Assembly: GCA_964229195.1 (NCBI GenBank)
Contig: CAXRAX010000009.1
Location: forward strand, 2,145 to 66,144
Length of the DNA: 64,000 bases
From: Chitinophagaceae bacterium
GTDB taxonomy: Bacteria; Bacteroidota; Bacteroidia; Chitinophagales; Chitinophagaceae
Direction of reading: 5' to 3'
In this document: positions 1 to 64,000 of the stretch, piece by piece
Layout of the letters: the number at the start of each line of letters is the position of its first letter
Position numbering within the stretch: position 1 is the first letter of the stretch
Position numbers and translations under genes: made by a program
The notes under the pieces: model-generated
What the model saw: the letters and a program-made list of their open reading frames with translations, nothing else
The model's database searches: none
What the model was told of the DNA's origin: nothing

Positions 1-1
1 C

Positions 2-1324
2 AATGTACTCAACGCTAAGCAGCATGCTCGGGAGGCGCAGGTCGTGGCCGAAGCGGGCATGGCGGGTGCGGTTACGATCGCTACGAACATGGCGGGTCGT
101 GGTACGGACATAAAATTAGGTGTAGGCGTGAAAGATGCCGGCGGATTGGCCATCATTGGTACGGAGCGGCATGAGAGTCGCCGCGTAGACAGGCAGTTAC
201 GTGGTCGTGCCGGTCGACAAGGCGATCCGGGTTCCTCTCAATTCTACGTTTCATTGGAAGACGACCTGATGCGCTTGTTCGGTAGCGAGCGGATCGCTTC
301 GATGATGGACAAGTTGGGATACAAGGAGGGGGAGGTGATCCAGCACAGTTGGATCAGTGGTTCGATTCAGCGGGCGCAGCGAAAAGTGGAGGAGAACAAC
401 TTTGGTATCCGGAAGCGCTTGTTGGAATACGATGATGTGATGAACATGCAGCGCAATGCGGTATACAAGCGGCGTAATCATGCGCTGTTTGGAGATCGTT
501 TGGCATTGGATATTGATACGGCTTTTGTGAATTTGGCGGAGGGGCTGATCCATTCCTTCCGCGAGCAGGAGGATCACGACGGATTTAAGCTGGCGGTGAT
601 CATGAGTTTTGGCATAGATACGGCCATTACGCGGGAGCAATTGAGCAAGATGGATGTGGGCTCGATGACAGACATGCTGTATTCAGAGGTGATGGAGCGC
701 TATGAAAGGCAGAAGAAGGAGTTGCAGCAGCAGTCGGTTCCGGTGTTCAAGAACATCAAGTTGCAGCAGGGAAGTCACATCGAAAACGTAGTGGTGCCCT
801 TTACCGATGGCAAGCGCGGGTTGAATGTGCTGTCGAACATGAAAAAAACTTTGGAGTCGGAGGGCGTAGAATTGACTAATGCGCTTGAGCGCACGATTAC
901 CTTGGCGGTGATCGATGAGTCGTGGAAGGAGCATTTGCGGGCGATGGATGATTTGAAGCAGAGTGTACAGACAGCGTATTTGGAGCAGAAGGATCCGTTG
1001 GTGATCTATAAGATGGAGGCATACAATTTATTCCGTTCGATGAATGAGGAGGTGAACAAGTCGATCGTGTCGTTTTTGACACATTGCAGCATTCCCATTC
1101 AGGATGAGCGCACGCAACTCAAAGAGGGCCGTCAGCAGAAGACCGATATGAGCCGGATGAAGGTCAACAAAGACGAGATCGATTCTTTAGGCGATGATTA
1201 CGCTGCCAACGAGCGGGACAAAGCTCCTGCCACGCCGGTGGTTGCTGCCCCGAGGATTGGACGTAATGATCCGTGTCCGTGTGGGAGTGGGAAGAAGTAT
1301 AAGCAGTGTCATGGGAGGGAGTAG
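2..1324 (+). CDS. secA: Preprotein translocase subunit SecA, C-terminal part (5' end lies upstream of the window)
   Basis: The frame is open from base 2 ([40 protein letters not shown], a SecA motor motif). It ends with the zinc-binding tail [14 protein letters not shown]. Confidence 0.95.
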
Positions 1325-1330
1325 GAATAT

Positions 1331-1447
1331 TGTCCGCCGTCCGCCGTCGGCCGTCCGTAGTCCGCAGTAGTTGTACGCTATTAGTTTTCAGTTGATCAGC
1401 GGTCAGCGGACAGTGGTCAGCGGACATATTCTGCGGTCAGCGGACAT
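1331..1447. repeat. GC-rich degenerate repeat block built from GTCCGC/GCGGAC units with roughly self-complementary halves
   Basis: The 12-mer GGTCAGCGGACA occurs three times (1401-1412, 1415-1426, 1435-1446). The GTCCGCC-rich half 1331-1367 is roughly complementary to it. The block lies between convergent secA and the K-channel gene. Confidence 0.75.
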
Positions 1448-2223
1448 CATTTCCGCTTCTCCCGAAACTCATCCAAAAACCCAGCAGTCAATATCCCGGC
1501 GGGGAGTGCGAAAATGGCCACTCCAACTAGCATAATGACACCAGAGGCGATTTTACCGGCCAGAGTCATGGGTACCATATCGCCGTAGCCGGTGGTAGTC
1601 AGTGTAACTACTGCCCACCAGACGGAGGCGGGTATACTGGTGAATTGATCACCGCTGACGGGATGCAAGTGTTCGGCAAAGTAGAGAGCGCTGGAGGCAA
1701 TGATGATCAAAAACAGCATCAGGATCAAGCTCAGTACCAGTTCATTGGCCCGTTTTTTAAATACGTTTATGATCAATTGGGTCGCTTGCAAATAGGCCGT
1801 TAATTGAAACAGCCGCAGGAAGCGAAGTAAACGCAGCATTCGAATGATACGCAGGTCGAGTGTTACGACGGATACCAGATAGAAAGGCAAAAAGGCCAGC
1901 AGATCGATCAGGGCCCCGGGGGTTAACATGTATCTGAGTCGCCCCCAGATCGGGTGACGGTATTTCGGATCATGGTTGCTGCTCCAAAGCCGCAGCAGAT
2001 ATTCAATCGTGAAAATAATGACTGAGAATAGATCGAAAGCGTAAAACAGCTGCTGCTCGGCCTGTTCATCATTGAAGCCTGGGACTGTCTCCAACATGAC
2101 CGCGATCACATTGAGCACGATCAATACTATGATGAAGATGTTGATGAACTTATCCCACCGCTCATTTCCTAAGACCTCCGGATGAAGGAGGCGGTGTATG
2201 CGGTGTTTCGTACTCTTATACAT
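1447..2223 (-). CDS. Voltage-gated-type K+ channel (6TM ion transport protein)
   Basis: 258-aa ORF with multiple hydrophobic segments, the S4-like Arg repeat LRIIRMLRLLRFLRL, and the K+ selectivity filter TTTGYGD. Confidence 0.85.
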   Translation of the reverse strand: MYKSTKHRIHRLLHPEVLGNERWDKFINIFIIVLIVLNVIAVMLETVPGFNDEQAEQQLFYAFDLFSVIIFTIEYLLRLWSSNHDPKYRHPIWGRLRYMLTPGALIDLLAFLPFYLVSVVTLDLRIIRMLRLLRFLRLFQLTAYLQATQLIINVFKKRANELVLSLILMLFLIIIASSALYFAEHLHPVSGDQFTSIPASVWWAVVTLTTTGYGDMVPMTLAGKIASGVIMLVGVAIFALPAGILTAGFLDEFREKRK

Positions 2224-2227
2224 TGTA

Positions 2228-2235
2228 CGAAATTA
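2228..2235 (-). promoter_or_regulatory. Candidate -7 box TAATTTCG (one mismatch to TAnnTTTG), 4 nt upstream of the channel ATG
   Basis: The reverse complement of 2228-2235 reads TAATTTCG. The spacer is TACA, followed by ATG at 2223-2221. Confidence 0.3.
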
Positions 2236-2250
2236 TGATAATATAGGATG

Positions 2251-2320
2251 TAGTCCGCCGTCGGCCGACCGCCGTCCGCCCTTGCCAGCCGAAGCCTTGG
2301 CGAAGGCTGGTGACCGCCGT
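2251..2320. repeat. Left arm of the long-range inverted repeat flanking four-helix-bundle gene 1
   Basis: 2280-2320 is the reverse complement of 2796-2836 (40/41 by manual alignment). The arm contains an internal palindrome ccagcc..ggctgg. It also carries GTCCGCCGTCGGCCG (2253-2267), which is shared with 1339-1353. Confidence 0.85.
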
Positions 2321-2341
2321 TAGAAGTTTCAAGTCAGTTAG

Positions 2342-2695
2342 TTAATGAATTGAGGTTTTAAGTTTATAAAGTCTGGCACTCAATTCATGACAGCGGGAAT
2401 ATATTTTCGTAAAGTCACCTTGATCGATAATGCTTCGTTTTTTTGCCAAGTAAATACAAGCTACTACTTCAATATTCGAACGGATGGCTATTCCCAGAAA
2501 ACGTTTGAATTCTGCATTCGATTGCCCTGTAGAGCCCTCTGCGATATTCAACGATACAGAATCAGCCGCACGCTTGATCTGAGAGGTTAAAATAAAGATT
2601 TCTGCCTTTGGAAATTGTTTTGTTACCTCATGAACGGTCATCGACAAATCAACAGCCAACTGCCAAACCTGTAACTTTTCAAATTTGAATTGCAT
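2342..2695 (-). CDS. Four-helix-bundle protein (23S rRNA intervening-sequence protein / Avd-like family)
   Basis: 117 aa. FEKLQVWQLAVDL...QIKRAADSVSLNIAEGS...EFKRFLGIAIRSNIEV is the signature I recognise for the TIGR02436/PF05635-type family. Confidence 0.85.
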   Translation of the reverse strand: MQFKFEKLQVWQLAVDLSMTVHEVTKQFPKAEIFILTSQIKRAADSVSLNIAEGSTGQSNAEFKRFLGIAIRSNIEVVACIYLAKKRSIIDQGDFTKIYSRCHELSARLYKLKTSIH

Positions 2696-2699
2696 CCGC

Positions 2700-2707
2700 C
2701 AAACATA
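2700..2707 (-). promoter_or_regulatory. Candidate -7 box TATGTTTG, 4 nt upstream of the four-helix-bundle ATG
   Basis: The reverse complement of 2700-2707 is TATGTTTG, a perfect TAnnTTTG. A TTG (reverse complement of CAA 2728-2730) lies 20 nt upstream as a possible -33 element. Confidence 0.4.
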
Positions 2708-2753
2708 TTTTCCTATCCGAGCAGAAGCAACACACGAATCGATTACCTGTTAG

Positions 2754-2850
2754 TGGCAGCGGTCGGCGGACTGCGGACGGTGGACAACTCTGCGGACGGC
2801 GGTCACCAACCTTCGCCAAGGCTTCGGCTGGCAAGGTCGGTCACCGGACT
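2754..2850. repeat. Right arm of the inverted repeat flanking four-helix-bundle gene 1, preceded by GCGGAC-type units
   Basis: The core 2796-2836 is complementary to 2280-2320. GGTCGGCGGAC at 2761-2771 is a one-mismatch variant of the 12-mer in block 1331-1447. The arm ends 2 nt before the amidohydrolase stop codon. Confidence 0.85.
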
Positions 2851-2852
2851 AC

Positions 2853-4190
2853 TCAAAACCCCTTCTTCCCCTTATTCAACTCATACTTCTCCTCAAACCG
2901 GCGGTTCAGCAGCTTGTGCTTATCGGTCAAATCAACCTGCCGACCCTGAATGAGTGCCATGGTAACATTGCTGCTCTTCATATCCAGAATATCGCCTTCG
3001 CTAACGACAATATTGGCATCCTTACCCACCTCGATACGACCGGTGCGATCGGCAACACCCATGATCTTCGCGGCATTCAGGGTAATAGCTGCGAGTGCTT
3101 CCTCCTTCGATAACCCGTAAGCGGCTGCTGTACCGGCATTGAAGGCTAAGTTTCGGCCGCGGGTCTGGGAATCATCATCCGAGATGGAGAAAAGAACGCC
3201 GGCTTTTTGTAAGGCCGCAGCCGTCTTGTAAGGCTGATCCACATCGTCATCCTCCGCCGTAGGCAAACTGTGCGGCTGCTGTAAGATCACCGATACATTG
3301 TATTTCTTCAGAAGATCCGCTACCTGATAACTCTCGCTGCCACCTACGATCACCAGATCCACCCCGAATTCTTGTACAAAATCCAACGCAGCCAAAGTCT
3401 GCTTTACGGTGTTTCCATGTACATATAGCTTCTGCTTCTTGTCTAACAACTTCTTGACCGCCTCAAACTTCAAATTCGTCTGCTCATGCGTAGGTTGAGC
3501 ATGGTAAGCCTTCGCTTCGCGAAGGAATTGCTTGAACGATTCGATCTTATCCAATCCCTCTTTCACAGCATCGCCACCGGAGGGCTGGGGACCACCAAAT
3601 CCGCCACCACCAAAACGGCCGCCGGAGGGACGAGCCAACAAGGAAGGAAAATACACATGCATGCCCCCATCGGTCTGATAGGCCGCGTCTTCCCAGTTCC
3701 AGGCGTCCAACTGCACCAGCGAAGAAGTACCGGCTACGAAATTCCCCTGCGGTACCACATTGGCCAATAAGATCCCGTTCGAACGAAGCGTGTTGATCAC
3801 CTTCGAATCCGAATTGTAAGCCACGAGCGAGCGCACATTCGGGTTCAGATCACCGATCTCCCGGGCATCCTGCGTGGCACGAACGGCACTGATCTCCACC
3901 AATCCCAGTGCACTGGTGGGTAAGATCAAGCCGGGATAAACATGCTTGCCGGCAGCATCCACCACCTGAATGTTGGCACTGCGGGGCACGGGAATATCAT
4001 TGCCCACGGCCATGATCTTTCCACCCTCCACACGAATGGTGCCTTTTTCAATGACGGTGCCATTGCCGGTATGGATGGTGGCATTGATGATATAAATAGG
4101 GTCGGTCTGCGATTTGGCTGGCAAAACGGTTTCCTGCGCCAAAAGCGAGGAACTCAAACCGATCAGAAAGGCGATTAATGTCTTTTTCAT
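2853..4190 (-). CDS. Secreted amidohydrolase-superfamily protein lacking the HxH metal motif
   Basis: The ORF-track start at 4475 overlaps the upstream gene. The internal ATG at 4190 gives the signal peptide MKKTLIAFLIGLSSSLLAQ. The tail GLSKEEALAAITLNAAKIMGVADRTGRIEVGKDANIVV is amidohydrolase-like. PGLILPTSALG stands where DxHxH is expected. Confidence 0.8.
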   Translation of the reverse strand: MKKTLIAFLIGLSSSLLAQETVLPAKSQTDPIYIINATIHTGNGTVIEKGTIRVEGGKIMAVGNDIPVPRSANIQVVDAAGKHVYPGLILPTSALGLVEISAVRATQDAREIGDLNPNVRSLVAYNSDSKVINTLRSNGILLANVVPQGNFVAGTSSLVQLDAWNWEDAAYQTDGGMHVYFPSLLARPSGGRFGGGGFGGPQPSGGDAVKEGLDKIESFKQFLREAKAYHAQPTHEQTNLKFEAVKKLLDKKQKLYVHGNTVKQTLAALDFVQEFGVDLVIVGGSESYQVADLLKKYNVSVILQQPHSLPTAEDDDVDQPYKTAAALQKAGVLFSISDDDSQTRGRNLAFNAGTAAAYGLSKEEALAAITLNAAKIMGVADRTGRIEVGKDANIVVSEGDILDMKSSNVTMALIQGRQVDLTDKHKLLNRRFEEKYELNKGKKGF

Positions 4191-4210
4191 ATCTGTAGTG
4201 ATTGATAGGA

Positions 4211-7200
4211 TTAATGATTTTCTTCCGCATCGATGACCAGCAATCCGTGGCTGTGTCCATGGTCGCTGCAGGTATGCATCAGTTGATAAGAGGGTTGAGC
4301 CGGTATCGTGGGCATGCCACTTCTTTTCTCGCCGTTCATTTTCCGCACCAGACGCAAGCGCTCTGCATCCACCTCTTTTTGCATCTGCTCGTCCTTGGCC
4401 CGGTCGTAATAAACCGTTCCATCCACGATGGTGTAAAGGGACTTGGCATAAATGCTCAGCGGGTGATCGCTCCACAGCACCACATCCGCATCCTGTCCGG
4501 GCTTCAGGCTGCCGACCTTTTCCTCAACATGCAACATTATAGCCGGGTTTAAGGTCACCATCTTCAAGGCCTCCTCTTCCGTTACGCCACCATACTTCAC
4601 GATCTTGGCGGCTTCCTGGTTGAGGCGACGTGCCATTTCAGCATCATCACTGTTAATGGCAACGGTGAGTCCCACTTTCTGCATGATGGCGGCATTATAC
4701 GGAATGGCATCCTCCACTTCCATCTTGTAAGCCCACCAGTCAGAGAAAGTAGATACATAAGATCCGTGCTTCAGCATTTTATCCGCCACTTTATATCCTT
4801 CCAGAATATGTGTGAACGTATTGACCGTGTAGCCCATCTGTTCAGCCACTTTCATGGCGCCGTTGATCTCGCTTTGCACGTAAGAGTGACAAGTGATGAA
4901 ACGCTTCTTCTCGAGGATCTCCACGAGTGCATCCAGTTCCAGGTCGCGGCGAGGCGCCGTACCCGTAAATCCTTTCTTGCCTTTGTTCGCTTCATATTCC
5001 TTCCATGCCCGCTGATAATCTTTGGCACGGGTAAAGGCATCCACCAATACTTGCTCTACGCCCATGCGCGTATCGGGATAGCGATTGTTTCCGAGGGGGG
5101 CGGAGGAACGTTTTACGTTCTCACCGAGGGCGAACTTGATCTGTCCGGGCCAGCCGCGGAATTTCAAATCCTCATCATTGCCACCCCAGCGAAGCTTGAG
5201 CAGTTGGGTTTGTCCGCCAATGACATTCGCCGAACCATGCAGGATATGTGAGGAAGTGACGCCGCCACTGAGCTGGCGGTAAATATTCACGTCGTCCGGA
5301 TTCAGGTTATCTCCGATGCGTACTTCGGAGGTTACGGATTGTCCGCCTTCATTGATCGAAGCCGCCGCAATATGCGAGTGCTCATCGATGATACCGGCGG
5401 TTACATGTTTTCCGGTTCCATCGATTACTCGGGCGGTGGGGTCTGAAAGATTCTTCCCTACTGCGGCGATTTTGCCGTTTTTAATAAGTACGTCGGATTC
5501 TTTTAGTATGCCTTCTTTTTCGTTGGTCCACACCGTTGCGTTCTTTATGAGTATGGTCTCCGATTGCGGACGCTCATTTTCTTTCCATCCGAAAGGAAGC
5601 AAGGGATAGGTAACCGAACCCAGTACGGGCGGATCTTTTTTCTTGACGCTGTCGGCTTTGAATTCACCGGCCTTGACCAGCACGGCGGTCCAGCTCAGCG
5701 GATTACCCAATGAATCCGTTCCGGTTCCGTTCCAGCTGCTGCCGTTGACGAGTCCGCTAAGACGAGTAGCCGTCACCGGCAAGGGCTCCGTCCCGGAGGT
5801 CATCATACCTCTTCCGCCAAAACCGCCCATCGGACGACGGCTCGTATCAGCGCCCGGGGCTCCTCCCCCGCGAACGCGCTTGGCCGCAGGAGCAAAGCTT
5901 AATTTGATTTGCTTGCCATCAACTGTAAGTTTTGATTGCAGCGTATCCTTCGCAAATAGCGAAGTTGCTCCGCCGGCTTTTACCTCTAGGGTGTATTGTT
6001 CGGTGCCGCCCGGACCGTTTACCGATAACGTGTATGTGCCATTAATGGCGCCGGCATCTTCCTTGATGGTGTATTTGATGCCCTGCACCCAGTTCTGGAG
6101 CAGGGTTGATTTTTCCTGGAACATCGGCCCGCTCATCACCAAGAAATTCGCCAGTTTACCCGCTTCCAAACTGCCGATCATATCGGCTACGCCCAGTGCC
6201 TTTGCCGGATTCAGTGTCAGTGCCTCCATGGCAGCTTTTTCGGAGAGTCCGTACTCCATCGACTTTTTCAAAGCGGAAGCGAATTGAGAAACGGATTTCA
6301 GATCGGCCGTAGTGAGACAGAAAGGAATACCTGCTTTCTCGAAAGAGGCAGCTAAGGTGGGGGCCAGCTCCCAATGTTTCATATCGCCCAAAGACACGAA
6401 ACGGGCATCATTGGGATCTTCGACATCTTGTGCCAAGGGAAAATTGAGGGGGAGAATAAAAGTAGCGTTGGTGGATTTCATCTCCCGGATGCGCTGGTAC
6501 TCGTTTTGTCCGGCTTTGATGATGTATTGCACCCCGAATTCATCGCCGATGCGATCGGCCCGCAGGTCGTTCCATTTATCGCCGGCCTCAAACACTTGAG
6601 GCAGCGAACGATTCTCATTGAAAGCTTTCAGGCTGAGGTTGGTGCCTTCCGCCGCGGGCTTGTTCTTATACCAATCGGCATCGAGATAGGTCTGACGCAA
6701 CAACGAAATATTACCCATCATGGAGCTGGGATAACTCTGCGTGGAAGTTCCTTTATTGAAAGAATAGTGAGCAGAAGCTTTTTCGCGTAAAATGACGAGG
6801 TTTTCTTTTTCCGAGGCGAGGGTGACAAGTGTACCGGTGCCACGGGCAATACCATCTCGCACGTGTGTAAGCACAGTGCCGAATCCGGCCTCGCGCATGG
6901 ATTTAGCCTGAGATTCGTTGACCGAGAAGGAGGCGTAGGCGTTTACTTCGGGACGAATGGCTTGGTTCCATCCAAAGGGACCTTTGGTCGCCGTTTCCAA
7001 TTGTGCGGGCTGGGCAAAATTAAATCCGCCGCGACCGGTATTCTGTTGCGCGGGCATGCCATAATCGGCATATAGGTCTACGAATGATGGGTAAATGAAT
7101 TTATTGGTGCAATCGATCTCCACGGCGCCGACGGGCACGGGAAGTCCGGCACCCACGGCCACGATCTTTCCATCGCGCACCACGAGGGTGGCATTTTGGA

Positions 7201-7360
7201 TCGTCGAATTGGCGTGCTGCACCAGGGTAGCGTGTGTGAACGCGTAATAACCCGAGCGGGGATCGGCTACACCGTTTTCCGGAAAGGTGGGTTGGGCCCA
7301 TGCCGTCATCCAGGAGGTGGCGGATAGCACCAGAGCCAGTAAACAAGAGAGATGTCGCAT
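4211..7360 (-). CDS. Large secreted two-module amidohydrolase-family protein
   Basis: 1049 aa with the signal peptide MRHLSCLLALVLSATSWMTAWAQ. The N-terminal module resembles the small neighbour and has no HxH. The C-terminal module carries GIIDEHSHIAA (HSH at 5372-5380) and a typical amidohydrolase tail. Confidence 0.85.
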   Translation of the reverse strand: MRHLSCLLALVLSATSWMTAWAQPTFPENGVADPRSGYYAFTHATLVQHANSTIQNATLVVRDGKIVAVGAGLPVPVGAVEIDCTNKFIYPSFVDLYADYGMPAQQNTGRGGFNFAQPAQLETATKGPFGWNQAIRPEVNAYASFSVNESQAKSMREAGFGTVLTHVRDGIARGTGTLVTLASEKENLVILREKASAHYSFNKGTSTQSYPSSMMGNISLLRQTYLDADWYKNKPAAEGTNLSLKAFNENRSLPQVFEAGDKWNDLRADRIGDEFGVQYIIKAGQNEYQRIREMKSTNATFILPLNFPLAQDVEDPNDARFVSLGDMKHWELAPTLAASFEKAGIPFCLTTADLKSVSQFASALKKSMEYGLSEKAAMEALTLNPAKALGVADMIGSLEAGKLANFLVMSGPMFQEKSTLLQNWVQGIKYTIKEDAGAINGTYTLSVNGPGGTEQYTLEVKAGGATSLFAKDTLQSKLTVDGKQIKLSFAPAAKRVRGGGAPGADTSRRPMGGFGGRGMMTSGTEPLPVTATRLSGLVNGSSWNGTGTDSLGNPLSWTAVLVKAGEFKADSVKKKDPPVLGSVTYPLLPFGWKENERPQSETILIKNATVWTNEKEGILKESDVLIKNGKIAAVGKNLSDPTARVIDGTGKHVTAGIIDEHSHIAAASINEGGQSVTSEVRIGDNLNPDDVNIYRQLSGGVTSSHILHGSANVIGGQTQLLKLRWGGNDEDLKFRGWPGQIKFALGENVKRSSAPLGNNRYPDTRMGVEQVLVDAFTRAKDYQRAWKEYEANKGKKGFTGTAPRRDLELDALVEILEKKRFITCHSYVQSEINGAMKVAEQMGYTVNTFTHILEGYKVADKMLKHGSYVSTFSDWWAYKMEVEDAIPYNAAIMQKVGLTVAINSDDAEMARRLNQEAAKIVKYGGVTEEEALKMVTLNPAIMLHVEEKVGSLKPGQDADVVLWSDHPLSIYAKSLYTIVDGTVYYDRAKDEQMQKEVDAERLRLVRKMNGEKRSGMPTIPAQPSYQLMHTCSDHGHSHGLLVIDAEENH

Positions 7361-7489
7361 AGTCAGGAATTAATTGAACGATTAGAGGGAGACAAATCAA
7401 CGGAAAATCCGTGATATAGCGCTTCAAAAGGGGGATTGATTTCCGGCCGTTTTAACGGAGTTATGAACCGTGAATCCACACAATAGTTT

Positions 7490-7497
7490 TATTTTTG
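7490..7497 (+). promoter_or_regulatory. Candidate -7 box TATTTTTG upstream of deoC
   Basis: Perfect TAnnTTTG 11 nt before the ATG at 7509. It lies inside the GTG-started ORF extension (7470), which argues for the ATG start. Confidence 0.4.
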
Positions 7498-7508
7498 AGA
7501 ATACCGGT

Positions 7509-8429
7509 ATGAAACGCTCCTCCCCCGCACAGATTTTGCCCGATTTTCGTCGCACCCGCGGGGTCGATCAAACCGGCATCGAGGAACGAGCTGCCCGTTT
7601 TACCAAGCGAAGCATCAAGCAATCGTCTAAGCAACAAGCACTTAATCAGGTGCTGAACATGATCGACCTCACGACCCTGGAGGGGAAGGATACCGAACAA
7701 AAAGTGAGACAACTCTGCTACAAAGCCCGGCACCTCCACGATGAGCTCGCTGATATCCCGACCGTTGCGGCGGTTTGCGTCTATCCCAATTTTGTCCGCG
7801 TCGCCAAAAAAGCCCTGGAAGGCTCCGGCATCAACGTGGCCTCGGTGGCTACGGCGTTTCCGAGCGGCCAATCCACCCGCGCCATTAAACTGGCCGATAC
7901 GCGATTTGCGGTCAGCGAAGGCGCCGATGAAGTGGACATGGTGATCAGTCGAGGTAAATTCCATGCCGGCGAATACGGATTTGTTTTTGACGAGATCGCA
8001 GCCATCAAAGAAGCTTGCGGCAAGGCCCGATTGAAAGTGATCCTCGAAACCGGTGAGCTGGGTTCGTTCGACAAGGTTCGTCGCGCCAGCGACATCGCGA
8101 TGTATGCCGGAGCTGATTTCATTAAAACCTCCACGGGAAAGATCCAACCCGCGGCCACCATGCCCGTTACGCTCGTGATGCTGGAAGCCATTCGTGATTT
8201 TTACTACCAGACGGGGAGGCAAGTAGGCATGAAACCGGCCGGTGGCATTTCTAAATCCAAACTGGCGCTGCATTACTTGGTGATGCTGCGCGAGACGCTG
8301 GGGCAAGACTGGATGAGCAACGAGTGGTTTCGCTTTGGCGCCAGCAGTTTGGCCAACGATGTACTGATGCAGATCCGTAAAGAAAGAACCGGACAATACC
8401 AGTCGGCCGCCTATTTCTCGGTCGACTAA
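7509..8429 (+). CDS. deoC: Deoxyribose-phosphate aldolase (long form)
   Basis: IDLTTLEG, VCVYP, EVDMVI and the Schiff-base lysine context ADFIKTSTGK. The start was chosen at the ATG downstream of the -7 box. Confidence 0.85.
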   Translation: MKRSSPAQILPDFRRTRGVDQTGIEERAARFTKRSIKQSSKQQALNQVLNMIDLTTLEGKDTEQKVRQLCYKARHLHDELADIPTVAAVCVYPNFVRVAKKALEGSGINVASVATAFPSGQSTRAIKLADTRFAVSEGADEVDMVISRGKFHAGEYGFVFDEIAAIKEACGKARLKVILETGELGSFDKVRRASDIAMYAGADFIKTSTGKIQPAATMPVTLVMLEAIRDFYYQTGRQVGMKPAGGISKSKLALHYLVMLRETLGQDWMSNEWFRFGASSLANDVLMQIRKERTGQYQSAAYFSVD

Positions 8430-8442
8430 CCAATAGAATACC

Positions 8443-9912
8443 ATGGCAAAAAAAACAAAGCCCCTTCGCTTCGATACGGATTGGAAATACGATCCGGCAC
8501 CGGAATCGGCTTCCGCTGCCAAGATCAACGAGCAATACGAGCTGTTCATCGACGGACGTTGGCAAAAACCCCAGAGCGGGAAATATTTCGAGACCATCAA
8601 TCCCGCCAATGAAAAAATACTAAGCCGCATCGCTGAATCCAACGAAAAGGATGTGGATCGTGCCGTGCGGTCCGCTCGCCAAGCCTACGAGAAGGTTTGG
8701 AAAAAAATGGCACCGGCCGAGCGCGGAAAATATATTTTTCGCATCGCGCGGATGATGCAGGAAAAAGCGCGGGAGCTGGCTATCATTGAAACCCTCGAAG
8801 GCGGAAAACCCATTCGGGAGAGCAGAGATTTTGACGTACCCACGGCGGCGCAGCATTTCTTCTATTATGCGGGATGGGCCGATAAACTGGACTATGCCTT
8901 TCCAAATAAAAAAGTTGCCCCGCTGGGCGTAGCGGCACAGATCATTCCCTGGAATTTTCCCTTGCTGATGGCGGCTTGGAAGATCGCGCCGGCCTTGGCC
9001 ACCGGAAATACCGTGGTGTTGAAACCCGCAGAAACCACTTCGCTGACCGCCTTAAAATTGGCTGAGATCATTCAGGAAGCGGATCTTCCGCCCGGTGTCG
9101 TCAATATTATCACCGGTGCGGGAAAGACCGGCGCCGCAATGGTAAATCACCCCGGTGTGAACAAGATCGCCTTCACCGGATCCACCGAGGTGGGCAAGAT
9201 CATTCAACGTTCCATTGCCGGTACGAAAAAGCGATCAACGCTGGAGCTGGGTGGTAAGGCCGCCAACATCGTATTTGAAGATGCCGCGATCGACCAGGCC
9301 GTAGAGGGCGTGGTGAACGGGATCTTTTTCAATCAGGGACATGTGTGTTGCGCCGGATCGAGGTTGTATTTGCAGGAATCCATTGCGAAAGAGTTCATCC
9401 AAAAACTGAAAGATCGCGTTGCCACGTTGATCGTGGGCGATCCGATGGACAAGAACACAGACATCGGTGCTATCAATTCCAAGAGCCAACTCGAAACCAT
9501 CCTGAAATACATTCAGATCGGCAAGAAAGAAGGCTCATCGATCTATCAACCAGCTTGTACACTTCCGAAAAAAGGATTTTGGTGTCCGCCTACGCTATTC
9601 ACCGACGTGGCGCAGAGCAACCGCATCGTGCAGGAGGAGATCTTTGGTCCCGTGCTAGCCATTCTCACCTTCCGTACGGATGACGAGGTGATTGAAAAAG
9701 CGAACAACACGCCGTACGGATTGAGTGCGGGGGTTTGGACCGACAAGGGCTCGCGCATCTTCAATATGACACGCCGTTTGCGTGCCGGCGTAGTATGGGC
9801 CAACACCTTCAATAAGTTCGATGCGGCTTCGCCTTTTGGCGGATATAAGGAAAGCGGTTTTGGTCGAGAAGGCGGTTTGCACGGATTAACCCCCTATTTG
9901 GAAATCATTTAA
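8443..9912 (+). CDS. Aldehyde dehydrogenase family protein (complete)
   Basis: 489 aa with IIPWNFPL, GNTVVLKPAE, the general-base context ELGGKAANIVF and the nucleophile context FNQGHVCCAGSR. Confidence 0.9.
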   Translation: MAKKTKPLRFDTDWKYDPAPESASAAKINEQYELFIDGRWQKPQSGKYFETINPANEKILSRIAESNEKDVDRAVRSARQAYEKVWKKMAPAERGKYIFRIARMMQEKARELAIIETLEGGKPIRESRDFDVPTAAQHFFYYAGWADKLDYAFPNKKVAPLGVAAQIIPWNFPLLMAAWKIAPALATGNTVVLKPAETTSLTALKLAEIIQEADLPPGVVNIITGAGKTGAAMVNHPGVNKIAFTGSTEVGKIIQRSIAGTKKRSTLELGGKAANIVFEDAAIDQAVEGVVNGIFFNQGHVCCAGSRLYLQESIAKEFIQKLKDRVATLIVGDPMDKNTDIGAINSKSQLETILKYIQIGKKEGSSIYQPACTLPKKGFWCPPTLFTDVAQSNRIVQEEIFGPVLAILTFRTDDEVIEKANNTPYGLSAGVWTDKGSRIFNMTRRLRAGVVWANTFNKFDAASPFGGYKESGFGREGGLHGLTPYLEII

Positions 9913-9923
9913 AACGGAAAGTC

Positions 9924-10811
9924 ATGCCAAGCAACAATAAATCATCCCGACTCTCCGTCCTCAAGACGTATAAACTGTATATCGGCGGACAATTTCCCCG
10001 CACCGAGTCAGGTCGCTATTACGTCGTGAACGATGGCAGCGGAAATCCGTTGGCCAATGCCTGTTTGTCCTCTCGGAAAGACCTGCGTGATGCCGTCTCG
10101 GCCGCGCGTGCCGCTTTTGGGGGATGGAGTGGAAGAACGGCCTATAACCGTGGGCAGATCCTGTATCGTATGGCAGAAGTATTGGAATCTCGCCAACCCG
10201 AAATGATCCGGGAGTTGCAGCAAAGCGGCTCATCATCCGCCCAAGCCAAAAAAGAAATTACGGTCTGTATTGAAACCCTGATCCACTACGCCGGCTGGTG
10301 CGATAAGTATCAGCAACTGTTCAGCACGGTAAATCCGGTGGCCAGTTCTCATTATAATTTTTCCGTGCCGGAGCCGATGGGCGTAGTGGGAATCGTTTCT
10401 TCCTCGGAAAATGCCTTATTGGGACTCGTGCAAGCCATGTGCGTGGCCATCGCTGGCGGAAACACCTGTGTGATCCTTGCCAACACGGACCGACCACTGG
10501 CCGCGATCAGTTTTGCGGAGGTATTAGCCACTTCCGACCTGCCGGGTGGCGTGGTAAATATCTTGACCGGAAAAGGATCGGAGTTGTTACCCTGGATGGC
10601 CGGTCACATGGATGTGAACGCGGTGCTCCTGGATCCATCCACTTCGGTCGATCGGGCAGCATTGGAGCTGGCGGCTACGGTGAACCTGAAGCGGGTGATC
10701 ACTTTGAAGAAAGAGGATATTTTATCGCCTTATCGAATTCTGGATCTGCAAGAAATAAAAACCACTTGGCATCCCATCGAGAACATTGCTCCCTCGGGTG
10801 CCGCCTATTGA
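9924..10811 (+). CDS. Aldehyde-dehydrogenase-like protein lacking the catalytic domain
   Basis: 295 aa. It aligns by eye with the NAD-binding half of the upstream ALDH (GGNTCVILANTD...LPGGVVNILTG) but has no ELGGK or catalytic Cys segment. It ends with an ALDH-like C-terminal strand, LQEIKTTWHPI. Confidence 0.8.
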   Translation: MPSNNKSSRLSVLKTYKLYIGGQFPRTESGRYYVVNDGSGNPLANACLSSRKDLRDAVSAARAAFGGWSGRTAYNRGQILYRMAEVLESRQPEMIRELQQSGSSSAQAKKEITVCIETLIHYAGWCDKYQQLFSTVNPVASSHYNFSVPEPMGVVGIVSSSENALLGLVQAMCVAIAGGNTCVILANTDRPLAAISFAEVLATSDLPGGVVNILTGKGSELLPWMAGHMDVNAVLLDPSTSVDRAALELAATVNLKRVITLKKEDILSPYRILDLQEIKTTWHPIENIAPSGAAY

Positions 10812-10814
10812 CCT

Positions 10815-11285
10815 ATGATGTATCGATCTCTTTTGGCGTGGGTGATGGTCCTTGGACTGCGTCTGCTAGCTACCGGTCAGGATACCTTATCTCGGGCACC
10901 GACCGATAGCGGACTGGTCCGCATCTTTAAAGATCCGCGGCTCAATCGGCTGATCGAAAAACAGATCGAGGTCAATGAATTCACCACCCGAAACAGCCGA
11001 AGGCTCACGCAAGGATTTCGCTTGCTGATCATGACAACCAAGAATCGGCAGGAGGCCATCAATGCCAAAGCCTTGATGTACGAGAAGTTCCCTGACCTGA
11101 AATCCTATCTCTGGCATCAAGCGCCGTATTACAAACTAAAGGCAGGCAATTTCAAGACCAAGGAAGAGGCGGAGGAATACGCAAAAAAAATACGACCATT
11201 CTTTACTCGAGGTATCTTCGTACTCAACGACGAGATCGACACCTATTTTATCAACACCACTGCCGATCCGAATAAAAAACAATGA
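10815..11285 (+). CDS. SPOR domain-containing protein (secreted)
   Basis: Signal-like N-terminus MMYRSLLAWVMVLGLRLLATGQ. SPOR-like C-terminal half GFRLLIMTTKNRQEAINAKALM...YYKLKAGNFKTKEEAEEYAKKI. Confidence 0.7.
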   Translation: MMYRSLLAWVMVLGLRLLATGQDTLSRAPTDSGLVRIFKDPRLNRLIEKQIEVNEFTTRNSRRLTQGFRLLIMTTKNRQEAINAKALMYEKFPDLKSYLWHQAPYYKLKAGNFKTKEEAEEYAKKIRPFFTRGIFVLNDEIDTYFINTTADPNKKQ

Positions 11286-12466
11286 GGCTCGATCAACTAA
11301 AAGAAATTGCCCGAAACATCTCACCCGAGGTCATTCAGTGGCGGCGGCATATTCACGCGCATCCCGAACTGAGCTATCAGGAGTTTCAAACGTCGGCCTT
11401 TGTCCAAGAGAGATTACGCGAGATGGGCATCCCCTTCGAAGTGATGGCCACGACGGGGGTGGTGGCATTGATCAAAGGAAAGGATCCGGAAAGTCGCATC
11501 GTGGCCCTGCGGGCCGATATGGATGCCCTGCCCATTCAGGAGGAGAATGACCTGCCCTACAAATCCACGCACCCGGGCATCATGCATGCCTGCGGACACG
11601 ATGTACACACGGCTTGTTTGTTAGGTGCGGCGAAAATTTTACAAGAAACGCGGACTGATTGGAGTGGTTCCGTAAAACTGATCTTTCAGCCCGGGGAAGA
11701 AAAAAATCCGGGCGGTGCTTCGCTGCTCATTAAAGAAGGCGTGCTGAATAATCCCAAACCACAGGCCATAGCGGCACTGCACGTGAATACCATTCTGGAG
11801 GCCGGTCAGGTCAGTTTTCGCTCCGGTAAAGTAATGGCCAGTGCCGATGAACTTTATTTTACCATCAAGGGAAAAGGTGGCCATGCCGCGTCGCCGCACC
11901 TGACGGTAGACCCGATCCTGATCAGCTCCCACTTGATCACGGCGTTGCAGCAACTGATCAGTCGACATAACCATCCGTTCAATCCCACCGTTCTGTCCAT
12001 CACCTCCATTCACGGCGGAAATACCACCAATGTCATTCCCGATGAAGTGAAATTGATGGGTACGTTTCGGGCCATGGATGAGGCTTGGCGTTTTGAGGCA
12101 CATCAGAAGATCCGTCAAATTTCGGAGAGCCTGGTACGTTCTATGGGTGGCGAACTGGACCTGCACATCGACATTGGCTATCCTTGTGTGCACAACGATG
12201 AGCGGGTGAATGAGGCTTGTCGTCAATTAGCAGAGGCATATGTAGGAGCCGAGCAGGTTTCCGAAACGGAGTTGCGGATGGGTGCCGAGGATTTTGGATT
12301 TTATGCCCAGCAGGTACCGGCCTGCTTTTTCCGTCTTGGTACACGCAATGAATCTAAGGGGATCGTTCACGGGGTACATACGCCACGTTTTGCCGTGGAG
12401 GAATCGGCCTTGGAGATCGGGGTGGGACTCATGGCCTGGCTGGGGGTGAGCCTACTGGCCGATTAA
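11282..12466 (+). CDS. M20 family amidohydrolase (N-acyl-L-amino acid amidohydrolase type)
   Basis: WRRHIHAHPELSYQEFQTSAFV, ALRADMDALPI, HACGHD and GGHAASPH are typical of M20D peptidases. There is a 4-nt ATGA overlap with the upstream gene. Confidence 0.85.
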   Translation: MRLDQLKEIARNISPEVIQWRRHIHAHPELSYQEFQTSAFVQERLREMGIPFEVMATTGVVALIKGKDPESRIVALRADMDALPIQEENDLPYKSTHPGIMHACGHDVHTACLLGAAKILQETRTDWSGSVKLIFQPGEEKNPGGASLLIKEGVLNNPKPQAIAALHVNTILEAGQVSFRSGKVMASADELYFTIKGKGGHAASPHLTVDPILISSHLITALQQLISRHNHPFNPTVLSITSIHGGNTTNVIPDEVKLMGTFRAMDEAWRFEAHQKIRQISESLVRSMGGELDLHIDIGYPCVHNDERVNEACRQLAEAYVGAEQVSETELRMGAEDFGFYAQQVPACFFRLGTRNESKGIVHGVHTPRFAVEESALEIGVGLMAWLGVSLLAD

Positions 12467-12514
12467 CCCCCTTTCGGGCGCGGTTTTGTACCTTGCAGCC
12501 TCTAACACACGCAC

Positions 12515-14860
12515 ATGCAGAATGACCTGAGGAAACAGCAGGCCCTCGAATATCATGCCAAGGGGCGACCCGGCAAGATCGAGGTAGTTCCGACCAAAGA
12601 AGCCAAGACACAACGCGACCTCTCCCTCGCCTATTCACCCGGTGTGGCCAGTCCCTGTCTGGAGATCGCCGAAAACCGTGAGAACGTCTATAAATACACC
12701 GCCAAGGGTAACCTGGTGGCCGTGATCAGCAATGGAACGGCGGTATTGGGACTGGGCGATATTGGTCCCGAAGCCGGTAAGCCGGTGATGGAAGGAAAAG
12801 GCGTGCTGTTCAAGATCTTCGCCGATATCGACGTGTTCGACATTGAGATCAACGAAAAAGATCCGGTCAAGTTCGTGGAGATCGTCAAATCCCTTGAGCC
12901 CACGTTTGGAGGGATCAACCTGGAGGACATCAAAGCCCCGGAATGTTTTTACATCGAACAGGAGCTCAAAAAGCAACTGAACATTCCCATCATGCACGAT
13001 GACCAGCACGGAACGGCGATCATCAGTGCCGCCGCTCTGCTTAATGCCCTCGAGATCCAGAAAAAAAGAATTGAAAAAGTTCGGTTTGTGGTGATGGGTG
13101 CCGGTGCGGCGGCCATGGCCTGCATCAAACTTTATGAGGCACTCGGGGCGAAGCAGGAAAATTTTCTGCTGTTCGACCGCAAGGGAGTTTTGCATAAGGG
13201 TCGGACCGACATGGACGAATTCAAAAAGAATTACGCCAATGCCAAGGGTGAAATGAGCTTGGCGCAGGCGATGAAGGATGTGGATGTATTCATCGGACTG
13301 AGTTCGGGCAATTTATTGACACCTGAAATGGTGAAGTCGATGGCGAAAAACCCCATCGTATTCGCCATGGCCAATCCCGATCCCGAGATCAGCTGGGAGG
13401 CAGCAACCGGGGCACGCAAGGATGTGATCATGGCTACCGGCCGAAGCGATTATCCCAACCAGGTCAATAACGTACTCGGATTCCCCTACATCTTCAGAGG
13501 TGCCTTGGATGTGCGCGCCAAACACATCAACGAAGAGATGAAACTGGCAGCGGTGAAGGCATTGGCCGAGCTTGCCCGAACGCCCGTGCCCGACATCGTG
13601 AACATGGCTTACAACGAGAGCAACATCACCTTCGGCCCGAATTATATCATACCCAAACCCCTCGATCCGCGTTTGCTTGCGACGGTGGCTCCGGCCGTGG
13701 CAAAAGCTGCCATGGAAAGCGGGGTAGCACAAACGCCCATTACGAATTGGCCGGGGTATGTGACGGAATTGAACAAGCGGCTCGGGCTCGACAATCAGGT
13801 CATGCGCATACTGGGCAACAAGGCTCGTCGCGATCCAAAACGGATCGTGTTTGCGGAGGCCGACAATGTGAAGGTGCTCAAAGCTGCGCAGATCGTTTTT
13901 GATGACGGGCTGGGCTATCCGATCTTATTGGGAGATGAAAACCGGATCCGCAGCATTGCCGAGGCCAATGGCATTGATCTGGAAGGTCTTCCTATCATCG
14001 ACCCGCGCAACGATGCGGCCGAGGAAAAACGCAATCAGTACGGCGAGTTGTTCTTTGCCAAGCGCGGACGCAAAGGATTCAATTCATATGAGTCGAAGAA
14101 GATCATGAAGGACCGCAACTATTACGGCTGTATGATGGTGGAGTGTGGTGATGCGGATGCGATGATCTCAGGACTTTCGAAAAATTATCCCGATACGATC
14201 CGTCCCGCGCTTCAGACCATTGGCACCGAGGAAGGCACGAACAAGATCGCGGGGATGTATATGATGCTGACCAAGAAGGGCCCCCTCTTTCTGGCCGACA
14301 CCACGGTAAATTTCAATCCCACTGCCGAGGAACTGGCCGAGATCACGTTACTGGCGGCGAAGGAAGTCCGAAATTTCAACATCGTGCCCCGTATCGCCAT
14401 GTTGAGTTACTCCAATTTTGGCAGCAGTGATTCGCCGGAAGCCCGATTGGTAGCGAAGGCCCGGGAGATCGTCAAGCAAAAAATGCCCAACCTGATCGTG
14501 GATGGGGAGATGCAAGCGAGCGTAGCCTTTAACCAGGAATTGATCAAGGAAAATTATCCTTTCAGCGAATTGGTCGACCAGGAAGTCAATACCCTCATCT
14601 TCCCCAATCTGGCTGCGGGCAACATCGCCTATAACCTGATGAAAGAATTGGAGACGGCCGATGCCGTGGGGCCAATTCTGCTGGGATTGAAGCGACCGGT
14701 ACATATTCTTCAATTGGGATCGACCGTGCGAAGCATCGTAAACATGGCGATGATCGCGGTGGTGGATGCTCAATTAAAATCCCGGACCGCCACAGCGGAG
14801 ATCGTAAAACGCTCGCGCTGGTGGAAACGATTCCGTAAACCCTCAGCAGAGGCAAGTTGA
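12515..14860 (+). CDS. maeB: NADP-dependent malic enzyme with C-terminal phosphotransacetylase-like domain
   Basis: 781 aa with [41 protein letters not shown] and a PTA-like C-terminal half. Confidence 0.9.
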
Positions 14861-14861
14861 T

Positions 14862-15599
14862 ATGAATGTATTGAGTGATATTGGACGATTTGTGAACATG
14901 CTGAAAGGCATGTTCGCCAAACCCGAGAACGGGCGGATGTATTGGCGGGAGTTCATGCATCAGTGTGCCGAGATCGGCATCGGTTCGTTGGGGATCGTTG
15001 CGATCATCTCGGTTTTTATTGGAGCGGTTTCCACGATTCAAACGGCCTATCAGCTGGTGAGTCCGCTGATCCCCCTCACTACCATCGCCCAGATCGTGCG
15101 CGATACCGTGATATTGGAATTTGCTCCTACGCTGGTTTGTATCGTACTGGCGGGCGTGGCGGGCAGCCGGATCGCCAGTGAGCTCGGAAATATGCGGGTG
15201 AGCGAGCAGATCGACGCACTGGAGATCATGGGCATCAATTCCAAAGCATATTTGATCTTACCTAAGATCGTAGCGGCCCTGATCATGATTCCATTACTGG
15301 TGATCATCGCGATGGTGCTGGGTATTTGGGGCGGACGGCTGGCCGGTACCATGGCCGGTATTATTCCGCCGAATATCTATGATAAGGGACTGGTCGAGTT
15401 TTTTGTCCCCTACAACGTTTATTTCGCACTGACCAAATCCTACGCCTTCGCTTTCATCATCTCGAGCATTCCGGCCTTTTACGGGTATTATGTTCGAGGT
15501 GGGGCGCTGGAGATCGGTCGCGCCAGCACCAAGGCCGTGGTGGTGAGTTGTGTGCTCATCCTGTTTGCGGATTACGTGCTCTCCGCCCTACTACTCTGA
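14862..15599 (+). CDS. MlaE-family ABC transporter permease
   Basis: 245 aa, polytopic, with an MlaE-like core (VRDTVILEFAPTLVCIVLAGVAGSRIASELGNMRVSEQIDALE). It starts 1 nt after the maeB stop codon. Confidence 0.8.
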   Translation: MNVLSDIGRFVNMLKGMFAKPENGRMYWREFMHQCAEIGIGSLGIVAIISVFIGAVSTIQTAYQLVSPLIPLTTIAQIVRDTVILEFAPTLVCIVLAGVAGSRIASELGNMRVSEQIDALEIMGINSKAYLILPKIVAALIMIPLLVIIAMVLGIWGGRLAGTMAGIIPPNIYDKGLVEFFVPYNVYFALTKSYAFAFIISSIPAFYGYYVRGGALEIGRASTKAVVVSCVLILFADYVLSALLL

Positions 15600-15600
15600 C

Positions 15601-16410
15601 ATGATCGAAGTAAAAAATATACAGAAGTCCTTCAACGGAAAAGTCATCATCGAGGATGTGCATGCGGTGATGAAAGCCGGTCAGTGCAACTTGATCATCG
15701 GAGCCAGTGGCAGTGGGAAGACCGTGCTCATGAAGTGCATGGTAGGTCTGTTCCAACCCGAATCAGGAGAGATCTTGTATGATGGAACTTCTTTCACGCA
15801 AATGAACGAGGAGCAGCGAACGGCCATCCGAAAGGAGATCGGCATGCTGTTTCAGGGATCGGCTTTGTTCGATAGCTTGAACGTAGAGGAAAACATCCTC
15901 TTTCCGCTCAACATGTTTTCGACCGATTCGCCGGCCCGTAAAAAAGAGCGGGTGAACCAGGTATTGGAGCGAGTTAATTTGCCCGGCGTCAATAAAAAAT
16001 ATCCCTCTGAGCTCAGCGGGGGGATGAAAAAGCGGGTGGCCCTGGCCCGTGCCATCGTACTGAATCCCAAATATCTTTTTTGCGATGAGCCCAATTCCGG
16101 GTTGGACCCACAAACTTCCCTGGTGATCGATAAACTCATCCGCGACATCACGATTGAATACAACATGACCACCGTGATCAACACCCACGATATGAACAGC
16201 GTGATGGAGATCGGTCATTATATCCTCTACATGTATCAGGGTAGAAAAGAATGGGAGGGCAGCAACAAGGAGATCATTTTTAGCAAGAACCAGCGGCTGA
16301 ACGACTTTATTTTCGCCTCCGACTTTTTGAAGGATGCCAAGGACATGCGGATGCTGGAGGAGCGAGGAAAGATCGATCCGGAACGGAACATGGATGACCT
16401 GCTGAAATAG
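15601..16410 (+). CDS. ABC transporter ATP-binding protein (MlaF-like)
   Basis: The ATG at 15601 follows the permease stop codon. Walker A GASGSGKT, signature LSGGMKKR, Walker B LFCDEP. Confidence 0.85.
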
Positions 16411-16422
16411 CCCTGTTACCCC

Positions 16423-16430
16423 TAATTTTG
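16423..16430 (+). promoter_or_regulatory. Candidate -7 box TAATTTTG upstream of sucD
   Basis: Perfect TAnnTTTG 20 nt before the ATG at 16451. Confidence 0.4.
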
Positions 16431-16450
16431 CGGACAATTCCAACGTATAT

Positions 16451-17326
16451 ATGAGCATCCTCGTCAATAAGTCATCCAAGATCCTGGTACAGGGTTTTAC
16501 CGGTACCGAAGGCAGTTTCCACGCCTCCCAAATGATCGATTACGGAACCCAGGTTGTGGGGGGTGTTACCCCGGGCAAGGGGGGCAGTACCCACCTCGAC
16601 CGACCCGTCTTCAACACCGTGGCCGAAGGCGTAAAAGCCACGGGTGCCAATGTGAGCATCATCTTCGTCCCCCCGGCCTTCGCCGCCGATGCCATCATGG
16701 AAGCTGCTGAGGCCGGCATTGAGTTGGTGGTCTGCATTACGGAAGGAATTCCCGTGCAGGATATGGTCAAGGCCAAGAATTATTTACTGGGCAAGAAAAC
16801 CCGCCTCATTGGTCCCAACTGCCCCGGTGTCATCACCGCCGGCGAATGCAAGGTGGGGATCATGCCCGGATTCGTATTTATTCCCGGACGTATCGGCATC
16901 GTCTCTAAATCCGGTACCCTCACCTATGAAGCGGCCGATCAGGTGGCCAAGGCCGGACTGGGCATCTCCACCGCCGTGGGTATTGGAGGCGATCCCATCA
17001 TCGGTACCACCACCCGCGATGCCATGGAACTCTTCATGAACGACCCGAATACCGACGCCATCGTCATGATCGGTGAGATCGGAGGCGGCATGGAAGCCGA
17101 AGCGGCCCGGTGGATCAAGGAGCAAGGGAATAAAAAACCCGTGGTGGGATTCATCGCGGGACAAACCGCACCCCCCGGTCGACGTATGGGCCATGCCGGT
17201 GCCATCGTAGGTGGCGCCGAGGATACCGCCGAAGCCAAGATGAAGATCATGAGTGAATGCGGCATTCATGTCGTGAGCAGCCCGGCCGATATCGGCAAGA
17301 AAATGGCCGAGGTTTTCGGAAAATGA
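16451..17326 (+). CDS. sucD: Succinate--CoA ligase subunit alpha
   Basis: [32 protein letters not shown] and the phosphohistidine context [10 protein letters not shown]. Confidence 0.95.
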
Positions 17327-17345
17327 CATGGGAAAATGATACACG

Positions 17346-17372
17346 AACCGCATCTCCGATGCGGTTTTTTTA
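17346..17372 (+). terminator. Rho-independent terminator after sucD
   Basis: Stem aaccgcatc / gatgcggtt with a short loop, followed by a run of 7 T. Confidence 0.75.
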
Positions 17373-17385
17373 TTGAATACGCTTC

Positions 17386-18435
17386 ATGCAGGTAGATCTA
17401 CTGATCGTTGGTCAAGGCCTTTGCGGCAGCTGGCTGAGTTACGAGGCTCAAGCAGCCGGACTGCGTGTTTGCGTGATCGATGCTCCTCAGCCGAATGCTC
17501 CCTCTCGTATTTCGGCGGGCATCATCAATCCCATCACCGGAAGGCGGCACGTGGAGGTCTGGCTGTCGGACGAATTGCTTTCCCATGCAAAAACCGCCTA
17601 CACATCGATGGGCGTTTCATTCGGTCGATCGCTGATCCGCCAAACCTCGCTGATCGATTTTTTTCCTTCCGAGCAAATGCAACGCAGTTTTCAAGAGCGG
17701 ATCGCTCAAAACGGAAAATTTGTATCGAGTGCTTATCATTCAGAAATCGGCACACTGCCTTTCGAGGTTGCACATGGAGCAGGCATTATCGATCCGGTTT
17801 ATTTGATCGACCTCCCCGGGTTTCTCGAGGGAAACCGGAAAAAGCTGGTGGGCTCCGGATCCCTGCTCGAAGAACAGTTTGATGGGAAGCAGTTACAAGT
17901 ATACTCCGATCACGTGCAGTATCAAGACATTCGGGCCGAACGAATCGTTTTGTGTGAGGGCACGGCCGGAGCATCTCAACATTTTTTCCCGGGACTTCCT
18001 TTTGCCCCCAACAAAGGCGAGGTGCTGATCCTGGAGATCCCCGATTTACCGAAGGACCATTTATATAAACACGGCTTGATGCTGGCGCCGCTTTCGGATG
18101 GCAGCTGGTGGGCCGGATCGAGCTATCAGTGGTCGTTCGACCATCCCCACCCCACCCCTGCTTTTCGGGAGGAGACGGAACGCATCTTGAGAAGCTGGTT
18201 GAAACTGCCCTTTCGGGTGGTGGATCATCGGGCGGGGGTTCGTCCCGCCACCCTCGAACGCCGTCCCTTCGTCGGATTTCATCCGCAAAGACCCGTAATC
18301 GGTATCCTGAATGGAATGGGCACCAAGGGTTGTTCGCTGGCCCCGTTTTTTTCCCGCCAATTGATCCGCCATTGGATGAACCAAGAGCCTATCCACCCGG
18401 AGGCCTCGATCGAGCGGTTTTCCTTCACGTCCTGA
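17386..18435 (+). CDS. FAD-dependent oxidoreductase (DAO family-like)
   Basis: N-terminal dinucleotide-binding motif DLLIVGQGLCGSWLSYEAQAAGLRVCVID. 349 aa. Confidence 0.75.
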   Translation: MQVDLLIVGQGLCGSWLSYEAQAAGLRVCVIDAPQPNAPSRISAGIINPITGRRHVEVWLSDELLSHAKTAYTSMGVSFGRSLIRQTSLIDFFPSEQMQRSFQERIAQNGKFVSSAYHSEIGTLPFEVAHGAGIIDPVYLIDLPGFLEGNRKKLVGSGSLLEEQFDGKQLQVYSDHVQYQDIRAERIVLCEGTAGASQHFFPGLPFAPNKGEVLILEIPDLPKDHLYKHGLMLAPLSDGSWWAGSSYQWSFDHPHPTPAFREETERILRSWLKLPFRVVDHRAGVRPATLERRPFVGFHPQRPVIGILNGMGTKGCSLAPFFSRQLIRHWMNQEPIHPEASIERFSFTS

Positions 18436-18472
18436 TTTCAAATTTTTTTATCTTTCCCCCAAACCAACGATC

Positions 18473-18886
18473 ATGCCCGACCATCCCGAACCGCTGTATT
18501 CCATTCCGGCCCGTTTTCGACGCATGGAGAACATGCACATCATTTTTTGGCTGATAAAAGACATCAGCTGGTGTTTGTTTTGGAAGGACTTGGCCGTGGC
18601 CATGATCATACCCACCCTCACCATTGCGATCGTGATCAGTTGGCGGACCCGCCACATCGCCTCCGAGCTGGCACATAACCTGGCCGTGGCCTTTTGGATC
18701 AGTGCGAACTCGTTTTGGATGATCACGGAGTTTTTGGGATATGATGAGACCATCGTGTGGGGAGAAATCACCGGAAAAGAACTCTCCCTGATCCCCTTTG
18801 TGATCGGGGTACTGATTCTGGTGAATTACTACATCCTGCAACGCCCCCGGGAAATAAGGGAGAAACGTACCACCACGTTACTGTAA
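18473..18886 (+). CDS. Hypothetical small membrane protein
   Basis: 137-aa ORF with about 4 hydrophobic segments. The start is uncertain (alternative Met at 18524). I recognise no family. Confidence 0.5.
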
Positions 18887-18941
18887 AGCCCGGTCCGGTT
18901 GCCCCGAAATCGGGTTATCTTCGCGCTGGAAAATAGCCTTC

Positions 18942-20771
18942 ATGTTCAGAACTCATACTTGTGGTGAATTGCGTGCCGGTCAGGTGGGACAAACCACTAC
19001 CCTCGCAGGCTGGGTACAGACCATCCGGAAATTCGGATCGATTACGTTCGTGGACTTGCGCGACCGCTATGGCATCACCCAACTATTGTTCAATGAGTCG
19101 CTGAACCCCGAGCTGGAGAAAAATCCCCTTGGAAGAGAATACGTACTACAAGTGGTGGGAACCGTTTGTGAGCGCAGCAACAAAAATCCCCAACTACCCA
19201 CCGGTGATATCGAGATCCTGGTGAGTTCCTTCAAGATTTTGAACACGGCCGCTACGCCTCCCTTCACCATTCAGGATGATACCGATGGCGGCGACGACCT
19301 GCGCATGCGGTATCGATACCTCGATCTTCGTCGGACTGCCATCCGAAAAAATCTCGAGCTCCGCTACGCCGTCAACCGCGCGGCTCGTAATTATCTGCAT
19401 CAACAGGGATTTTTGGACATCGAAACGCCGTTTCTGATCAAGTCCACCCCCGAAGGTGCCCGCGACTTTGTGGTTCCCTCCCGGATGAATCCCGGACAAT
19501 TCTACGCCCTCCCGCAATCGCCCCAAACCTTCAAGCAATTGCTGATGGTGAGTGGTTACGATCGCTACTATCAGATCGTGAAATGTTTTCGGGATGAGGA
19601 CCTACGTGCCGATCGTCAGCCTGAATTCACCCAGATCGACTGCGAGATGGCCTTTGTGGAGCAAGAAGATATCCTGCAAGTCTTTGAGGGATTGATCAAG
19701 AGCATTTTCAAGGAAGTAAAAGGAATCGATTATACCGAGACCGTACAGCGCATGAGTTGGGAAGAGGCGATGTGGACTTACGGAAACGATAAGCCCGACA
19801 TTCGCTTTGGCATGCAATTGCTGAATCTGAAAAAACCGGATTCGGTTTACCGCGATCGAAAAGCCTCGCCGGAACTGATCAACGGAGCCGATTTCAAGGT
19901 GTTTGACGAAGCAGAGACCGTCATTGCCCTGGCCGTACCCGGAGCGGCGGAGTACACGCGCAAGCAAACCGATGAATTGACCGAATGGGTAAAACGCCCC
20001 CAGATCGGCATGAAGGGATTGGTCTATGTCAAATGTCAGCCGGACGGACAGTTCAAAAGCTCCGTCGACAAATTCTATTCGGAAGAAAGGCTCAAAGCCA
20101 TCGCCAACGCCTGCGGCGCGCAAGCCGGTGACCTGATCCTGATCGTAGCCGGAGCCGAAGAGCGAACCCGCAAGGCGGCCAGTGAACTACGGCTGGAACT
20201 GGGAGAGCGACTGGGCCTGCGCAAACAAGATGAATTCAAATTGCTGTGGGTATTGGATTTCCCGCTTTTTGAATACGATGAGGAAGGCAATCGCTGGGTA
20301 GCCCGTCACCATCCGTTCACGGCACCCAAGCCCTCGCAATTGTCGACCATGATCGATAATGATCCCGTCATTACGGATGCGGCCAAATACCTCGATCACC
20401 CGTATGCACAGATCAAGGCCAATGCCTATGACATGGTGCTCAATGGAAATGAGATCGGAGGCGGTTCCATTCGCATTTATCAGCGGGAATTACAGGAGAA
20501 AATGTTTGCGGCACTGGGCATGGACAAAGCGGAACAGCAGCATAAGTTCGGCTTCTTGTTGGGCGCTTTTGAATACGGAGCGCCGCCGCACGGAGGGATC
20601 GCGTTTGGATTCGACCGTCTCTGTTCGATCCTCGGTGGCAGTGAAAGCATCCGCGATTTCATTGCTTTTCCGAAGAACAATGCCGGAAGGGATGTGATGC
20701 TGGATGCACCGTCGGCCATCGATGATAAACAACTGGATGAATTGCAGATCCGGTTGGACCTCAAAAAATGA
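18942..20771 (+). CDS. aspS: Aspartate--tRNA ligase
   Basis: [52 protein letters not shown] and GGGSIRI. Confidence 0.95.
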
Positions 20772-20773
20772 TC

Positions 20774-22831
20774 TTACTCGTTTAGCAAGCGATTGATCCG
20801 CTCCGCTACTTTCTGGGCGCTGGGCAGCATGGCTTTTTCCAATCCCATATTCATCGGTACGGCCGGTAGGTCGAGGGCCCCCATCACTTGAATCGGTGCA
20901 TCGAGTGAGGAAAAACAAGCTGGCGTGAGTTTACCGGCCAGCGATTGCAGGAAGGAATGGGATTCTTGTTCTTCGGTGAGCATCAAACATTTTCCGTGCA
21001 GGCGAATGCGGGCGATCAGCAGGTCTTCATCCACCGGTGCCAGGGTACGCAGGTCGATGATCTCGACCTGTCCGGGAAAATCCATCGCCGCTTCTTTGGC
21101 CCAATACACGCCCATGCCGTAGGTGATCACCAACAGCGTGTCACCGGCTTCGAGATAGTCGTCGTCGGCCACCAATACAACATTGGCTTTCCCCAGCGGT
21201 AAAATATAATCGGCATCGGGTTCGGGGGTGCGGGCCTCTTCGGTGCCGGGCACTTTGCTCCAGTAGAGTCCTTTGTGCTCGAGCATCACGACGGGATTGG
21301 GATCGTAGTAAGCAGCTTTCAGGAGTCCCTTCATATCGGCCGCATTCGACGGATACACCACCTTGATGCCTTTGATGGAGAGCAGGGTGCTTTCGACCGA
21401 GCCGCTGTGGTAGGGACCGCCACCGCCGTAGGCGCCGATGGGTACGCGCAGGATCATGGGCACGGGAAATTTTCCCATCGAGAGATAGCAGCTTTTGGAA
21501 AGTTCGGTGACGAGTTGATTGAGTCCGGGGTAGATATAATCGGCGAACTGCACTTCCACGATGGGACGAATGCCCACTGCTGCCATGCCGGCTGTGGAGC
21601 CTACGATATAGGCTTCTTGTATGGCGGTGTTGAATACGCGGTGATCGCCGAATTGATCGCCCAGGGTAGCGGCTTCGCGAAAAACGCCGCCCAAGCGTTT
21701 GCCCACGTCTTGTCCGTACAGGATCGCTTCGGGATGTTTTTGCATGAGTTCCCGGATGGCAAAAAGCGCGGCATCCACCATGATCACTTTTGATGCGTCG
21801 GGGGGATTTCGTTCGCCTTGTTCCTGCGTGATGGGGGTTGGGGCGAATACATGTTGGGAGACGGTGGCGGGATCGGGATCGGGGGCTTGCACGGCCCGGT
21901 CAAAATCCTCTTCGATGCGCCACTCTGCTTCGTTGCGAATATTTTCTAACTCCGAGGCAGGGATGCCGGCGGCCAGAAGTTTTCGTTGCAGTTTGAGGAA
22001 GGGATCGTGTGCGTGGTGTTTTTCGAGATCGGCTTCGTCGCGGTAAAATTCCTTTCGCACGCCGCTGGTGTGATGACCCAGCAGGGGCACGGCGGCATGC
22101 ACAAGGATGGGGGCGCGTTTTTCACGAACATATTGAACGGCCTCCTGCATAACGCGGTAGGAGGCTTCAAAATCGCTGCCGTCGACTTGCACGCGGTGCA
22201 TGCCTTTGAATCCGGCCGCGAATTCAAAGGCGTTCATGGCACGGGATTCTTCGGCGGTGACGCTGATGCCCCATTGATTGTCCTGCACCAAATACAAAAT
22301 AGGCAGTTGATGCAGCACGGCGGTTTGCCAGGCTTCGCTGACTTCTCCTTCCGTCACGCTGGCATCGCCGAGGGAGCAGACCACCACAGGTGAATCGTTC
22401 AGTACAGAATGGTGAGGGTCATGTTTTTCCCAATAACGGAGCCCGTGTGCGATGCCGGTCGTAGGGATCACTTGCATGCCAGTGGCACTGCTTTGGTGAA
22501 TGATGGTGGGTTTATCGGGACCGCGATAGTTGGGATGGGAATAGTATTCTCGGCCGCCGGTGAAGGGGTCTTCGCCTTTGGCGAGCAGTTGAAGCATGAG
22601 TTCGTAGGGGGAAAATTCGAGTCCGAGTAGCAAACTATCATCGCGGTAATAAGGACTTACATAATCGCCGGGATGTAGCTGGTAGGCGGTGGCGAGTTGG
22701 ATGGCTTCGTGTCCGCGCGCCGTGGCGTGTACGTATTTGCAGATGGATCGGTTCGCCTCGTATTTGCTGGCCATAGCGGAGAGCAGGGCCATGTGCCGGT
22801 AGGCACGGAGTTGTATGTCGGAGGCGAGCAT
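20774..22831 (-). CDS. Fused alpha/beta E1 component of a 2-oxoacid dehydrogenase (TPP-dependent)
   Basis: The alpha-like half carries the TPP motif (GDASVTEGEVSEAW). The beta-like half carries GQDVGKRLGGVFREA...FNTAIQEAYIVG. The ORF-track start 22852 is a TTG; the first ATG is at 22831. Confidence 0.85.
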   Translation of the reverse strand: MLASDIQLRAYRHMALLSAMASKYEANRSICKYVHATARGHEAIQLATAYQLHPGDYVSPYYRDDSLLLGLEFSPYELMLQLLAKGEDPFTGGREYYSHPNYRGPDKPTIIHQSSATGMQVIPTTGIAHGLRYWEKHDPHHSVLNDSPVVVCSLGDASVTEGEVSEAWQTAVLHQLPILYLVQDNQWGISVTAEESRAMNAFEFAAGFKGMHRVQVDGSDFEASYRVMQEAVQYVREKRAPILVHAAVPLLGHHTSGVRKEFYRDEADLEKHHAHDPFLKLQRKLLAAGIPASELENIRNEAEWRIEEDFDRAVQAPDPDPATVSQHVFAPTPITQEQGERNPPDASKVIMVDAALFAIRELMQKHPEAILYGQDVGKRLGGVFREAATLGDQFGDHRVFNTAIQEAYIVGSTAGMAAVGIRPIVEVQFADYIYPGLNQLVTELSKSCYLSMGKFPVPMILRVPIGAYGGGGPYHSGSVESTLLSIKGIKVVYPSNAADMKGLLKAAYYDPNPVVMLEHKGLYWSKVPGTEEARTPEPDADYILPLGKANVVLVADDDYLEAGDTLLVITYGMGVYWAKEAAMDFPGQVEIIDLRTLAPVDEDLLIARIRLHGKCLMLTEEQESHSFLQSLAGKLTPACFSSLDAPIQVMGALDLPAVPMNMGLEKAMLPSAQKVAERINRLLNE

Positions 22832-22881
22832 GTAGGCGATCGTTGCGGGCAAAAATACGCCGAGAATGGCGGCGTTGTTGC

Positions 22882-23493
22882 TTACTTGACCTCGAGTTTG
22901 AAAAGGGAATCGGAGCCAATGAATCCCTCCAGTATATCGCCGGGAACCACTTCGCCGACCCCGGCGGGGGTACCGGTATAGATGAGGTCGCCGATTTGCA
23001 GGGAGAAGTATTTGGAGATCTCGGAGACGATTCGGTTGAAGGGATAGATCATGAGGGCGGAGTCGCCATCTTGTACAGTTTGCCCGTCTTTTTGAAGGGA
23101 AAACAGAATGGAGGGTTTATCAGCAAAGGATTCAAACGGCAGCCAGGTGCCGAGGACGGCGGAATGATCCCAAGCTTTGGCTTTTTCCCAGGGAAGTCCT
23201 TTTGATTTGAGTTCCTGTTGAATATCCCTTGCCGTGAAATCAATGCCAACGGTGATGGCATCGTAATAGTCTGCAGCTTGTCGCTCCGACACGTATCGTC
23301 CGTTCTTGCTCACCCGCAACACCAGTTCGCATTCGTAATGGAGTTCGTTGGTGAATTCGGGATAATGGAAAAGAGTGCCGGTGGGCAGCAGGGCCGACTT
23401 GGGTTTGAGGAAGATGACGGGTTCTTCGGGGACTTCGTTTCCCAATTCTTTGGCGTGGGCGGCATAGTTTCGGCCGATGCAGAAGATCTTCAT
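22882..23493 (-). CDS. Fumarylacetoacetate hydrolase family protein
   Basis: 203 aa with KIFCIGRNYAAHAKELG, YECELV and GDLIYTGTPAGVG. Confidence 0.85.
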   Translation of the reverse strand: MKIFCIGRNYAAHAKELGNEVPEEPVIFLKPKSALLPTGTLFHYPEFTNELHYECELVLRVSKNGRYVSERQAADYYDAITVGIDFTARDIQQELKSKGLPWEKAKAWDHSAVLGTWLPFESFADKPSILFSLQKDGQTVQDGDSALMIYPFNRIVSEISKYFSLQIGDLIYTGTPAGVGEVVPGDILEGFIGSDSLFKLEVK

Positions 23494-23505
23494 AATAAAG
23501 CGTCG

Positions 23506-24084
23506 TTAGGGAAGGGTGTAGCGTTGTTGATTGAGTTGGCTCATGACGGCGGAGAATCCTTGTTGGAAGACGGATTCCAGGACGCCCACGGAAGCCTCGA
23601 TCTTGAGTTTGACGAGGGGTTCTTCTTCTTTTTTCCAATGGCTGAGTACAAAGTCGGCTTGCATGCCTTTGGGAAAATCGTTTCCAATACCGAAGCGGAG
23701 TCGGGCGTATTGGGTGGTGCCGAGGGATTCCTGGATGCTGCGTAGTCCGTTGTGGCCGGCGTCGCTTCCGGCGGTGCGCAGACGCAGTTGATCGAGCGGG
23801 AGGGCCAGGTCATCGACGATCACCAGGATGTTTTCGAGGGGTATGTTTTCTTTCTCGATCCAGTATTTGACGGCTTTGCCGCTCAGGTTCATGAAGGTGG
23901 TGGGACAGACGCAGATGTACATCTTTCCTTTCCATTTGATCTCGGACACGTAGGCCAGTCGGTCGGTTCGGAAGTTGCCCCCGTGTTTTTGTACGAAGGC
24001 GTTGACCACATCAAAGCCGATGTTGTGGCGGGTGTGGGCGTATTCGTTGCCTGCGTTACCTAAACCGACGATCAGGTATTTCAT
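23506..24084 (-). CDS. pth: Peptidyl-tRNA hydrolase
   Basis: MKYLIVGLGNAGNEYAHTRHNIGF and GHNGLRSI. The ORF-track start at 24093 is a TTG; the ATG is at 24084. Confidence 0.93.
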   Translation of the reverse strand: MKYLIVGLGNAGNEYAHTRHNIGFDVVNAFVQKHGGNFRTDRLAYVSEIKWKGKMYICVCPTTFMNLSGKAVKYWIEKENIPLENILVIVDDLALPLDQLRLRTAGSDAGHNGLRSIQESLGTTQYARLRFGIGNDFPKGMQADFVLSHWKKEEEPLVKLKIEASVGVLESVFQQGFSAVMSQLNQQRYTLP

Positions 24085-24110
24085 TGGGTTCAAGTTACTC
24101 GATTCGGCAT

Positions 24111-24142
24111 AAAAAGACCCGCATCCGGTGGGGTGCGGGTCT
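24111..24142 (-). terminator. Rho-independent terminator after rplY (minus strand)
   Basis: Stem agacccgca (24115-24123) / tgcgggtct (24134-24142). On the minus strand the hairpin is followed directly by TTTTT. Confidence 0.65.
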
Positions 24143-24162
24143 GAAAGTTTTTAGAGAAGCGA

Positions 24163-24786
24163 TTATTTTTTCGCAGCCGGGGCAGCAGCGGCGGCGGCCG
24201 GAGCGGCAGCAGCGGCCGGGGCGGCGGCTTCTTCTTGTTTGAGCTGACGGGTCAGAACGACGGAGGCGATGGGGATGCGGGGAGAGTTGAGGATCTCATA
24301 GTTCTCCACCTGTACATCTTCTACGCGGATGTTGCCGTTCAGTTCCAGGTTATCGATGGCGACATCGATCTTTTCCCGGAGGAATTTGGGGTAGGTTTTC
24401 ACCTTGAGGGACTTCATCTTGGTGATGAGTTTTCCGCCGTCTTTTACGCCTTTGGAGGCGCCGGTGAAGTGAAGGGGAATGTCGGCTACGACTTTCTTGT
24501 CCTCCACGAGTTCCAGCAGGTCGATGTGGGTGAGTGTGTCGGTCACCTTGTCGAATTGCAGGTCCTTCATGATGGTCCGATAGGTTTGTCCGTCTACTTT
24601 CACTTCGGCGATCTGGAAGTTGGGGGTGTAGACCAACTTTTTGAATGCGGCGGCCGGTGCGTGAAAATGGACCTCTTTTGCACCCCCGTAAATTACACCG
24701 GGCACCAGGTCCTGAGAGCGGAGTTGACGGGTGGCTGACTTGCCAAATCCGGTCCTCAGTTGTCCTTCGATGGTAATCGTGTTCAT
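24163..24786 (-). CDS. rplY: 50S ribosomal protein L25 / general stress protein Ctc
   Basis: MNTITIEGQLRTGFGKSATRQLRSQDLVPGVIYG, with an Ala/Pro-rich C-terminal tail. Confidence 0.9.
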   Translation of the reverse strand: MNTITIEGQLRTGFGKSATRQLRSQDLVPGVIYGGAKEVHFHAPAAAFKKLVYTPNFQIAEVKVDGQTYRTIMKDLQFDKVTDTLTHIDLLELVEDKKVVADIPLHFTGASKGVKDGGKLITKMKSLKVKTYPKFLREKIDVAIDNLELNGNIRVEDVQVENYEILNSPRIPIASVVLTRQLKQEEAAAPAAAAAPAAAAAAPAAKK

Positions 24787-24804
24787 GGTATCTGAGTTAA
24801 TGGT

Positions 24805-25752
24805 TTACTTTCCTCGCCGCTGCGAATGAATGAAGAGACTGGTGATGCTCTTGTTTTCAAACGCGTTGCGGATGGCCACCGCGAAGAGTTCAGCGACGGA
24901 GAGTACTTTCAGTTTCGGACTCTCTTGTCGGAGTGGGATGGTGTTACAGACTACCACTTCCTCCAACACGCTGTTCTCAATGTTCTCGTAGGCCTTGCCG
25001 CTGAGCACCGGATGGGTGATCAGCGCCCTGACCGAACGGGCTCCCTTGTCTTTGAGCATCCCGGCGCTTTTGGCCAGGGTGCCTCCGGTGTCGCAGATGT
25101 CGTCGATGATGACTACATCGCGGTCGGTAACGTCTCCAATGACCACCATGCTGGCGATCTCATTGGCCCGTTTCCGGTGTTTATCGCAGATGACCATTTC
25201 GGCGTTGAAATAGCTGGCGATCTCCCGGATCCGGTTGGTAGCCCCTACGTCGGGGGCGGCAAAGGTAAGGTTTTCCAGCTTCAGATTCTCGAGATAAGGG
25301 ATGAAAACGGCGTGGCTGTCGAGGTGGTCGACCGGAATGTCAAAATACCCCTGGATCTGGGGGGCGTGTAGGTCCATGGTCACGACCCGGTCGGCTCCGG
25401 CGGCCACTAACATATTGGCGATCAGCTTACTGCCGATGGCTACGCGGGGGCGGTCTTTACGGTCCTGTCGCGCATACCCATAGTAGGGAATAACGGCGAT
25501 GACCTTGTAGGCGGAGGCCCTGCGGGCGGCATCGATCATCAGGAGCAGTTCCATGAGGTTTTCGGCCGGGGAAAAGGTGCTTTGGACGAGGAAGACATAG
25601 TCGCCTCGAACACTTTCCATGAAAATGGGGCTGATCTCCCCGTCGCTGAATCGTTGGATGTTGACTTGTCCGAGGTGTGTTCCGTAGGAGGCACAGATCT
25701 GCTTGGCCAGCTCCTGTGATCCGGTGCCCGCGAATATTTTGGCTTTTTGCAT
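24805..25752 (-). CDS. prs: Ribose-phosphate pyrophosphokinase
   Basis: The internal ATG at 25752 gives MQKAKIFAGTGSQELAKQI. Other motifs: YYGYARQDRK and VVIIDDICDTGGTL. Confidence 0.93.
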   Translation of the reverse strand: MQKAKIFAGTGSQELAKQICASYGTHLGQVNIQRFSDGEISPIFMESVRGDYVFLVQSTFSPAENLMELLLMIDAARRASAYKVIAVIPYYGYARQDRKDRPRVAIGSKLIANMLVAAGADRVVTMDLHAPQIQGYFDIPVDHLDSHAVFIPYLENLKLENLTFAAPDVGATNRIREIASYFNAEMVICDKHRKRANEIASMVVIGDVTDRDVVIIDDICDTGGTLAKSAGMLKDKGARSVRALITHPVLSGKAYENIENSVLEEVVVCNTIPLRQESPKLKVLSVAELFAVAIRNAFENKSITSLFIHSQRRGK

Positions 25753-25782
25753 GTAGGGGGAATTGTGTGGCGAAGATAATCT

Positions 25783-26493
25783 ATGTATTTGCTTGGCATA
25801 AGGCCTGTGCATAACGATTTGTGGCATGGGCAAGGGCCGTTGGCGGATGTATACTTGGGGATGATGGAAATGGAAAAACTGGGGTTGGGGGCCGATGGTT
25901 TGGCTTCTACCCCGCAATTATTGGAGCGGATCCTGGGCACCTCGAAGGGAGCTCAGAAATTATGGGAGTTCGTGGAGGGCGATCTGGGCCGGTTGGCCAC
26001 GATGGACCCGGAGGAGCTCATGCAGGTGCGGGGGTTGGGAGGAGAGCGGGCGGGGAGGTTATTGGCGGCCTGGGAGTTGGGGCGCCGGTTATCAACTTTT
26101 CGGGCGGGGCAGGTGCGGACCCCGCTGCAGTCTTCCTCGGAGGCTGCCCGGTACTTGCAGGCGCAGATCGGGTATTTGGATCACGAGGTGTTTTGTGTGC
26201 TGTATTTGAATCGGGCACTTCGGCTGATCCGGTTGGAGCGGGTGAGTCAGGGCGGCATTACGGGTACGGTGGCCGATCCGCGGATCATTTTTCGAAGGGC
26301 TTTATCGCTTCGGGCGGTGAGTTTGATCTTGGGTCACAATCACCCCTCGGGGGCCTTGCATCCCAGTGACGCCGACCGCGAACTCACCGAGAAGATCCGC
26401 CGCGCGGCGGAGTATTTTGATATGACCGTACACGATCATTTGATCGTGAGTGGGGAGGGGTATTACAGTTTTGCGGACGAGGGAATACTATAG
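25783..26493 (+). CDS. radC: RadC-family JAB/MPN domain protein
   Basis: JAMM motif LGHNHPSGALHPSDADRELT and HhH-like LMQVRGLGGERAGRLLAAWELGRR. The start is uncertain (alternative Met at 25861). Confidence 0.85.
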   Translation: MYLLGIRPVHNDLWHGQGPLADVYLGMMEMEKLGLGADGLASTPQLLERILGTSKGAQKLWEFVEGDLGRLATMDPEELMQVRGLGGERAGRLLAAWELGRRLSTFRAGQVRTPLQSSSEAARYLQAQIGYLDHEVFCVLYLNRALRLIRLERVSQGGITGTVADPRIIFRRALSLRAVSLILGHNHPSGALHPSDADRELTEKIRRAAEYFDMTVHDHLIVSGEGYYSFADEGIL

Positions 26494-26535
26494 TTTGAAT
26501 AGTTTGAGAAGTTTGAAGAGTTTAAAAGTTAAAAA
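26494..26535. repeat. Left arm of the inverted repeat flanking four-helix-bundle gene 2 (degenerate GTTTGARRA tandem units)
   Basis: agtttgaat agtttgagaa gtttgaagag tttaaaagtt, starting immediately after the radC TAG. 26501-26515 is perfectly complementary to 26941-26955. Confidence 0.8.
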
Positions 26536-26543
26536 GCGATCAT

Positions 26544-26933
26544 ATGGGCACGATCAGAGAGTTGGAGGAATTGAAAGTCTGGCAGAAAGCAAGGACATTG
26601 AATAAAAGAGTTTTTGAATTGACTGGATTACCGGTTTTCAAATATGAGTTTTCGTTACGAGAGCAGATGCGCCGTTCGGCGGGCTCCGTGATGGATAATA
26701 TTGCGGAGGGATTTGGCCGGATGGGCAATCGAGAGTTTATCAATTTTTTGCTGATTGCCCATGGGTCATTGATGGAGGTTCGCTCACAGCTAAACCGCTG
26801 CCATGACCAAGCCTTCATTTCACCAGTCACACACGATGAAATAATGCCGCTAACCCGAGAAATTGGACGAATGATCTACAGCATGATACAATACCTCAAA
26901 AAATCAGAAAAAACCGGTCAGCGATTTCGCTAA
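26544..26933 (+). CDS. Four-helix-bundle protein (23S rRNA intervening-sequence protein / Avd-like family), second copy
   Basis: 129 aa. LKVWQKARTL...QMRRSAGSVMDNIAEG...EFINFLLIAHGSLMEV is the same signature as 2342-2695. Confidence 0.85.
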   Translation: MGTIRELEELKVWQKARTLNKRVFELTGLPVFKYEFSLREQMRRSAGSVMDNIAEGFGRMGNREFINFLLIAHGSLMEVRSQLNRCHDQAFISPVTHDEIMPLTREIGRMIYSMIQYLKKSEKTGQRFR

Positions 26934-26987
26934 AAACTCCCAAACTTCTCAAACTCCCAAACTCTCAAACTCCCAAACTCTCAAACT
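26934..26987. repeat. Right arm of the inverted repeat flanking four-helix-bundle gene 2
   Basis: It begins right after the TAA stop codon. It contains the exact 16-nt tandem AAACTCCCAAACTCTC twice (26951-26966, 26967-26982), and CAAACTTCTCAAACT is complementary to the left arm. Confidence 0.8.
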
Positions 26988-27020
26988 GGCGCAGGCGCAG
27001 CCTGCGCCTACGCCTGCGCG
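26988..27020. terminator. GC-rich multi-register palindrome between convergent genes (possible bidirectional terminator or REP-like element)
   Basis: GCGCAGGCG 26989-26997 pairs with CGCCTGCGC 27011-27019. An alternative inner pairing is GCGCAG/CTGCGC. There is no T-run, and it overlaps the last codons of the DUF3467 gene. Confidence 0.4.
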
Positions 27021-27325
27021 GTCGGTCCTCCAAAATTCAACGGCAACTGTATCTCTTCAATATCCTGTATCGGTCCGTGTGCAGATTCAAACTTCTGGAT
27101 GTTCTCCGTGAGTGCCCGCATGAGTCGCTTGGCGTGCTGGGGGGTAAGGATGAGGCGCGATTTAACCTTACTCTTGGGCGTACCGGGCATCACGTTCACA
27201 AAATCGATCACGAACTCGGCATGCGAATGAGTGATGATGGCCAAGTTGGCATATTGTCCTTCGGCGACCTCCTCGGAGATCTCGATGTTCAACTGATTGG
27301 GGGCAGGGGGATTGTTCTCTTGCAT
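27008..27325 (-). CDS. DUF3467 domain-containing protein
   Basis: 105 aa. NLAIITHSHAEFVIDFVNVMPGTPKSKVKSRLILTPQHAKRL matches my memory of the DUF3467 family. Confidence 0.75.
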   Translation of the reverse strand: MQENNPPAPNQLNIEISEEVAEGQYANLAIITHSHAEFVIDFVNVMPGTPKSKVKSRLILTPQHAKRLMRALTENIQKFESAHGPIQDIEEIQLPLNFGGPTAQA

Positions 27326-27327
27326 GA

Positions 27328-28053
27328 TTATTGATTGATAAGGGAAATAGCTTGTGTCAGGGCCTGATCGGGATTCAGGTTGTACGCATCCGACGTAAAT
27401 ACCGCCGATACATTGCCAAAGGCCGTGAGTTCCTTCAGCAGACTATTATAACTGTTCTTTACTTTTTTAAGCATACGAGTGGAAGCGTTGTAAATGAAAT
27501 AATCGTACAACAGATCGAACTGACGAAGCTCCGATTGTACATAGTTGCTGGACACATACCCTACATCGGCTTTGTAACGCTTGTACACACCGGCCTTGGG
27601 TCCGATCACCATTTCCAGGAAATAAGCCTTTTCGGAGGATCCCAGGTGCTTGCCAAATACGAAACGCATGTTCTGGGTGAGTCCCACCGACTGATTGGCT
27701 AAAAACACAAATGAGTCAACCTCGCCGGGCGCCTTGACCAGTGGCTTACCGGGATTGGAGGGTGAAACAAACTCCACTTCCTGGCTATAGGTATTGTACC
27801 CCAGCTGAATATTAACAGCGGTGGCATCGGAAGAATAAATATTCCCTTTGTTACGCTCCCCAAACAAATAAGAAGTACCGATCACCCGGTAGGTCCCGAT
27901 CAATTTATACATCCCCTCCCCTGTCTGCTCACGCAACAATCGGTTGTGATTCAATACTGGATCCACCCAGCCAGCCGTGGGTGTGATCAGCCCCTGAGCA
28001 TACACTCCAGCGGCCAGCAGCAGGACGAAAAGGGTGAGTACAAGCTGTTTCAT
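27328..28053 (-). CDS. Hypothetical secreted protein
   Basis: 241 aa with the signal peptide MKQLVLTLFVLLLAAGVYAQ. I recognise no family. Confidence 0.65.
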   Translation of the reverse strand: MKQLVLTLFVLLLAAGVYAQGLITPTAGWVDPVLNHNRLLREQTGEGMYKLIGTYRVIGTSYLFGERNKGNIYSSDATAVNIQLGYNTYSQEVEFVSPSNPGKPLVKAPGEVDSFVFLANQSVGLTQNMRFVFGKHLGSSEKAYFLEMVIGPKAGVYKRYKADVGYVSSNYVQSELRQFDLLYDYFIYNASTRMLKKVKNSYNSLLKELTAFGNVSAVFTSDAYNLNPDQALTQAISLINQ

Positions 28054-28066
28054 AGGTCGATTTTTT

Positions 28067-28074
28067 CAAAGGTA
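28067..28074 (-). promoter_or_regulatory. Candidate -7 box TACCTTTG upstream of 27328-28053
   Basis: The reverse complement of CAAAGGTA is a perfect TAnnTTTG, 13 nt before the ATG at 28053 and just downstream of the Sus-locus terminator. Confidence 0.4.
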
Positions 28075-28102
28075 AACAAATGGATTTTGGGTTTTGGGGG
28101 AA

Positions 28103-28134
28103 TAAAAAAAGGGATTGTTAAACAATCCCTTTTG
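28103..28134 (-). terminator. Rho-independent terminator ending the Sus-like operon (minus strand)
   Basis: gggattg ttaaa caatccc hairpin. On the minus strand it is followed by a run of 7 T. Confidence 0.75.
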
Positions 28135-28154
28135 AAAATTTTATTGAACCTCGC

Positions 28155-29099
28155 TTAACGAGCGCGCAGATATTGCAGATCATCAAAGAAGGCACGCAGC
28201 GGGTTGTTGTTGTAGTTCCAATCCACCGTCATGTTACGGGTGGCAGGATCCCATTTGCTGAGGCGGCTACCCGCACCAGTGAACATAGTAATGGGAGGGC
28301 CAGCGGGGTCGCTTCCGAATACGTTGGTCACCAGGTTAGTGCTAGTGTTGAATACAACAACCGGCGCTACAACCGGGCCATACCAGCTGAGCGCATTGTT
28401 TGGACCGATTCCGATCGGATGACCTACACCACCCACCAAAGGCCAGAAGAAGTAAACAGCATTGGGGCCGGAGGTAACCATGTGCATGGTAGTTTGGTAG
28501 GGGAAGGTGTACGGAACACGGTTGTGATAACCGGTCAGGTTGTACACACCATCATATTTGTTTTTGATGGAGAACTGGATTAACAGATTTTTCAAGTTCT
28601 CGGCCACGATGTAGTTACCGCTGGCTGAAGTGATCTGAATGGCGATACCATAGGCAATGTTCGGGTTCAGCGATAAGGTGCTGGTGATGACCAATGGCAC
28701 CGTTACGTTGCGCGCACCGGCCGGAATGGTAACAGTAGTCGGCATGGTGTACAGCGTGGGCGTCAGGACCTGAATATTGGTTCCGTTGGCCGTGTTATAG
28801 GCACTGATCAGCTCTGTACTCTTGATGGCCAGGTTGATGGTGATATCAGCCGGAGCCGGGTTACCGGCATTCAGGTTCAGGAAGGTCAGTTCGGCTACTG
28901 TCTGCGGACTTCCGGACACATCCAAACCATATCCGTTCATGGCCTTGGCGGCAAAGGGAAATCCAACACCCGGAGGTTGAGTGTCCGGATCATTGATCCC
29001 GTATTGGTAGTTCTCAAAGCCCTTGTCCTTCAAACACCCGGTCAGGGTAAAGGAAAGCAACGCAAGTGCCAGAAACGCTTTGTTGATGATATTTTTCAT
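28155..29099 (-). CDS. Surface lipoprotein downstream of SusD (DUF1735-like / SusE-F-like accessory protein)
   Basis: Lipoprotein signal ALLSFTLTGC. It occupies the third position of the SusC/SusD operon. The family assignment is tentative. Confidence 0.65.
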   Translation of the reverse strand: MKNIINKAFLALALLSFTLTGCLKDKGFENYQYGINDPDTQPPGVGFPFAAKAMNGYGLDVSGSPQTVAELTFLNLNAGNPAPADITINLAIKSTELISAYNTANGTNIQVLTPTLYTMPTTVTIPAGARNVTVPLVITSTLSLNPNIAYGIAIQITSASGNYIVAENLKNLLIQFSIKNKYDGVYNLTGYHNRVPYTFPYQTTMHMVTSGPNAVYFFWPLVGGVGHPIGIGPNNALSWYGPVVAPVVVFNTSTNLVTNVFGSDPAGPPITMFTGAGSRLSKWDPATRNMTVDWNYNNNPLRAFFDDLQYLRAR

Positions 29100-29125
29100 G
29101 ATTCGCGTATTTATTGGATTGTGTA

Positions 29126-30724
29126 TTAATTGAGATCCCAGAAGATTTTGGTGTAGCGATCAACCGTTCCCTGAGCCCCTACGTTGGTAGGGTTGTAGTT
29201 GTATTCGCTCTGCGGATACATATAACGAACAGGGATCTTGGTGGTGGTGTTCTGCGGAGAGACCGAAATGGGCGGCCCGGGATCGTAACCCACACCGGCG
29301 CCGTACACGAAACGGTCATTGGCCGGAGAGGTCGTTACTACTTCGTTATAACCCATGCGACGGTAATCCGTCCACACTTCCAAGGTGTTGATGCCATTCA
29401 AAGCAAACCACTTTTGAGAGATGATGGTGTACAATCCGCCTGTCGGCTGCGTTCCGGCAGGATTGACCGGGGAATTGGCCACCGCATTGATATCAACATC
29501 GGAGTACCCGGCATTGTTCGCCAAATAAGTAGAGGGGTCGCCTGCACCGATGTAGCGGAAACTTTCCGCGATACCGGTATTGGTGAGCGTGGCAACGGTC
29601 GGACCGGCAGTCATGAATCCGCGCTGACGAGCTTCCGCTTGCAGGAAGAAGCTTTCAGCAGCCGTCATGATGGTTTGCGGAGCAACGTTGTTCTTGTACA
29701 AACCGGGGCCGATACCAGCCAGGTTAGCGGCGGCATTGGCGGTGACCGGAGGCAGACCATATTGTACACCGACCAGTCCGTTGGAACCTGCCTCATAGAA
29801 GCGGGTGGTTCGGGGGTCGCCGTTGTACTTGTAATAATCGATACCCCACTTGTTCGCACGGTAGTAGATGTTGTTGGCGGTTTGTGCACCGGCAACTGAG
29901 ATCTTGTACACGTTGTAGAACGGATTGGGCTTGTCGGCCAGATAGCCGGGCTGCACCATTACGTCCTCACCGATTCCGAGGAAACCGGATCCCTCGGTGG
30001 TGATGCGGGCCATTTCAGCAGCTTTATCGATACCGGCCACTGCGTACGCGTGAATCATCATGCGCAGCTTCAGGGTGTTGGCAAAGCGTACCCACTTGCC
30101 TTTGTTACCCTGGAAGACGATATCGTTGGTGGAGATGCCTTTGTTGGCATTGGTGGTGGTAACCACCGCATTCTTGATCAGGCTGATCGCGGTGTCCAGT
30201 TGACGGAACAGGTCGCGATATACATTGATCCCTTGGTCATAGCCCGGGGTGGGGTTTCCACCGCCTTTCAGGGCCTGGCTGTAGGGGATGTTTCCGTAAA
30301 CGTCTACCAGGATCATGAAGTTGTGTGCTTTCATGACACGGGCGATTCCCTCATAGAAGGTAGCACCCGCTCCGCCGGCTTTGGTTTGCACGATCTGATA
30401 GTCGTAGTTATTGTCGTAGCAGGAGTTCCAGATACCATTACCAAAGTTGGTGGTCAGGTCGTAGGTCTCCTCCGTTACGTTCGGAGCATAGGTACCGGAA
30501 CGGGCCCAGTATCCCATCCAGTTCTGGATGGTACCCCAGGAAGTTCCGACGATCGAACCGGAAGCATGGAGGGCAGCAGGCAACACCACGTCGTAGGTAA
30601 CCGTAGAGTCGGTTACGCTGTTGACGTTTTGGTTGATGTTGAACTGGCTCTTCCGACAACCCGTAGCGGCAATGAGCAGGGTCGCTGCCATCGCGGTTCC
30701 GTATATAAGCTTATTCAGTTTCAT
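29126..30724 (-). CDS. SusD/RagB-family nutrient-binding outer-membrane lipoprotein
   Basis: Lipobox LLIAATGC, 532 aa, immediately downstream of the SusC-like gene, with a SusD-like helical composition (WMGYWARSG, NNYDYQ). Confidence 0.85.
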   Translation of the reverse strand: MKLNKLIYGTAMAATLLIAATGCRKSQFNINQNVNSVTDSTVTYDVVLPAALHASGSIVGTSWGTIQNWMGYWARSGTYAPNVTEETYDLTTNFGNGIWNSCYDNNYDYQIVQTKAGGAGATFYEGIARVMKAHNFMILVDVYGNIPYSQALKGGGNPTPGYDQGINVYRDLFRQLDTAISLIKNAVVTTTNANKGISTNDIVFQGNKGKWVRFANTLKLRMMIHAYAVAGIDKAAEMARITTEGSGFLGIGEDVMVQPGYLADKPNPFYNVYKISVAGAQTANNIYYRANKWGIDYYKYNGDPRTTRFYEAGSNGLVGVQYGLPPVTANAAANLAGIGPGLYKNNVAPQTIMTAAESFFLQAEARQRGFMTAGPTVATLTNTGIAESFRYIGAGDPSTYLANNAGYSDVDINAVANSPVNPAGTQPTGGLYTIISQKWFALNGINTLEVWTDYRRMGYNEVVTTSPANDRFVYGAGVGYDPGPPISVSPQNTTTKIPVRYMYPQSEYNYNPTNVGAQGTVDRYTKIFWDLN

Positions 30725-30746
30725 ATCTAGTGTTTTTGAAGTTGGG

Positions 30747-33700
30747 TTAGAGGTTGAGGTTCAAGGTGGCACCGAAGATGCGAGTCGGCGGTGTGTTATC
30801 CAATCCACTCACCCCTTGTGCGTTACCCGTTGTATTGGAGAACTCGGGGTCAGTCCACTCGTTGGTGCTCGGCAGGAACATAAAGAGGTTACGTCCGGAA
30901 ACCGTGAACTGAGCGCCTTTGATGGCGTTCTTGGCAAAGCCCAACCACTTCATCGGAATGTTGTAGCTCAGGCTCATCTCGCGGATCTTCCAGAAATCAC
31001 CGCTTACCAGGTAGTTCGTGTTGGCAGAAGTGTTCACCGACTGAGACCAGAAGTTGTAACCACCGGTCATGTAAATGTTGGTGTTCGCTACATATTTAGT
31101 TCCATCCCAGTAAGAGGAGTTCGGCATGATGAAGGGCTGACGAGCATTCTGTGCAGAACGCTTAGAGATACCGGAGAAGTCCATACCGGTTCCGAGGTTA
31201 CCCGTATAGATCTGGGCACCGCCACGGTAATCGGCCACAGCACTGAAGGTCAGGTCTTTCCAGGTCACGTTCAGGTTCAGACCCAGGAGGTGATTGGGTT
31301 GCGTATGACCGAAGGGTCTGATCACCGGATCCAAGCTTGGCAAACCAGTTGCGCGGTTCACCACTACCCGTCCTTGATCGTCGCGCACATAATCGGAGAG
31401 CTGGAACGTGTAGGCGGGATAGCCCACCATCACGAAGTTACCGTTTCCGATACCCAGCTGATTTACGCCCTCTACGATACGATTGACCTTGTTGGTCTGG
31501 TAAGTATAGTTGGCTTTGAAGTCGATCGTGATGTTACGGATCTTAACGAGCGGGGTCAATTTCAGGTCAAACTCCAATCCTTTGTTTACGAAAGAAGCCG
31601 CGTTCAACAGGGCGCTGGTAAAACCGGTAGCACCGGAGTAAGCAACCTGTACGATCTGATCGGTATTGTCTTGCGTATAGGCAGTAGCCTCCAGGTTTAC
31701 GCGGTTTTTGAACAAGCCCAACTCAAATCCGACCTCTGTGTTTACGACAAACTCAGGGGTGTAACGATTCAAGCGGAGTACGTTACCCGAAGTGTAACCC
31801 ACCAGGCTTCCGTAGGGGAAACCACCACCCAGTCCGTACGTGTTCTCCAGGGCTTGCGTACCCAGGTTAACGTTACCGGTCTTGGAGTGTGCTCCACGCA
31901 ATTTCAAGTAAGAGATCTGCTTGCTGTTCTTGATGGCAGGAATGGCCTCGCTCAACAAGAAAGAAAGGCTGGCACCGGGGTAGAAGAAGCTGATGGCTTC
32001 TACATCATAATTATAATAGTAGGCCAGACGGCTGTTCATATCGTAGCTGGCGGTAACCTCGGCAAAGGCCCAATTCTTATATCCGATAGAAGCCTTACCG
32101 AAGAAGCGCTGCAGACGAGAGCGGAAATTGCTCTCCGAAGCGCCGGGCTCCCCTTTACGTCCGATGATGTTGAACAGTGTGGGGAAGGCCAGGTTATTGC
32201 TCGATACGTTTACATTCTTGGAATTGTCCTCGCGGAACGACTGACCAACCAATCCCTCCAGCTTGAAATCACCGATGGATTTGCGGGCACTGGCGAACAA
32301 CTCGGAGTTGACGCGGAAGGAAGTGGACATACCGTCACCAACTTGAGAAACGATGTCGCCAGACTGGGCGTTGGATTTACCAGAGGCTTTGGCGAAGTCA
32401 CTGTAGGTGAACGCCTCGGCACGGCTCTTGGCTTGTCCGAGTGACATGGTCACACCCAAGCGATAGGTGAAAGACAACCAGTTGTTGGCCTTATAATTGA
32501 ATTCGAGATTTCCGAACAGGTCATCTGTACGACCCACGCTGCGGAAATTATCGATCATGAAATAAGGGTTGGTGTAATAATCGTTGAAGTATCCGTTCGG
32601 ATTCGACCAGAAATCATTACGCCAGTTCTTGAAACGGGTGATGGGAATTTGTTGCGGCGTGTTGATCAGGTTCCAATACACGGTGTAATCACGGCCGTTA
32701 CCGAAACTGGAACCGGCGGTTACATCATAGTTACCCCGTGTGTAGTTCACGTTGAAACCGGCACGGAACTTGTTGAACTCCTTATTACCGGCCATACGAA
32801 CCGACATACGACGATTCACATCCTTAGGCATGATTCCCTGAATGAGGACGTTTTGCGCACTCATATAGAAATCACCGGTAGAGAAAGATACATCGGTTTG
32901 GTTGGTGATACCCGTGTTCCAAAAGCGCAACTTCTCTTTGGGAAGCGCACTGTACTCAACGAGGTACTGCTCACCGTTGGGACCATCGCGTCCGATCTGA
33001 CGCATCGTACCATCGAATGCATCTCCGTAACACTGGTTCTCAACGGGATCATATACGCCGTATCCAAAAGCATCTACGGAGGAACCCGAACCGAATTGAT
33101 TTTGCAACTCCGGCATGTAAGAAACCCGCTCCACCTGAACCGTATGGCTCACGCTGATCTGAGGTTTGTTCTTATTGCCGCGCTTGGTGGTAATGACCAA
33201 GGCTCCGTTGGCTCCATCCGGACCATAAATGGCCGTCGCAGAAGCCGACTTGAGGATCGTTACATCCAAGATGTCGTTGGGGTTGATGGAGTTGATGTAT
33301 CCCAGAGAAATGGGCACACCATCCAAGATCAACATCGGCTGGTTGTTACCGGTCAAGGAACGGATACCGCGAAGGGTGATCCGAGTATCGGCAAATACAC
33401 CATTGTTTACTGTTTGAATGTTCAGACCTGATACCTTACCGGTCAGACCATTTTGCAGGTTGATCGTCTTGGCCTGTGTCAGTTCGGTCGCCTTCACTTT
33501 GGCAGTGGAGTAACCCAATTCTTTCGCCTGACGAGCCACACCCAGTGAGGTGATCACCACATCGGTTCCGCTGATCACGATGCGTTTGACAACGATGACG
33601 ATCGTGTTGCCAGAACCGATAGTAGCCGTGGTAGTTTCCAATCCGGCTCCGCTGACCACCAGCACATCGCCGGTTTTAGCAGATAGACGGAACTGGCCGT

Positions 33701-33866
33701 TGTTGTCAGCCGCGATACCCGTCTTGGTTCCTTCAATTCGAACAGATGCACCGGGAAGCGCAGCGCCCGTTTCATCTGTCACGGTTCCGGAAATAACCCG
33801 GCTCTGACCGATCGCAAGTGCCGTGAATAGCACCAGCATCGAGAACAGTGATGCAATTTTTCTCAT
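30747..33866 (-). CDS. SusC/RagA-family TonB-linked outer-membrane protein
   Basis: The ATG at 33866 gives MRKIASLFSMLVLFTALAIGQ. A carboxypeptidase-regulatory-like domain follows (VISGTVTDETGAALPGASVRIEGTKTGIAADNNGQFRL), then a plug and barrel. The C-terminus is RIFGATLNLNL. Confidence 0.9.
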   Translation of the reverse strand: MRKIASLFSMLVLFTALAIGQSRVISGTVTDETGAALPGASVRIEGTKTGIAADNNGQFRLSAKTGDVLVVSGAGLETTTATIGSGNTIVIVVKRIVISGTDVVITSLGVARQAKELGYSTAKVKATELTQAKTINLQNGLTGKVSGLNIQTVNNGVFADTRITLRGIRSLTGNNQPMLILDGVPISLGYINSINPNDILDVTILKSASATAIYGPDGANGALVITTKRGNKNKPQISVSHTVQVERVSYMPELQNQFGSGSSVDAFGYGVYDPVENQCYGDAFDGTMRQIGRDGPNGEQYLVEYSALPKEKLRFWNTGITNQTDVSFSTGDFYMSAQNVLIQGIMPKDVNRRMSVRMAGNKEFNKFRAGFNVNYTRGNYDVTAGSSFGNGRDYTVYWNLINTPQQIPITRFKNWRNDFWSNPNGYFNDYYTNPYFMIDNFRSVGRTDDLFGNLEFNYKANNWLSFTYRLGVTMSLGQAKSRAEAFTYSDFAKASGKSNAQSGDIVSQVGDGMSTSFRVNSELFASARKSIGDFKLEGLVGQSFREDNSKNVNVSSNNLAFPTLFNIIGRKGEPGASESNFRSRLQRFFGKASIGYKNWAFAEVTASYDMNSRLAYYYNYDVEAISFFYPGASLSFLLSEAIPAIKNSKQISYLKLRGAHSKTGNVNLGTQALENTYGLGGGFPYGSLVGYTSGNVLRLNRYTPEFVVNTEVGFELGLFKNRVNLEATAYTQDNTDQIVQVAYSGATGFTSALLNAASFVNKGLEFDLKLTPLVKIRNITIDFKANYTYQTNKVNRIVEGVNQLGIGNGNFVMVGYPAYTFQLSDYVRDDQGRVVVNRATGLPSLDPVIRPFGHTQPNHLLGLNLNVTWKDLTFSAVADYRGGAQIYTGNLGTGMDFSGISKRSAQNARQPFIMPNSSYWDGTKYVANTNIYMTGGYNFWSQSVNTSANTNYLVSGDFWKIREMSLSYNIPMKWLGFAKNAIKGAQFTVSGRNLFMFLPSTNEWTDPEFSNTTGNAQGVSGLDNTPPTRIFGATLNLNL

Positions 33867-34021
33867 AATAAACGTTGATTTTTTGGTATACAAGAACATT
33901 GATAATCAAAAACTACCAATGTACAAACCATTGGCAATCCACTGTGCAAGACAGAGGATGTCAACGGGTTGCTGCGGCAATTTAGTCTTTTTTTTAACAA
34001 ACTGTTGGGGTGGCCGAAAAA

Positions 34022-36007
34022 TTAGCGTCCATCCCCACCCCATTGGTGCCTGAACTGGAGGGTAAATCCGGGCCGAAAAGGCGACTGAAATCCCATAAAA
34101 CGCTGATCATCAATAGTCTTATCCGCAAAGAACCGGGCCCAGCAGGTACTGTGCCGACCCAGCGAAACAGAAACGTTCAGATAGCCTCGCAGCTGCTGAC
34201 CATGAAAAGCCGGAAAACCGACCTTATATAATACATCCCGCTCGTAGGCATAGATCCGGCTCTCCCAACCGTCCGTGGAAACCCAGCACCCCCGTATATC
34301 CAGCCTGATCCGGCCGGCGATCTCCCGCTGCCACTCCAAATAAGACAAAAAACCAGACTGTGGGGCAGTCGCCCCCATACGAGCCTTCACCCACTCGGCC
34401 CGCCAAGTCAACCTGTCCCCATCGCTGATCGAGATCTCTCCATGAACCCGAACCGCACGCGTCGTACGGGTGCCCACCACCGGCATTCGATCCACCTCGG
34501 CATCCAACTCCCGACGAATCGTTTGCAACCGGATGTACAATAGATTTTTTTTATCCGGTTGGTATTGCCAGCGTAATCCCCGCATCCACCCCACCGAGGG
34601 CATACTTACGGTTGAATTGGGCTCTTCCGCCCGACAAACATCCACAAACGCATCCACCGTGTGCTGATCACTAACTCGCCAGCGCAGCTGCGTATAATAA
34701 CCCAACTCCGCCCGGCCCGATGCCAATTGCTGAAAGGCCTGCCCCTCCACCGAGCGAAATCCCTTTGCGATCCACCGGTTGTGAACCGATAGATCGACCC
34801 GCCGGTCCAATACAAATACCGCTCCCGCAACCGATGCCGATCGTCCCCTCGTATCGATGGCGATCTCTCCAAAAAAATGCGCAGACCCACGCGTCAACGA
34901 AACATCTACACTCGCATTGCCCACCCCACGAATCCAAGTAGTGTCTTCTTTTGTCAGATCGCTAAACTGAATACGATAGATCGACCAACGCCGATACAGC
35001 CCATTCACATGCACAATGCCCCCGGGAAAAAGCCGGCCGATCCGGCCCCCACCCGTCCATTCCTCCACCGCATTTTTCTTTTCCCACTCCGCAGCCGTTC
35101 GATGATATCCCGAAACATCCACACTCCGAAACCCTTCCCGACCCTGCGCAAAACGATACCGCACCGCACTCTGCCCTCGACGCGACAAAAATCCATCCCA
35201 TCGCCAACGTCCGACCGTGCTTCCCATCGCCACCCCACGTAGGAAGCGGCTCTCGCCCACCGACTGATAGGGCCGTAAGGCCAAACCCTGTCGCTTCACC
35301 GCCGCTACCTCCGACCCCGCCCCAAAAGTCATTCCCTGCCACCCGATCAATCCTTGCCCGAGCTGTATCGTGTAATCACCCACTATGCCAAAGGATCTTC
35401 CCGAACGACCCTTCCACTGCAAAAAAGCACTCGTAAAATCCGGTCCTCTTTTTCCCACCCGCTCGCCCGCATCACTTTCCATCAATAGTCCCCCCTGCCA
35501 ACCGGCCGCCGACTGGATCCGATAGCGTACCTGCCGATAGAGCTTCCCTCCCATCCTGTTGGAAGGAAGTTGATCTGCGCGTTGCCCACTCAACCGCAAC
35601 AGAAAGAAATGAGAGACCGGCTCCGAGAAAACTTTCTTTCCGATAACGGACGCCGGCGCGAGTCGACAATAAACTTTCATCCTCGACACCAGCGATTCCG
35701 TCCAACCCGGAACCGATTGAAAAACATACCAGGAATCGGCCGCCCCAAACAATCCCCGAAATCGGATCCACGCATCGATCTGCAATGGCGTGAGCATACC
35801 CAACTCGGCCATCTCCTCGGCCGTGGCGCGGTTCAAATCCAACGGCCTTCTTCGATATTGATCCAATCGCAACTGCTGTCCCTCCCACTCACCGGCAACC
35901 TCACTCACCGGTTCGTTCGATCGTCCCCACCGATCATCCCACTCCGGCTCCTGCGCAGACAACATCAACCGAAACAGCAAGAAAAACATGAGCCAGCCCC
36001 TACGCAT
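34022..36007 (-). CDS. Helix-hairpin-helix (ComEA-like) domain protein with a large Arg/Trp/Gly-rich barrel-like body
   Basis: 661 aa with the signal-like N-terminus MRRGWLMFFLLFRLMLSAQ. HhH motif LDLNRATAEEMAELGMLTPLQIDAWIRFRG. The remainder shows an alternating beta-like pattern. Confidence 0.75.
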   Translation of the reverse strand: MRRGWLMFFLLFRLMLSAQEPEWDDRWGRSNEPVSEVAGEWEGQQLRLDQYRRRPLDLNRATAEEMAELGMLTPLQIDAWIRFRGLFGAADSWYVFQSVPGWTESLVSRMKVYCRLAPASVIGKKVFSEPVSHFFLLRLSGQRADQLPSNRMGGKLYRQVRYRIQSAAGWQGGLLMESDAGERVGKRGPDFTSAFLQWKGRSGRSFGIVGDYTIQLGQGLIGWQGMTFGAGSEVAAVKRQGLALRPYQSVGESRFLRGVAMGSTVGRWRWDGFLSRRGQSAVRYRFAQGREGFRSVDVSGYHRTAAEWEKKNAVEEWTGGGRIGRLFPGGIVHVNGLYRRWSIYRIQFSDLTKEDTTWIRGVGNASVDVSLTRGSAHFFGEIAIDTRGRSASVAGAVFVLDRRVDLSVHNRWIAKGFRSVEGQAFQQLASGRAELGYYTQLRWRVSDQHTVDAFVDVCRAEEPNSTVSMPSVGWMRGLRWQYQPDKKNLLYIRLQTIRRELDAEVDRMPVVGTRTTRAVRVHGEISISDGDRLTWRAEWVKARMGATAPQSGFLSYLEWQREIAGRIRLDIRGCWVSTDGWESRIYAYERDVLYKVGFPAFHGQQLRGYLNVSVSLGRHSTCWARFFADKTIDDQRFMGFQSPFRPGFTLQFRHQWGGDGR

Positions 36008-36011
36008 CGGA

Positions 36012-36848
36012 TCAATTTTTTTTATCGCGATCCCAAGCAGAGAAAAAAGAAAAACCCGGACCCAAGACCGGATCCTGTGAAAAACCCAATCCCAACCTCC
36101 CTCCGCGGAACGAGCGATGAACGCCCACGATCAGCTGATCGGGCAGCCAGCCCCAACCCAACTCCAAAACCCACTCCGCATTCAGCTGATACGTGGCCCG
36201 AACCAACGCGGCTGCCGAAGCCACCCGCTCCCAATCTACCCCCCCGTACAAACACAACCTCGACGAAAACGAATACGCAATTCCCGCCCGGACCCGCAAA
36301 GGATTCGTTCCATACCAACCCTTCTGCGAAAGCAGCGATTGCGGATTCTCCCAACTCATCCCCCAAACCGTCCGATCCGACAACAACCCGCCCAAAAAAA
36401 GATGACTGGTTGGTGACCCGCTCGTTCCATATCCGCGTACCTGTGTCAACGAAAAGCCCAGCCCCGTACCCAGCCAAAGCGACGGATTTAATGAACGAAC
36501 CAACCCCACTTGCAGTTGACTTTGCCGATGATCCGCATTGCCCACCGTCACCACATCCCAGCGAAAGGAGTGGCCCGCCGAACGAAGACGGCCCCCCGCC
36601 ATCCACTCCGTCAATGGCCCCAATCCATATCGATTCACCGCGCCGCCATACCAACCCTGCTTCGAGCCGAATGAAAACCAATTGGGGACCCAGATCGACC
36701 ACCGACTCGAATCACCCGCACCGATCCACTGCCGAAAATGAAACCGACCGGCCTGGCGAGAGAAACCGGGCTGTCCGTTCACCGAAAGATTCGGGAATAG
36801 CAACACGATGAATATCCAAAGCAAAAGAGAAAACTGATTTTTTAACAT
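36012..36848 (-). CDS. Hypothetical secreted beta-rich protein (putative outer-membrane barrel), co-operonic with the HhH protein
   Basis: The ATG at 36848 gives MLKNQFSLLLWIFIVLLFPNLSVNGQ. It is 278 aa and Gly/Trp/Arg-rich, with a 4-nt gap to the downstream gene. Confidence 0.65.
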   Translation of the reverse strand: MLKNQFSLLLWIFIVLLFPNLSVNGQPGFSRQAGRFHFRQWIGAGDSSRWSIWVPNWFSFGSKQGWYGGAVNRYGLGPLTEWMAGGRLRSAGHSFRWDVVTVGNADHRQSQLQVGLVRSLNPSLWLGTGLGFSLTQVRGYGTSGSPTSHLFLGGLLSDRTVWGMSWENPQSLLSQKGWYGTNPLRVRAGIAYSFSSRLCLYGGVDWERVASAAALVRATYQLNAEWVLELGWGWLPDQLIVGVHRSFRGGRLGLGFSQDPVLGPGFSFFSAWDRDKKN

Positions 36849-36933
36849 CGGCTCAAAATAGAATGGGCCGGTAGGGGAAAGCAAAAAAGGGAAAGGGTAT
36901 TTTGCAGGTTAGGGCGGAGAAAAACACAGCACC

Positions 36934-36941
36934 TACCTTTG
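36934..36941 (+). promoter_or_regulatory. Candidate -7 box TACCTTTG, 4 nt upstream of the folD ATG
   Basis: Perfect TAnnTTTG, spacer CGGC, ATG at 36946. Confidence 0.4.
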
Positions 36942-36945
36942 CGGC

Positions 36946-37824
36946 ATGCAACTACTGGATGGAAAAAAAGCCGGGCAGGCGATTCGCGAAGAGATCCGCT
37001 TGCAAGTCGCCCAACGCCTCAGCGAAGGAAAAAAGCAACCGCACCTCACGGCCATCCTGATCGGCAACAACGGGGCCAGTGCCACCTATGTCGGTGCCAA
37101 GGTCAAAGCCTGTGAAGAGGCCGGGATCCTTTCCACTTTATTGCATTATGAAAGCGACCTATCCGAGCACTCCCTGCTCGAAAAGATCGAAGCACTCAAC
37201 ACCGATCCCGATGTCGATGGCATTCTGGTGCAACTACCCTTACCGAAACACATTCGGGAATCGGCCGTGATCCATGCGATCGATCCGAGCAAAGACGTCG
37301 ACGGATTTCATCCGATCAATCAGGGATTGCTGATGCAGGGACAGCCCGGATTTATTCCCGCCACACCCTATGGCATCCAATTGTTGATGCAGCATTACCA
37401 AATCGAGACCGCCGGCAAGGAAGCCGTGGTGATCGGACGAAGCAATATCGTGGGTCGGCCCATGAGTGTTTTACTGAGTCAACCCGGACCCGTCGGCAAT
37501 TGCACCGTCACCCTCTGTCACTCGAAAACCAACGACCTCGCCGGACATATCCGACGCGCCGACATCGTCGTGGCCGCACTCGGTATACCTGAATTCGTCA
37601 AATCCGATATGATCAAACCCGGTGCCGTGGTGATCGACGTGGGCATCACCCGTGTCGAGAATCCAGCAAAAAAATCGGGATTTGAATTGAAAGGCGATGT
37701 AGACTATACAAACGTTGCCCCGCTGTGCAGCTGGATCACACCGGTGCCGGGCGGGGTCGGTCCCATGACCATCGCGGCCCTGCTGAAAAACACCCTGCAA
37801 GCCTGTCAGCAGAAAGATATCTGA
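36946..37824 (+). CDS. folD: Bifunctional methylenetetrahydrofolate dehydrogenase/cyclohydrolase
   Basis: MQLLDGKK, YVGAKVKACEEAGI, VQLPLPKHI and PVPGGVGPMTIA. Confidence 0.95.
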   Translation: MQLLDGKKAGQAIREEIRLQVAQRLSEGKKQPHLTAILIGNNGASATYVGAKVKACEEAGILSTLLHYESDLSEHSLLEKIEALNTDPDVDGILVQLPLPKHIRESAVIHAIDPSKDVDGFHPINQGLLMQGQPGFIPATPYGIQLLMQHYQIETAGKEAVVIGRSNIVGRPMSVLLSQPGPVGNCTVTLCHSKTNDLAGHIRRADIVVAALGIPEFVKSDMIKPGAVVIDVGITRVENPAKKSGFELKGDVDYTNVAPLCSWITPVPGGVGPMTIAALLKNTLQACQQKDI

Positions 37825-37827
37825 TCC

Positions 37828-38436
37828 ATGTCAACGCCCCACACGCTTCCGGTAATGGAACATTTCTACACCCTGCAAGGCGAAGGCCTGCACCAGGGAA
37901 AAGCGGCCTACTTTATTCGACTGGCCGGTTGCGACGTGGGTTGTGTGTGGTGCGATGTGAAAGCGAGCTGGGACCGCTCCAAACATCCCGATGTACCCAT
38001 CGATGAATTGTTGGCCGCCATCCGACAAACACCGGCCGAGATCGTGGTGATCACCGGCGGAGAACCCTTGATGCACGAGCTGGATCCACTCACCTCACTG
38101 CTCAAACAAGCCGGATATAAAACACACCTGGAAACGTCCGGGGCGCATCCGGTGTCGGGCCGCTGGGATTGGATCTGTCTCTCTCCCAAAAAATTTCGAG
38201 CACCCTTACCCGAGATCTTTTCCCAGACCGATGAATTGAAAGTAGTGATCTTTCACCCAAGCGATTTTACCTGGGCCGAGCAGTATGCTGAAAAAATGCG
38301 AAAGGGCACAGCGTTATATCTGCAGCCGGAGTGGGACCGCTCGGCCGACATGATGCCACTGATCGTCGACTATGTAAAAGCCCATCCCTCCTGGCGGGCT
38401 ACCCTGCAGATACACAAGTACCTGAACGTTCCCTAG
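37828..38436 (+). CDS. queE: 7-carboxy-7-deazaguanine synthase (radical SAM)
   Basis: FYTLQGEGLHQGKAAYFIRLAGCDVGCVWCD (CxxxCxxC cluster). 202 aa. Confidence 0.85.
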   Translation: MSTPHTLPVMEHFYTLQGEGLHQGKAAYFIRLAGCDVGCVWCDVKASWDRSKHPDVPIDELLAAIRQTPAEIVVITGGEPLMHELDPLTSLLKQAGYKTHLETSGAHPVSGRWDWICLSPKKFRAPLPEIFSQTDELKVVIFHPSDFTWAEQYAEKMRKGTALYLQPEWDRSADMMPLIVDYVKAHPSWRATLQIHKYLNVP

Positions 38437-38487
38437 AATTAACAAATCCTCATCCCCCAAGGGAAAAAAATCCGTTAGCTTAGATAC

Positions 38488-40407
38488 ATGTTGCGTGTAT
38501 GGATCGGTTGTTTGATCGGAGTGGTGTTGCTGCTGCCAGCAAAAACCAGGGCACAATCCAAATCGGAGATCAAGAAAGCCAAGCAATTATGTGAGCAAGG
38601 ATTTCTGCGATTGGAAGAAGGAGAGAATATGCAGGCGTTGGGACTTTTTCGCGAGTCCCTCTCGATCGACTCCAACCTGGCCCGTGCCTGGGCCGGCATC
38701 GGGGCCGTTCAATCCGATAGAAAACTGCATGCACAGGCCGTGTACGCCTTCCAGCGGGCCCGCCAACTCGACCCGGCTTCGATGGAACCCTTCCTGCCTA
38801 TGTTGGCGGAGGAATGGGCCGGTATCGGAGAATTCTCCTCCGCACTGTCGCTGATCGACTCGCTGATGCGAACACCCCTGGGCAGTACGGCGGCGATGAA
38901 AAAATACCTGGACAAAAGAAGAACGCGCTATCTGTTCGGCGTGAATTACCAAGCCAACCTAACCGACACCGGCTATCGATTTGAACCAAAGAATTTAGGT
39001 CCCCTCGTCAACAGCCGCGATCCCGAATACCTGCCCTCGATCACGATCGATGGAAAACAATTGGCCTTCACCCGAAACCGCGGGAGCCGCAACGAAGATT
39101 TCTTCGCCTCGGAATTGGACAGCAACGGACAATGGAGACTCTCCCAACCGCTGCCCGGAGAAGTCAACACCCCGATGAACGAAGGCGCCATGCATATTTC
39201 GCAGGATGGCGAATGGATGGTGTTCACCGCCTGTTCCCGTCCCGATGGCTTTGGCGGATGTGACCTGTACATCTCTTACCGAACCCCATCGGGTTGGACA
39301 CCCGGAAAAAATCTCGGCGGACGGATCAACTCCGACCAATGGGAGACACAACCCTGTCTCTCGCCCGACAAACAGTTTCTGTATTTCGTAAGTCGTCGGC
39401 CGGGGGGACTGGGTGGCAGCGACATCTATGTTTCGCGATTGCTTCGCAACGGACGTTGGGACGACCCCGTGAACCTCGGCCCCAACATCAACACGGGCGG
39501 AGATGAACAATGTCCCTTCCTGCATGCCGACAATCAAACCTTGTATTTCACCAGTCCGGGTTGGCCCGGTTACGGCAACGACGATCTTTTCTTGTCCCGT
39601 AAGCAAGCAGATGGCTCCTGGTCCAAACCCGAGAACCTGGGCTTTCCGATCAATACGATCGACCGAGATGGAAGCCTCATCATCGCGGCCGACGGCATCA
39701 CGGCCTATTACGCCAGCAACCGAAGTGATTCCTATGGAGAAATGGACCTCTATCAATTCAGTCTACCCAAACATGCCCGCCCTACCCCCACCTATTGGAT
39801 CCGGGGAAAAGTATTCGACCGATCCGACCGCAAACCCATCGCTGCCTTGCTGAATCTGCGCGAAGCGGAAACCGGCAAAGAGGTTACGCAAGTGAAAGCG
39901 GATTCTCTCGGAAATTATCTGGTGACCCTCCCGGCCGGCCATACCTACCTGCTCACGATCCGTCAACCCGGATACTTTTTTCACAGCGAGGTTTTTGAGA
40001 TGAAAAAAACAACGGATGCCAAACCGCAGCAACTCAATGTGGGATTACAACCCCTGAGTCAGGATACCACCATAGTGCTCAACCACGTCTACTTCCAAAC
40101 CAATCGTGCCGAGTTGGCCGACAGCTCCCGAGCCGAACTCATGAGCCTGGTCGAACTGCTTCAAGAAAATCCCAGCCTGATCGTGGAGATCGGCGGACAT
40201 ACCGATAATCAAGGAAACGCCACCGATAACCTATCCCTCAGCAAACGCCGCGCCGAAGCGGTCGTGCATTTTCTGACCGATCAAGGCATCACCCCGGAAC
40301 GCTTACAGGCAAAAGGGTACGGTGCTAGCCGTCCCCTCGCCGATAATAACACCGCAGAGGGACGAGCAAAAAACAGACGAAGCGAGATGAAAATCCTTCG
40401 TAAATAA
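38488..40407 (+). CDS. OmpA-family protein with TPR and TolB-like beta-propeller repeats
   Basis: Signal peptide, repeated PD40-like segments (EYLPSITIDGKQLAFT, ETQPCLSPDKQFLYFVS, EQCPFLHADNQTLYFTS), and an OmpA C-terminal domain GGHTDNQGNATDNLSLSKRRAEAV. Confidence 0.85.
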   Translation: MLRVWIGCLIGVVLLLPAKTRAQSKSEIKKAKQLCEQGFLRLEEGENMQALGLFRESLSIDSNLARAWAGIGAVQSDRKLHAQAVYAFQRARQLDPASMEPFLPMLAEEWAGIGEFSSALSLIDSLMRTPLGSTAAMKKYLDKRRTRYLFGVNYQANLTDTGYRFEPKNLGPLVNSRDPEYLPSITIDGKQLAFTRNRGSRNEDFFASELDSNGQWRLSQPLPGEVNTPMNEGAMHISQDGEWMVFTACSRPDGFGGCDLYISYRTPSGWTPGKNLGGRINSDQWETQPCLSPDKQFLYFVSRRPGGLGGSDIYVSRLLRNGRWDDPVNLGPNINTGGDEQCPFLHADNQTLYFTSPGWPGYGNDDLFLSRKQADGSWSKPENLGFPINTIDRDGSLIIAADGITAYYASNRSDSYGEMDLYQFSLPKHARPTPTYWIRGKVFDRSDRKPIAALLNLREAETGKEVTQVKADSLGNYLVTLPAGHTYLLTIRQPGYFFHSEVFEMKKTTDAKPQQLNVGLQPLSQDTTIVLNHVYFQTNRAELADSSRAELMSLVELLQENPSLIVEIGGHTDNQGNATDNLSLSKRRAEAVVHFLTDQGITPERLQAKGYGASRPLADNNTAEGRAKNRRSEMKILRK

Positions 40408-40431
40408 TTCCCACCCCGCGCTTCGCCCCGA

Positions 40432-40439
40432 TAGATTTG
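40432..40439 (+). promoter_or_regulatory. Candidate -7 box TAGATTTG, 4 nt upstream of the dprA GTG
   Basis: Perfect TAnnTTTG, spacer CCGG, GTG at 40444. Confidence 0.35.
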
Positions 40440-40443
40440 CCGG

Positions 40444-41541
40444 GTGTCGGATTCTCTGCTGCATCGCATCGCCCTGACCCTTGTTCCACAGATCGGACCT
40501 GTTCAGGCCCGACTGTTGCTGCAACAGTTTTCACCGGAGGAGATCTTCCGTGCCAAACGCCATCAGCTGCTGCAGATCGAAGGCATCGGTCACGAAAGAG
40601 CCCAAGCCATCCTTCGCTTTCGGGATTTTGAACGAGCCGAAAAAGAGATCCGGTTCCTGGAGAATCGAAAGCTTCGGGCGTTATCGATCGACGCCCCCGA
40701 CTATCCCAAACGCCTGCTGCACTGCTATGACCCGCCGGTGTTGTTGTATTATGGAGGAGCAGCCGATCTCAACGCCTCCCGCATGCTGGCGATCATCGGC
40801 ACCCGATTGCCCACGGAATATGGGCGCGGATGGACCGAACGTATCCTCGAGGAGCTGAAAGATGTTTCGGTGACCATCGTTAGCGGACTGGCCGCCGGCA
40901 TCGATGCGATCGCACACCGAGCCGCGTTGCGTCACGGCCTCACCACCATTGGTGTATTGGCGCATGGGTTAGACCGGATCTATCCCTATCACCATCGGAA
41001 GCTGGCACAGGATATGGAAGGGGCCGGGGGACTGCTCACGGAGTTTGTTCACGGCACCGAACCGGATCGGTATCATTTTCCTGCCCGCAATCGGTTGGTG
41101 GCGGGAATGACCGATGCCACGCTCGTCATTGAGTCGGGAGAAAAAGGCGGAAGCCTCATCACGGCCTCACTGGCCAATCAATACAATCGGGATGTATTTG
41201 CCCTGCCGGGAAGGGTGACCGACGAAAAAAGCATGGGCTGCTTGAAATTGATCCGACAACATCAATCCGAGATCTTTCTCTCCACAACCGACCTGCTCGA
41301 TCGATTGGGCTGGAACGATTCGCCGACGGAGAAAAAAATCACCCCCACTTTGTTTCCCGATTTGTCGGTAGATGAAAAAAAGATCGTGGAGCACTTACAA
41401 ACAGGAAATACCCTGCATCAAGATCAGATCGGATGGGAACTGAATATGTCATCCTCCCTACTGAATAGCTGCTTGCTTCAACTGGAAATGAAAGGGGTGG
41501 TCCTATCTTTGCCGGGCAAACAATACCGGTTGCCACGTTGA
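40444..41541 (+). CDS. dprA: DNA-processing protein DprA
   Basis: LTLVPQIGPVQARLLL, AIIGTRLPTEYG, IVSGLAAGIDAIAHRAAL and GSLITA. The start is a GTG (no nearby ATG). Confidence 0.9.
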   Translation: MSDSLLHRIALTLVPQIGPVQARLLLQQFSPEEIFRAKRHQLLQIEGIGHERAQAILRFRDFERAEKEIRFLENRKLRALSIDAPDYPKRLLHCYDPPVLLYYGGAADLNASRMLAIIGTRLPTEYGRGWTERILEELKDVSVTIVSGLAAGIDAIAHRAALRHGLTTIGVLAHGLDRIYPYHHRKLAQDMEGAGGLLTEFVHGTEPDRYHFPARNRLVAGMTDATLVIESGEKGGSLITASLANQYNRDVFALPGRVTDEKSMGCLKLIRQHQSEIFLSTTDLLDRLGWNDSPTEKKITPTLFPDLSVDEKKIVEHLQTGNTLHQDQIGWELNMSSSLLNSCLLQLEMKGVVLSLPGKQYRLPR

Positions 41542-41560
41542 TCCCGGGTTTTCAAATTGG

Positions 41561-43585
41561 ATGATCAAAAAACTATTCTTGCTTCTGTGGGTCGGCGTAT
41601 CGATGTTCCCGCTTGTTGCCCGTTCGCAGGCGTGCACCACGCTGGGACAAACCCCCTCCACCGCTTTTCCCGTTTGCGGAACCACCACCTTCACGCAGGC
41701 CAGTGTGCCCCTATGTGCCACCAATAGCTTGTTCGTTCCCGGCTGCTCCGGCACCGGCGCGAACTATGAAAACCGAAACCCATTTTTTTATCGATTCACT
41801 TGTTACACGTCGGGTTCACTGGGATTTGTGATTACCCCACTGGCTCCGAATGAGGATTACGACTGGCAGTTGTATGATATCACCGGGCGAAATCCAAACG
41901 ACATCTTTACGGTGAACAGTTTGGTCGTCACCGGAAACTGGGCGGGCACATATGGTCCTACCGGCGCTTCCGCCTCCGGCACCAATGGCATTCAGTGCGC
42001 CTCCGATCCGGCCTCCAATGCGCCCACCTTTGCCCGAATGCCCAACCTGATCCAGGGCCGGGAGTATTTGTTGCTCGTGAGTCATTTCACCAACACACAA
42101 AGCGGTTATACGTTATCCTTCACCGGGGGGACGGCCGTGATCACCGACCCTACCGAGCCACATCTATTGAACGCGAAGGCGGATTGCGATGGCACCAAGA
42201 TCCGGGTCAAGCTCAATAAAAAAGTCAGTTGCCGAAGCCTGACCGCCAATGGAAATGAATTCAGTATTCTGCCGGCTGCACAAACCGTGGTGAGTGCCCA
42301 ACCCGACTCCTGCAGTTTCGCGTTTGACTTTGATGAGATCGAACTCACGCTCAGTGGCACCCTGCCCAATGGCAATTATCAGTTGGTGATCAAAAACGGG
42401 AGCGATGCCAATACGTTGCTCGACAATTGCGGACGGGCCATACCGGTGAATGAGCAAGTTCCCTTCACGTATCAATCCCCACAACCTATCTATGCCGATT
42501 CAATTGGCAAAACAAGTTGCCAAACCGACTCGATCCGCGTTTATTTTCCGAAGCGGATCAATTGTGCCAGCATCGCTGCGAACGGATCTGATTTTGTGGT
42601 GACCGGTCCAACGCCCGTAACCGTCACCGCCGCCGGAGGAAATTGCGTGCTGGGAAAGACCGATTATGTGACCGTTCGTTTCAGTGCGCCCATCTATACG
42701 AGGGGAACCTATACGCTCTCGCTTCGACCGGGCAATGACGGGTCGGTTTTGATCGATGAATGCGGACAGGAAACGCCCAACCAGCAACTGAATTTCAATA
42801 CCGCCGATACCGTCAATGCCGATTTCACGTACACGGAACGGCTGGGTTGTCAGCGCGACACGCTACGATTTTCTCACAACGGATTGAATCAGGTGAACCA
42901 GTGGAGTTGGATCATCAATGGCACGGTACAGAGCGATCAACAGGTGTACACGCATATTTTTCCGGCTACCAGTCAGAATACCGTCAGTCTCCACGTAAGC
43001 AATGGCACCTGTATCGATACCAGTACCCAACGGATCGTACTGAACAATGAAGTGAAAGCCTCCTTCGACATGCCGTCGGTGATCTGTCCCGAAGATGCAC
43101 TGACAGTAACGAATACCACGACGGGAGCCGTCACCAGCTGGCGATGGCAATACGACGTGCTGGGAAGCAGTACACTCAAAGACCCTCCCCCTTTCCAATG
43201 GCCCAACAATGGCCGAGAGGCCTTTTACACCGTCAAGCTGACGGCCTACAATTCGGTGCTCAATTGTAGCGACAGCCTGCGAAAGCCCCTGCGCGTATTG
43301 GACTTTTGTTCGATCGCGGTACCTACGGGATTTACCCCCAACAACGATGGCCGCAACGATCGCTTTGGTCCGTATAACGCGTTGAAAGCCGATAACTATC
43401 AATTTCAGGTGTTCAATCGATGGGGGCAGCGGGTTTTCGAATCCCGCAATTGGCAGGAAAAATGGGATGGGAAATGGAACAGCCAGGAGCAACCCGGCGG
43501 CGTGTATGTATGGATGCTCTCCTATACGAATCGGGATACCGGTCAGCCCACCACCCGAAAAGGAACTGTAGTGCTGATCCGATAG
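41561..43585 (+). CDS. T9SS type-B C-terminal sorting domain (gliding-motility CTD) surface protein
   Basis: Signal peptide, Ig/PKD-like repeats, and the C-terminus GFTPNNDGRNDRF...FNRWGQRVFES...KGTVVLIR. Confidence 0.85.
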   Translation: MIKKLFLLLWVGVSMFPLVARSQACTTLGQTPSTAFPVCGTTTFTQASVPLCATNSLFVPGCSGTGANYENRNPFFYRFTCYTSGSLGFVITPLAPNEDYDWQLYDITGRNPNDIFTVNSLVVTGNWAGTYGPTGASASGTNGIQCASDPASNAPTFARMPNLIQGREYLLLVSHFTNTQSGYTLSFTGGTAVITDPTEPHLLNAKADCDGTKIRVKLNKKVSCRSLTANGNEFSILPAAQTVVSAQPDSCSFAFDFDEIELTLSGTLPNGNYQLVIKNGSDANTLLDNCGRAIPVNEQVPFTYQSPQPIYADSIGKTSCQTDSIRVYFPKRINCASIAANGSDFVVTGPTPVTVTAAGGNCVLGKTDYVTVRFSAPIYTRGTYTLSLRPGNDGSVLIDECGQETPNQQLNFNTADTVNADFTYTERLGCQRDTLRFSHNGLNQVNQWSWIINGTVQSDQQVYTHIFPATSQNTVSLHVSNGTCIDTSTQRIVLNNEVKASFDMPSVICPEDALTVTNTTTGAVTSWRWQYDVLGSSTLKDPPPFQWPNNGREAFYTVKLTAYNSVLNCSDSLRKPLRVLDFCSIAVPTGFTPNNDGRNDRFGPYNALKADNYQFQVFNRWGQRVFESRNWQEKWDGKWNSQEQPGGVYVWMLSYTNRDTGQPTTRKGTVVLIR

Positions 43586-43612
43586 GTTTTGGTCCGAATT
43601 CGGGCGGTTCCA

Positions 43613-43620
43613 TATCTTTG
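43613..43620 (+). promoter_or_regulatory. Candidate -7 box TATCTTTG, 3 nt upstream of the guaB ATG
   Basis: Perfect TAnnTTTG. A TTG at 43589-43591 lies 21 nt upstream as a possible -33 element. ATG at 43624. Confidence 0.45.
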
Positions 43621-43623
43621 CAC

Positions 43624-45114
43624 ATGGCAACCAAAAAATCTTCCCCGTCTTTATCGGATAAAATTGCGCTCGAAGGCCTCACCTTCGATGATGTTTTATT
43701 GATGCCCGGCTACAGTGAAGTGCTGCCCCGGGAGGTTGATATCCGCAGCCGACTTACCCCTCAGATCACCCTCAATATCCCCTTGCTGTCGGCGGCCATG
43801 GATACGGTCACCGAAGCGGCCTTGGCCATTGCGTTGGCGCGGGAAGGGGGACTGGGCATCCTGCACAAGAACATGACCATCGAAAAACAAGCGGAGCAGG
43901 TACGCAAAGTGAAAAGAAGTGAAAGCGGCCTGATCATCGATCCGGTCACCCTGGAAGCGAATGCCACCATCGGCGATGCGCTTCGGCTCATGCGCGAGAA
44001 CCGGATCGGGGGCATTCCCATCATCGACAAGCAAGGTCGACTCGTGGGTATTCTGACCAACCGGGACCTGCGATTCGAAGTCGATATGAAACGAAAGGTC
44101 AGCGAAGTAATGACCAAAGAAAATCTCTACACGGCGCCGGAGGGAACAGACCTACGAAAAGCCGAGCAACTATTCAAAAAGACCAAGGTTGAGAAACTCC
44201 CCATCGTAGACAAGAAGGGGAAGTTGGTCGGACTCTTTACCTACAGCGACATCCTGAAATTGAAAAGTCACCCGCACGCCGTCAAAGATTCGTTTGGCCG
44301 ATTGCTGGTGGGCGCCGGGGTGGGCATCACCAAAGACATTTTGGACCGCGTGGCCGCCCTGCAACACGTGGGGGTGGATGTGATCGCACTGGACAGTGCA
44401 CACGGACACAGCCGGGGTGTGATCGATGCCTTGAGATCGGTCAAGAAAAATTTCCGGGGCGTAGAAGTGATCGCGGGCAATGTCGGAACTGCCGCCGGAG
44501 CGAAGGCCTTATCGGATGCCGGAGCGGATGCCGTGAAGGTGGGCATTGGTCCGGGTTCGATCTGCACCACCCGCAGCGTAGCCGGTGCCGGGATGCCACA
44601 AATGACGGCGGTGATGGAAGCAGCAGCGGCTCTGAAAAAATCGCGCACCACGTTAATTGCGGATGGCGGCATCCGGTATACCGGTGACATGGTGAAAGCC
44701 ATCGCGGCCGGTGCCAATGCGGTAATGATGGGTAGCATTTTTGCAGGGACGGAGGAGAGTCCGGGCGAGACCATCATTTACGAAGGAAGAAAATTCAAGG
44801 AATACCGGGGCATGGGCTCGTTGGGAGCGATGGCCACCGGCAGCAGCGACCGATATTTTCAGGACGGCGAGGCCGATGTGAAAAAATTCGTGCCGGAAGG
44901 CATTGAGGGACGTGTCGCTTACAAAGGGCAACTACGCGAAGTGGTGTATCAATTCGTCGGAGGACTTCGTGCCGGGATGGGATACTGCGGCGCGAAAAAC
45001 ATACCCGCTCTTCAGGCCGCCAAGTTCGTACGGATCACCAATGCGGGGATGCGCGAGAGCCACGCACACGACATCGACATTACGAAAGAGGCCCCGAATT
45101 ACAGCCGGAGTTAA
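43624..45114 (+). CDS. guaB: IMP dehydrogenase
   Basis: The internal ATG at 43624 gives [35 protein letters not shown] pair is present, followed by [11 protein letters not shown] and GGIRYTGD. Confidence 0.95.
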
Positions 45115-45842
45115 TCGACGGCAAAGTCGACCCGGATCGTGATCGACGCGGTCTTATTCCGGGAGGAGGTATTAAATGCCCCCCCGTAGGAATAATCCTC
45201 GTTGCTATTTTGTCCGGTGATCTGAAAAACGCCCATCGTCGCTTTTTTGATCTTCCCCAAATCGCTGCCAGCGTTCGTCGCAATGGTTTGGGCTCGTTCT
45301 TTCGCATCGGCACTGGCCTTGGCGAGCAGATCGATCTTCAACTCGGAGAGTTTGGAGTAATAGTATGAAGGTTGAGTGGAATTGAATTCAATGCCCCGCT
45401 GGATCAGCTCGGTGATCTCGCGGGAGATCTTTTCTACTTTATCGATGTTGCGGGAATCGACCGTTACGCTTTGCATCAACTTATAGCCGGTGAAATCGGT
45501 GCCCAGGGTACGACCCTCTGAGTCGTAGCGCGTATTGTATTCCTTTTCAATGCCTACGGCTGAGAAGATCAATTCGGACTCCTGTACGCCTTTTTCCAAT
45601 AAATAGGTACGAATGGATTGTTCGTCTTCTTTCAATTGGGCGTAAGCCATTTTGAGGTCCATCATCTTTCGACTGTAATTACCGCTCCAAACGATCTGAT
45701 CACTGGTGAAATCGGTTGCGGCCAGTCCCGTTACACTGATCGTTTCCTGTGCCCGGAATTTGTATTTGTAGGCTCCGGCCAGCACCGAAACGCCCAACAG
45801 GGCGGTGAAACAGATTAAGATCGTTTTGACATAAGGTTTCAT
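45111..45842 (-). CDS. SIMPL (DUF541) domain-containing protein
   Basis: 243 aa with an N-terminal membrane/signal segment. ISVTGLA...VQSVTVDSRNIDKVEKI...MGVFQITGQ resembles SIMPL-family proteins (by eye). Confidence 0.6.
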   Translation of the reverse strand: MKPYVKTILICFTALLGVSVLAGAYKYKFRAQETISVTGLAATDFTSDQIVWSGNYSRKMMDLKMAYAQLKEDEQSIRTYLLEKGVQESELIFSAVGIEKEYNTRYDSEGRTLGTDFTGYKLMQSVTVDSRNIDKVEKISREITELIQRGIEFNSTQPSYYYSKLSELKIDLLAKASADAKERAQTIATNAGSDLGKIKKATMGVFQITGQNSNEDYSYGGAFNTSSRNKTASITIRVDFAVD

Positions 45843-45931
45843 CTGAGTAGATTTTAAGATAAAGCTAACCGACGGCTTGCTTAGAGAATGTTAATTTCGT
45901 TCAAACTAAATGCTCGGCCAAACCCACTGAT

Positions 45932-47548
45932 TTGAATCGTCTTTCGCCCATCCTGCTTCCCCTGCTCGGAGGGATCCTGCTGTCGGTCGCCTGGCCCACC
46001 CTTTCCTTCACCCCGCTACTGTTTGTGGCCTGGATCCCCCTGTTGTGGATGGAGACCCGGGTTGCCAACCGATGGCAATTTAGCGCGGGGGTCTACCTGC
46101 ACATGCTGGTCTGGAATGGTCTCACCACCTGGTGGATCTGGTACGCCTCGGTACCGGGAGCAGTTTCGGCCATCTTGGCCAATAGTTTATTGATGTGCCT
46201 GCCCTGGTGGGGCTACCGTTACGTCAAGCATAAAAGGGGACAGGCTGCGGGACTGATCGCCTTGCTCACCGGCTGGATGAGTTTTGAATACATTCATCTG
46301 CAAGATTGGGGACTGAGCTGGCCCTGGCTCACGCTGGGCAATGGTTTGGCCACACAACCCGGCTGGATCCAATGGTATGAGTACACCGGCACGAGTGGGG
46401 GAACGCTTTGGATCCTCTTGGTAAACATGTTGCTGTTCCTTCAGTGGCAGACCTATCAAAGGGATTCGACACAAAAACGTTTCCCCTATCGATGGATCGC
46501 CTTGGCCATCTTATTTCTGCCGATCGGTGTATCAAAATGGATCAGCCATCGCTCGGACAACAGAGCAGAGATCATTTCCGCCGTGGAGGTAGCCGTACTT
46601 CAACCCAACGTAGATCCGTATGAAAAAGTAAGCAGTTACGCTTCGTTTGATATTCAGCTGCAAAACCTTATCCGACAAAGCGAGGCGGGCATCTCCGATC
46701 AAACCAAGTTGTTGATCTGGCCCGAAACCGCGCTCTATCGGTTGGGGGGTATTGGTGAGAGAGAATTGCGGGAGCGAGGTCGGGCCTTTGATTCGCTATG
46801 GGCTTTCTTGCGGCGTCATCCTCAACTAACCCTGTTCACCGGTGTAGAGAGCTATGGGATCACGACTCAAAAAACACCCAACAGTGTGGCCGCCCCCGAT
46901 TGGCTTTACCCACCTGGTCAGACAGGACCCCTGTACGTAGAGTCATACAACGGCGCGGCCCTGCTCGATACGGCCGGCGCCAGCCAATTCTACCACAAAT
47001 CGAAGCTGGTACCGGGGGTTGAAACCCTTCCCGGTTTCTTGCAATTCCTGGCTGCCTGGTTTGAGGAATTCGGAGGCACTTCCGGTGGCTATACGCCTCA
47101 GCCGGATCGAACCGTGCTGCCTACCTCCGTTGGCTTTCGGTTGGCCCCGGCCATCTGTTACGAAAGTATTTACGGGGAACACCTTAGCCAATACGTGCGA
47201 AAAGAGGCCAACCTGCTGGCCATCATTACCAATGATGGCTGGTGGCAAAACACCCCCGGACACAAGCAACACGCCCTCTATGCCGGATTGCGTGCCATCG
47301 AAACCCGGTGCTGGGTGGTGCGCAGTGCGAATACAGGGATCAGCGGCTTTATTGATCCCGTCGGAAAATGGATCGAACCACAGCCCTATGGCACAGCTGC
47401 CTGTGTGACGCAGAAAATTCCCGTTGGTGGCGGACGGACCACGTTTTTTGTACGCTACGGCGACATACTATCCAAAGCGGCGTTAATGTTTTGTTTTGGG
47501 ATTTGGATTTGGTCCTGGGTGTACCGACGGGGGAAGGAAAATTCCTAA
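45932..47548 (+). CDS. lnt: Apolipoprotein N-acyltransferase
   Basis: Polytopic N-terminal half. CN-hydrolase half with LLIWPETA, the catalytic Cys context PAICYESIYGE and ITNDGWW. The start codon is apparently TTG. Confidence 0.88.
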   Translation: MNRLSPILLPLLGGILLSVAWPTLSFTPLLFVAWIPLLWMETRVANRWQFSAGVYLHMLVWNGLTTWWIWYASVPGAVSAILANSLLMCLPWWGYRYVKHKRGQAAGLIALLTGWMSFEYIHLQDWGLSWPWLTLGNGLATQPGWIQWYEYTGTSGGTLWILLVNMLLFLQWQTYQRDSTQKRFPYRWIALAILFLPIGVSKWISHRSDNRAEIISAVEVAVLQPNVDPYEKVSSYASFDIQLQNLIRQSEAGISDQTKLLIWPETALYRLGGIGERELRERGRAFDSLWAFLRRHPQLTLFTGVESYGITTQKTPNSVAAPDWLYPPGQTGPLYVESYNGAALLDTAGASQFYHKSKLVPGVETLPGFLQFLAAWFEEFGGTSGGYTPQPDRTVLPTSVGFRLAPAICYESIYGEHLSQYVRKEANLLAIITNDGWWQNTPGHKQHALYAGLRAIETRCWVVRSANTGISGFIDPVGKWIEPQPYGTAACVTQKIPVGGGRTTFFVRYGDILSKAALMFCFGIWIWSWVYRRGKENS

Positions 47549-47591
47549 TTTCACTGATCCATCCCACAACAAGTTTGTTGTTAAGGTATCC

Positions 47592-50213
47592 ATGAAGAAA
47601 CTCCTGCTCACCGCCATGCTTTCGCTGTCGCTGGTGTTCGCCGAGGCGGCGCACATCAAAGGAGGTTTTTTTTCCTATCAATATCTCGGACCCGGACAGG
47701 GCACCAACCTTCGCTACCGGATTACCCTGACGGTGTACATGATTTGTAGCCCCTCAACCGGACAGTTATCCAACCCCATCAACTTCAGCATCTTCAACGC
47801 CGGCAACAACCAGTTCATCCAGAACGTCAGCGTACCGATCACCAACCAGTACAATTTGGGGAAAGCAGGCGATGAACCCTGTATCTCCGGTGATCAAAGC
47901 GGATGTTATTACACGATCGTCATCTATGACTTGCCAGTGATCGAACTGGCGCCCTCCGCCTCCGGTTACATCATCGCCTATCAGCGTTGCTGCCGGATCG
48001 CCGGTATCAACAATATTCAGAATTCCGGAGCGGTCGGCAATACGTTCTCCATACAGATCCCCGGAACGAATGTGTTTGCCGGTGCGGAGACCAACAGCAG
48101 CCCGCAGTTTCTGGTGAACGACACCGCCGTCGTCTGCGCCAACAACTATTTTCAATACTCCTTCCAAGCTTCCGATCCGAATGGCGATTCCCTTGCATAC
48201 GATCTATGTGATGCCATTCAGGGTGGCGATCAAACCAACAACTCACCCCCCACGGCGGCCAATCCCCCCTATGGTGCCGTTCCCTATTCATTTGCTTACT
48301 CCGGTGCGTTTCCGATGGGACCGGCCGTGACCATCAATTCCCAGACCGGACTCATCAGCGGCACAGCCCCAAGCATGTCGGGTGAATACGTAGTGTGCGT
48401 CTGCGTTCGAGAATACCGAAACGGTGTCTTGATCAGCACCACCCGAAAGGAACTACACATTCGAGTGGGAGATTGTACACCCCTCAATGCCCAACTCTCC
48501 CCCCGTACCACTACCTGTGAGGGATTCACCGTGAGTTTCAGCAATGAGGTTAACAATCCTTCGAATGCAGAGTTTGTTTGGTCCTTCGGTCAGCCTCAAC
48601 TGGGCAATGGCGACACTTCTTATCTGCCCGCGCCCACCCACACCTATACCGATACGGGCACCTACATCGCCAAATTGAGAATCTCGCTGCCGGGCGGACT
48701 CTGTGCCGATACCGCCAACGTAGTGATCCGCGTGTATCCGGGCTTCTTCCCGGGTTTTCTCGTGAACGGAAGTTGTTACACCACCCCTTATCAATTCACC
48801 GACACGACCCGTACCAATTATGGAGTGGTCGATAGCTGGTCTTGGAATTTTGGAGACGTCAGCACCTTGGCCGATACGTCGCGAAATCAAAATCCGCAGT
48901 GGACCTTCAATGCACCCGGACCAAAAACCGCCACCCTCATTGTCACCAATTCAAAAGGATGTAAAGACACGGCCCAGGTGAATTTTGTGGTGCTGGACAA
49001 ACCCATCCTCAATCTGCCATTCCGAGATACCCTGATCTGCGTGCCGGATACGATTCAATTGCAAGCCAACGGATCTGGCACCTTCAATTGGCAACCCAAC
49101 ACCAATATCCTCAATCCCAATACGCCGAATCCAAGAGTATATCCATCCGCCACCACCTGGTATTACGTAAACCTGACGGAGAATGGATGTACCAACCTTG
49201 ACTCGATACGCGTGCGGGTCACCCAAGGCGTGCAACTCTCCATTAGTGCCGATACCACCATCTGCCGGGGAGACGCCATACAACTGCAAGCCAGCGGAAA
49301 TGCCACGGCGTATAATTGGTCGCCCCCGATCGACCTCAGCAATCCGAGCATTGCCAATCCGATCGCCACCCCCCTGGCTCCCAATATCACGTATCAAGTA
49401 ACGGGCAGCATCGGTACCTGTCGCGATATCCGTACGGTAAGCATTCGCACGATTCCCTATCCGCAAGCCAATGCCGGAAACGATCTGACACTTTGTTTCA
49501 ATACGTCGGGGCAATTGCAAGCGCAGATCACGGGCAACCGATTTCAATGGAGCCCCACCGCCTACCTGAACAACCCCAATATCCTGAACCCCTTGGCCAC
49601 CCCGCCTCGTACTACGATGTACAAATTGTTCGTGTACGATAATCTGGGCTGCCCCAAACCCGGTATCGATTCGGTGTTGGTGACGGTGCAACCCCGGATC
49701 CGTGCAAATGCCGGGCGAGATACGGTCGTGATCATCGGCCAACCCCTTCAACTGAACGGCAGCGGTGGCGTGAGCTATACCTGGTCGCCTGCGATCGGAC
49801 TCAACAGCACCATCATCCCCAACCCGATTGGCATCTATGGACCCGGTATCGATAGCGTACGGTATAAACTCGTCGTACGGGATGCAGCCGGCTGCGCCGA
49901 TTCGTCGTACATGACGGTACGCGTGTATCGAACCCCCGTGAGCATTTTTGTTCCCACTGCGTTTACGCCCAATGGCGACGGACTCAATGACCTCGCTCGG
50001 CCCATCTGTGTGGGCATCCGAAAGATCCACTATTTCACCATCTATAACCGCTGGGGTGAAATGGTATTTACCACCAACCAAGACCGACACGGATGGAATG
50101 GCATTCATAAAGGTCAGCCGCAAGGCTCGGCCGTATTCGTTTGGGTAGTGAGTGCAGAGGACTACGACGGAAAACCTTATTTTGGCAAAGGAACCGTAAC
50201 CTTGATCCGATAA
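47592..50213 (+). CDS. T9SS type-B C-terminal sorting domain (gliding-motility CTD) surface protein
   Basis: The ATG at 47592 gives MKKLLLTAMLSLSLVFAEA. There are multiple Ig/PKD-like repeats and the C-terminus AFTPNGDGLND...YNRWGEMVF...KGTVTLIR. Confidence 0.85.
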   Translation: MKKLLLTAMLSLSLVFAEAAHIKGGFFSYQYLGPGQGTNLRYRITLTVYMICSPSTGQLSNPINFSIFNAGNNQFIQNVSVPITNQYNLGKAGDEPCISGDQSGCYYTIVIYDLPVIELAPSASGYIIAYQRCCRIAGINNIQNSGAVGNTFSIQIPGTNVFAGAETNSSPQFLVNDTAVVCANNYFQYSFQASDPNGDSLAYDLCDAIQGGDQTNNSPPTAANPPYGAVPYSFAYSGAFPMGPAVTINSQTGLISGTAPSMSGEYVVCVCVREYRNGVLISTTRKELHIRVGDCTPLNAQLSPRTTTCEGFTVSFSNEVNNPSNAEFVWSFGQPQLGNGDTSYLPAPTHTYTDTGTYIAKLRISLPGGLCADTANVVIRVYPGFFPGFLVNGSCYTTPYQFTDTTRTNYGVVDSWSWNFGDVSTLADTSRNQNPQWTFNAPGPKTATLIVTNSKGCKDTAQVNFVVLDKPILNLPFRDTLICVPDTIQLQANGSGTFNWQPNTNILNPNTPNPRVYPSATTWYYVNLTENGCTNLDSIRVRVTQGVQLSISADTTICRGDAIQLQASGNATAYNWSPPIDLSNPSIANPIATPLAPNITYQVTGSIGTCRDIRTVSIRTIPYPQANAGNDLTLCFNTSGQLQAQITGNRFQWSPTAYLNNPNILNPLATPPRTTMYKLFVYDNLGCPKPGIDSVLVTVQPRIRANAGRDTVVIIGQPLQLNGSGGVSYTWSPAIGLNSTIIPNPIGIYGPGIDSVRYKLVVRDAAGCADSSYMTVRVYRTPVSIFVPTAFTPNGDGLNDLARPICVGIRKIHYFTIYNRWGEMVFTTNQDRHGWNGIHKGQPQGSAVFVWVVSAEDYDGKPYFGKGTVTLIR

Positions 50214-50221
50214 TTTCAATT

Positions 50222-50980
50222 ATGGCCAGAACCATCTTCATCACCGGCGCCAGCTCCGGATTTGGCAAAGCCTGTGCCGAAAAATTTGCCGCCGCAGGCG
50301 ACCGTCTGATCTTATTAGCCCGCCGAAAAGATCGGTTGCAAACCCTGGCCGATGCCTTGAAGAAAAATTATCAAACCGAAAGCCTGATCCTTGCGGCCGA
50401 TGTGCGCGATCAATCCGCGATCACCCAACTGATCGAGGAGTTGCCCACCGAATGGAGTCAGATCGAGGTGCTCATCAACAATGCCGGCTTGGCCCTGGGC
50501 CGCGACTTTTTTGAGGAAGCCAATCTCAGCGATTGGAACACTATGATCGACACCAACGTAAAAGGACTGCTCTATGTGGCGCAGGCTGTGGCCAAGAAAA
50601 TGTCGGTCCAAAAACACGGACACATCCTGAACATCGGCTCGATCGCGGGCAAAGAGGTTTATGAAAAAGGAAATGTGTACTGTGCCACCAAATTTGCCGT
50701 GGATGCCATCAGCAAAGCCATGCGGATCGATCTGCTGCGCCACGGCATCAAGGTAACTGCCATCCACCCTGGTGCAGCCGAAACGGAATTCTCGCTCGTG
50801 CGCTTCAAAGGCGATGCCGAAACGGCCAAACAAGTTTATAATGGTTTCAGTCCCCTTACGGGAGAAGATGTTGCAGCCGTGGCATTCTATTGCGCCGGTT
50901 TACCCGCCCATGTCTGCATCAACGACCTCACACTCACTTGTACCCAACAGGGTTCCTCGATACACTTTCAAAAGGACTGA
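50222..50980 (+). CDS. SDR-family NAD(P)-dependent oxidoreductase (YdfG-like)
   Basis: The ATG at 50222 gives MARTIFITGASSGFG. Also NNAG and the catalytic YCATKFAV (YxxxK). Confidence 0.88.
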   Translation: MARTIFITGASSGFGKACAEKFAAAGDRLILLARRKDRLQTLADALKKNYQTESLILAADVRDQSAITQLIEELPTEWSQIEVLINNAGLALGRDFFEEANLSDWNTMIDTNVKGLLYVAQAVAKKMSVQKHGHILNIGSIAGKEVYEKGNVYCATKFAVDAISKAMRIDLLRHGIKVTAIHPGAAETEFSLVRFKGDAETAKQVYNGFSPLTGEDVAAVAFYCAGLPAHVCINDLTLTCTQQGSSIHFQKD

Positions 50981-51099
50981 TTTTCGAAACTTCCCCTCGT
51001 AGTTTTCCGATTTAAATATCTTTTTCTGCTGATTTTCCCTCCTTTGTTTGGAATAGGCATGGGCAGGATCCTATTTTTAAATCAATCCTACCCTACCCT

Positions 51100-51579
51100 A
51101 TGAAATTGAAACTCCTGACCGTCACGCTGATCTTGTCGCTGACCGTTCCGGCAATGGCACAAGTCGGCTCCAACCCTCAGATCCGTTCGCAAGCAGACAG
51201 CCTGAAAAATCTCTATGCCCACGATGGCTTTCAGCTGCTCAAAGAAACGCCCCTGCAAATGGAAAGTGAATACGAGATTCCCATCGTACTGCCGCTGACC
51301 CGGGGAACCTTTTATCAATTTGTCTTTATTGGCGAACAAACTTCGCGCCTCTACGAAGTACGTATGTACGACTGGCAGGAAAAACAAGTTGCTTTTCTTC
51401 AGAAACGATGGGGAGACGTGGATGGAAACGTGATCGCCTTTTCCTATATCCCCAAATCATCCGAGTACCACCTGGTGCGACCGGTACAGGTCAACAAACA
51501 GCAAAAACGAAACCTGAACGGGTATGTGATGCTGTTCAAGAAATCGGCCGATGTTTCGGCGTCGATCCGGACAAAATAA
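51100..51579 (+). CDS. Hypothetical secreted protein
   Basis: 159 aa with the signal peptide MKLKLLTVTLILSLTVPAMAQ. I recognise no family. Confidence 0.6.
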   Translation: MKLKLLTVTLILSLTVPAMAQVGSNPQIRSQADSLKNLYAHDGFQLLKETPLQMESEYEIPIVLPLTRGTFYQFVFIGEQTSRLYEVRMYDWQEKQVAFLQKRWGDVDGNVIAFSYIPKSSEYHLVRPVQVNKQQKRNLNGYVMLFKKSADVSASIRTK

Positions 51580-51582
51580 ATT

Positions 51583-54500
51583 TTACTGTGCCAATGAGAT
51601 ACGCACTTGCACCCCGCCCCGGGTGTTGGTGATGGGGAAGGCACTGCTGATCTTGGGTATGTTCCGGTTTTGCTCGAAGTAGAGCTTGAGGTTGATACGA
51701 TTATTCAATACATAATCGATCGAGGGCGCCAGGCGGATCACCCGCTGGCCGCCGGTTCCAAAAGAAGTTCCCTGATCCAACTTGCTATTCGAGGTGGCAT
51801 CGTCGCGCAAACTGAAATCCATCCGGATCGTTACGTCGTTGTCGAGCTTCATGCCGTTCTTGCCGATCTTGAGATTTTGGAAGAAGGGCAATCCTTTTTT
51901 ACGCCAGTTGAAGGCGAATGTGTACTCCGTGCTCTGATTCTCGGCTAGCTGATAATCGATCAAACTCAAACTGAGTTGCCGGCTCTTGCGCCATTCGAAC
52001 CGGGTGGTGATCTGGTTGGTAAAGGTCATATCCAACTCGATCAGCGGTTCAAACGCTTCTTGGATCGTGATGTTGGGCACCAGGAAATAAGGCACGAAGT
52101 TGCCGGTGAGTGTATCGCGGAAATACGGGAAGCCTACACGCAACGGATCGGTGAACAGCAGCGCGGTATTGAAGCTGTTCATACTCAAGGAACTTCTGTA
52201 TCCGTGTCGGATTGAAAAATTCGTGAAGATCTTATCCAATCCGGGTAGTCTCGACAACCCGTTATAGGTCAACTTCCAGTTGGGCAACGGCAACAGACCG
52301 GCAAAAGGATTGGAGCGAAGGGAAGGATTGCTATTCTGAACGGATTTCACGCGCAACGGGTCTTTGTCGGTATACGCCGCCAGAAAGGCCGGGATCACCA
52401 CATCCTGTGCATAGCGGCCGTAGCCTTTGAAATAGCCATCGGCATCGGTTCCGGATTGATAGGGATTGACGGAAGCGAGCTTGCCGGAGATGAGGCGGCG
52501 GTTAGACTCAAACTGTTTGAAGGTTTGGGAGACCTGATTCGGATCAAACGGTTCGAACAGGGTCTGGAAGGAGATATAACTGATGTTAAAGGAGCCCATT
52601 GCATAGGGATTGAGCCGTGCCAGTCCGGCAAAACCCGTGGTGTCTTTGTATAACTCCGAATACTGTTTGTCAAAGGTCTTGTCGAGATTCAGATCGATGT
52701 TGAAGTCGCGCAACGGGGTAACCTGAGCCGTCAGGTTCAATCGCTGGTTGTATCGCTGTTGGATCATGGCACTGACCAGCGAGTCGCGCGAGAGCAATCC
52801 CTTCGCTCCGAAACGATTGATCCAACTGGTATCGGGCTGATAGCCGAATAGGTAAGCAAAGCCGGGTTGCCCGCTTCGGATGTTCGATCCGAACAGCACC
52901 GTGCTGTCCATATAGCCCGGAAGAGAAGTACCAAAATCTTCCGTGTATTGAATGCCCACCCGCTTGAGGGAGGTAGCCAGTTTGGCAATGAATTTGGGAA
53001 CGGCACCGACCTCGGGCAACGGCTTCATTGCCGGCGGAATGCGAGGTTTTTTGATCTTGCGTTTTTTTATGCGAACGATCTTTCCTTTTTTATTGCGGAT
53101 GGTATCGTAGCGGAATTTCGGTCCATCGTCGGATGATCCCATCTCTGAATTAGTCTGTGGCCGTCCACCCGATTTATCGGCCTTGTCGCGATTGGACCTT
53201 CCGCCGCCCGACTTATCGCCTTTCTTATCCTGACTGCCGGTGGGATCAAGATCTGCCTCGTTCGATTGTTCGCCGGAACCGGCGTAAACCGCCCGCAGGA
53301 AACGCGACTTGTTGTACAGGTCCTCGAACTTCAACTCACCATTCAGGGTACGGGTCTGGGTGTTGCTGAGCGTGTTGCCAAGGGGCTTGGCCAGCAACGA
53401 GGCGGTTATCCAGTTGTACTTGGTATTGTAGCTGGCCCGCAACGAGGTCCAACTTAGCAGCGGGATCTTATTGGTAGGAACATTGTAATTCAGCGTCACG
53501 TCCTGTGCGTAATTAGTGTTACGCCCGCCTTTGAAAAAGTTCGAACGAACCGAATCTTTTTTGGCATCCGTATCAATGCGCCCGGCTGGTTCGTCGATGC
53601 GGGCATTGTTGGTGGCATTGAAATCGATGGAAATGGACCGAGTCAGGTTCCACTGAAGAATATAAAACCGATCGAAGGTGAAAAATTTATTGTAGGTCTC
53701 CGGTACCCGGTACGGGCCGCCTCCGACGTTACGGGGACGAGTTGCTCCAAACTGACGGAACACATCCGCCCGGATGCTGATTTGGGACGGAGCGTAATTG
53801 AAATTGAAATCCTTCAACCAGGCCAACCAGGGGGAATTCGATTTGATCCATTTCTTGAACGGCTCTACGGGCTGCACCTGCGGGGCATAGCTGTATCCGA
53901 TGGCACCGCGGGTCCGACGCATCTCATCTCGCTCGATCAACGGATTGTGGCTAATGGTTTGGATATAGGAGTAATTCAGATCGAAATTAGTGAGCGACCA
54001 GAGCTTGGGTTTCTTATCCCCTACCCGAAGTTTCTTGACATTGGTAAAATTCAAGGTCTTGATGGTGGTGATATCTTGCGCATCGTTTCGAATGGAATCG
54101 CGCTTATCCGCCTCCGCCAACCGCAACTTGTCTTTCAGGATAAGGTCGAGGTCGTACGGATCGTACTCGGGCGTACTGCTGCGGTGACTGATGGCCGCAT
54201 ACATGGGTAATTGAAGTCCCACTTGCTTGGGCAACAACTTGCCCAACTCCAGATTCAGGGAAGCGTCTAGCGTATAAACATCCTCCCGGCTGCGCTCATT
54301 CACGCGTTGCTCCAAGGTCCCAAATCCGCGCGAGCGCGCCGTGCCGGACAACGAAAGTGTACCCAGATCGGCCAACCGGATATCCGTTCGGGCCAAGGCC
54401 GACCATCCGCCTTTCTCATCCAATTGTTGCAAGCGAAGCTCATTGAACCATACCTCCGTACACATCGCCTCCTGTGTGGTATTTTCAACGCCCAAAAGCA

Positions 54501-57500
54501 TGCCTCGCACCTCACCCAAGTTCGGATTCCCGACGATCGCATACGAGCGGCCATTGGGCAGTGTTTCCTTGTAATACCGAGAGGGAGAGACGCCTAGTTT
54601 ATTTCGCCTTGTTTTGAGATCGGTCAGCTCCGCCAAATCAAAATCCAAATTATTGTCGGCCGGCCAGATCCTCAAACTATCCCGTTCACCAAAAGGCGTG
54701 ATCTTGAGCGGGATCTTCACTTCATAATAGTTACCGGAAAAATCATTACCGATCCGCACCACGGCGTTCAGATCCCCGAATTGGATCGGCTGGGCCCCTT
54801 GCACATCTTCGGCATGAATGAACATGGAAAGACGCGCGTACTGTCGCATGTCGATGTTCATGTTCTTGAAAATACCGCGCGACTCGTACATGGGCAAGCC
54901 GCAAACCTGCATGCTCACCGCCTGCTCATTCAAAAACAGCGCTACGTTGTTGTTGCTCAGCTGCTGCTGCCGTTCAATGCCCGGCGGTATCCGGTATACA
55001 ATGGGTTGGCGCTGATCATTCTCCTCCACGTTCACCGCAAGCACATTTACATTCACCGGATCCGGCAAGGGGATGGGTACAAAGTTGCCGGTGGTGTCAA
55101 GGTTGTTCCGATACTTTCGCCACTGGTTACGGACCAGCTCCAATTTGCCGAAACGAAGCACGACCGAATCCTGAAAACCGGTCATGAACATTCGAATAAA
55201 ACGGATCGACTTGAAATCCGGGATATTGCCCACTTTACGGGAATACTGCTCTACCGGAATCCGAAACAGATACCAGCGCTCGGTACGACTCTGTCCGTTT
55301 GCCAGCGTCACCGTAGGCGTTCTAACATCCGTAATGAAATTGGAACCCACGCTCATATTCGGCAGGATGTCTACCCGGTATTGGAAATATTCCTCTACTT
55401 CGTTCATGGTATTGTCGCGGTTCAATTCCTCTGCATCGGGATATTGCGTGAAGGCATTGACGAACTGGCTGTTGTTATTGGCGACCGGTGAGTTGCCATG
55501 GGGATTGTTGATGTTCTTGTATCGTTGCAAGATGCCGGCAACGGGCGCCTGATCAAACTGCTCATCCCGATAGGCTTTGAAATTATCGCCGGACGGATCG
55601 TTCAATGCCTGCTGGTAGATACGGGAGCCGGCACCGAAGGTTGTTTGAAGGGTATTCAAGTAGGACTGAAACTTGGTCTTCTCATTGCCATCGGTCAAGC
55701 CATCAAACCCAACATCCTGATACTGGCGATCGTCTGGAATGGTACTGAAGGCGTTGGTCACCTGCAGCGGAATCGACGGCACTTTACCCCAGACGGTGGA
55801 GCTATCTACCCGGGCATTGTTGGTGGGTGTGGGCAATCCGTTTTCGTATTGACGCTTTCCGTCCCGCAGCACATCCTCCGAGATATTACCCAGGTTAAAA
55901 TATAATTGTCCGCCTAACGGATTACCCGAGTTGGCCAGATATGGATCCTGTAACCAGAACTCGATGTACTCGATGTTGCCCGTCTCAAAATCGATCTGAT
56001 CGATGTTGCGCATCAGTCCGCCCCAGGATTGACGCGGATTCAACAACCGGCCATTCGCATCTACCCGAGCGTTTCGGGTCTCAAAATTATAGGGCCCGCG
56101 GTCCTTCGGATAAAAGGCCAGATCGAACGTAGTCAGCAGCCCCTCGCCAAATTGCGTGCTTCTTCGGGGGAAGATCTCTTTTTGGAGAACCTGTCGGGTT
56201 TCGGGGCGTGACAATTCATCCAAACTATTCTGCAGCGGATTGTTCGGGTTGCGTCTTTCCTGCAATACAGGCTCGATGTTGTACCAGGCCAGCTTGGCCC
56301 GGTTGTATCCGGAGCCCAGGTCGTTGCTCAGGGCAGACTCTGGGAATAAGCCATTGTTTTGTGGGATGGAGGCCAGCGTCCAACTGATCAGCGGAAAGCG
56401 CAGGTCAATACCGGCACGCGATCCTTCAAAATCATCGAGATAAACTTGTCCCGACCGATCCCTTGACCCGTCCGTATTCGTTCCGTTGATCTGACGGGCG
56501 TGACCGGGTTGCAGCACTGCTGCCTCGGCATACGAAGTGATCGAGGAAGGAGCCTTGGTCGAGTAGAAAGGAAGTTTATCGAGCAGTTTGGTCAGTCGGG
56601 GCACCTCGCTGTTATAATCCAAGTCGAACCCATACATGGTATTGCGGATTGGGTCTTCGCCATACAATTGTTTGATGAAGAAGGGACGTTCGCCCAGTCG
56701 CACCACCGTCCCGCCCAGTGTGAGTTTCTTGCTGGCCAGATAATCCAACCGCAGACCGAGGAAATTTCGTTGCTGAAAACCGAAGGCTTGGTTATTCTCG
56801 TAATTGATGTTGACGGGCACGCCCGAGCTGATGATGGCCTGGTTGATCACGCGCAGCGTACCCAGGTCGTAGTTGATCTCATAATCGACATTCTCGACCA
56901 GTACTTGTCCGCCAGCCGTCACCGTTACCGACCCGCGGGGAATATTAAAGCCCAATTGATACTCGGCTGTACCGCCATTGCCACCCATGCCACCGGTACC
57001 GCCCATACCACCGGCGCCGCCCATGCCGGAAGATTTGGAACGACCCACGATCTTGAATCGGTTGAGGTTTGCATAGGTCTGTGCGATGGCCTTGATGGTA
57101 TCGTAAAGTGGGTAGTAGAGGTACTTATCGCGGACGGTTGCGTTGGGATAGACATAATCCAGGTCCCGACCAAAAGGCTCCAACACCGGAAAGATCACCC
57201 GGCTTTGCTGGGAGATCACGGTAAATCCTTCAATGAAGTCAAAGACCCCGTCGGGTTGCGGGTCGTTCTGATTATTGAGCCGATCGAGATTTACGAGGGA
57301 AATGATGGGCTGACCCTTGTACGGATCCACCACATCGCTCGGCGGCAGATAACGTTTCTCGCCTAAGCTGGGTTCTTCGTAGAGCAGATCGAGCGTGAAA
57401 TCCTGACGCTCCAGTTGACCAAACCCGACCGAATACACATTCTTCATCATCAGTTTCCAGATGGGCAGGTTGGTGCGTTGGGAGGTCGCCTTCAGCAATT

Positions 57501-58968
57501 TCAAAAACAGGATCCGCTGTGAATTACCGGTGGTGTCTGGCGGTACATCCTGTGAAAATTCGCCTACTTGATAGACCCGTCCGTTGTACGTATACTGAAA
57601 CGCTACTCCCAATACTTCATCGGGCTGTAGTGGCTGGTTCAAGGAAATGAATCCGATCTGCTTGTTGAAATAATAATCGGTGGGCTGCAGTTTGCGGGCG
57701 AAGGTTTTTTCGAAATCCTGCACCGGATCCAGTCCCAGGTTATTCAATTCATTCTGCGTCAGCGACGAGTTCCGGTAATTGGGGTTGGTGGTCAGGATCC
57801 GATACAGGTTGTTGGCATCGTTGCGGGGAAGGGCATCGCCCGAACCGGTGAGCAGCGGACTGTACGGATTGCGCTCACCCAGATCCATGAATCCCACTAC
57901 ATCCCGCGTATCGGTGGTGCTGCCGTTTCGGTTGGTCACCCAAACTTCCACGCGAAGGATCTGCACCCGGGAGTTCACGATGGGCAATTGCTTCATCGCA
58001 GTGTTGAAATTCTTATAGAAATATTCGCCCAGCAGGAAGTGTCGGTTCTCATCGTATTCATCTGCTTTGAGCGAAAACCGCTGTGCCGTGGTACCTCCCT
58101 GTAAGCCCAGGCTTTGCCGTTGCGATTGCTGATTGGCCAAGACGGTGGTCACGAATAATTTTCCGAATTGCAATTGGGTTTTGATCCCAAACAAGGATTG
58201 GGCACCGGGGATCAGGGTCCCCTTCGAAGCAAACGACGTATTACCGGCCTGGAATTGCCGAATGATGTCATCGTCCTTTCCCTTGAAATCCAATTTCAGT
58301 TGATTCTCGAAGTTGAAATTGGCCAAGGTGTTGTAATTGATCGGGAGCTTGAGTTTTTCACCGATCTGGGCATCCATCTGCAATTGGGAGTTCATATTGA
58401 AATCGAACCCGCCGTTGCGCCGGGCCCGCTCGGGCAGCGTGGGATTGGCGATGTTCTGTCCCTGGTAACCCGCCAGAAAATCAACATAGCCGGAAGGCTT
58501 GATCTCGATCTTCACTTTTCCGTCGGCGCCCGTACCCATGATGCGGTTGAACCAATCGTTTGACATCCGGTACTGGGGCTTGTCGAGCCGCCGGTTCATG
58601 CTAAAAAGCAGATCGGCCCGCTTGCGGAAATAATCGGCCTCGTCCTTTCGGCTCTGCCAACGACGGTATTCCTCGGCGCTAAGAGAGGTGGTCGGACGAT
58701 AGGCCCGGCTCCCCACTTTTTCGCTGAGGATGTATTGGCCGCTGATCGGATCGTACTCGATCCGCCGACGCAAGTAACCGGTATCGCGAAAATCAAAGGC
58801 GTGGGATCGACGAGCTAAACTGAATGGATCCCCATAGCGATCGTACAAGGGAAAACGCAGCGAGTCGCTGCGGGTGGAATCCGAGCGAATCTGTCCAAAG
58901 GCCTCCCCGAGGAAAAAGGCCCAGAAAAAAGGCCCGATGAAAAAAATATGTGCGGTCCGAAGCTTCAA
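51583..58968 (-). CDS. sprA: T9SS outer-membrane translocon SprA/Sov
   Basis: 2461-aa ORF directly downstream of ruvA, which is the usual Bacteroidota arrangement. It has a signal-like N-terminus, and its size and overall sequence character match SprA. The start is apparently a TTG at 58968. Confidence 0.9.
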   Translation of the reverse strand: MKLRTAHIFFIGPFFWAFFLGEAFGQIRSDSTRSDSLRFPLYDRYGDPFSLARRSHAFDFRDTGYLRRRIEYDPISGQYILSEKVGSRAYRPTTSLSAEEYRRWQSRKDEADYFRKRADLLFSMNRRLDKPQYRMSNDWFNRIMGTGADGKVKIEIKPSGYVDFLAGYQGQNIANPTLPERARRNGGFDFNMNSQLQMDAQIGEKLKLPINYNTLANFNFENQLKLDFKGKDDDIIRQFQAGNTSFASKGTLIPGAQSLFGIKTQLQFGKLFVTTVLANQQSQRQSLGLQGGTTAQRFSLKADEYDENRHFLLGEYFYKNFNTAMKQLPIVNSRVQILRVEVWVTNRNGSTTDTRDVVGFMDLGERNPYSPLLTGSGDALPRNDANNLYRILTTNPNYRNSSLTQNELNNLGLDPVQDFEKTFARKLQPTDYYFNKQIGFISLNQPLQPDEVLGVAFQYTYNGRVYQVGEFSQDVPPDTTGNSQRILFLKLLKATSQRTNLPIWKLMMKNVYSVGFGQLERQDFTLDLLYEEPSLGEKRYLPPSDVVDPYKGQPIISLVNLDRLNNQNDPQPDGVFDFIEGFTVISQQSRVIFPVLEPFGRDLDYVYPNATVRDKYLYYPLYDTIKAIAQTYANLNRFKIVGRSKSSGMGGAGGMGGTGGMGGNGGTAEYQLGFNIPRGSVTVTAGGQVLVENVDYEINYDLGTLRVINQAIISSGVPVNINYENNQAFGFQQRNFLGLRLDYLASKKLTLGGTVVRLGERPFFIKQLYGEDPIRNTMYGFDLDYNSEVPRLTKLLDKLPFYSTKAPSSITSYAEAAVLQPGHARQINGTNTDGSRDRSGQVYLDDFEGSRAGIDLRFPLISWTLASIPQNNGLFPESALSNDLGSGYNRAKLAWYNIEPVLQERRNPNNPLQNSLDELSRPETRQVLQKEIFPRRSTQFGEGLLTTFDLAFYPKDRGPYNFETRNARVDANGRLLNPRQSWGGLMRNIDQIDFETGNIEYIEFWLQDPYLANSGNPLGGQLYFNLGNISEDVLRDGKRQYENGLPTPTNNARVDSSTVWGKVPSIPLQVTNAFSTIPDDRQYQDVGFDGLTDGNEKTKFQSYLNTLQTTFGAGSRIYQQALNDPSGDNFKAYRDEQFDQAPVAGILQRYKNINNPHGNSPVANNNSQFVNAFTQYPDAEELNRDNTMNEVEEYFQYRVDILPNMSVGSNFITDVRTPTVTLANGQSRTERWYLFRIPVEQYSRKVGNIPDFKSIRFIRMFMTGFQDSVVLRFGKLELVRNQWRKYRNNLDTTGNFVPIPLPDPVNVNVLAVNVEENDQRQPIVYRIPPGIERQQQLSNNNVALFLNEQAVSMQVCGLPMYESRGIFKNMNIDMRQYARLSMFIHAEDVQGAQPIQFGDLNAVVRIGNDFSGNYYEVKIPLKITPFGERDSLRIWPADNNLDFDLAELTDLKTRRNKLGVSPSRYYKETLPNGRSYAIVGNPNLGEVRGMLLGVENTTQEAMCTEVWFNELRLQQLDEKGGWSALARTDIRLADLGTLSLSGTARSRGFGTLEQRVNERSREDVYTLDASLNLELGKLLPKQVGLQLPMYAAISHRSSTPEYDPYDLDLILKDKLRLAEADKRDSIRNDAQDITTIKTLNFTNVKKLRVGDKKPKLWSLTNFDLNYSYIQTISHNPLIERDEMRRTRGAIGYSYAPQVQPVEPFKKWIKSNSPWLAWLKDFNFNYAPSQISIRADVFRQFGATRPRNVGGGPYRVPETYNKFFTFDRFYILQWNLTRSISIDFNATNNARIDEPAGRIDTDAKKDSVRSNFFKGGRNTNYAQDVTLNYNVPTNKIPLLSWTSLRASYNTKYNWITASLLAKPLGNTLSNTQTRTLNGELKFEDLYNKSRFLRAVYAGSGEQSNEADLDPTGSQDKKGDKSGGGRSNRDKADKSGGRPQTNSEMGSSDDGPKFRYDTIRNKKGKIVRIKKRKIKKPRIPPAMKPLPEVGAVPKFIAKLATSLKRVGIQYTEDFGTSLPGYMDSTVLFGSNIRSGQPGFAYLFGYQPDTSWINRFGAKGLLSRDSLVSAMIQQRYNQRLNLTAQVTPLRDFNIDLNLDKTFDKQYSELYKDTTGFAGLARLNPYAMGSFNISYISFQTLFEPFDPNQVSQTFKQFESNRRLISGKLASVNPYQSGTDADGYFKGYGRYAQDVVIPAFLAAYTDKDPLRVKSVQNSNPSLRSNPFAGLLPLPNWKLTYNGLSRLPGLDKIFTNFSIRHGYRSSLSMNSFNTALLFTDPLRVGFPYFRDTLTGNFVPYFLVPNITIQEAFEPLIELDMTFTNQITTRFEWRKSRQLSLSLIDYQLAENQSTEYTFAFNWRKKGLPFFQNLKIGKNGMKLDNDVTIRMDFSLRDDATSNSKLDQGTSFGTGGQRVIRLAPSIDYVLNNRINLKLYFEQNRNIPKISSAFPITNTRGGVQVRISLAQ
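56971..57024 (-). repeat. Three tandem 18-nt coding repeats inside sprA (MGGxGG x3)
   Basis: The reverse complement reads atgggcggcgccggtggt atgggcggtaccggtggc atgggtggcaatggcggt, which encodes MGGAGG MGGTGG MGGNGG. Confidence 0.85.
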
Positions 58969-58993
58969 AACACAGTCAGTTGGTTCTACCGCC

Positions 58994-59575
58994 TCACACC
59001 CCCCGAAGTGCTTTTTTGATCAGCGCCTCCACCGAGATGTCGGGTTCTGCCTGACGTACCTTTTCAATGGCCTGAGAGGCCGTACTTCTAGGAATTCCGA
59101 GTGCGGTCAACGCCTCTAACGCATCTTGATGCAAAGTATTGTGAATCAATGGAGAAATATTTATTTCCGGCGCCCCCTTGCCCAGCTTGTCGCGCAGCTC
59201 CAAAACCAGGCGCTCTGCCGTCTTTTTTCCGATGCCCTTTACCTTCTCCAAACTCCGTACATCCCCCTGCACAATACAACGGGCCAACTCATTGGGCGGC
59301 ATATACGAGAGCATCATTCGAGCCGTGGCAGCACCAATACCCGACACCCCGATGAGGTTTATAAACATCTCTTTTTCAGCGATTTCTGAAAATCCATAGA
59401 GAATATGCGCATCCTCCCGTACCACCAAATGGGTATAGACGAGGCCTTCCGATTTGCCCTGAAATCCGCTGTATGTGTTCAAGCTAATGTGTACTTCATA
59501 CCCTACCCCGCCCACGTCCACAATGAGTTTGGTGGGACTAACCTCCTGGAAACGACCACGTAAAAAAGCGAACAT
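58994..59575 (-). CDS. ruvA: Holliday junction branch-migration complex subunit RuvA
   Basis: MFAFLRGRF...VDVGGVGYEVHIS and HhH motifs LIGVSGIGAATARMML and LEKVKGIGKKTAERL. Confidence 0.95.
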   Translation of the reverse strand: MFAFLRGRFQEVSPTKLIVDVGGVGYEVHISLNTYSGFQGKSEGLVYTHLVVREDAHILYGFSEIAEKEMFINLIGVSGIGAATARMMLSYMPPNELARCIVQGDVRSLEKVKGIGKKTAERLVLELRDKLGKGAPEINISPLIHNTLHQDALEALTALGIPRSTASQAIEKVRQAEPDISVEALIKKALRGV

Positions 59576-59679
59576 AACGCAATATACCTACCGGGCTCGA
59601 TTTAGCAATGATTGAACGTCAGCCATTTGTATGAACCCACCCCCACTGTAAATAAATTGTTTAACTTTCATTGAAACGA

Positions 59680-60510
59680 ATGCATTATTTCTCAGTGAAA
59701 AGATTTTTGCTATTAATTACGTTTATTCTATCCAGCCTGTTGCTCCGGAGCCAGGCAATGGAAAAGCAACTGAGGGAGGTCATTCAGCTTATTGTGCCCC
59801 GCGAAGGGGGAGGCAATGGGGCTGGGGTTGCCTGGCACCCCATCCAAAAAAAATACTATTCAGCGATTGCGGGAAATACATCATACTCCTTGGGCGTGTA
59901 CGATGTCAACGGCAAACTGATATCCCCCGATAAGCAAGAAACACTTTTCGATGTGCGAGGGATATGGTACAACCCAACCACCGAAAAGCTGCAGATGAAT
60001 GGATACAAAGATTTTGGCTGGGCCGAATATCTTTTAAATGCACAGGGGCTACCCAGTTCTGTGCACAAATTGCATGCTGGTATGAATCAACCAGATCTTA
60101 ACTCGGTAGGGGCCTACGACTATAAAGAAAACTTGGTTTATTTTCTTAACGAGGTGGGTATGGTGGAGGTCTTTGAAGCCAATACAGCCAAATATCAAAG
60201 ACAGTTTAGCCTCAAGTATTTGATTGAGGAAGGGAAGGGATCCTATGAGAACGACGTATTGAACGAATACACGTTCCACGACCAATACAACACTACCTTG
60301 GTATATACAGGATTGATGGGTGCAGAGCTGGGTGTTTTAAATATTTACACCGATCGAATCGAACTCTATAGTTTGAAAACAGGTTACCTGAAAGAAAAAC
60401 TATTACTCCCTAAGGGCACAGCCACTCGCAACACGCTTAATTTTTCGTTTGCCAACGGAACCTATTTTCTTTTCGATCAAGATAAGCGTATTTGGCGTGG
60501 GTATAAATGA
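59680..60510 (+). CDS. Hypothetical secreted protein
   Basis: The ATG at 59680 gives MHYFSVKRFLLLITFILSSLLLRSQA (the ORF-track TTG is at 59671). I recognise no family. Confidence 0.6.
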   Translation: MHYFSVKRFLLLITFILSSLLLRSQAMEKQLREVIQLIVPREGGGNGAGVAWHPIQKKYYSAIAGNTSYSLGVYDVNGKLISPDKQETLFDVRGIWYNPTTEKLQMNGYKDFGWAEYLLNAQGLPSSVHKLHAGMNQPDLNSVGAYDYKENLVYFLNEVGMVEVFEANTAKYQRQFSLKYLIEEGKGSYENDVLNEYTFHDQYNTTLVYTGLMGAELGVLNIYTDRIELYSLKTGYLKEKLLLPKGTATRNTLNFSFANGTYFLFDQDKRIWRGYK

Positions 60511-60568
60511 GGAATAAGTAAGTAATTACTGGCCAGTAGTAAAAGGTAATTCTCCCCCTTCATTTTCC

Positions 60569-60576
60569 TATTTTTG
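60569..60576 (+). promoter_or_regulatory. Candidate -7 box TATTTTTG upstream of fabH
   Basis: Perfect TAnnTTTG 18 nt before the ATG at 60595. Confidence 0.4.
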
Positions 60577-60594
60577 CCCGGCTTAATTTACAGT

Positions 60595-61593
60595 ATGTCG
60601 ACACGCCTAACCGCTGCCATTACCGCCGTCGGGGCCTTTCTTCCGGAGGATAAGCTAACCAATGCCGACCTGGAAAAAATGGTGGACACCAACGATGAAT
60701 GGATACGCACCCGCACCGGCATCTCCGAACGCCGCATCCTCAAGGGCGTGGGAAGAGGTACCTCTGAAATGGTGGCCCCGGCCGTCAAGCAACTCTGTGA
60801 AAAGCGGGGGATCGATCCCAAAGAGATCGATTGCCTCATCGTGGCAACGGTGACCCCCGACATGGTCTTTCCCGCCACCGCCAATATCGCCTGTGAAAAG
60901 ATCGGTGCCACGAACGCATACGGGTTCGATCTCTCCGCAGCTTGCTCGGGTTTTCTGTTTGCGTTGAGTCAGGGTGCCGCTCTGATCGAGAGCGGTCGCT
61001 ACAAAAAAGTAGTGGTCTGCGGTGCCGATAAAATGAGTTCCATCGTCGATTATACCGATCGTACCACCTGCGTACTGTTCGGAGATGCCGCCGCCGCCGT
61101 GTTGCTCGAACCCAACACCGAAGGTTACGGATTGATGGATAGCATTCTTCGTTCCGACGGAAGCGGCGCCAATTATCTTCGAATGAAAGCAGGCGGTGCC
61201 AAATTCCCGGCCAGCATCGAAACCGTCATGGCCAAGGAACATTATATCTATCAAGAAGGACAATCTGTTTTCAAGTTCGCCGTCAAAGGCATGGCCGATG
61301 TCAGTGCTGAATTGATGGAGAAGAATAACTTATCGGCCGATGATGTATCGTGGCTGGTGCCCCATCAGGCAAACCTTCGCATCATCGATGCCACGGCCAA
61401 CCGAATGGGATTGTCGCGCGACAAAGTCATGATCAACATTCAGAAATACGGGAATACCACCGCGGCCACCATTCCGCTTTGTCTCTGGGAATGGGAAAGT
61501 CAACTGCGCCAAGGAGAAAACATCGTATTGGCTGCCTTTGGAGGCGGTTTCACTTGGGGCGCTACCTGGGTGAAATGGGCCTATAATTCTTAA
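60595..61593 (+). CDS. fabH: Beta-ketoacyl-ACP synthase III
   Basis: Catalytic triad contexts [23 protein letters not shown] and [10 protein letters not shown]. Confidence 0.93.
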
Positions 61594-61603
61594 AACTTGC
61601 CTT

Positions 61604-62815
61604 ATGGAAACCAAGTTTCCGCTTACGGGTTGGAGTTCCGTTGCCATTCACGGCGGACACCAAGCCGACCCCCGTCACGCCCACCTCACGCCCATCTACG
61701 CCAGCAGCACCTATGTGTTCGATACGGCAGAACAAGGCATGAACCGGTTTACGGGTAAAGAACCCGGATACATCTACGCCCGGTTCGGAAATCCCACCAT
61801 CACCGAAGCAGCCGACAAGATCGCCGCCCTCGAAACCTTTGGCTTGAACATCCCGGCCAAAGCCATTTTACATGCCTCCGGCATGGCAGCCCTGACTACC
61901 CTATTTCTTTCTAACCTGAAAGCCGGTGAGAAGATCCTCACCCATTTTTCACTCTACGGCGGAACCGAAGAACTGATTCACCGCGTACTGAAAGACCTGC
62001 AGATCGAAGCAGTGATCACCGACCTGCACGACCTGAATAACGCTGAAGCCATCCTTCAACGCGACCCGTCCATTCGGATGGTTTACCTCGAAACACCGGC
62101 CAATCCCACCCTGCAATGCATCGATCTAGAGGGGCTGATCGGCCTGGCCAAAAAATATGGGAAGAAAGTGGCTTGCGATAACACCTTTGCCACCCCTTAC
62201 CTGCAACAACCCTTCGCGTTCGGAGCCGATTTCATCATGCACTCCACCACGAAATTCCTGAACGGACACGGCACCGCGATCGGCGGCGTGCTGGTGGGTA
62301 CCGATGTAGAATTCATGAGCACGATCGTCACCAAAAAACATCGCTTGCTAGGCGCCAATGCCAATGGCTTCGATGCTTTCTTGCTGACACAAGGCATCAA
62401 AACACTGGAAGTGCGCATGGAACGTCATTGCCACAATGCCATGGAGGTCGCCCACTTTTTAGACGCCCACCCGGCGGTAGCAAAAGTGAATTATACCGGA
62501 CTGGCACATCACCCCGACCAAGCCATTGCCCACAAACAAATGCGACATCCCGGTGCCATGATGAGTTTCGAATTGAAAAAAGGCATGAGCGGCGGTATGG
62601 AATTCCTGAACCGCTTACAGATGTGCGTCCGGGCCGTTTCGCTCGGCACCTGCGATACGTTACTAAGTCACCCTGCCTCCACGACCCATTTTGGCGTGCC
62701 CAAAGAAGAGAGAGAGAAATATGGGATCACCGACGGACTGATCCGCCTGAGCGTAGGCATGGAAAGCATACAGGATATTTTACATGACCTCGATCAGGCC
62801 CTATCCACACAATAA
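61604..62815 (+). CDS. Cys/Met-metabolism PLP-dependent enzyme (methionine gamma-lyase / O-acetylhomoserine sulfhydrylase-like)
   Basis: IYASSTYVF, YARFGNPT and the PLP-lysine context MHSTTKFLNGHG. 403 aa. Confidence 0.85.
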   Translation: METKFPLTGWSSVAIHGGHQADPRHAHLTPIYASSTYVFDTAEQGMNRFTGKEPGYIYARFGNPTITEAADKIAALETFGLNIPAKAILHASGMAALTTLFLSNLKAGEKILTHFSLYGGTEELIHRVLKDLQIEAVITDLHDLNNAEAILQRDPSIRMVYLETPANPTLQCIDLEGLIGLAKKYGKKVACDNTFATPYLQQPFAFGADFIMHSTTKFLNGHGTAIGGVLVGTDVEFMSTIVTKKHRLLGANANGFDAFLLTQGIKTLEVRMERHCHNAMEVAHFLDAHPAVAKVNYTGLAHHPDQAIAHKQMRHPGAMMSFELKKGMSGGMEFLNRLQMCVRAVSLGTCDTLLSHPASTTHFGVPKEEREKYGITDGLIRLSVGMESIQDILHDLDQALSTQ

Positions 62816-62821
62816 AGCCAC

Positions 62822-63265
62822 ATGCTGATCCGTCGTGCCGTCAAAGAAGATTGCCCTCGCTTGCTGGAACTGATCCGCGAACTGGCCCTCTATGAACGGG
62901 CTCCGGAGGAAGTAACCGTCACCCCGGAGCATTTTACCGAAAGTGGATTTGGAGAGAAGCCGGTCTGGTGGGCCTTCGTGGCCGAAGAAAATGGATTCAT
63001 CCACGGATTTGCCCTGTACTACATCCGATATTCTACCTGGAAAGGTCAGGCCATGTATCTCGAAGACATCATCGTTACGGAAAAAAGCCGCGGAAAAGGC
63101 ATTGGAAAATTATTGTTCGATCGACTCATCGAGGAGGCGAGGGACAAACATTTCAAACGCATCATCTGGCAAGTACTGGAGTGGAACGAGCCCGCGATCA
63201 ACTTCTACAAAAAATACAATGCTGCGTTCGATCCGGAATGGCTGAATGGGTCGATCGATCTGTGA
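62822..63265 (+). CDS. GNAT-family N-acetyltransferase
   Basis: 147 aa with the acetyl-CoA motif YLEDIIVTEKSRGKGIGKLLFDRLI and NEPAINFYKKYNA. Confidence 0.85.
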   Translation: MLIRRAVKEDCPRLLELIRELALYERAPEEVTVTPEHFTESGFGEKPVWWAFVAEENGFIHGFALYYIRYSTWKGQAMYLEDIIVTEKSRGKGIGKLLFDRLIEEARDKHFKRIIWQVLEWNEPAINFYKKYNAAFDPEWLNGSIDL

Positions 63266-63266
63266 A

Positions 63267-64000
63267 TCAGCTTACGCCATCCACGACCATCTCCTTGTTG
63301 ATCTTTTGAACGAGTCCCTGTAATACTTTACCCGGACCAGCCTCCGTAAATCGAGTGGCCCCATCGCCGATCATAGCTTGAACGGATTGGGTCCATTTCA
63401 CCGGACCGGTCAACTGACGGATCAAATTTTGTTTGATCTCAGAAGGCTCGATCACGGCTTTGGCAACGATATTTTGATAAACCGGGCAGACCGGTGAATA
63501 AAAGGTCGATTTTTCGATCGCACCGATCAACTCCTCTTCCGCCACCTTCATGAGCGGCGAATGGAAAGCCCCGCCCACAGGCAGCAGCAATGCGCGCTTG
63601 GCACCAGCCTCCTTCAGCGCAGCACAGGCCTTCTCTACACCGGAGGGAGAACCGCTGATCACGAGCTGACCGGGACAATTATAATTCGCTGCCACCACAA
63701 CATCGTCAATGGCCGCACAAACCTCTTCTACTTTCTCATCGGCCAGTCCCAACACTGCCGCCATGGTACCGGGTTGCTGGTCACAGGCCTTTTGCATCGC
63801 ACGGGCACGGGCCGCCACCAAGTTCAAACCGTCCTCAAAACTCAATACCCCATTGGCGACCAAGGCCGTGAATTCACCGAGGGAATGACCGGCTACCATA
63901 TCCGGCTTCGCTCCATCGATGGAACGAAACGCGATGATCGAGTGCAGAAAAATCGCGGGCTGCGTAACGTTGGTCTGTTTGAGTTGTTCTTCGGTACCCT
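63267..64000 (-). CDS. fabD: ACP S-malonyltransferase (N-terminus beyond the window end)
   Basis: Active-site GHSLGEF. Also AGAKRALLLPVGGAFHSPLM. The frame stays open to the window end. Confidence 0.92.
   Translation of the reverse strand, partial: GTEEQLKQTNVTQPAIFLHSIIAFRSIDGAKPDMVAGHSLGEFTALVANGVLSFEDGLNLVAARARAMQKACDQQPGTMAAVLGLADEKVEEVCAAIDDVVVAANYNCPGQLVISGSPSGVEKACAALKEAGAKRALLLPVGGAFHSPLMKVAEEELIGAIEKSTFYSPVCPVYQNIVAKAVIEPSEIKQNLIRQLTGPVKWTQSVQAMIGDGATRFTEAGPGKVLQGLVQKINKEMVVDGVS

Follow-up and report, generated by a model that had tools for sequence, protein, structure and literature searches.

Anatomy of the cassettes in the window

[quoted passage not shown] The first one (copy 1), located between an amidohydrolase gene and an ion-transport (K-channel-type) gene, lies in the loop of a long hairpin; the features of this region, including an ORF-less hairpin on the other side of the K-channel gene, are as follows.

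1329..1445, no strand assigned: ORF-less hairpin, (GTCCGCC)5, loop of ~30 nt, (CAGCGGW)n, between the SecA and K-channel stop codons
2251..2279, minus strand: downstream (3') arm, outer part, with ~4 tandem heptamers that read GGCGGAC on the coding and GTCCGCC on the plus strand (TRF 2253-2280, period 7, 4.0 copies)
2280..2320, minus strand: 41-nt core of the downstream arm, a lineage-specific insert, itself partly palindromic
2342..2695, minus strand: 4HB gene, copy 1, in the hairpin loop, 117 aa, PF05635 / TIGR02436
2700..2707, minus strand: -7 box TATGTTTG, matching the Bacteroidota -7 promoter box and ending 4 nt before the ATG
2757..2795, minus strand: inner heptamer array on the upstream (5') side, GTCCNCN units on the coding strand (TRF 2759-2785, period 7/14)
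2796..2851, minus strand: upstream (5') arm, 41-nt core 2796-2836 and two outer heptamers

The initial annotation described a near-perfect 41-nt inverted repeat enclosing only the 4HB ORF. This repeat is real: by direct reading, the core 2280-2320 (ccttgccagccgaagccttggcgaaggctggtgaccgccgt) coincides with the reverse complement of 2796-2836 in 40/41 positions, and a search for inverted repeats extends it to 52-nt arms (2269-2320 / 2796-2847), 90% complementary and 475 nt apart, with 2342-2695 being the sole family-matching ORF between them. No other inverted repeat in the whole window (spacing up to 1.5 kb) comes close to it in length or quality, and its 27-nt core has two sites only, one in each arm (up to 3 mismatches allowed; 0 expected). 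The outer arm ends read tagtcc at 2251-2256 and ggacta at 2846-2851, the outer arms differing by 14 nt, that is, by two heptamer units. Next to the upstream arm is the stop codon of the amidohydrolase gene (2853-2855).

Each arm is an array of tandem heptamers (unit GTCCGCC), the two arrays being inverted relative to each other; this composition was overlooked in the initial annotation. The GTCCGCCGTC pattern is enriched in the outer downstream arm (15 matches vs 5.8 expected), while the array 2759-2785 reads GCGGACN on the plus strand, and the inner array 2757..2795 could alternatively pair with 2253-2272 (inverted pairs I2, I4 and I6). Folding of the 612-nt RNA, suggested earlier for both orientations, yields the arms as the closing stem (z = -8.5 for the sense strand, -10.9 for the plus strand), present in both the MFE and the centroid folds of the sense strand; the 52-nt arms pair with each other and not locally, and in the sense RNA, the sole mismatch within the 41-nt core becomes a G.U wobble. 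A consensus scan for sigma-70 promoters and terminators, which does not model Bacteroidota promoters, gave no match at the arms. No direct repeats representing a target-site duplication flank the arms of copy 1 or copy 2, and an Rfam search of the window identified no rRNA and no other Rfam family.

The copy 1 protein belongs to the PF05635 / TIGR02436 family ("23S rRNA IVS protein") by both sequence (PF05635, E = 5e-34, 117 bits vs the curated cut-off of 33.8; TIGR02436, E = 6e-31, 107 bits vs 24) and fold. Its AlphaFold2 model consists of four helices (pLDDT 95.9), with TM of 0.97 to XCC0516 (2GSC) and 0.83 to BT_0352 (2RLD), these solved homologues having five chains each. The dN/dS ratios of 0.03-0.09 for 4HB proteins (0.04 for copy 1 vs its orthologue L161) indicate purifying selection and, judging from these ratios, a functional protein. 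Phage origin was rejected, with one relative in 2.9 million viral contigs and a weak PHROG match to Avd, as was membership in a defence system, since PADLOC models gave no family at E <= 0.01 for either copy.

The second copy comprises the following features.

26490..26523, plus strand: upstream array, AGTTTGAN units (TRF period 9, 3.8 copies), beginning on the RadC stop codon TAG
26544..26933, plus strand: 4HB gene, copy 2, 129 aa, PF05635 E = 2e-32
26934..26987, plus strand: downstream array, CAAACTCN units, 6.6 copies (TRF period 8/16, score 99)

The copy 2 protein (PF05635, 112 bits; TIGR02436, 107 bits) is 32% identical to that of copy 1. Its downstream array is complementary to the upstream one, the tandem units being 8-9 nt long, and in the fold the arrays form the enclosing stem (z = -2.8). 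The arms of the two copies are unrelated in sequence, so the proposed second copy with the same layout and unrelated arms is indeed present.

Arrays and stems across the family

Bracketing inverted repeats (score at least 30) were found for 66% of 68 related 4HB genes, compared to 3.8% of 131 and 2.2% of 1098 control ORFs at the same threshold; it is thus not the case, as the initial annotation allowed, that other copies of the family lack them, about one third of 4HB cassettes having no clear inverted repeat. Tandem arrays with the period of 7, 8 or multiples are more universal, being observed in 59/83 upstream (71%) and 68/85 downstream (80%) flanks of 4HB genes, compared to 50/654 (8%) and 70/654 (11%) of control flanks. 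The median array length is 31 nt (~4 units), and the arrays often end 0-30 nt from the 4HB ATG; at the locus L171 the arrays on both sides are direct, not inverted. This stem-and-array anatomy is typical of 4HB genes of Bacteroidota and Cyanobacteria. Cassettes occupy intergenic spacers, in many cases within operons, with arms abutting stop codons of the neighbor genes; in particular, the stem-plus-ORF layout recurs in cyanobacterial operons, where cassettes sit 35-45 nt from cas10/cmr3, cas6/cas4 and RNR genes.

The two arms of a cassette co-evolve, staying complementary despite the fast turnover of their sequences. In 25 cassettes (1 expected), none of 90 candidates pairs better than the downstream arm of the same cassette, and in 49 cassettes this arm is among the top 5% of the 90 candidates. 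At the RadC-4HB-DUF3467 locus, orthologous to that of copy 2, direct reading of units shows that they change in both arms together, from AGTTTGAG/CTCAAACT to AGTTTGGG(C)/(G)CCCAAACT and to GTTCAGC/GCTGAAC, and in L181 the arms of the AGTTTGGG(C)/(G)CCCAAACT type form a perfect 37-bp duplex. Syntenic orthologues of copy 2 range in protein identity between 99% and 54%; the units have strongly diverged even between orthologues whose proteins are 54-99% identical, and the array copy number differs among strains with identical protein. Moreover, arm k-mer similarity tracks protein identity (Spearman 0.50), and the unit core AGTCC is found in 38/46 relatives within the protein subfamily, while the cores shift with protein divergence. 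Hence, as arm similarity follows protein identity and the arms co-vary, a cassette's gene and arms behave like a single heritable unit, which supports the IVS-like cassette of the initial annotation.

RNAduplex energies of 200-nt flanks differ between 4HB genes and controls (medians of -79.6 and -66.7 kcal/mol, respectively, p = 4e-6), but discriminate poorly, since any pair of 200-mers gives a large energy, and the RNAalifold result for arm constructs of ten orthologues (12 pairs, 9 of them compensatory) is unreliable, as array copy-number variation wrecks the alignment. From arm mismatches we expected support for RNA-level selection, which was not obtained: across 63 cassettes, G.U mismatches are not overrepresented in the sense RNA (97 G.U vs 136 A.C), and hence the complementarity may be maintained in the DNA itself, or for both strands.

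The initial annotation treated copy 1 as autonomous, with its own -7 box. The box itself stands, being partly conserved in the close orthologues L162-L164, and may serve as a local promoter of a leaderless mRNA, in which case the 5' arm would be missing from the transcript. As a family feature, an own promoter was rejected, since TAnnTTTG occurs between the arm and the ATG in 4/80 family cassettes. At the same time, 4HB genes are co-oriented with the upstream gene in 84% of cases, compared to the 66% baseline (p = 0.002). Taken together, the co-orientation and the rarity of the -7 box point to read-through transcription rather than autonomy.

The 41-nt core, judged by its distribution, is a lineage-specific insert and not the essence of the element. 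Orthologous cassettes carry it in zero, one or both arms; it is absent from the downstream arm of the orthologues L162 and L163, and among 164 loci it was found, outside copy 1, only in the upstream arm of L162. As there is no other site in the window either, the possibility of a dispersed repeat was rejected. The orthologues L163 and L161 are mosaic.

At one intergenic site compared across 80 relatives, six sites are filled, one is internally deleted, two contain solo arrays, and the rest are empty (~50 nt); the empty sites in the close relatives L001, L004 and L007 have no hairpin. Cassettes that are 73-79% identical occur in unrelated contexts, and many cassettes are of old age, retaining synteny between species even when the proteins are as little as 54% identical. 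A clean empty site for copy 1, sought via the junction in the nearest genome (L001), was not definable, since this junction is rearranged, with 3.3 kb of other genes and an inverted K channel; the K-channel gene, in the orientation opposite to that in L001, is bracketed by inverted GTCCGCC arrays. Neither a transposase or recombinase in or beside the cassettes, nor conserved termini between cassette copies were found.

Arrays also occur without the gene. The RNA of the hairpin 1329-1445 folds with -50.2 kcal/mol (z = -4.5) and shares the 15-mer GTCCGCCGTCGGCCG with 2253-2267, so that this hairpin is probably a solo or decayed element of the copy 1 kind. ORF-less arrays or hairpins have also been identified at L032 and L078, and 71 of 80 arrays in 0.91 Mb do not adjoin a 4HB gene (9 do). 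Arrays and solo hairpins are thus far commoner than 4HB genes, and the stem lacks specificity for the gene. The initial annotation had considered a generic palindromic element as the contrary case; this case is partly borne out, as ORF-less elements do exist, and two of them, L005 and L041, look like decayed cassettes.

Comparison with known systems

The closest anatomy is that of intervening sequences (IVSs) in 23S rRNA. In Coxiella burnetii, Leptospira and Azospirillum, these carry a PF05635/S23p protein in the loop and belong to the size class of ~430-600 nt, as do the cassettes in the window; in both, heptamers adjoin the ORF and the repeat number varies between strains. In Coxiella, three GACAGAT heptamers are located just upstream of the S23p ATG, and the 28-bp IVS stem is cut by RNase III mid-stem, at the first of the three (PMC4990558). 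The locus L190 of the alphaproteobacterium Azospirillum lipoferum (AZO_p2), lying inside LSU rRNA (Rfam, 811 bits), is a 4HB ORF between 36-nt inverted heptamer arrays of the CAGAGGA / TCCGTCC type. Copy 1 likewise has terminal inverted repeats enclosing the ORF and tandem heptamers adjoining it (arrays 2253-2280 and 2759-2785), but lies between protein-coding genes and not in helix 9, 25 or 45 of a 23S rRNA gene; the stem-plus-ORF layout of the IVS at a non-rRNA site, noted in the initial annotation, is therefore present. RNase III excision has been demonstrated for rRNA IVSs and would extend to the window cassette by analogy. The Coxiella IVS ORF seems to be decaying, whereas window-type ORFs are under strong purifying selection.

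In the 5'-UTR of Haemophilus influenzae hmw1A, a heptamer repeat forms a hairpin processed by RNase III, affecting expression and the change of repeat number (PMC12721329). As in our case, a transcribed heptamer array is one arm of a long RNA hairpin cut by RNase III (for the window cassette, putatively), but this hairpin is within the 5'-UTR, its second arm is a G-rich segment, and there is no gene in the loop and no 4HB protein.

Intergenic heptamer arrays have been described as cyanobacterial STRR, as Xanthomonas GGGAATC repeats, including 70-75 convergent pairs per genome, and as TAACTGA repeats of Beggiatoaceae, Cyanobacteria and Bacteroidetes (PMC4692102, PMC4679880, 10.1101/309039). They resemble the window arrays in the period of 7, 3-10 copies, intergenic location near ORF ends or starts, hypervariability and, sometimes, convergent stem-loop pairs, and the window arrays, being intergenic head-to-tail 5-11-nt units with variable copy number, fall in the STRR / LSSR class. 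Still, the free-standing arrays have been published as repeats of unknown function without a link to PF05635, whereas cassette arrays bracket one gene family and co-vary; in the literature, we have found no paper with a general link between the PF05635 family and heptamer arrays.

The four-helix-bundle fold is common with Avd, the pentameric accessory protein of diversity-generating retroelements (DGRs), the solved relatives of the window protein being pentameric as well. The copy 1 model has TM of 0.77-0.79 to 4DWL (0.79) and 8UBB, while sequence matches are weak (phrog_3206, E = 1.5e-6 for copy 2; PF22296, E = 8e-4) and far below curated cut-offs (NF033474, 17 vs 80 bits; PF22296, 20 vs 40 bits). 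No reverse transcriptase was found among the neighboring ORFs and no template/variable repeat pair nearby; the window cassette does not show the make-up of a DGR. As for MITEs and REP/BIME elements, the likeness is in short length, intergenic location, inverted termini, patchy distribution among relatives and the ability to promote rearrangements. The cassettes differ from them, and from transposons in general, in that the termini are not conserved between copies in one genome, there is no target-site duplication and no transposase, the arms are tandem arrays, and a conserved gene under selection is carried.

Possible nature of the cassette

In the best reading of these data, to which we give about an even chance of being correct, this is an IVS-type cassette co-transcribed with its neighbors, whose arms pair in RNA to form an RNase III substrate. 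The amidohydrolase, 4HB and K-channel genes would be located, in this order, on one transcript, with the 4HB gene nested in the loop of a hairpin with arms of inverted 7-8-nt repeats (at copy 1, GTCCGCC units and the 41-nt insert in both arms). The arms would form a duplex of ~50 bp, presumably cleaved by RNase III as the homologous 23S IVS stems are, so that the 4HB message would be freed and the flanking RNAs left intact; such cleavage would explain the tolerance of cassettes between genes, inside operons and inside rRNA. Being made of tandem repeats, the arms may allow the stem to pair in many registers and to change its length rapidly through slippage. Against this reading are the absence of the G.U excess in arm mismatches, the copy 1 -7 box positioned 4 nt from the ATG, the third of cassettes without a clear inverted repeat along with the direct arrays of L171, and the arrays without a 4HB gene outnumbering those with one; moreover, it leaves the role of the 4HB protein unstated.

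It seems rather unlikely that the cassette is a DNA-level element, the inverted arrays serving as termini or homology arms of a cassette that moves or recombines, spreading when similar arrays recombine or when it inserts into array hairpins already present, with complementarity due to templated repair between the arms (quasi-palindrome correction) and not to selection on RNA. The lack of the G.U excess would be consistent with that, as would the patchy occupancy of one site among the 80 relatives, the similar cassettes in unrelated contexts, the mosaic orthologues, and the inversion of the K-channel gene between inverted GTCCGCC arrays; the 41-nt insert in zero, one or both arms suggests arm-to-arm copying, and the solo hairpins could be empty or decayed sites. 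However, the cassettes have neither target-site duplications nor a transposase or recombinase in or near them, the arms differ between copies in one genome, unlike recognition by a single transposase, many cassettes are strictly syntenic across species, and the empty sites in L001, L004 and L007 contain no hairpin. Cruciform extrusion, moreover, is poor for arms 400-500 nt apart. Thus, of the RNA-processed unit or mobile module suggested initially, the IVS-type layout is present, while the mobile module is unproven, no transposon hallmarks having been found and many cassettes being syntenic.

Equally doubtful is an explanation modeled on the RNA-contacting Avd pentamer of DGRs, in which the arrays, as ~4-5 phased heptamers, are binding sites of the 4HB pentamer in the mRNA or DNA of its own gene, for autoregulation or RNP assembly, other genomic arrays possibly being bound too and the inverted arrangement being secondary. 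It would account for tandem arrays being more universal than the inverted arrangement (71-80% vs 66%) and direct in L171, for their proximity to the ATG, and for the median of ~4 units, given the five chains in 2GSC and 2RLD; the fold match to Avd in the DGR ribonucleoprotein structure 8UBB and the unit cores that persist within the protein subfamily and change with protein divergence are also in line with it. The very phyla in which the 4HB family is well represented have plentiful heptamer arrays ahead of start codons, and these arrays have no known binder (PMC4679880, PMC4692102, 10.1101/309039). Yet the correlation between units and proteins is equally explained by co-inheritance, the divergence of units among orthologues would need fast co-evolution of specificity, and the complementarity of the arms is left unexplained.

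Finally, an ordinary small gene between terminator-like or chance palindromes can practically be dismissed: although intergenic hairpins are common, and the solo hairpin is found at a place expected to hold a terminator, between the convergent genes for SecA and the K channel, the consensus scan gave no terminator-like site at the arms, which pair mutually over 475 nt and not locally, and the layout is seen in 66% of the family vs 2-4% of controls, with co-varying arms.

In a broader view, which we offer tentatively as a possibility, PF05635 genes with inverted heptamer/octamer arrays may constitute one widespread, undescribed class of self-insulating cassettes, with 23S IVSs as its rRNA-borne members, and solo-hairpin decay products together with a heptamer-reading pentamer may account for a large share of intergenic heptamers in Cyanobacteria, Bacteroidota, Xanthomonas and Beggiatoaceae. 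If so, 23S rRNA IVSs would be one habitat of a far larger cassette family living mostly between ordinary genes. The association with CRISPR adaptation modules reported for the 4HB family (PMC10910872, PMC3936711) may simply be due to cassettes sitting within cas operons. Among the periodic intergenic repeats of prokaryotes, tandem heptamers are the commonest, with no function assigned to them (10.1101/309039, PMC4692102, PMC4679880); in the present data, they make up the co-varying stems that surround one gene family. The same view, if true, would provide a handle on the role of the very large "four helix bundle protein" family, which comprises 13,396 clusters at 50% identity.

The window cassettes and their arms

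The first reading of this DNA described a four-helix-bundle (4HB) gene enclosed by a 41-nt near-perfect inverted repeat between an amidohydrolase and a K-channel gene, with a second cassette of similar layout and unrelated arms, and this description holds. Segments 2280-2320 and 2796-2836 are complementary at 40 of 41 positions. The repeat finder reports the pair 2269-2320 / 2796-2847, two arms of 52 nt with 90% complementarity and 475 nt between them; no other inverted repeat with arms within 1.5 kb comes close to it anywhere in the 64-kb window, and the 27-nt core of the arms occurs at these two sites only, with up to 3 mismatches allowed (none expected by chance in the window). Predicted RNA folds of 2245-2856 are closed by a stem of the two arms, whichever strand is taken (sense z = -8.5, + strand z = -10.9). 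All three genes lie on the minus strand; the stop codon of the amidohydrolase (2853-2855), whose 3' end lies here, touches one arm, and the ion-transport (K-channel-type) gene begins 27 nt past the other.

Features of the window cassettes
1329-1445: ORF-less hairpin between the stop codons of the convergent SecA and K-channel genes; GTCCGCC heptamers as in cassette 1, loop of ~30 nt, fold z = -4.5
2253-2280 and 2759-2785: period-7 arrays in the arms of cassette 1, the former GTCCGCC x4
2342-2695, minus strand: the one family-matching gene inside the arms of cassette 1, 117 aa; PF05635 117 bits, TIGR02436 107 bits
26490-26523 and 26934-26987: period 8-9 arrays of copy 2
26544-26933, plus strand: 4HB ORF of copy 2, 32% identical to copy 1; arms differ from those of copy 1

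The arms of the window cassettes are thus tandem repeats (Tandem Repeats Finder), which the initial annotation had overlooked, and the 14-nt indel that it noted in the outer arms corresponds to a difference of exactly two heptamers. The other period-7-9 rows in the window consist of minimal arrays (about two units) together with GCG-rich and Pro/Gly-type runs. Downstream arrays similar to the right array of the ORF-less hairpin (CAGCGGA/T) are found in L162 and L163, two orthologous cassettes. Directly after the downstream array of copy 2 there is a GC-rich hexamer-repeat hairpin, GCGCAGGCGCAG...CTACGCCTGCGC (26989-27019), which overlaps the 3' end of the convergent DUF3467 gene and may be a terminator.

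The AlphaFold2 model of the cassette 1 protein is a four-helix bundle (pLDDT 95.9), with TM 0.97 to XCC0516 (2GSC) and 0.83 to BT_0352 (2RLD); solved relatives are pentamers. The predicted fold is also similar to that of the DGR protein Avd (TM 0.79), but this identity was rejected, as there is no reverse transcriptase nearby and scores against the Avd models fall well short of their cut-offs. The 4HB protein is functional; dN/dS among orthologues is 0.03-0.09. The family is very large, with 13,396 clusters at 50% identity (E <= 1e-3), and almost absent from viral contigs (1 match), and the protein matches no PADLOC defence model.

Inverted arrays in the 4HB family and in rRNA

Bracketing inverted repeats were sought at other family members, namely copy 1 relatives (45-72% identity) in 80 metagenome loci; for each gene, its 250-nt upstream flank was aligned with its 250-nt downstream flank in reverse complement. 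Among 68 testable 4HB genes the score was at least 30 in 66% and at least 40 in 40% (median 34.5), whereas only 3.8% of 131 and 2.2% of 1098 control ORFs from the same loci reached 30. Nearly all arms are tandem arrays. Arrays of period 7 or 8 (or 14, 16, 21) were found in 59/83 upstream and 68/85 downstream 4HB flanks, compared with 50/654 and 70/654 control flanks. The median array is 31 nt long, about four units. The units vary by lineage (GTCCATA, GTCCACA, AAGTCCGG, GACCATT, GTTCACG and others), and the orientation is constant: read along the coding strand, GTCC-type units precede the gene and their complement follows it. The inverted-array architecture is a property of the 4HB family.

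Very long arrays also occur: GCCAATTA x50 (L146 1103-1598), a 16-mer x16 (L028 1368-1622) and ATCAACT x24 downstream of the 4HB gene in locus L134. A few unrelated ORFs are bracketed by inverted heptamer or octamer arrays as well, often in the form of solo hairpins to either side of the ORF, and a predicted 129-aa ORF with a GxxExxY motif (LGKGFLEIVY; L144 449-862) has the palindrome TAATCTGTGAATCTGTGG in its flanks.

Predicted ORFs bracketed by arrays (metagenome loci)
L142 899-2278: 459 aa
L103 651-1142: 163 aa
L146 6008-6673: 221 aa
L133 3894-4217: 107 aa
L135 7822-8169: 115 aa

In cyanobacterial plasmids, 4HB genes lie within operons, 35-45 nt from their neighbours: between cas10 and cmr3, cas6 and cas4, or two ribonucleotide reductase genes, and among conjugation genes. 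The adjacent heptamer arrays are GTCAGGA, GGGAGTA/TCCCTAC and AGGTGAC/TGTCACC; in L171 (Pseudanabaena) the long arrays on both sides are direct, not inverted (1072-1191, ~15 AGCTAAA units upstream; 1552-1671, ~10 AGCCAAA units downstream). With 4HB genes wedged into cas10/cmr3 and cas6/cas4 on these plasmids (L169, L170, L171), the settling of cassettes in operon spacers may account for the published "association" between 23S_rRNA_IVP and CRISPR adaptation modules.

A plasmid of Azospirillum lipoferum has an unannotated 4HB match within an LSU rRNA gene (Rfam RF02541, 811 bits), and this match is therefore a true 23S intervening sequence (IVS); its arms are 36-nt inverted heptamer arrays. Three tandem heptamers closely precede the S23p start codon of the Coxiella IVS; their copy number differs among strains, and RNase III cuts the IVS stem (28 bp) at the first repeat (PMC4990558). 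By this comparison, rRNA IVSs and intergenic cassettes are the same kind of object. In the searchable literature, no link between heptamers and the 4HB family was found beyond a single-case remark on Coxiella; papers on heptamer arrays describe them as having no known function, with no mention of the family (PMC4692102, PMC4679880, 10.1101/309039).

Inheritance and turnover of the arms

The copy 2 locus (RadC / 4HB / DUF3467) is syntenic in relatives, with 4HB protein identity from 99% down to 54%, and its unit switches in both arms together.

Arm units at the copy 2 locus
Window: AGTTTGAG with CTCAAACT
L177-L181: AGTTTGGG(C) with (G)CCCAAACT
L182-L189: GTTCAGC with GCTGAAC

In L181 the 8- and 9-nt variants stand in mirrored order, giving a perfect 37-bp duplex, and unit number varies between strains with identical 4HB protein. 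Among 90 cassettes, the best partner of the upstream arm is its own downstream arm in 25 (1 expected), and in 49 it is within the top 5%. Arm 5-mer similarity climbs with protein identity (Spearman 0.50) and decays much faster than the protein; thus gene and arms are inherited together, the arms turning over quickly yet staying complementary.

Orthologous cassettes with the amidohydrolase / 4HB / K-channel context were taken from metagenome contigs and aligned. The 41-nt segment is absent from the arms of L163 (heptamers only), present in the upstream arm only of L162, and in both arms in the window; L161, otherwise near-identical to the window, shows only the upstream copy, as its contig stops before the downstream arm. 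Given this pattern, and since no further copy exists in the window or the 164 loci searched, the 41-nt core is a lineage-specific insert, a late addition now in both arms, the ancestral arms being heptamer arrays. L163 (480-1160) is a mosaic whose 5' half is like the window and whose 3' half is like L162, and a 1-nt deletion truncates its ORF; L161 matches the window exactly in the arm and the initial third of the ORF, with ~13 mostly synonymous differences clustered in the 3' two-thirds. These patterns indicate recombination within the cassette.

Like the 41-nt core (2280-2320, 2796-2836), TGCCTGCCGGCAGGCAGG (L176, about 1055-1075) and CCTGCCTGCCGCAGGCAGG (L011, about 5885-5910) are small GC-rich palindromic segments within array arms, which seem to attract or tolerate such inserts. 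In L001, the genome closest to the window among those found (93% identity in the amidohydrolase; window 1329-2280 against L001 6878-10979), the K-channel gene is inverted relative to the window, and 3.3 kb with two predicted genes (669 and 361 aa) are absent from the window. As this gene is bracketed in the window by inverted GTCCGCC arrays (1396-1426 and 2253-2280), the comparison suggests an array-mediated inversion.

Many cassettes are syntenic across species, and others, 73-79% identical, lie in unrelated contexts. The spacer between two amidohydrolase genes, ~50 nt in most of 80 relatives, holds a copy-2-type cassette in 6, an internally deleted cassette with both arms in L005, and arrays only in L032 and L078; in L041 a degenerate arm pair adjoins an intact cassette. 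The cassettes showed no sign of target-site duplication, transposase or conserved termini. In 0.91 Mb of Chitinophagaceae DNA, picked irrespective of 4HB genes, 9 arrays adjoin 4HB genes and 71 do not; the arrays thus have a wider distribution than the gene, whether they are remnants, targets or independent elements.

Transcription and possible roles of the arms

The promoter box attributed to cassette 1, TATGTTTG, does occur, and the closest orthologues retain it in part, but it does not extend to the family, as TAnnTTTG lies between arm and ATG in only 4/80 cassettes. Arrays often reach within 0-30 nt of the 4HB ATG. The gene is co-oriented with its upstream neighbour in 57/68 cases (baseline 66%, Fisher p = 0.002), with no significant co-orientation downstream (74% vs 65%). 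The rarity of the box and the upstream co-orientation fit transcription by read-through from the upstream gene, in which case both arms would share one RNA.

The reading with the best support is that of an IVS-type cassette: its arms would pair in such a co-transcript and present a substrate to RNase III, which by cutting would release the 4HB message and spare the neighbours. This would account for the tolerance of the cassette in operons and rRNA. Two experimental precedents for RNase III are on record. One is the Coxiella IVS (PMC4990558); in the other, the hmw 5'-UTR of H. influenzae, RNase III processes a hairpin formed by a transcribed heptamer array and is required for repeat-number change (PMC12721329). 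Against RNA pairing, the arm mismatches have no sense-strand G.U excess (97 G.U vs 136 A.C). Two rival readings, neither exclusive of it, are DNA-level recombination or templated correction between the arms, and arrays serving as putative phased binding sites for the pentameric 4HB protein. The window cassette is classed as an IVS-type element outside rRNA, and the main interest is that the inverted-array pattern generalises beyond it.

Follow-up and report, generated by a model that had tools for sequence, protein, structure and literature searches.

Why should a gene of the 23S rRNA intervening-sequence (IVS) protein family stand between two convergent protein-coding genes, and why should it be enclosed there by complementary arrays of short tandem units? 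The question arises in the window, i.e. the whole 64-kb stretch of DNA analysed here, where two arms and a four-helix-bundle (4HB) ORF of 129 aa (26544-26933, plus strand; PF05635, TIGR02436) fill the space between the stop codons of radC (25783-26493, plus strand; PF04002, E 2.6e-40) and of the DUF3467 gene (27008-27325, minus strand; PF11950, E 1.2e-30). The former is the upstream neighbour in this and all positional orthologs of the arm-ORF-arm unit, hereafter the cassette, and the latter is its convergent downstream neighbour.

Both arms are read on the plus strand. The 5′ arm (26491-26530) consists of about four degenerate 9-nt units (TAGTTTGAA TAGTTTGAG AAGTTTGAA GAGTTTAAA AG) as delimited by direct and inverted repeat searches, and TRF reports the left array as 3.8 copies with period 9 at 26490-26523. 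An A-rich spacer (TAAAAAGCGATCAT, 26531-26543, same strand) leads from this arm to the start codon, and a similar GTTAAAAAG/GTTAATA stretch is kept in the ortholog flanks. The 3′ arm (26934-26987) carries 6.6 units of 8 nt (AAACTCYC; TRF), complementary to those of the 5′ arm, which can also be described as 3.3 copies of the 16-mer AAACTCCCAAACTCTC (TRF periods 8 and 16). Just outside the cassette, the inverted repeat search returns a G/C-rich hairpin (GGCGCAGGCGCAG/CTGCGCCTACGCC, 26988-27019) that overlaps the DUF3467 stop codon; it is conserved in orthologs as CGGCTCAGGCTACGCCTGAGCCG and forms the outer limit at which the host sequences become alike again. The initial annotation had described an ORF within complementary tandem-unit arms, and all the features it listed are present except for the exact start of the left arm. 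This had been placed one base past the radC stop codon; the first unit in fact overlaps that TAG (26491-26493), the repeat starting at 26491/26492. The right arm does start directly behind the TAA stop (26931-26933), the perfect 15-nt complement between 26501-26515 and 26941-26955 was recovered by the inverted repeat search, and the further imperfect pairing registers amount to 18-29 nt at 72-78%.

The arm motif CAAACT-N2-3-CAAACT occurs seven times in the 64 kb, always in the two arms, against 0 expected, and the window contains no gene-less hairpin of the AGTTTG type. No Rfam family reached threshold over the whole window, and no target-site duplication is visible at the cassette boundaries. 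Around the cassette, a sigma-70 promoter scan, which does not cover Bacteroidota promoter types, returned nothing above shuffle expectation, and neither did an intrinsic-terminator scan, which was also negative at the arms themselves.

That the arms might fold no better than shuffled controls, a possibility raised along with the original description, is not the case: full-length and arms-only constructs are both predicted to fold better than shuffles (z -3.7 to -5.9). For either strand of the whole cassette, the minimum-energy structure has the arms paired (z -3.66 and -4.17), and when joined by a short linker the arms reach z -5.2 as RNA and -5.9 as DNA. Neither DNA parameters nor use of the opposite strand makes the fold any worse. 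Among the transition mismatches of the arms, 60 are of the G.U type and 100 of the A.C type, so that sense RNA is not favoured, and duplex energies of sense and antisense arms do not differ (p 0.2). The imbalance may merely reflect 5′ arms that are more degenerate than 3′ arms. Complementarity of the arms could also be upheld by template switching or gene conversion between them instead of by selection.

Assignment of the protein is secure, with PF05635 at E 2.4e-32 (111.7 bits, cut-off 33.8) and TIGR02436 at E 7.5e-31 (106.6 bits, cut-off 24). The family profile matches, at the level of sequence, the solved four-helix-bundle pentamers PDB 2GSC (XCC0516; 8.3e-21) and 2RLD (9.2e-18), each deposited with five chains, and XCC0516 is described as a toroidal homopentamer (PMC4990558). 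The family motif GxxRxxxSxxxNxxE, in the passage of PMC3936711 that quotes Lin et al. 2006, is present as RRSAGSVMDNIAEG, with S48, V49, N52 and E55 invariant in the family alignment. Besides PF05635 the protein matches only bAvd, below cut-off, and has no recognisable catalytic domain. An anti-phage defence role is unsupported, as PADLOC models matched with 0 families at E up to 0.01. Between alleles pN is far below pS; synonymous sites are saturated and pN is 0.10-0.36, and the protein is therefore under purifying selection. It diverges faster than its neighbours (66% identity versus 89% and 97%). The family is very large: among 8000 candidates scored, at least 7784 proteins match an 80-residue XCC0516 fragment at E 1e-10 or better.

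[quoted passage not shown] Its 4HB ORF (2342-2695, minus strand; PF05635, E 5.3e-34) encodes a protein 32% identical to that beside radC, and its arms (2755-2850 and 2251-2320) contain 7-nt GTCCGCC/GCGGACG units (TRF) and pair over ~55 bp in the predicted fold (z -9.2). Tandem units are common to the arms of both cassettes, and as initially noted the G/C-rich arms of this copy have no sequence relation to the A/T-rich arms within 26491-26987. GTCCGCC-type units also form an ORF-less hairpin (1325-1446; TRF arrays at 1332-1365 and 1396-1426, fold z -5.6) that fills the gap between the stops of SecA and the ion-channel gene. A second gene-less hairpin was found among relatives (L090, 5094-5200), and both stand 0.9-1.8 kb from a cassette of matching unit. 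The initial annotation had considered that the units could represent a widespread intergenic microsatellite independent of the gene family. Arrays without the gene do exist, in these two places and in Xanthomonas, and that part stands; they therefore belong to a wider repeat class, which does not make the association with the gene a matter of chance, and the class is tightly associated with the 4HB gene.

Comparison across Chitinophagaceae indicates how the cassette behaves at its fixed site. The initial annotation proposed to look for radC/DUF3467 junctions that lack a cassette, and some 20 related genomes have them, the gaps measuring 0-30 nt. Positional orthologs at this junction change unit in both arms together (TTTGAGAAG, TTTGGGCAG, TTCAGCG, TTCTTAG and TTGAGGG, each with the matching 3′ unit), which is the covariation of arm pairs that the initial annotation had proposed to test, and unit number, another of its proposed checks, varies between strains or contigs encoding an identical protein. 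The junction harbours two protein subfamilies, two pseudogenes (L038, L053) and ORF-less hairpins, and the distribution of cassettes on the RadC+DUF3467 tree is patchy. No 4HB coding remnants were found by tblastn or the family HMM in the intermediate-sized gaps of L021, L041 and L093. Arms and ORF are one discrete module that differs as a block between near-identical strains: in L001 and L182 the flanks are 97-100% identical, and exactly the arm-ORF-arm segment is 52-68% identical. Other cassette/empty pairs, with hosts just 70-80% identical at the DNA level, resolved no sharp boundary. Recent transposition was not seen among the contigs for three proteins (P0005, P0019, P0073), all of which represent the same junction. 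Protein pairs with at least 80% identity have homologous flanks wherever these are comparable, and different contexts appear only below ~80%. Neighbours of orthologous loci encode Pth, L25, Prs, RadC, DUF3467 and SusD, with no reverse transcriptase or transposase among them.

Is the layout a property of the gene family? The 100-nt flanks of 73 metagenomic relatives were compared with those of 28 control genes and with shuffles. The number of reverse-complement 6-mers common to the two flanks has a median of 13 in the relatives, 3 in controls and 4.4 in shuffles, and at least 8 are shared in 49 of the 73 relatives versus 5 of the 28 controls (Fisher p 1.2e-5). Arms share a median of 11 7-mers with their own partners and 0 across loci, and none of 5000 permutations reaches the observed sum. 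Period 7 prevails (27 of 37 periodic 5′ arms, 31 of 44 periodic 3′ arms). An array commonly has 4-6 units, the extremes being 2 and 14 or more, and the arms of one locus are often very unequal (13 versus 4 units in L085). A few relatives carry arrays in direct orientation (L097, L180, L161), others have them on one side only, and in about a quarter of loci arms are weak or absent. RNAduplex on 90-nt flanks gave a median of -34.3 kcal/mol versus -28.4 kcal/mol in controls, with z below -3 at 34 of 73 loci. Just 12 of the 73 fell under the control 5th percentile, and k-mer complementarity replaced these energies because the control distribution was too broad and few loci cleared it. A GT(T/C)NNNN core with polarity, GTT-rich in the 5′ arm and AAC-rich in the 3′ arm, was found at 26 loci against 2; as a universal signature it was rejected, since it holds in the hb1-like subfamily and fails for cyanobacterial and Xanthomonas units.

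Arms travel with the gene, judging from L104 and L160, whose proteins are 79% identical and which have the same 3′ unit and unrelated downstream flanks. Of 12 strict arrays in 388 kb of related genomes, 8 lie next to a 4HB gene. The view put forward in the initial annotation that architecture and not arm sequence is conserved is thus upheld, complementary arrays flanking most relatives with units specific to each locus, and its family of single-gene cassettes inserted at gene ends extends more broadly than first seen. Cassettes are found even within operons, among them accBC, ribonucleotide reductase and cas. In metagenome assemblies the arrays coincide with several contig ends.

The same layout is seen on plasmids of Riemerella, Nostoc and Geminocystis, and in the Xanthomonas arrangement accB-4HB-accC an XCC0516-like gene is flanked by GGGAATC x4.4 and CCCATTC x4.3. 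The association of gene and array, with locus-specific complementarity, therefore spans three phyla. STRR heptamers of Calothrix were reportedly described by Mazel et al. in 1990. More recently, orphan heptameric repeats were reported as GGGAATC in Xanthomonas and GGGGA(C/T)T in Nostoc (Rehm et al. 2015, PMC4692102), with ~186 GGGAATC array sites per Xanthomonas genome, 70-75 convergent pairs among them, and a preference for four units. Many bacterial genomes contain more heptameric repeats than expected, and polymerase slippage was proposed as their origin (PMC4692102).

The explanation we favour, and to which we give about an even chance, is that the cassette is an IVS-type element outside rRNA: a functional PF05635 gene in a hairpin loop, whose complementary short-tandem-unit arms form an RNA stem cut by RNase III. 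By analogy with the 23S rRNA IVS, the cassette would probably be transcribed by read-through from radC, since nothing resembling a terminator hairpin is apparent from the radC stop to the ORF. The two arrays would pair into an imperfect double-stranded RNA stem of 35-50 bp, RNase III would cut this stem as it does in the rRNA elements, and the ORF-bearing loop would be separated from the host message. Through this cut the element could reside within operons or at the ends of genes and do little harm. The arms being tandem arrays, slippage can add or remove units and so alter arm length while the pairing persists; unit sequence drifts in both arms together. Several points count against the RNase III model: the mismatch types do not favour sense RNA, the fold is as good for DNA or for the opposite strand, complementarity could stem from template switching or gene conversion, some relatives have direct, one-sided, weak or no arrays, and cutting the mRNA of an operon might be deleterious instead of neutral.

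A rival that we consider unlikely but take seriously places the hairpin at the DNA level, as in REPIN/RAYT or MITE models. The arrays would fold as single-stranded DNA hairpins or cruciforms and so provide the substrate by which the element spreads, is excised or recombines. The 4HB protein would bind nucleic acid on behalf of its element, much as Avd serves the reverse transcriptase of diversity-generating retroelements (DGR), and ORF-less hairpins would be non-autonomous derivatives. Several of the observations above agree with it, namely the ORF-less hairpins of matching unit close to cassettes (1325-1446 with the minus-strand copy, and L090), the ~186 Xanthomonas arrays (PMC4692102) together with the one examined Xanthomonas 4HB locus flanked by GGGAATC, the sharp module boundaries with patchy gain, loss and replacement, and a DNA fold that is equally good, with no sense-strand wobble signal. 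Against these stand a small helical bundle without recognisable catalytic domain, identical proteins that always occupy the same site with no recent transposition seen, the lack of a visible target-site duplication, and arm sequences that differ between copies, unlike ends recognised by a transposase.

More improbable still, in our estimate, is that the arrays are binding sites for a ring-shaped 4HB oligomer in the manner of TRAP, one unit per subunit, arm complementarity being secondary and the outcome being autoregulation or packaging of the cassette's own transcript. The five-chain homologs XCC0516 (2GSC) and 2RLD, with the toroidal homopentamer (PMC4990558), suit such a reading, as do arrays of commonly 4-6 units, the published four-unit preference (PMC4692102) and a protein that evolves faster than the neighbouring ones while unit sequences turn over. 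However, that co-divergence is also expected from plain vertical descent, arrays of 2 to 14 or more units with very unequal arms (L085) do not fit one unit per subunit, and the reverse-complement second array is left unexplained.

Hardly any weight falls to an ordinary slippage-prone microsatellite and bidirectional terminator lying beside the gene by chance and with no functional link, for although heptamers are over-represented in many genomes with slippage as the proposed origin (PMC4692102) and the cassette lies between convergent genes, where terminators are expected, the CAAACT-type motif is absent from the rest of the 64 kb, 4HB genes adjoin 8 of the 12 strict arrays in the 388 kb, the association recurs in three phyla with locus-specific complementarity, and the terminator scan is negative at the arms.

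Beyond the IVS-type reading of the single cassette, we advance more tentatively, with the balance somewhat against it, that PF05635 proteins and the short-unit, mostly heptamer, repeat hairpins of many bacterial genomes belong together as the two components of a single, widespread system of elements. A hairpin with the gene would represent the complete element and hairpins without it the derivatives, each protein acting on its own unit type as in RAYT/REPIN. If this is true, the hairpins include those of cyanobacterial STRR type, the Xanthomonas GGGAATC arrays and the arrays seen here, and the rRNA IVS is just one insertion context of the complete element. To our knowledge the S23p/IVS family has had solved structures and no known function for some 30 years, and the heptameric tandem repeats of Xanthomonas and cyanobacteria have been described so far without explanation. 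Arrays in three phyla, a discrete module, its gain, loss and swap at a fixed site, and the heptamer-bearing stem of Coxiella together make a single testable system out of these two so far separate orphan observations. In practical terms, such arrays are open to confusion with microsatellite markers.

How does the cassette compare with known systems? One of the closest is the 23S rRNA IVS of Leptospira, Coxiella burnetii, Xanthomonas and Brucella, whose S23p/PF05635 ORF is homologous to that of the cassette. These elements are sporadically distributed and regarded as selfish, and in both cases complementary sequences at the termini form the stem of a loop in which the ORF lies, a structure predicted here for the cassette. 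In the Coxiella IVS, an S23p ORF is combined with a terminal stem of 28 bp and with GACAGAT heptamers, 2-3 in tandem depending on the strain; RNase III cuts at the first repeat, and excision of the IVS loop by this enzyme was shown for Coxiella, Salmonella and Leptospira (PMC4990558). A genuine rRNA IVS thus carries variable tandem heptamers at its cleaved stem, in agreement with the IVS-like nature suggested by the initial annotation. The differences are of site and arm length: IVSs occupy helix 9, 25 or 45 of the 23S rRNA gene, whereas the cassette lies outside rRNA, next to radC and DUF3467, with longer arrays of 4-7 units of 8-9 nt. As it stands at the ends of protein-coding genes, any cleavage would act on mRNA.

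REP/RAYT systems likewise consist of a single gene within inverted repeat copies, and several repeat-and-gene families can coexist in one genome. Their repeat also occurs as gene-less intergenic hairpins, to which the two gene-less hairpins near cassettes (1325-1446 and L090) may correspond. However, a RAYT is a Y1 (IS200/IS605-like) transposase and the 4HB protein, which matched only PF05635/bAvd, is without catalytic signature; REPs are single palindromes and cassette arms are tandem arrays. Avd, the DGR accessory protein and a basic oligomer binding nucleic acid and a polymerase, has the same fold and is a distant homolog (bAvd E 7.8e-4; PHROG 'Avd protein of DGR' E 1.5e-6). Membership in the DGR Avd family is not supported, with 20.3 bits for bAvd against a cut-off of 40 and no NCBIfam Avd match, and neither a reverse transcriptase nor template/variable repeats were found near the cassette. 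A MITE or insertion sequence was set aside likewise, on account of locus-specific arms, no visible target-site duplication and no transposase nearby.

Finally, the repeats of Rehm et al. and the STRR resemble the arms in being ~7-nt intergenic tandem units near stop codons, variable in copy number and often in convergent pairs able to form stem-loops. The cassette arms share the features of heptameric intergenic repeats, as they abut stop codons and vary in copy number. Units measure 8-9 nt in the radC/DUF3467 cassette and 7 nt in the minus-strand copy and most relatives, and those beside radC are A/T-rich and without G-quadruplex potential, whereas the published repeats were treated as G-quadruplex-forming simple repeats. 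The term 'S23' occurs 0 times in PMC4692102, the 4HB/S23 gene goes unmentioned in studies of these repeats, and in the open-access literature we found no published link between the PF05635 gene family and heptamer repeats. The Xanthomonas 4HB gene is flanked by exactly the published GGGAATC repeat.

The four-helix-bundle (4HB) gene at 26544-26933 (+ strand, 129 aa) sits between radC (25783-26493, + strand) and the convergent DUF3467 gene (27008-27325, − strand). The protein belongs to a known family (PF05635/TIGR02436, the 23S rRNA intervening-sequence, or IVS, proteins), and a profile built from it and its relatives matches the solved structures 2GSC (Xanthomonas XCC0516, 8e-21) and 2RLD (9e-18). 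Tandem arrays occupy the gap from the radC stop to the ORF and the gap from the ORF stop to a G/C-rich hairpin (26988-27019) that covers the last DUF3467 codons and stop: a 5′ arm (26491-26530) in which a TAGTTTGAA-like 9-nt unit is repeated about 4 times, and a 3′ arm (26934-26987) with 6.6 copies of the 8-nt unit AAACTCYC. The initial annotation placed the left arm just after the radC stop; the array is indeed at this junction, although its first unit includes the radC TAG. The complementary arms described around this second 4HB gene are confirmed, as the arrays are mutual reverse complements with a 15-nt perfect match. They also fold better than shuffled controls: the arms pair when the whole cassette is folded to minimum energy (z −3.66 sense, −4.17 antisense), and the effect is stronger in arms-only constructs, whether folded as RNA (z −5.2) or as DNA (z −5.9). 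The pattern CAAACT-N2-3-CAAACT has 7 matches in 64 kb against 0 expected, only in the cassette arms. The cassette's outer edge lies at the G/C-rich hairpin, which is kept in all orthologous loci as CGGCTCAGGCTACGCCTGAGCCG and is probably a terminator common to the convergent genes. Inside the ribosomal protein L25 gene, at its 3′ end, a GCN-rich tandem repeat (24173-24228) encodes an Ala/Pro-rich tail; this repeat bears no relation to the cassette.

The host belongs to the Chitinophagaceae, and the nearest homologs of the 129-aa protein (48-67% identity) all lie at the radC/DUF3467 junction. Their arms are complementary arrays starting at the radC TAG, with a lineage-dependent unit: TTTGGGCAG in loci L001-L013 and L015, TTCAGCG in L182-L190, TTCTTAG in L191-L200 and L090, TTGAGGG in L085, and TTCGGAG/TTCAGCG in L094 and L014 (closest relative). 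Because each unit has its matching complement in the 3′ arm, complementarity is conserved while sequence turns over, and both arms do change together across orthologs, as the initial annotation had proposed checking. Unit number varies between strains in a slippage-type manner: contigs encoding an identical protein carry 2-4 left and 4-8 right units (P0005), 2-4 left units (P0019) or 4 or 5 units (P0073). In gene orientation the arms of L085 are very unequal (TTGAGGG x13 upstream, CCCTCAA x~4 downstream). The arrays appear to break short-read assemblies, since four metagenome or MAG contigs (L014, L094, L103, L143) end inside the 3′ array.

Comparison of two near-identical hosts (L001 and L182) delimits the cassette as a discrete module. 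The flanking kilobase on each side is 97-100% identical in 100-nt windows, whereas the stretch that starts ~6 nt ahead of the radC stop and runs through the last 3′ unit is 52-68% identical; high identity returns at AACTCGGCTCAGG. The edges of the divergent block (~1937-2445 in L182) are the outer arm ends, and the arm units differ. The pattern is idiomorph-like. Between the two 4HB alleles, protein identity is 53%, pS is 0.83 (synonymous sites saturated) and pN is 0.31; in other allele pairs pN ranges from 0.10 to 0.36 and pS from 0.67 to 0.88. Since pN lies below saturated pS, the 4HB gene is under purifying selection and its alleles are old rather than locally hypermutated. Both site-specific replacement and a long-maintained polymorphism with flanks homogenised by recombination fit these data, and under either reading the arms are part of the cassette and not of the host site. 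L104 and L160 agree with this: their proteins are 79% identical and their 3′ unit is the same, although the downstream flanks are unrelated.

A DUF3467 search of a single genome from each species gave 80 loci, of which ~50 retain the radC/DUF3467 junction. Junctions without the cassette, whose existence the initial annotation had asked about, occur in ~20 genomes, just 0-30 nt separating the two stops. Apart from the window's own lineage, nine genomes carry a 4HB gene or pseudogene there (two pseudogenes, L038 and L053), from two clearly distinct subfamilies, hb1-like and an MGxYKDLLAYKKGY...RRRRYKDYFISKLND type. Several short gaps are ORF-less tandem-unit hairpins (L024, L054, L083, L086), and that of L080 holds a one-sided array (ATCAACC x8 at the radC stop) with neither complementary partner nor ORF. 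These states are interleaved on the RadC+DUF3467 neighbour-joining tree, which indicates that gain, loss or replacement has happened repeatedly at this single site. The 202-nt gap of L041 holds another insertion, with a ~30-nt terminal inverted repeat (CCCCCTGTCCCCCTAAAGGGG...) and no tandem units, which looks MITE-like.

By homology with rRNA IVSs, the arrays would pair in a read-through transcript, where RNase III may cut them and thereby insulate the host genes. Sense-strand transition mismatches number 60 of G.U type versus 100 of A.C type, there is no difference in duplex energy between sense and antisense, and the DNA fold of the arms is as significant as the RNA fold. The main rival, which we consider unlikely, is a DNA-level REPIN/RAYT-like system in which the arrays have the 4HB protein, distantly related to Avd, as their cognate factor. 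It gains from ORF-less hairpin derivatives that use the units of a nearby cassette. One (1325-1446, fold z −5.6) exactly spans the SecA stop to a convergent ion-channel stop with GTCCGCC/TCAGCGGAC units, the type found ~0.9 kb away in the arms of the other 4HB ORF of the window (2342-2695, − strand, 32% identical to the 26544-26933 protein; stem ~55 bp, z −9.2; 7-nt GTCCGCC units). Another (L090, 5094-5200) begins at the PRPP synthase TAG stop with TTCTTAG/CTAAGAA units, 1.8 kb from a 4HB cassette with the identical TTCTTAG unit. The GGGAATC arrays of Xanthomonas, found genome-wide and around a 4HB gene, point the same way. However, the 4HB protein is without any catalytic domain, and recent transposition is not seen: pairs of at least 80% identity have homologous flanks wherever comparable. 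Binding of the tandem units by a ring-shaped 4HB protein seems to us more doubtful still.

Chance is excluded. Among 80 metagenomic loci with hb1-like proteins (40-56% identity), 73 had usable flanks; the 100-nt flanks had in common a median of 13 reverse-complement 6-mers, versus 3 around 28 control genes of these loci and 4.4 in shuffled sequence. At least 8 such 6-mers occur in 49/73 loci versus 5/28 controls (p 1.2e-5), and one or both sides carry a periodic array in 56/73 versus at most 4/28, the dominant period among the 73 loci being 7. Across 91 loci, 5′ arms have a median of 11 7-mers in common with their own 3′ arm versus 0 with other loci's arms, and the observed sum is attained in 0/5000 permutations. 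In 388 kb of Chitinophagaceae DNA gathered independently of 4HB, a 4HB gene lies next to 8 of the 12 strict arrays. Exceptions to the inverted layout are direct arrays (L097, L161 and Pseudanabaena L180) and, in a few loci, one-sided arrays or none. The L180 arrays, on a plasmid between cas6 and cas4, are AAAAGCT x14 and AAAAGCC x9.

Complementary heptamer arrays (e.g. TAGGGAG/TCCCTAC, GGGAACA/TGTTCCC) also lie on both sides of plasmid 4HB genes of Riemerella, Nostoc (three strains) and Geminocystis, some between operon genes such as ribonucleotide reductase subunits or cas6-cas4. Likewise, 23S_rRNA_IVP genes are described within cas operons (PMC3936711), and they occur in rRNA insertions of CPR bacteria. 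In Xanthomonas arboricola an XCC0516-like gene lies between accB and accC, with GGGAATC x4.4 from the accB stop and CCCATTC x4.3 up to the accC start; X. sacchari has the same gene order. Within this operon (L201, 1489-1932, X. arboricola; L202-L204, X. sacchari) the neighbour gaps are nearly all heptamer array, and the annotated start codon falls within the 5′ array. GGGAATC is the orphan heptameric repeat of Rehm et al. (PMC4692102), who count ~186 sites in each genome and 70-75 convergent pairs, describe a varying unit number and locations near stop codons, and give its function as not known; the S23/4HB gene goes unmentioned there. The 4HB family is thus systematically embedded in complementary short-unit arrays, published orphan heptamer repeats included. 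We found no open-access paper linking the family to heptamer repeats, and within that literature, as far as searched, this embedding is unreported; it opens two long-standing questions to direct test. In the Coxiella burnetii IVS the terminal stem is reported to measure 28 bp, and the S23p start is preceded by GACAGAT heptamers in tandem, 2-3 of them depending on the strain, with the RNase III 5′ cut at the first repeat (PMC4990558). The initial reading of a conserved architecture and an IVS-like cassette is supported as a whole: the element is an IVS-type cassette outside rRNA, its stem built from tandem repeats.
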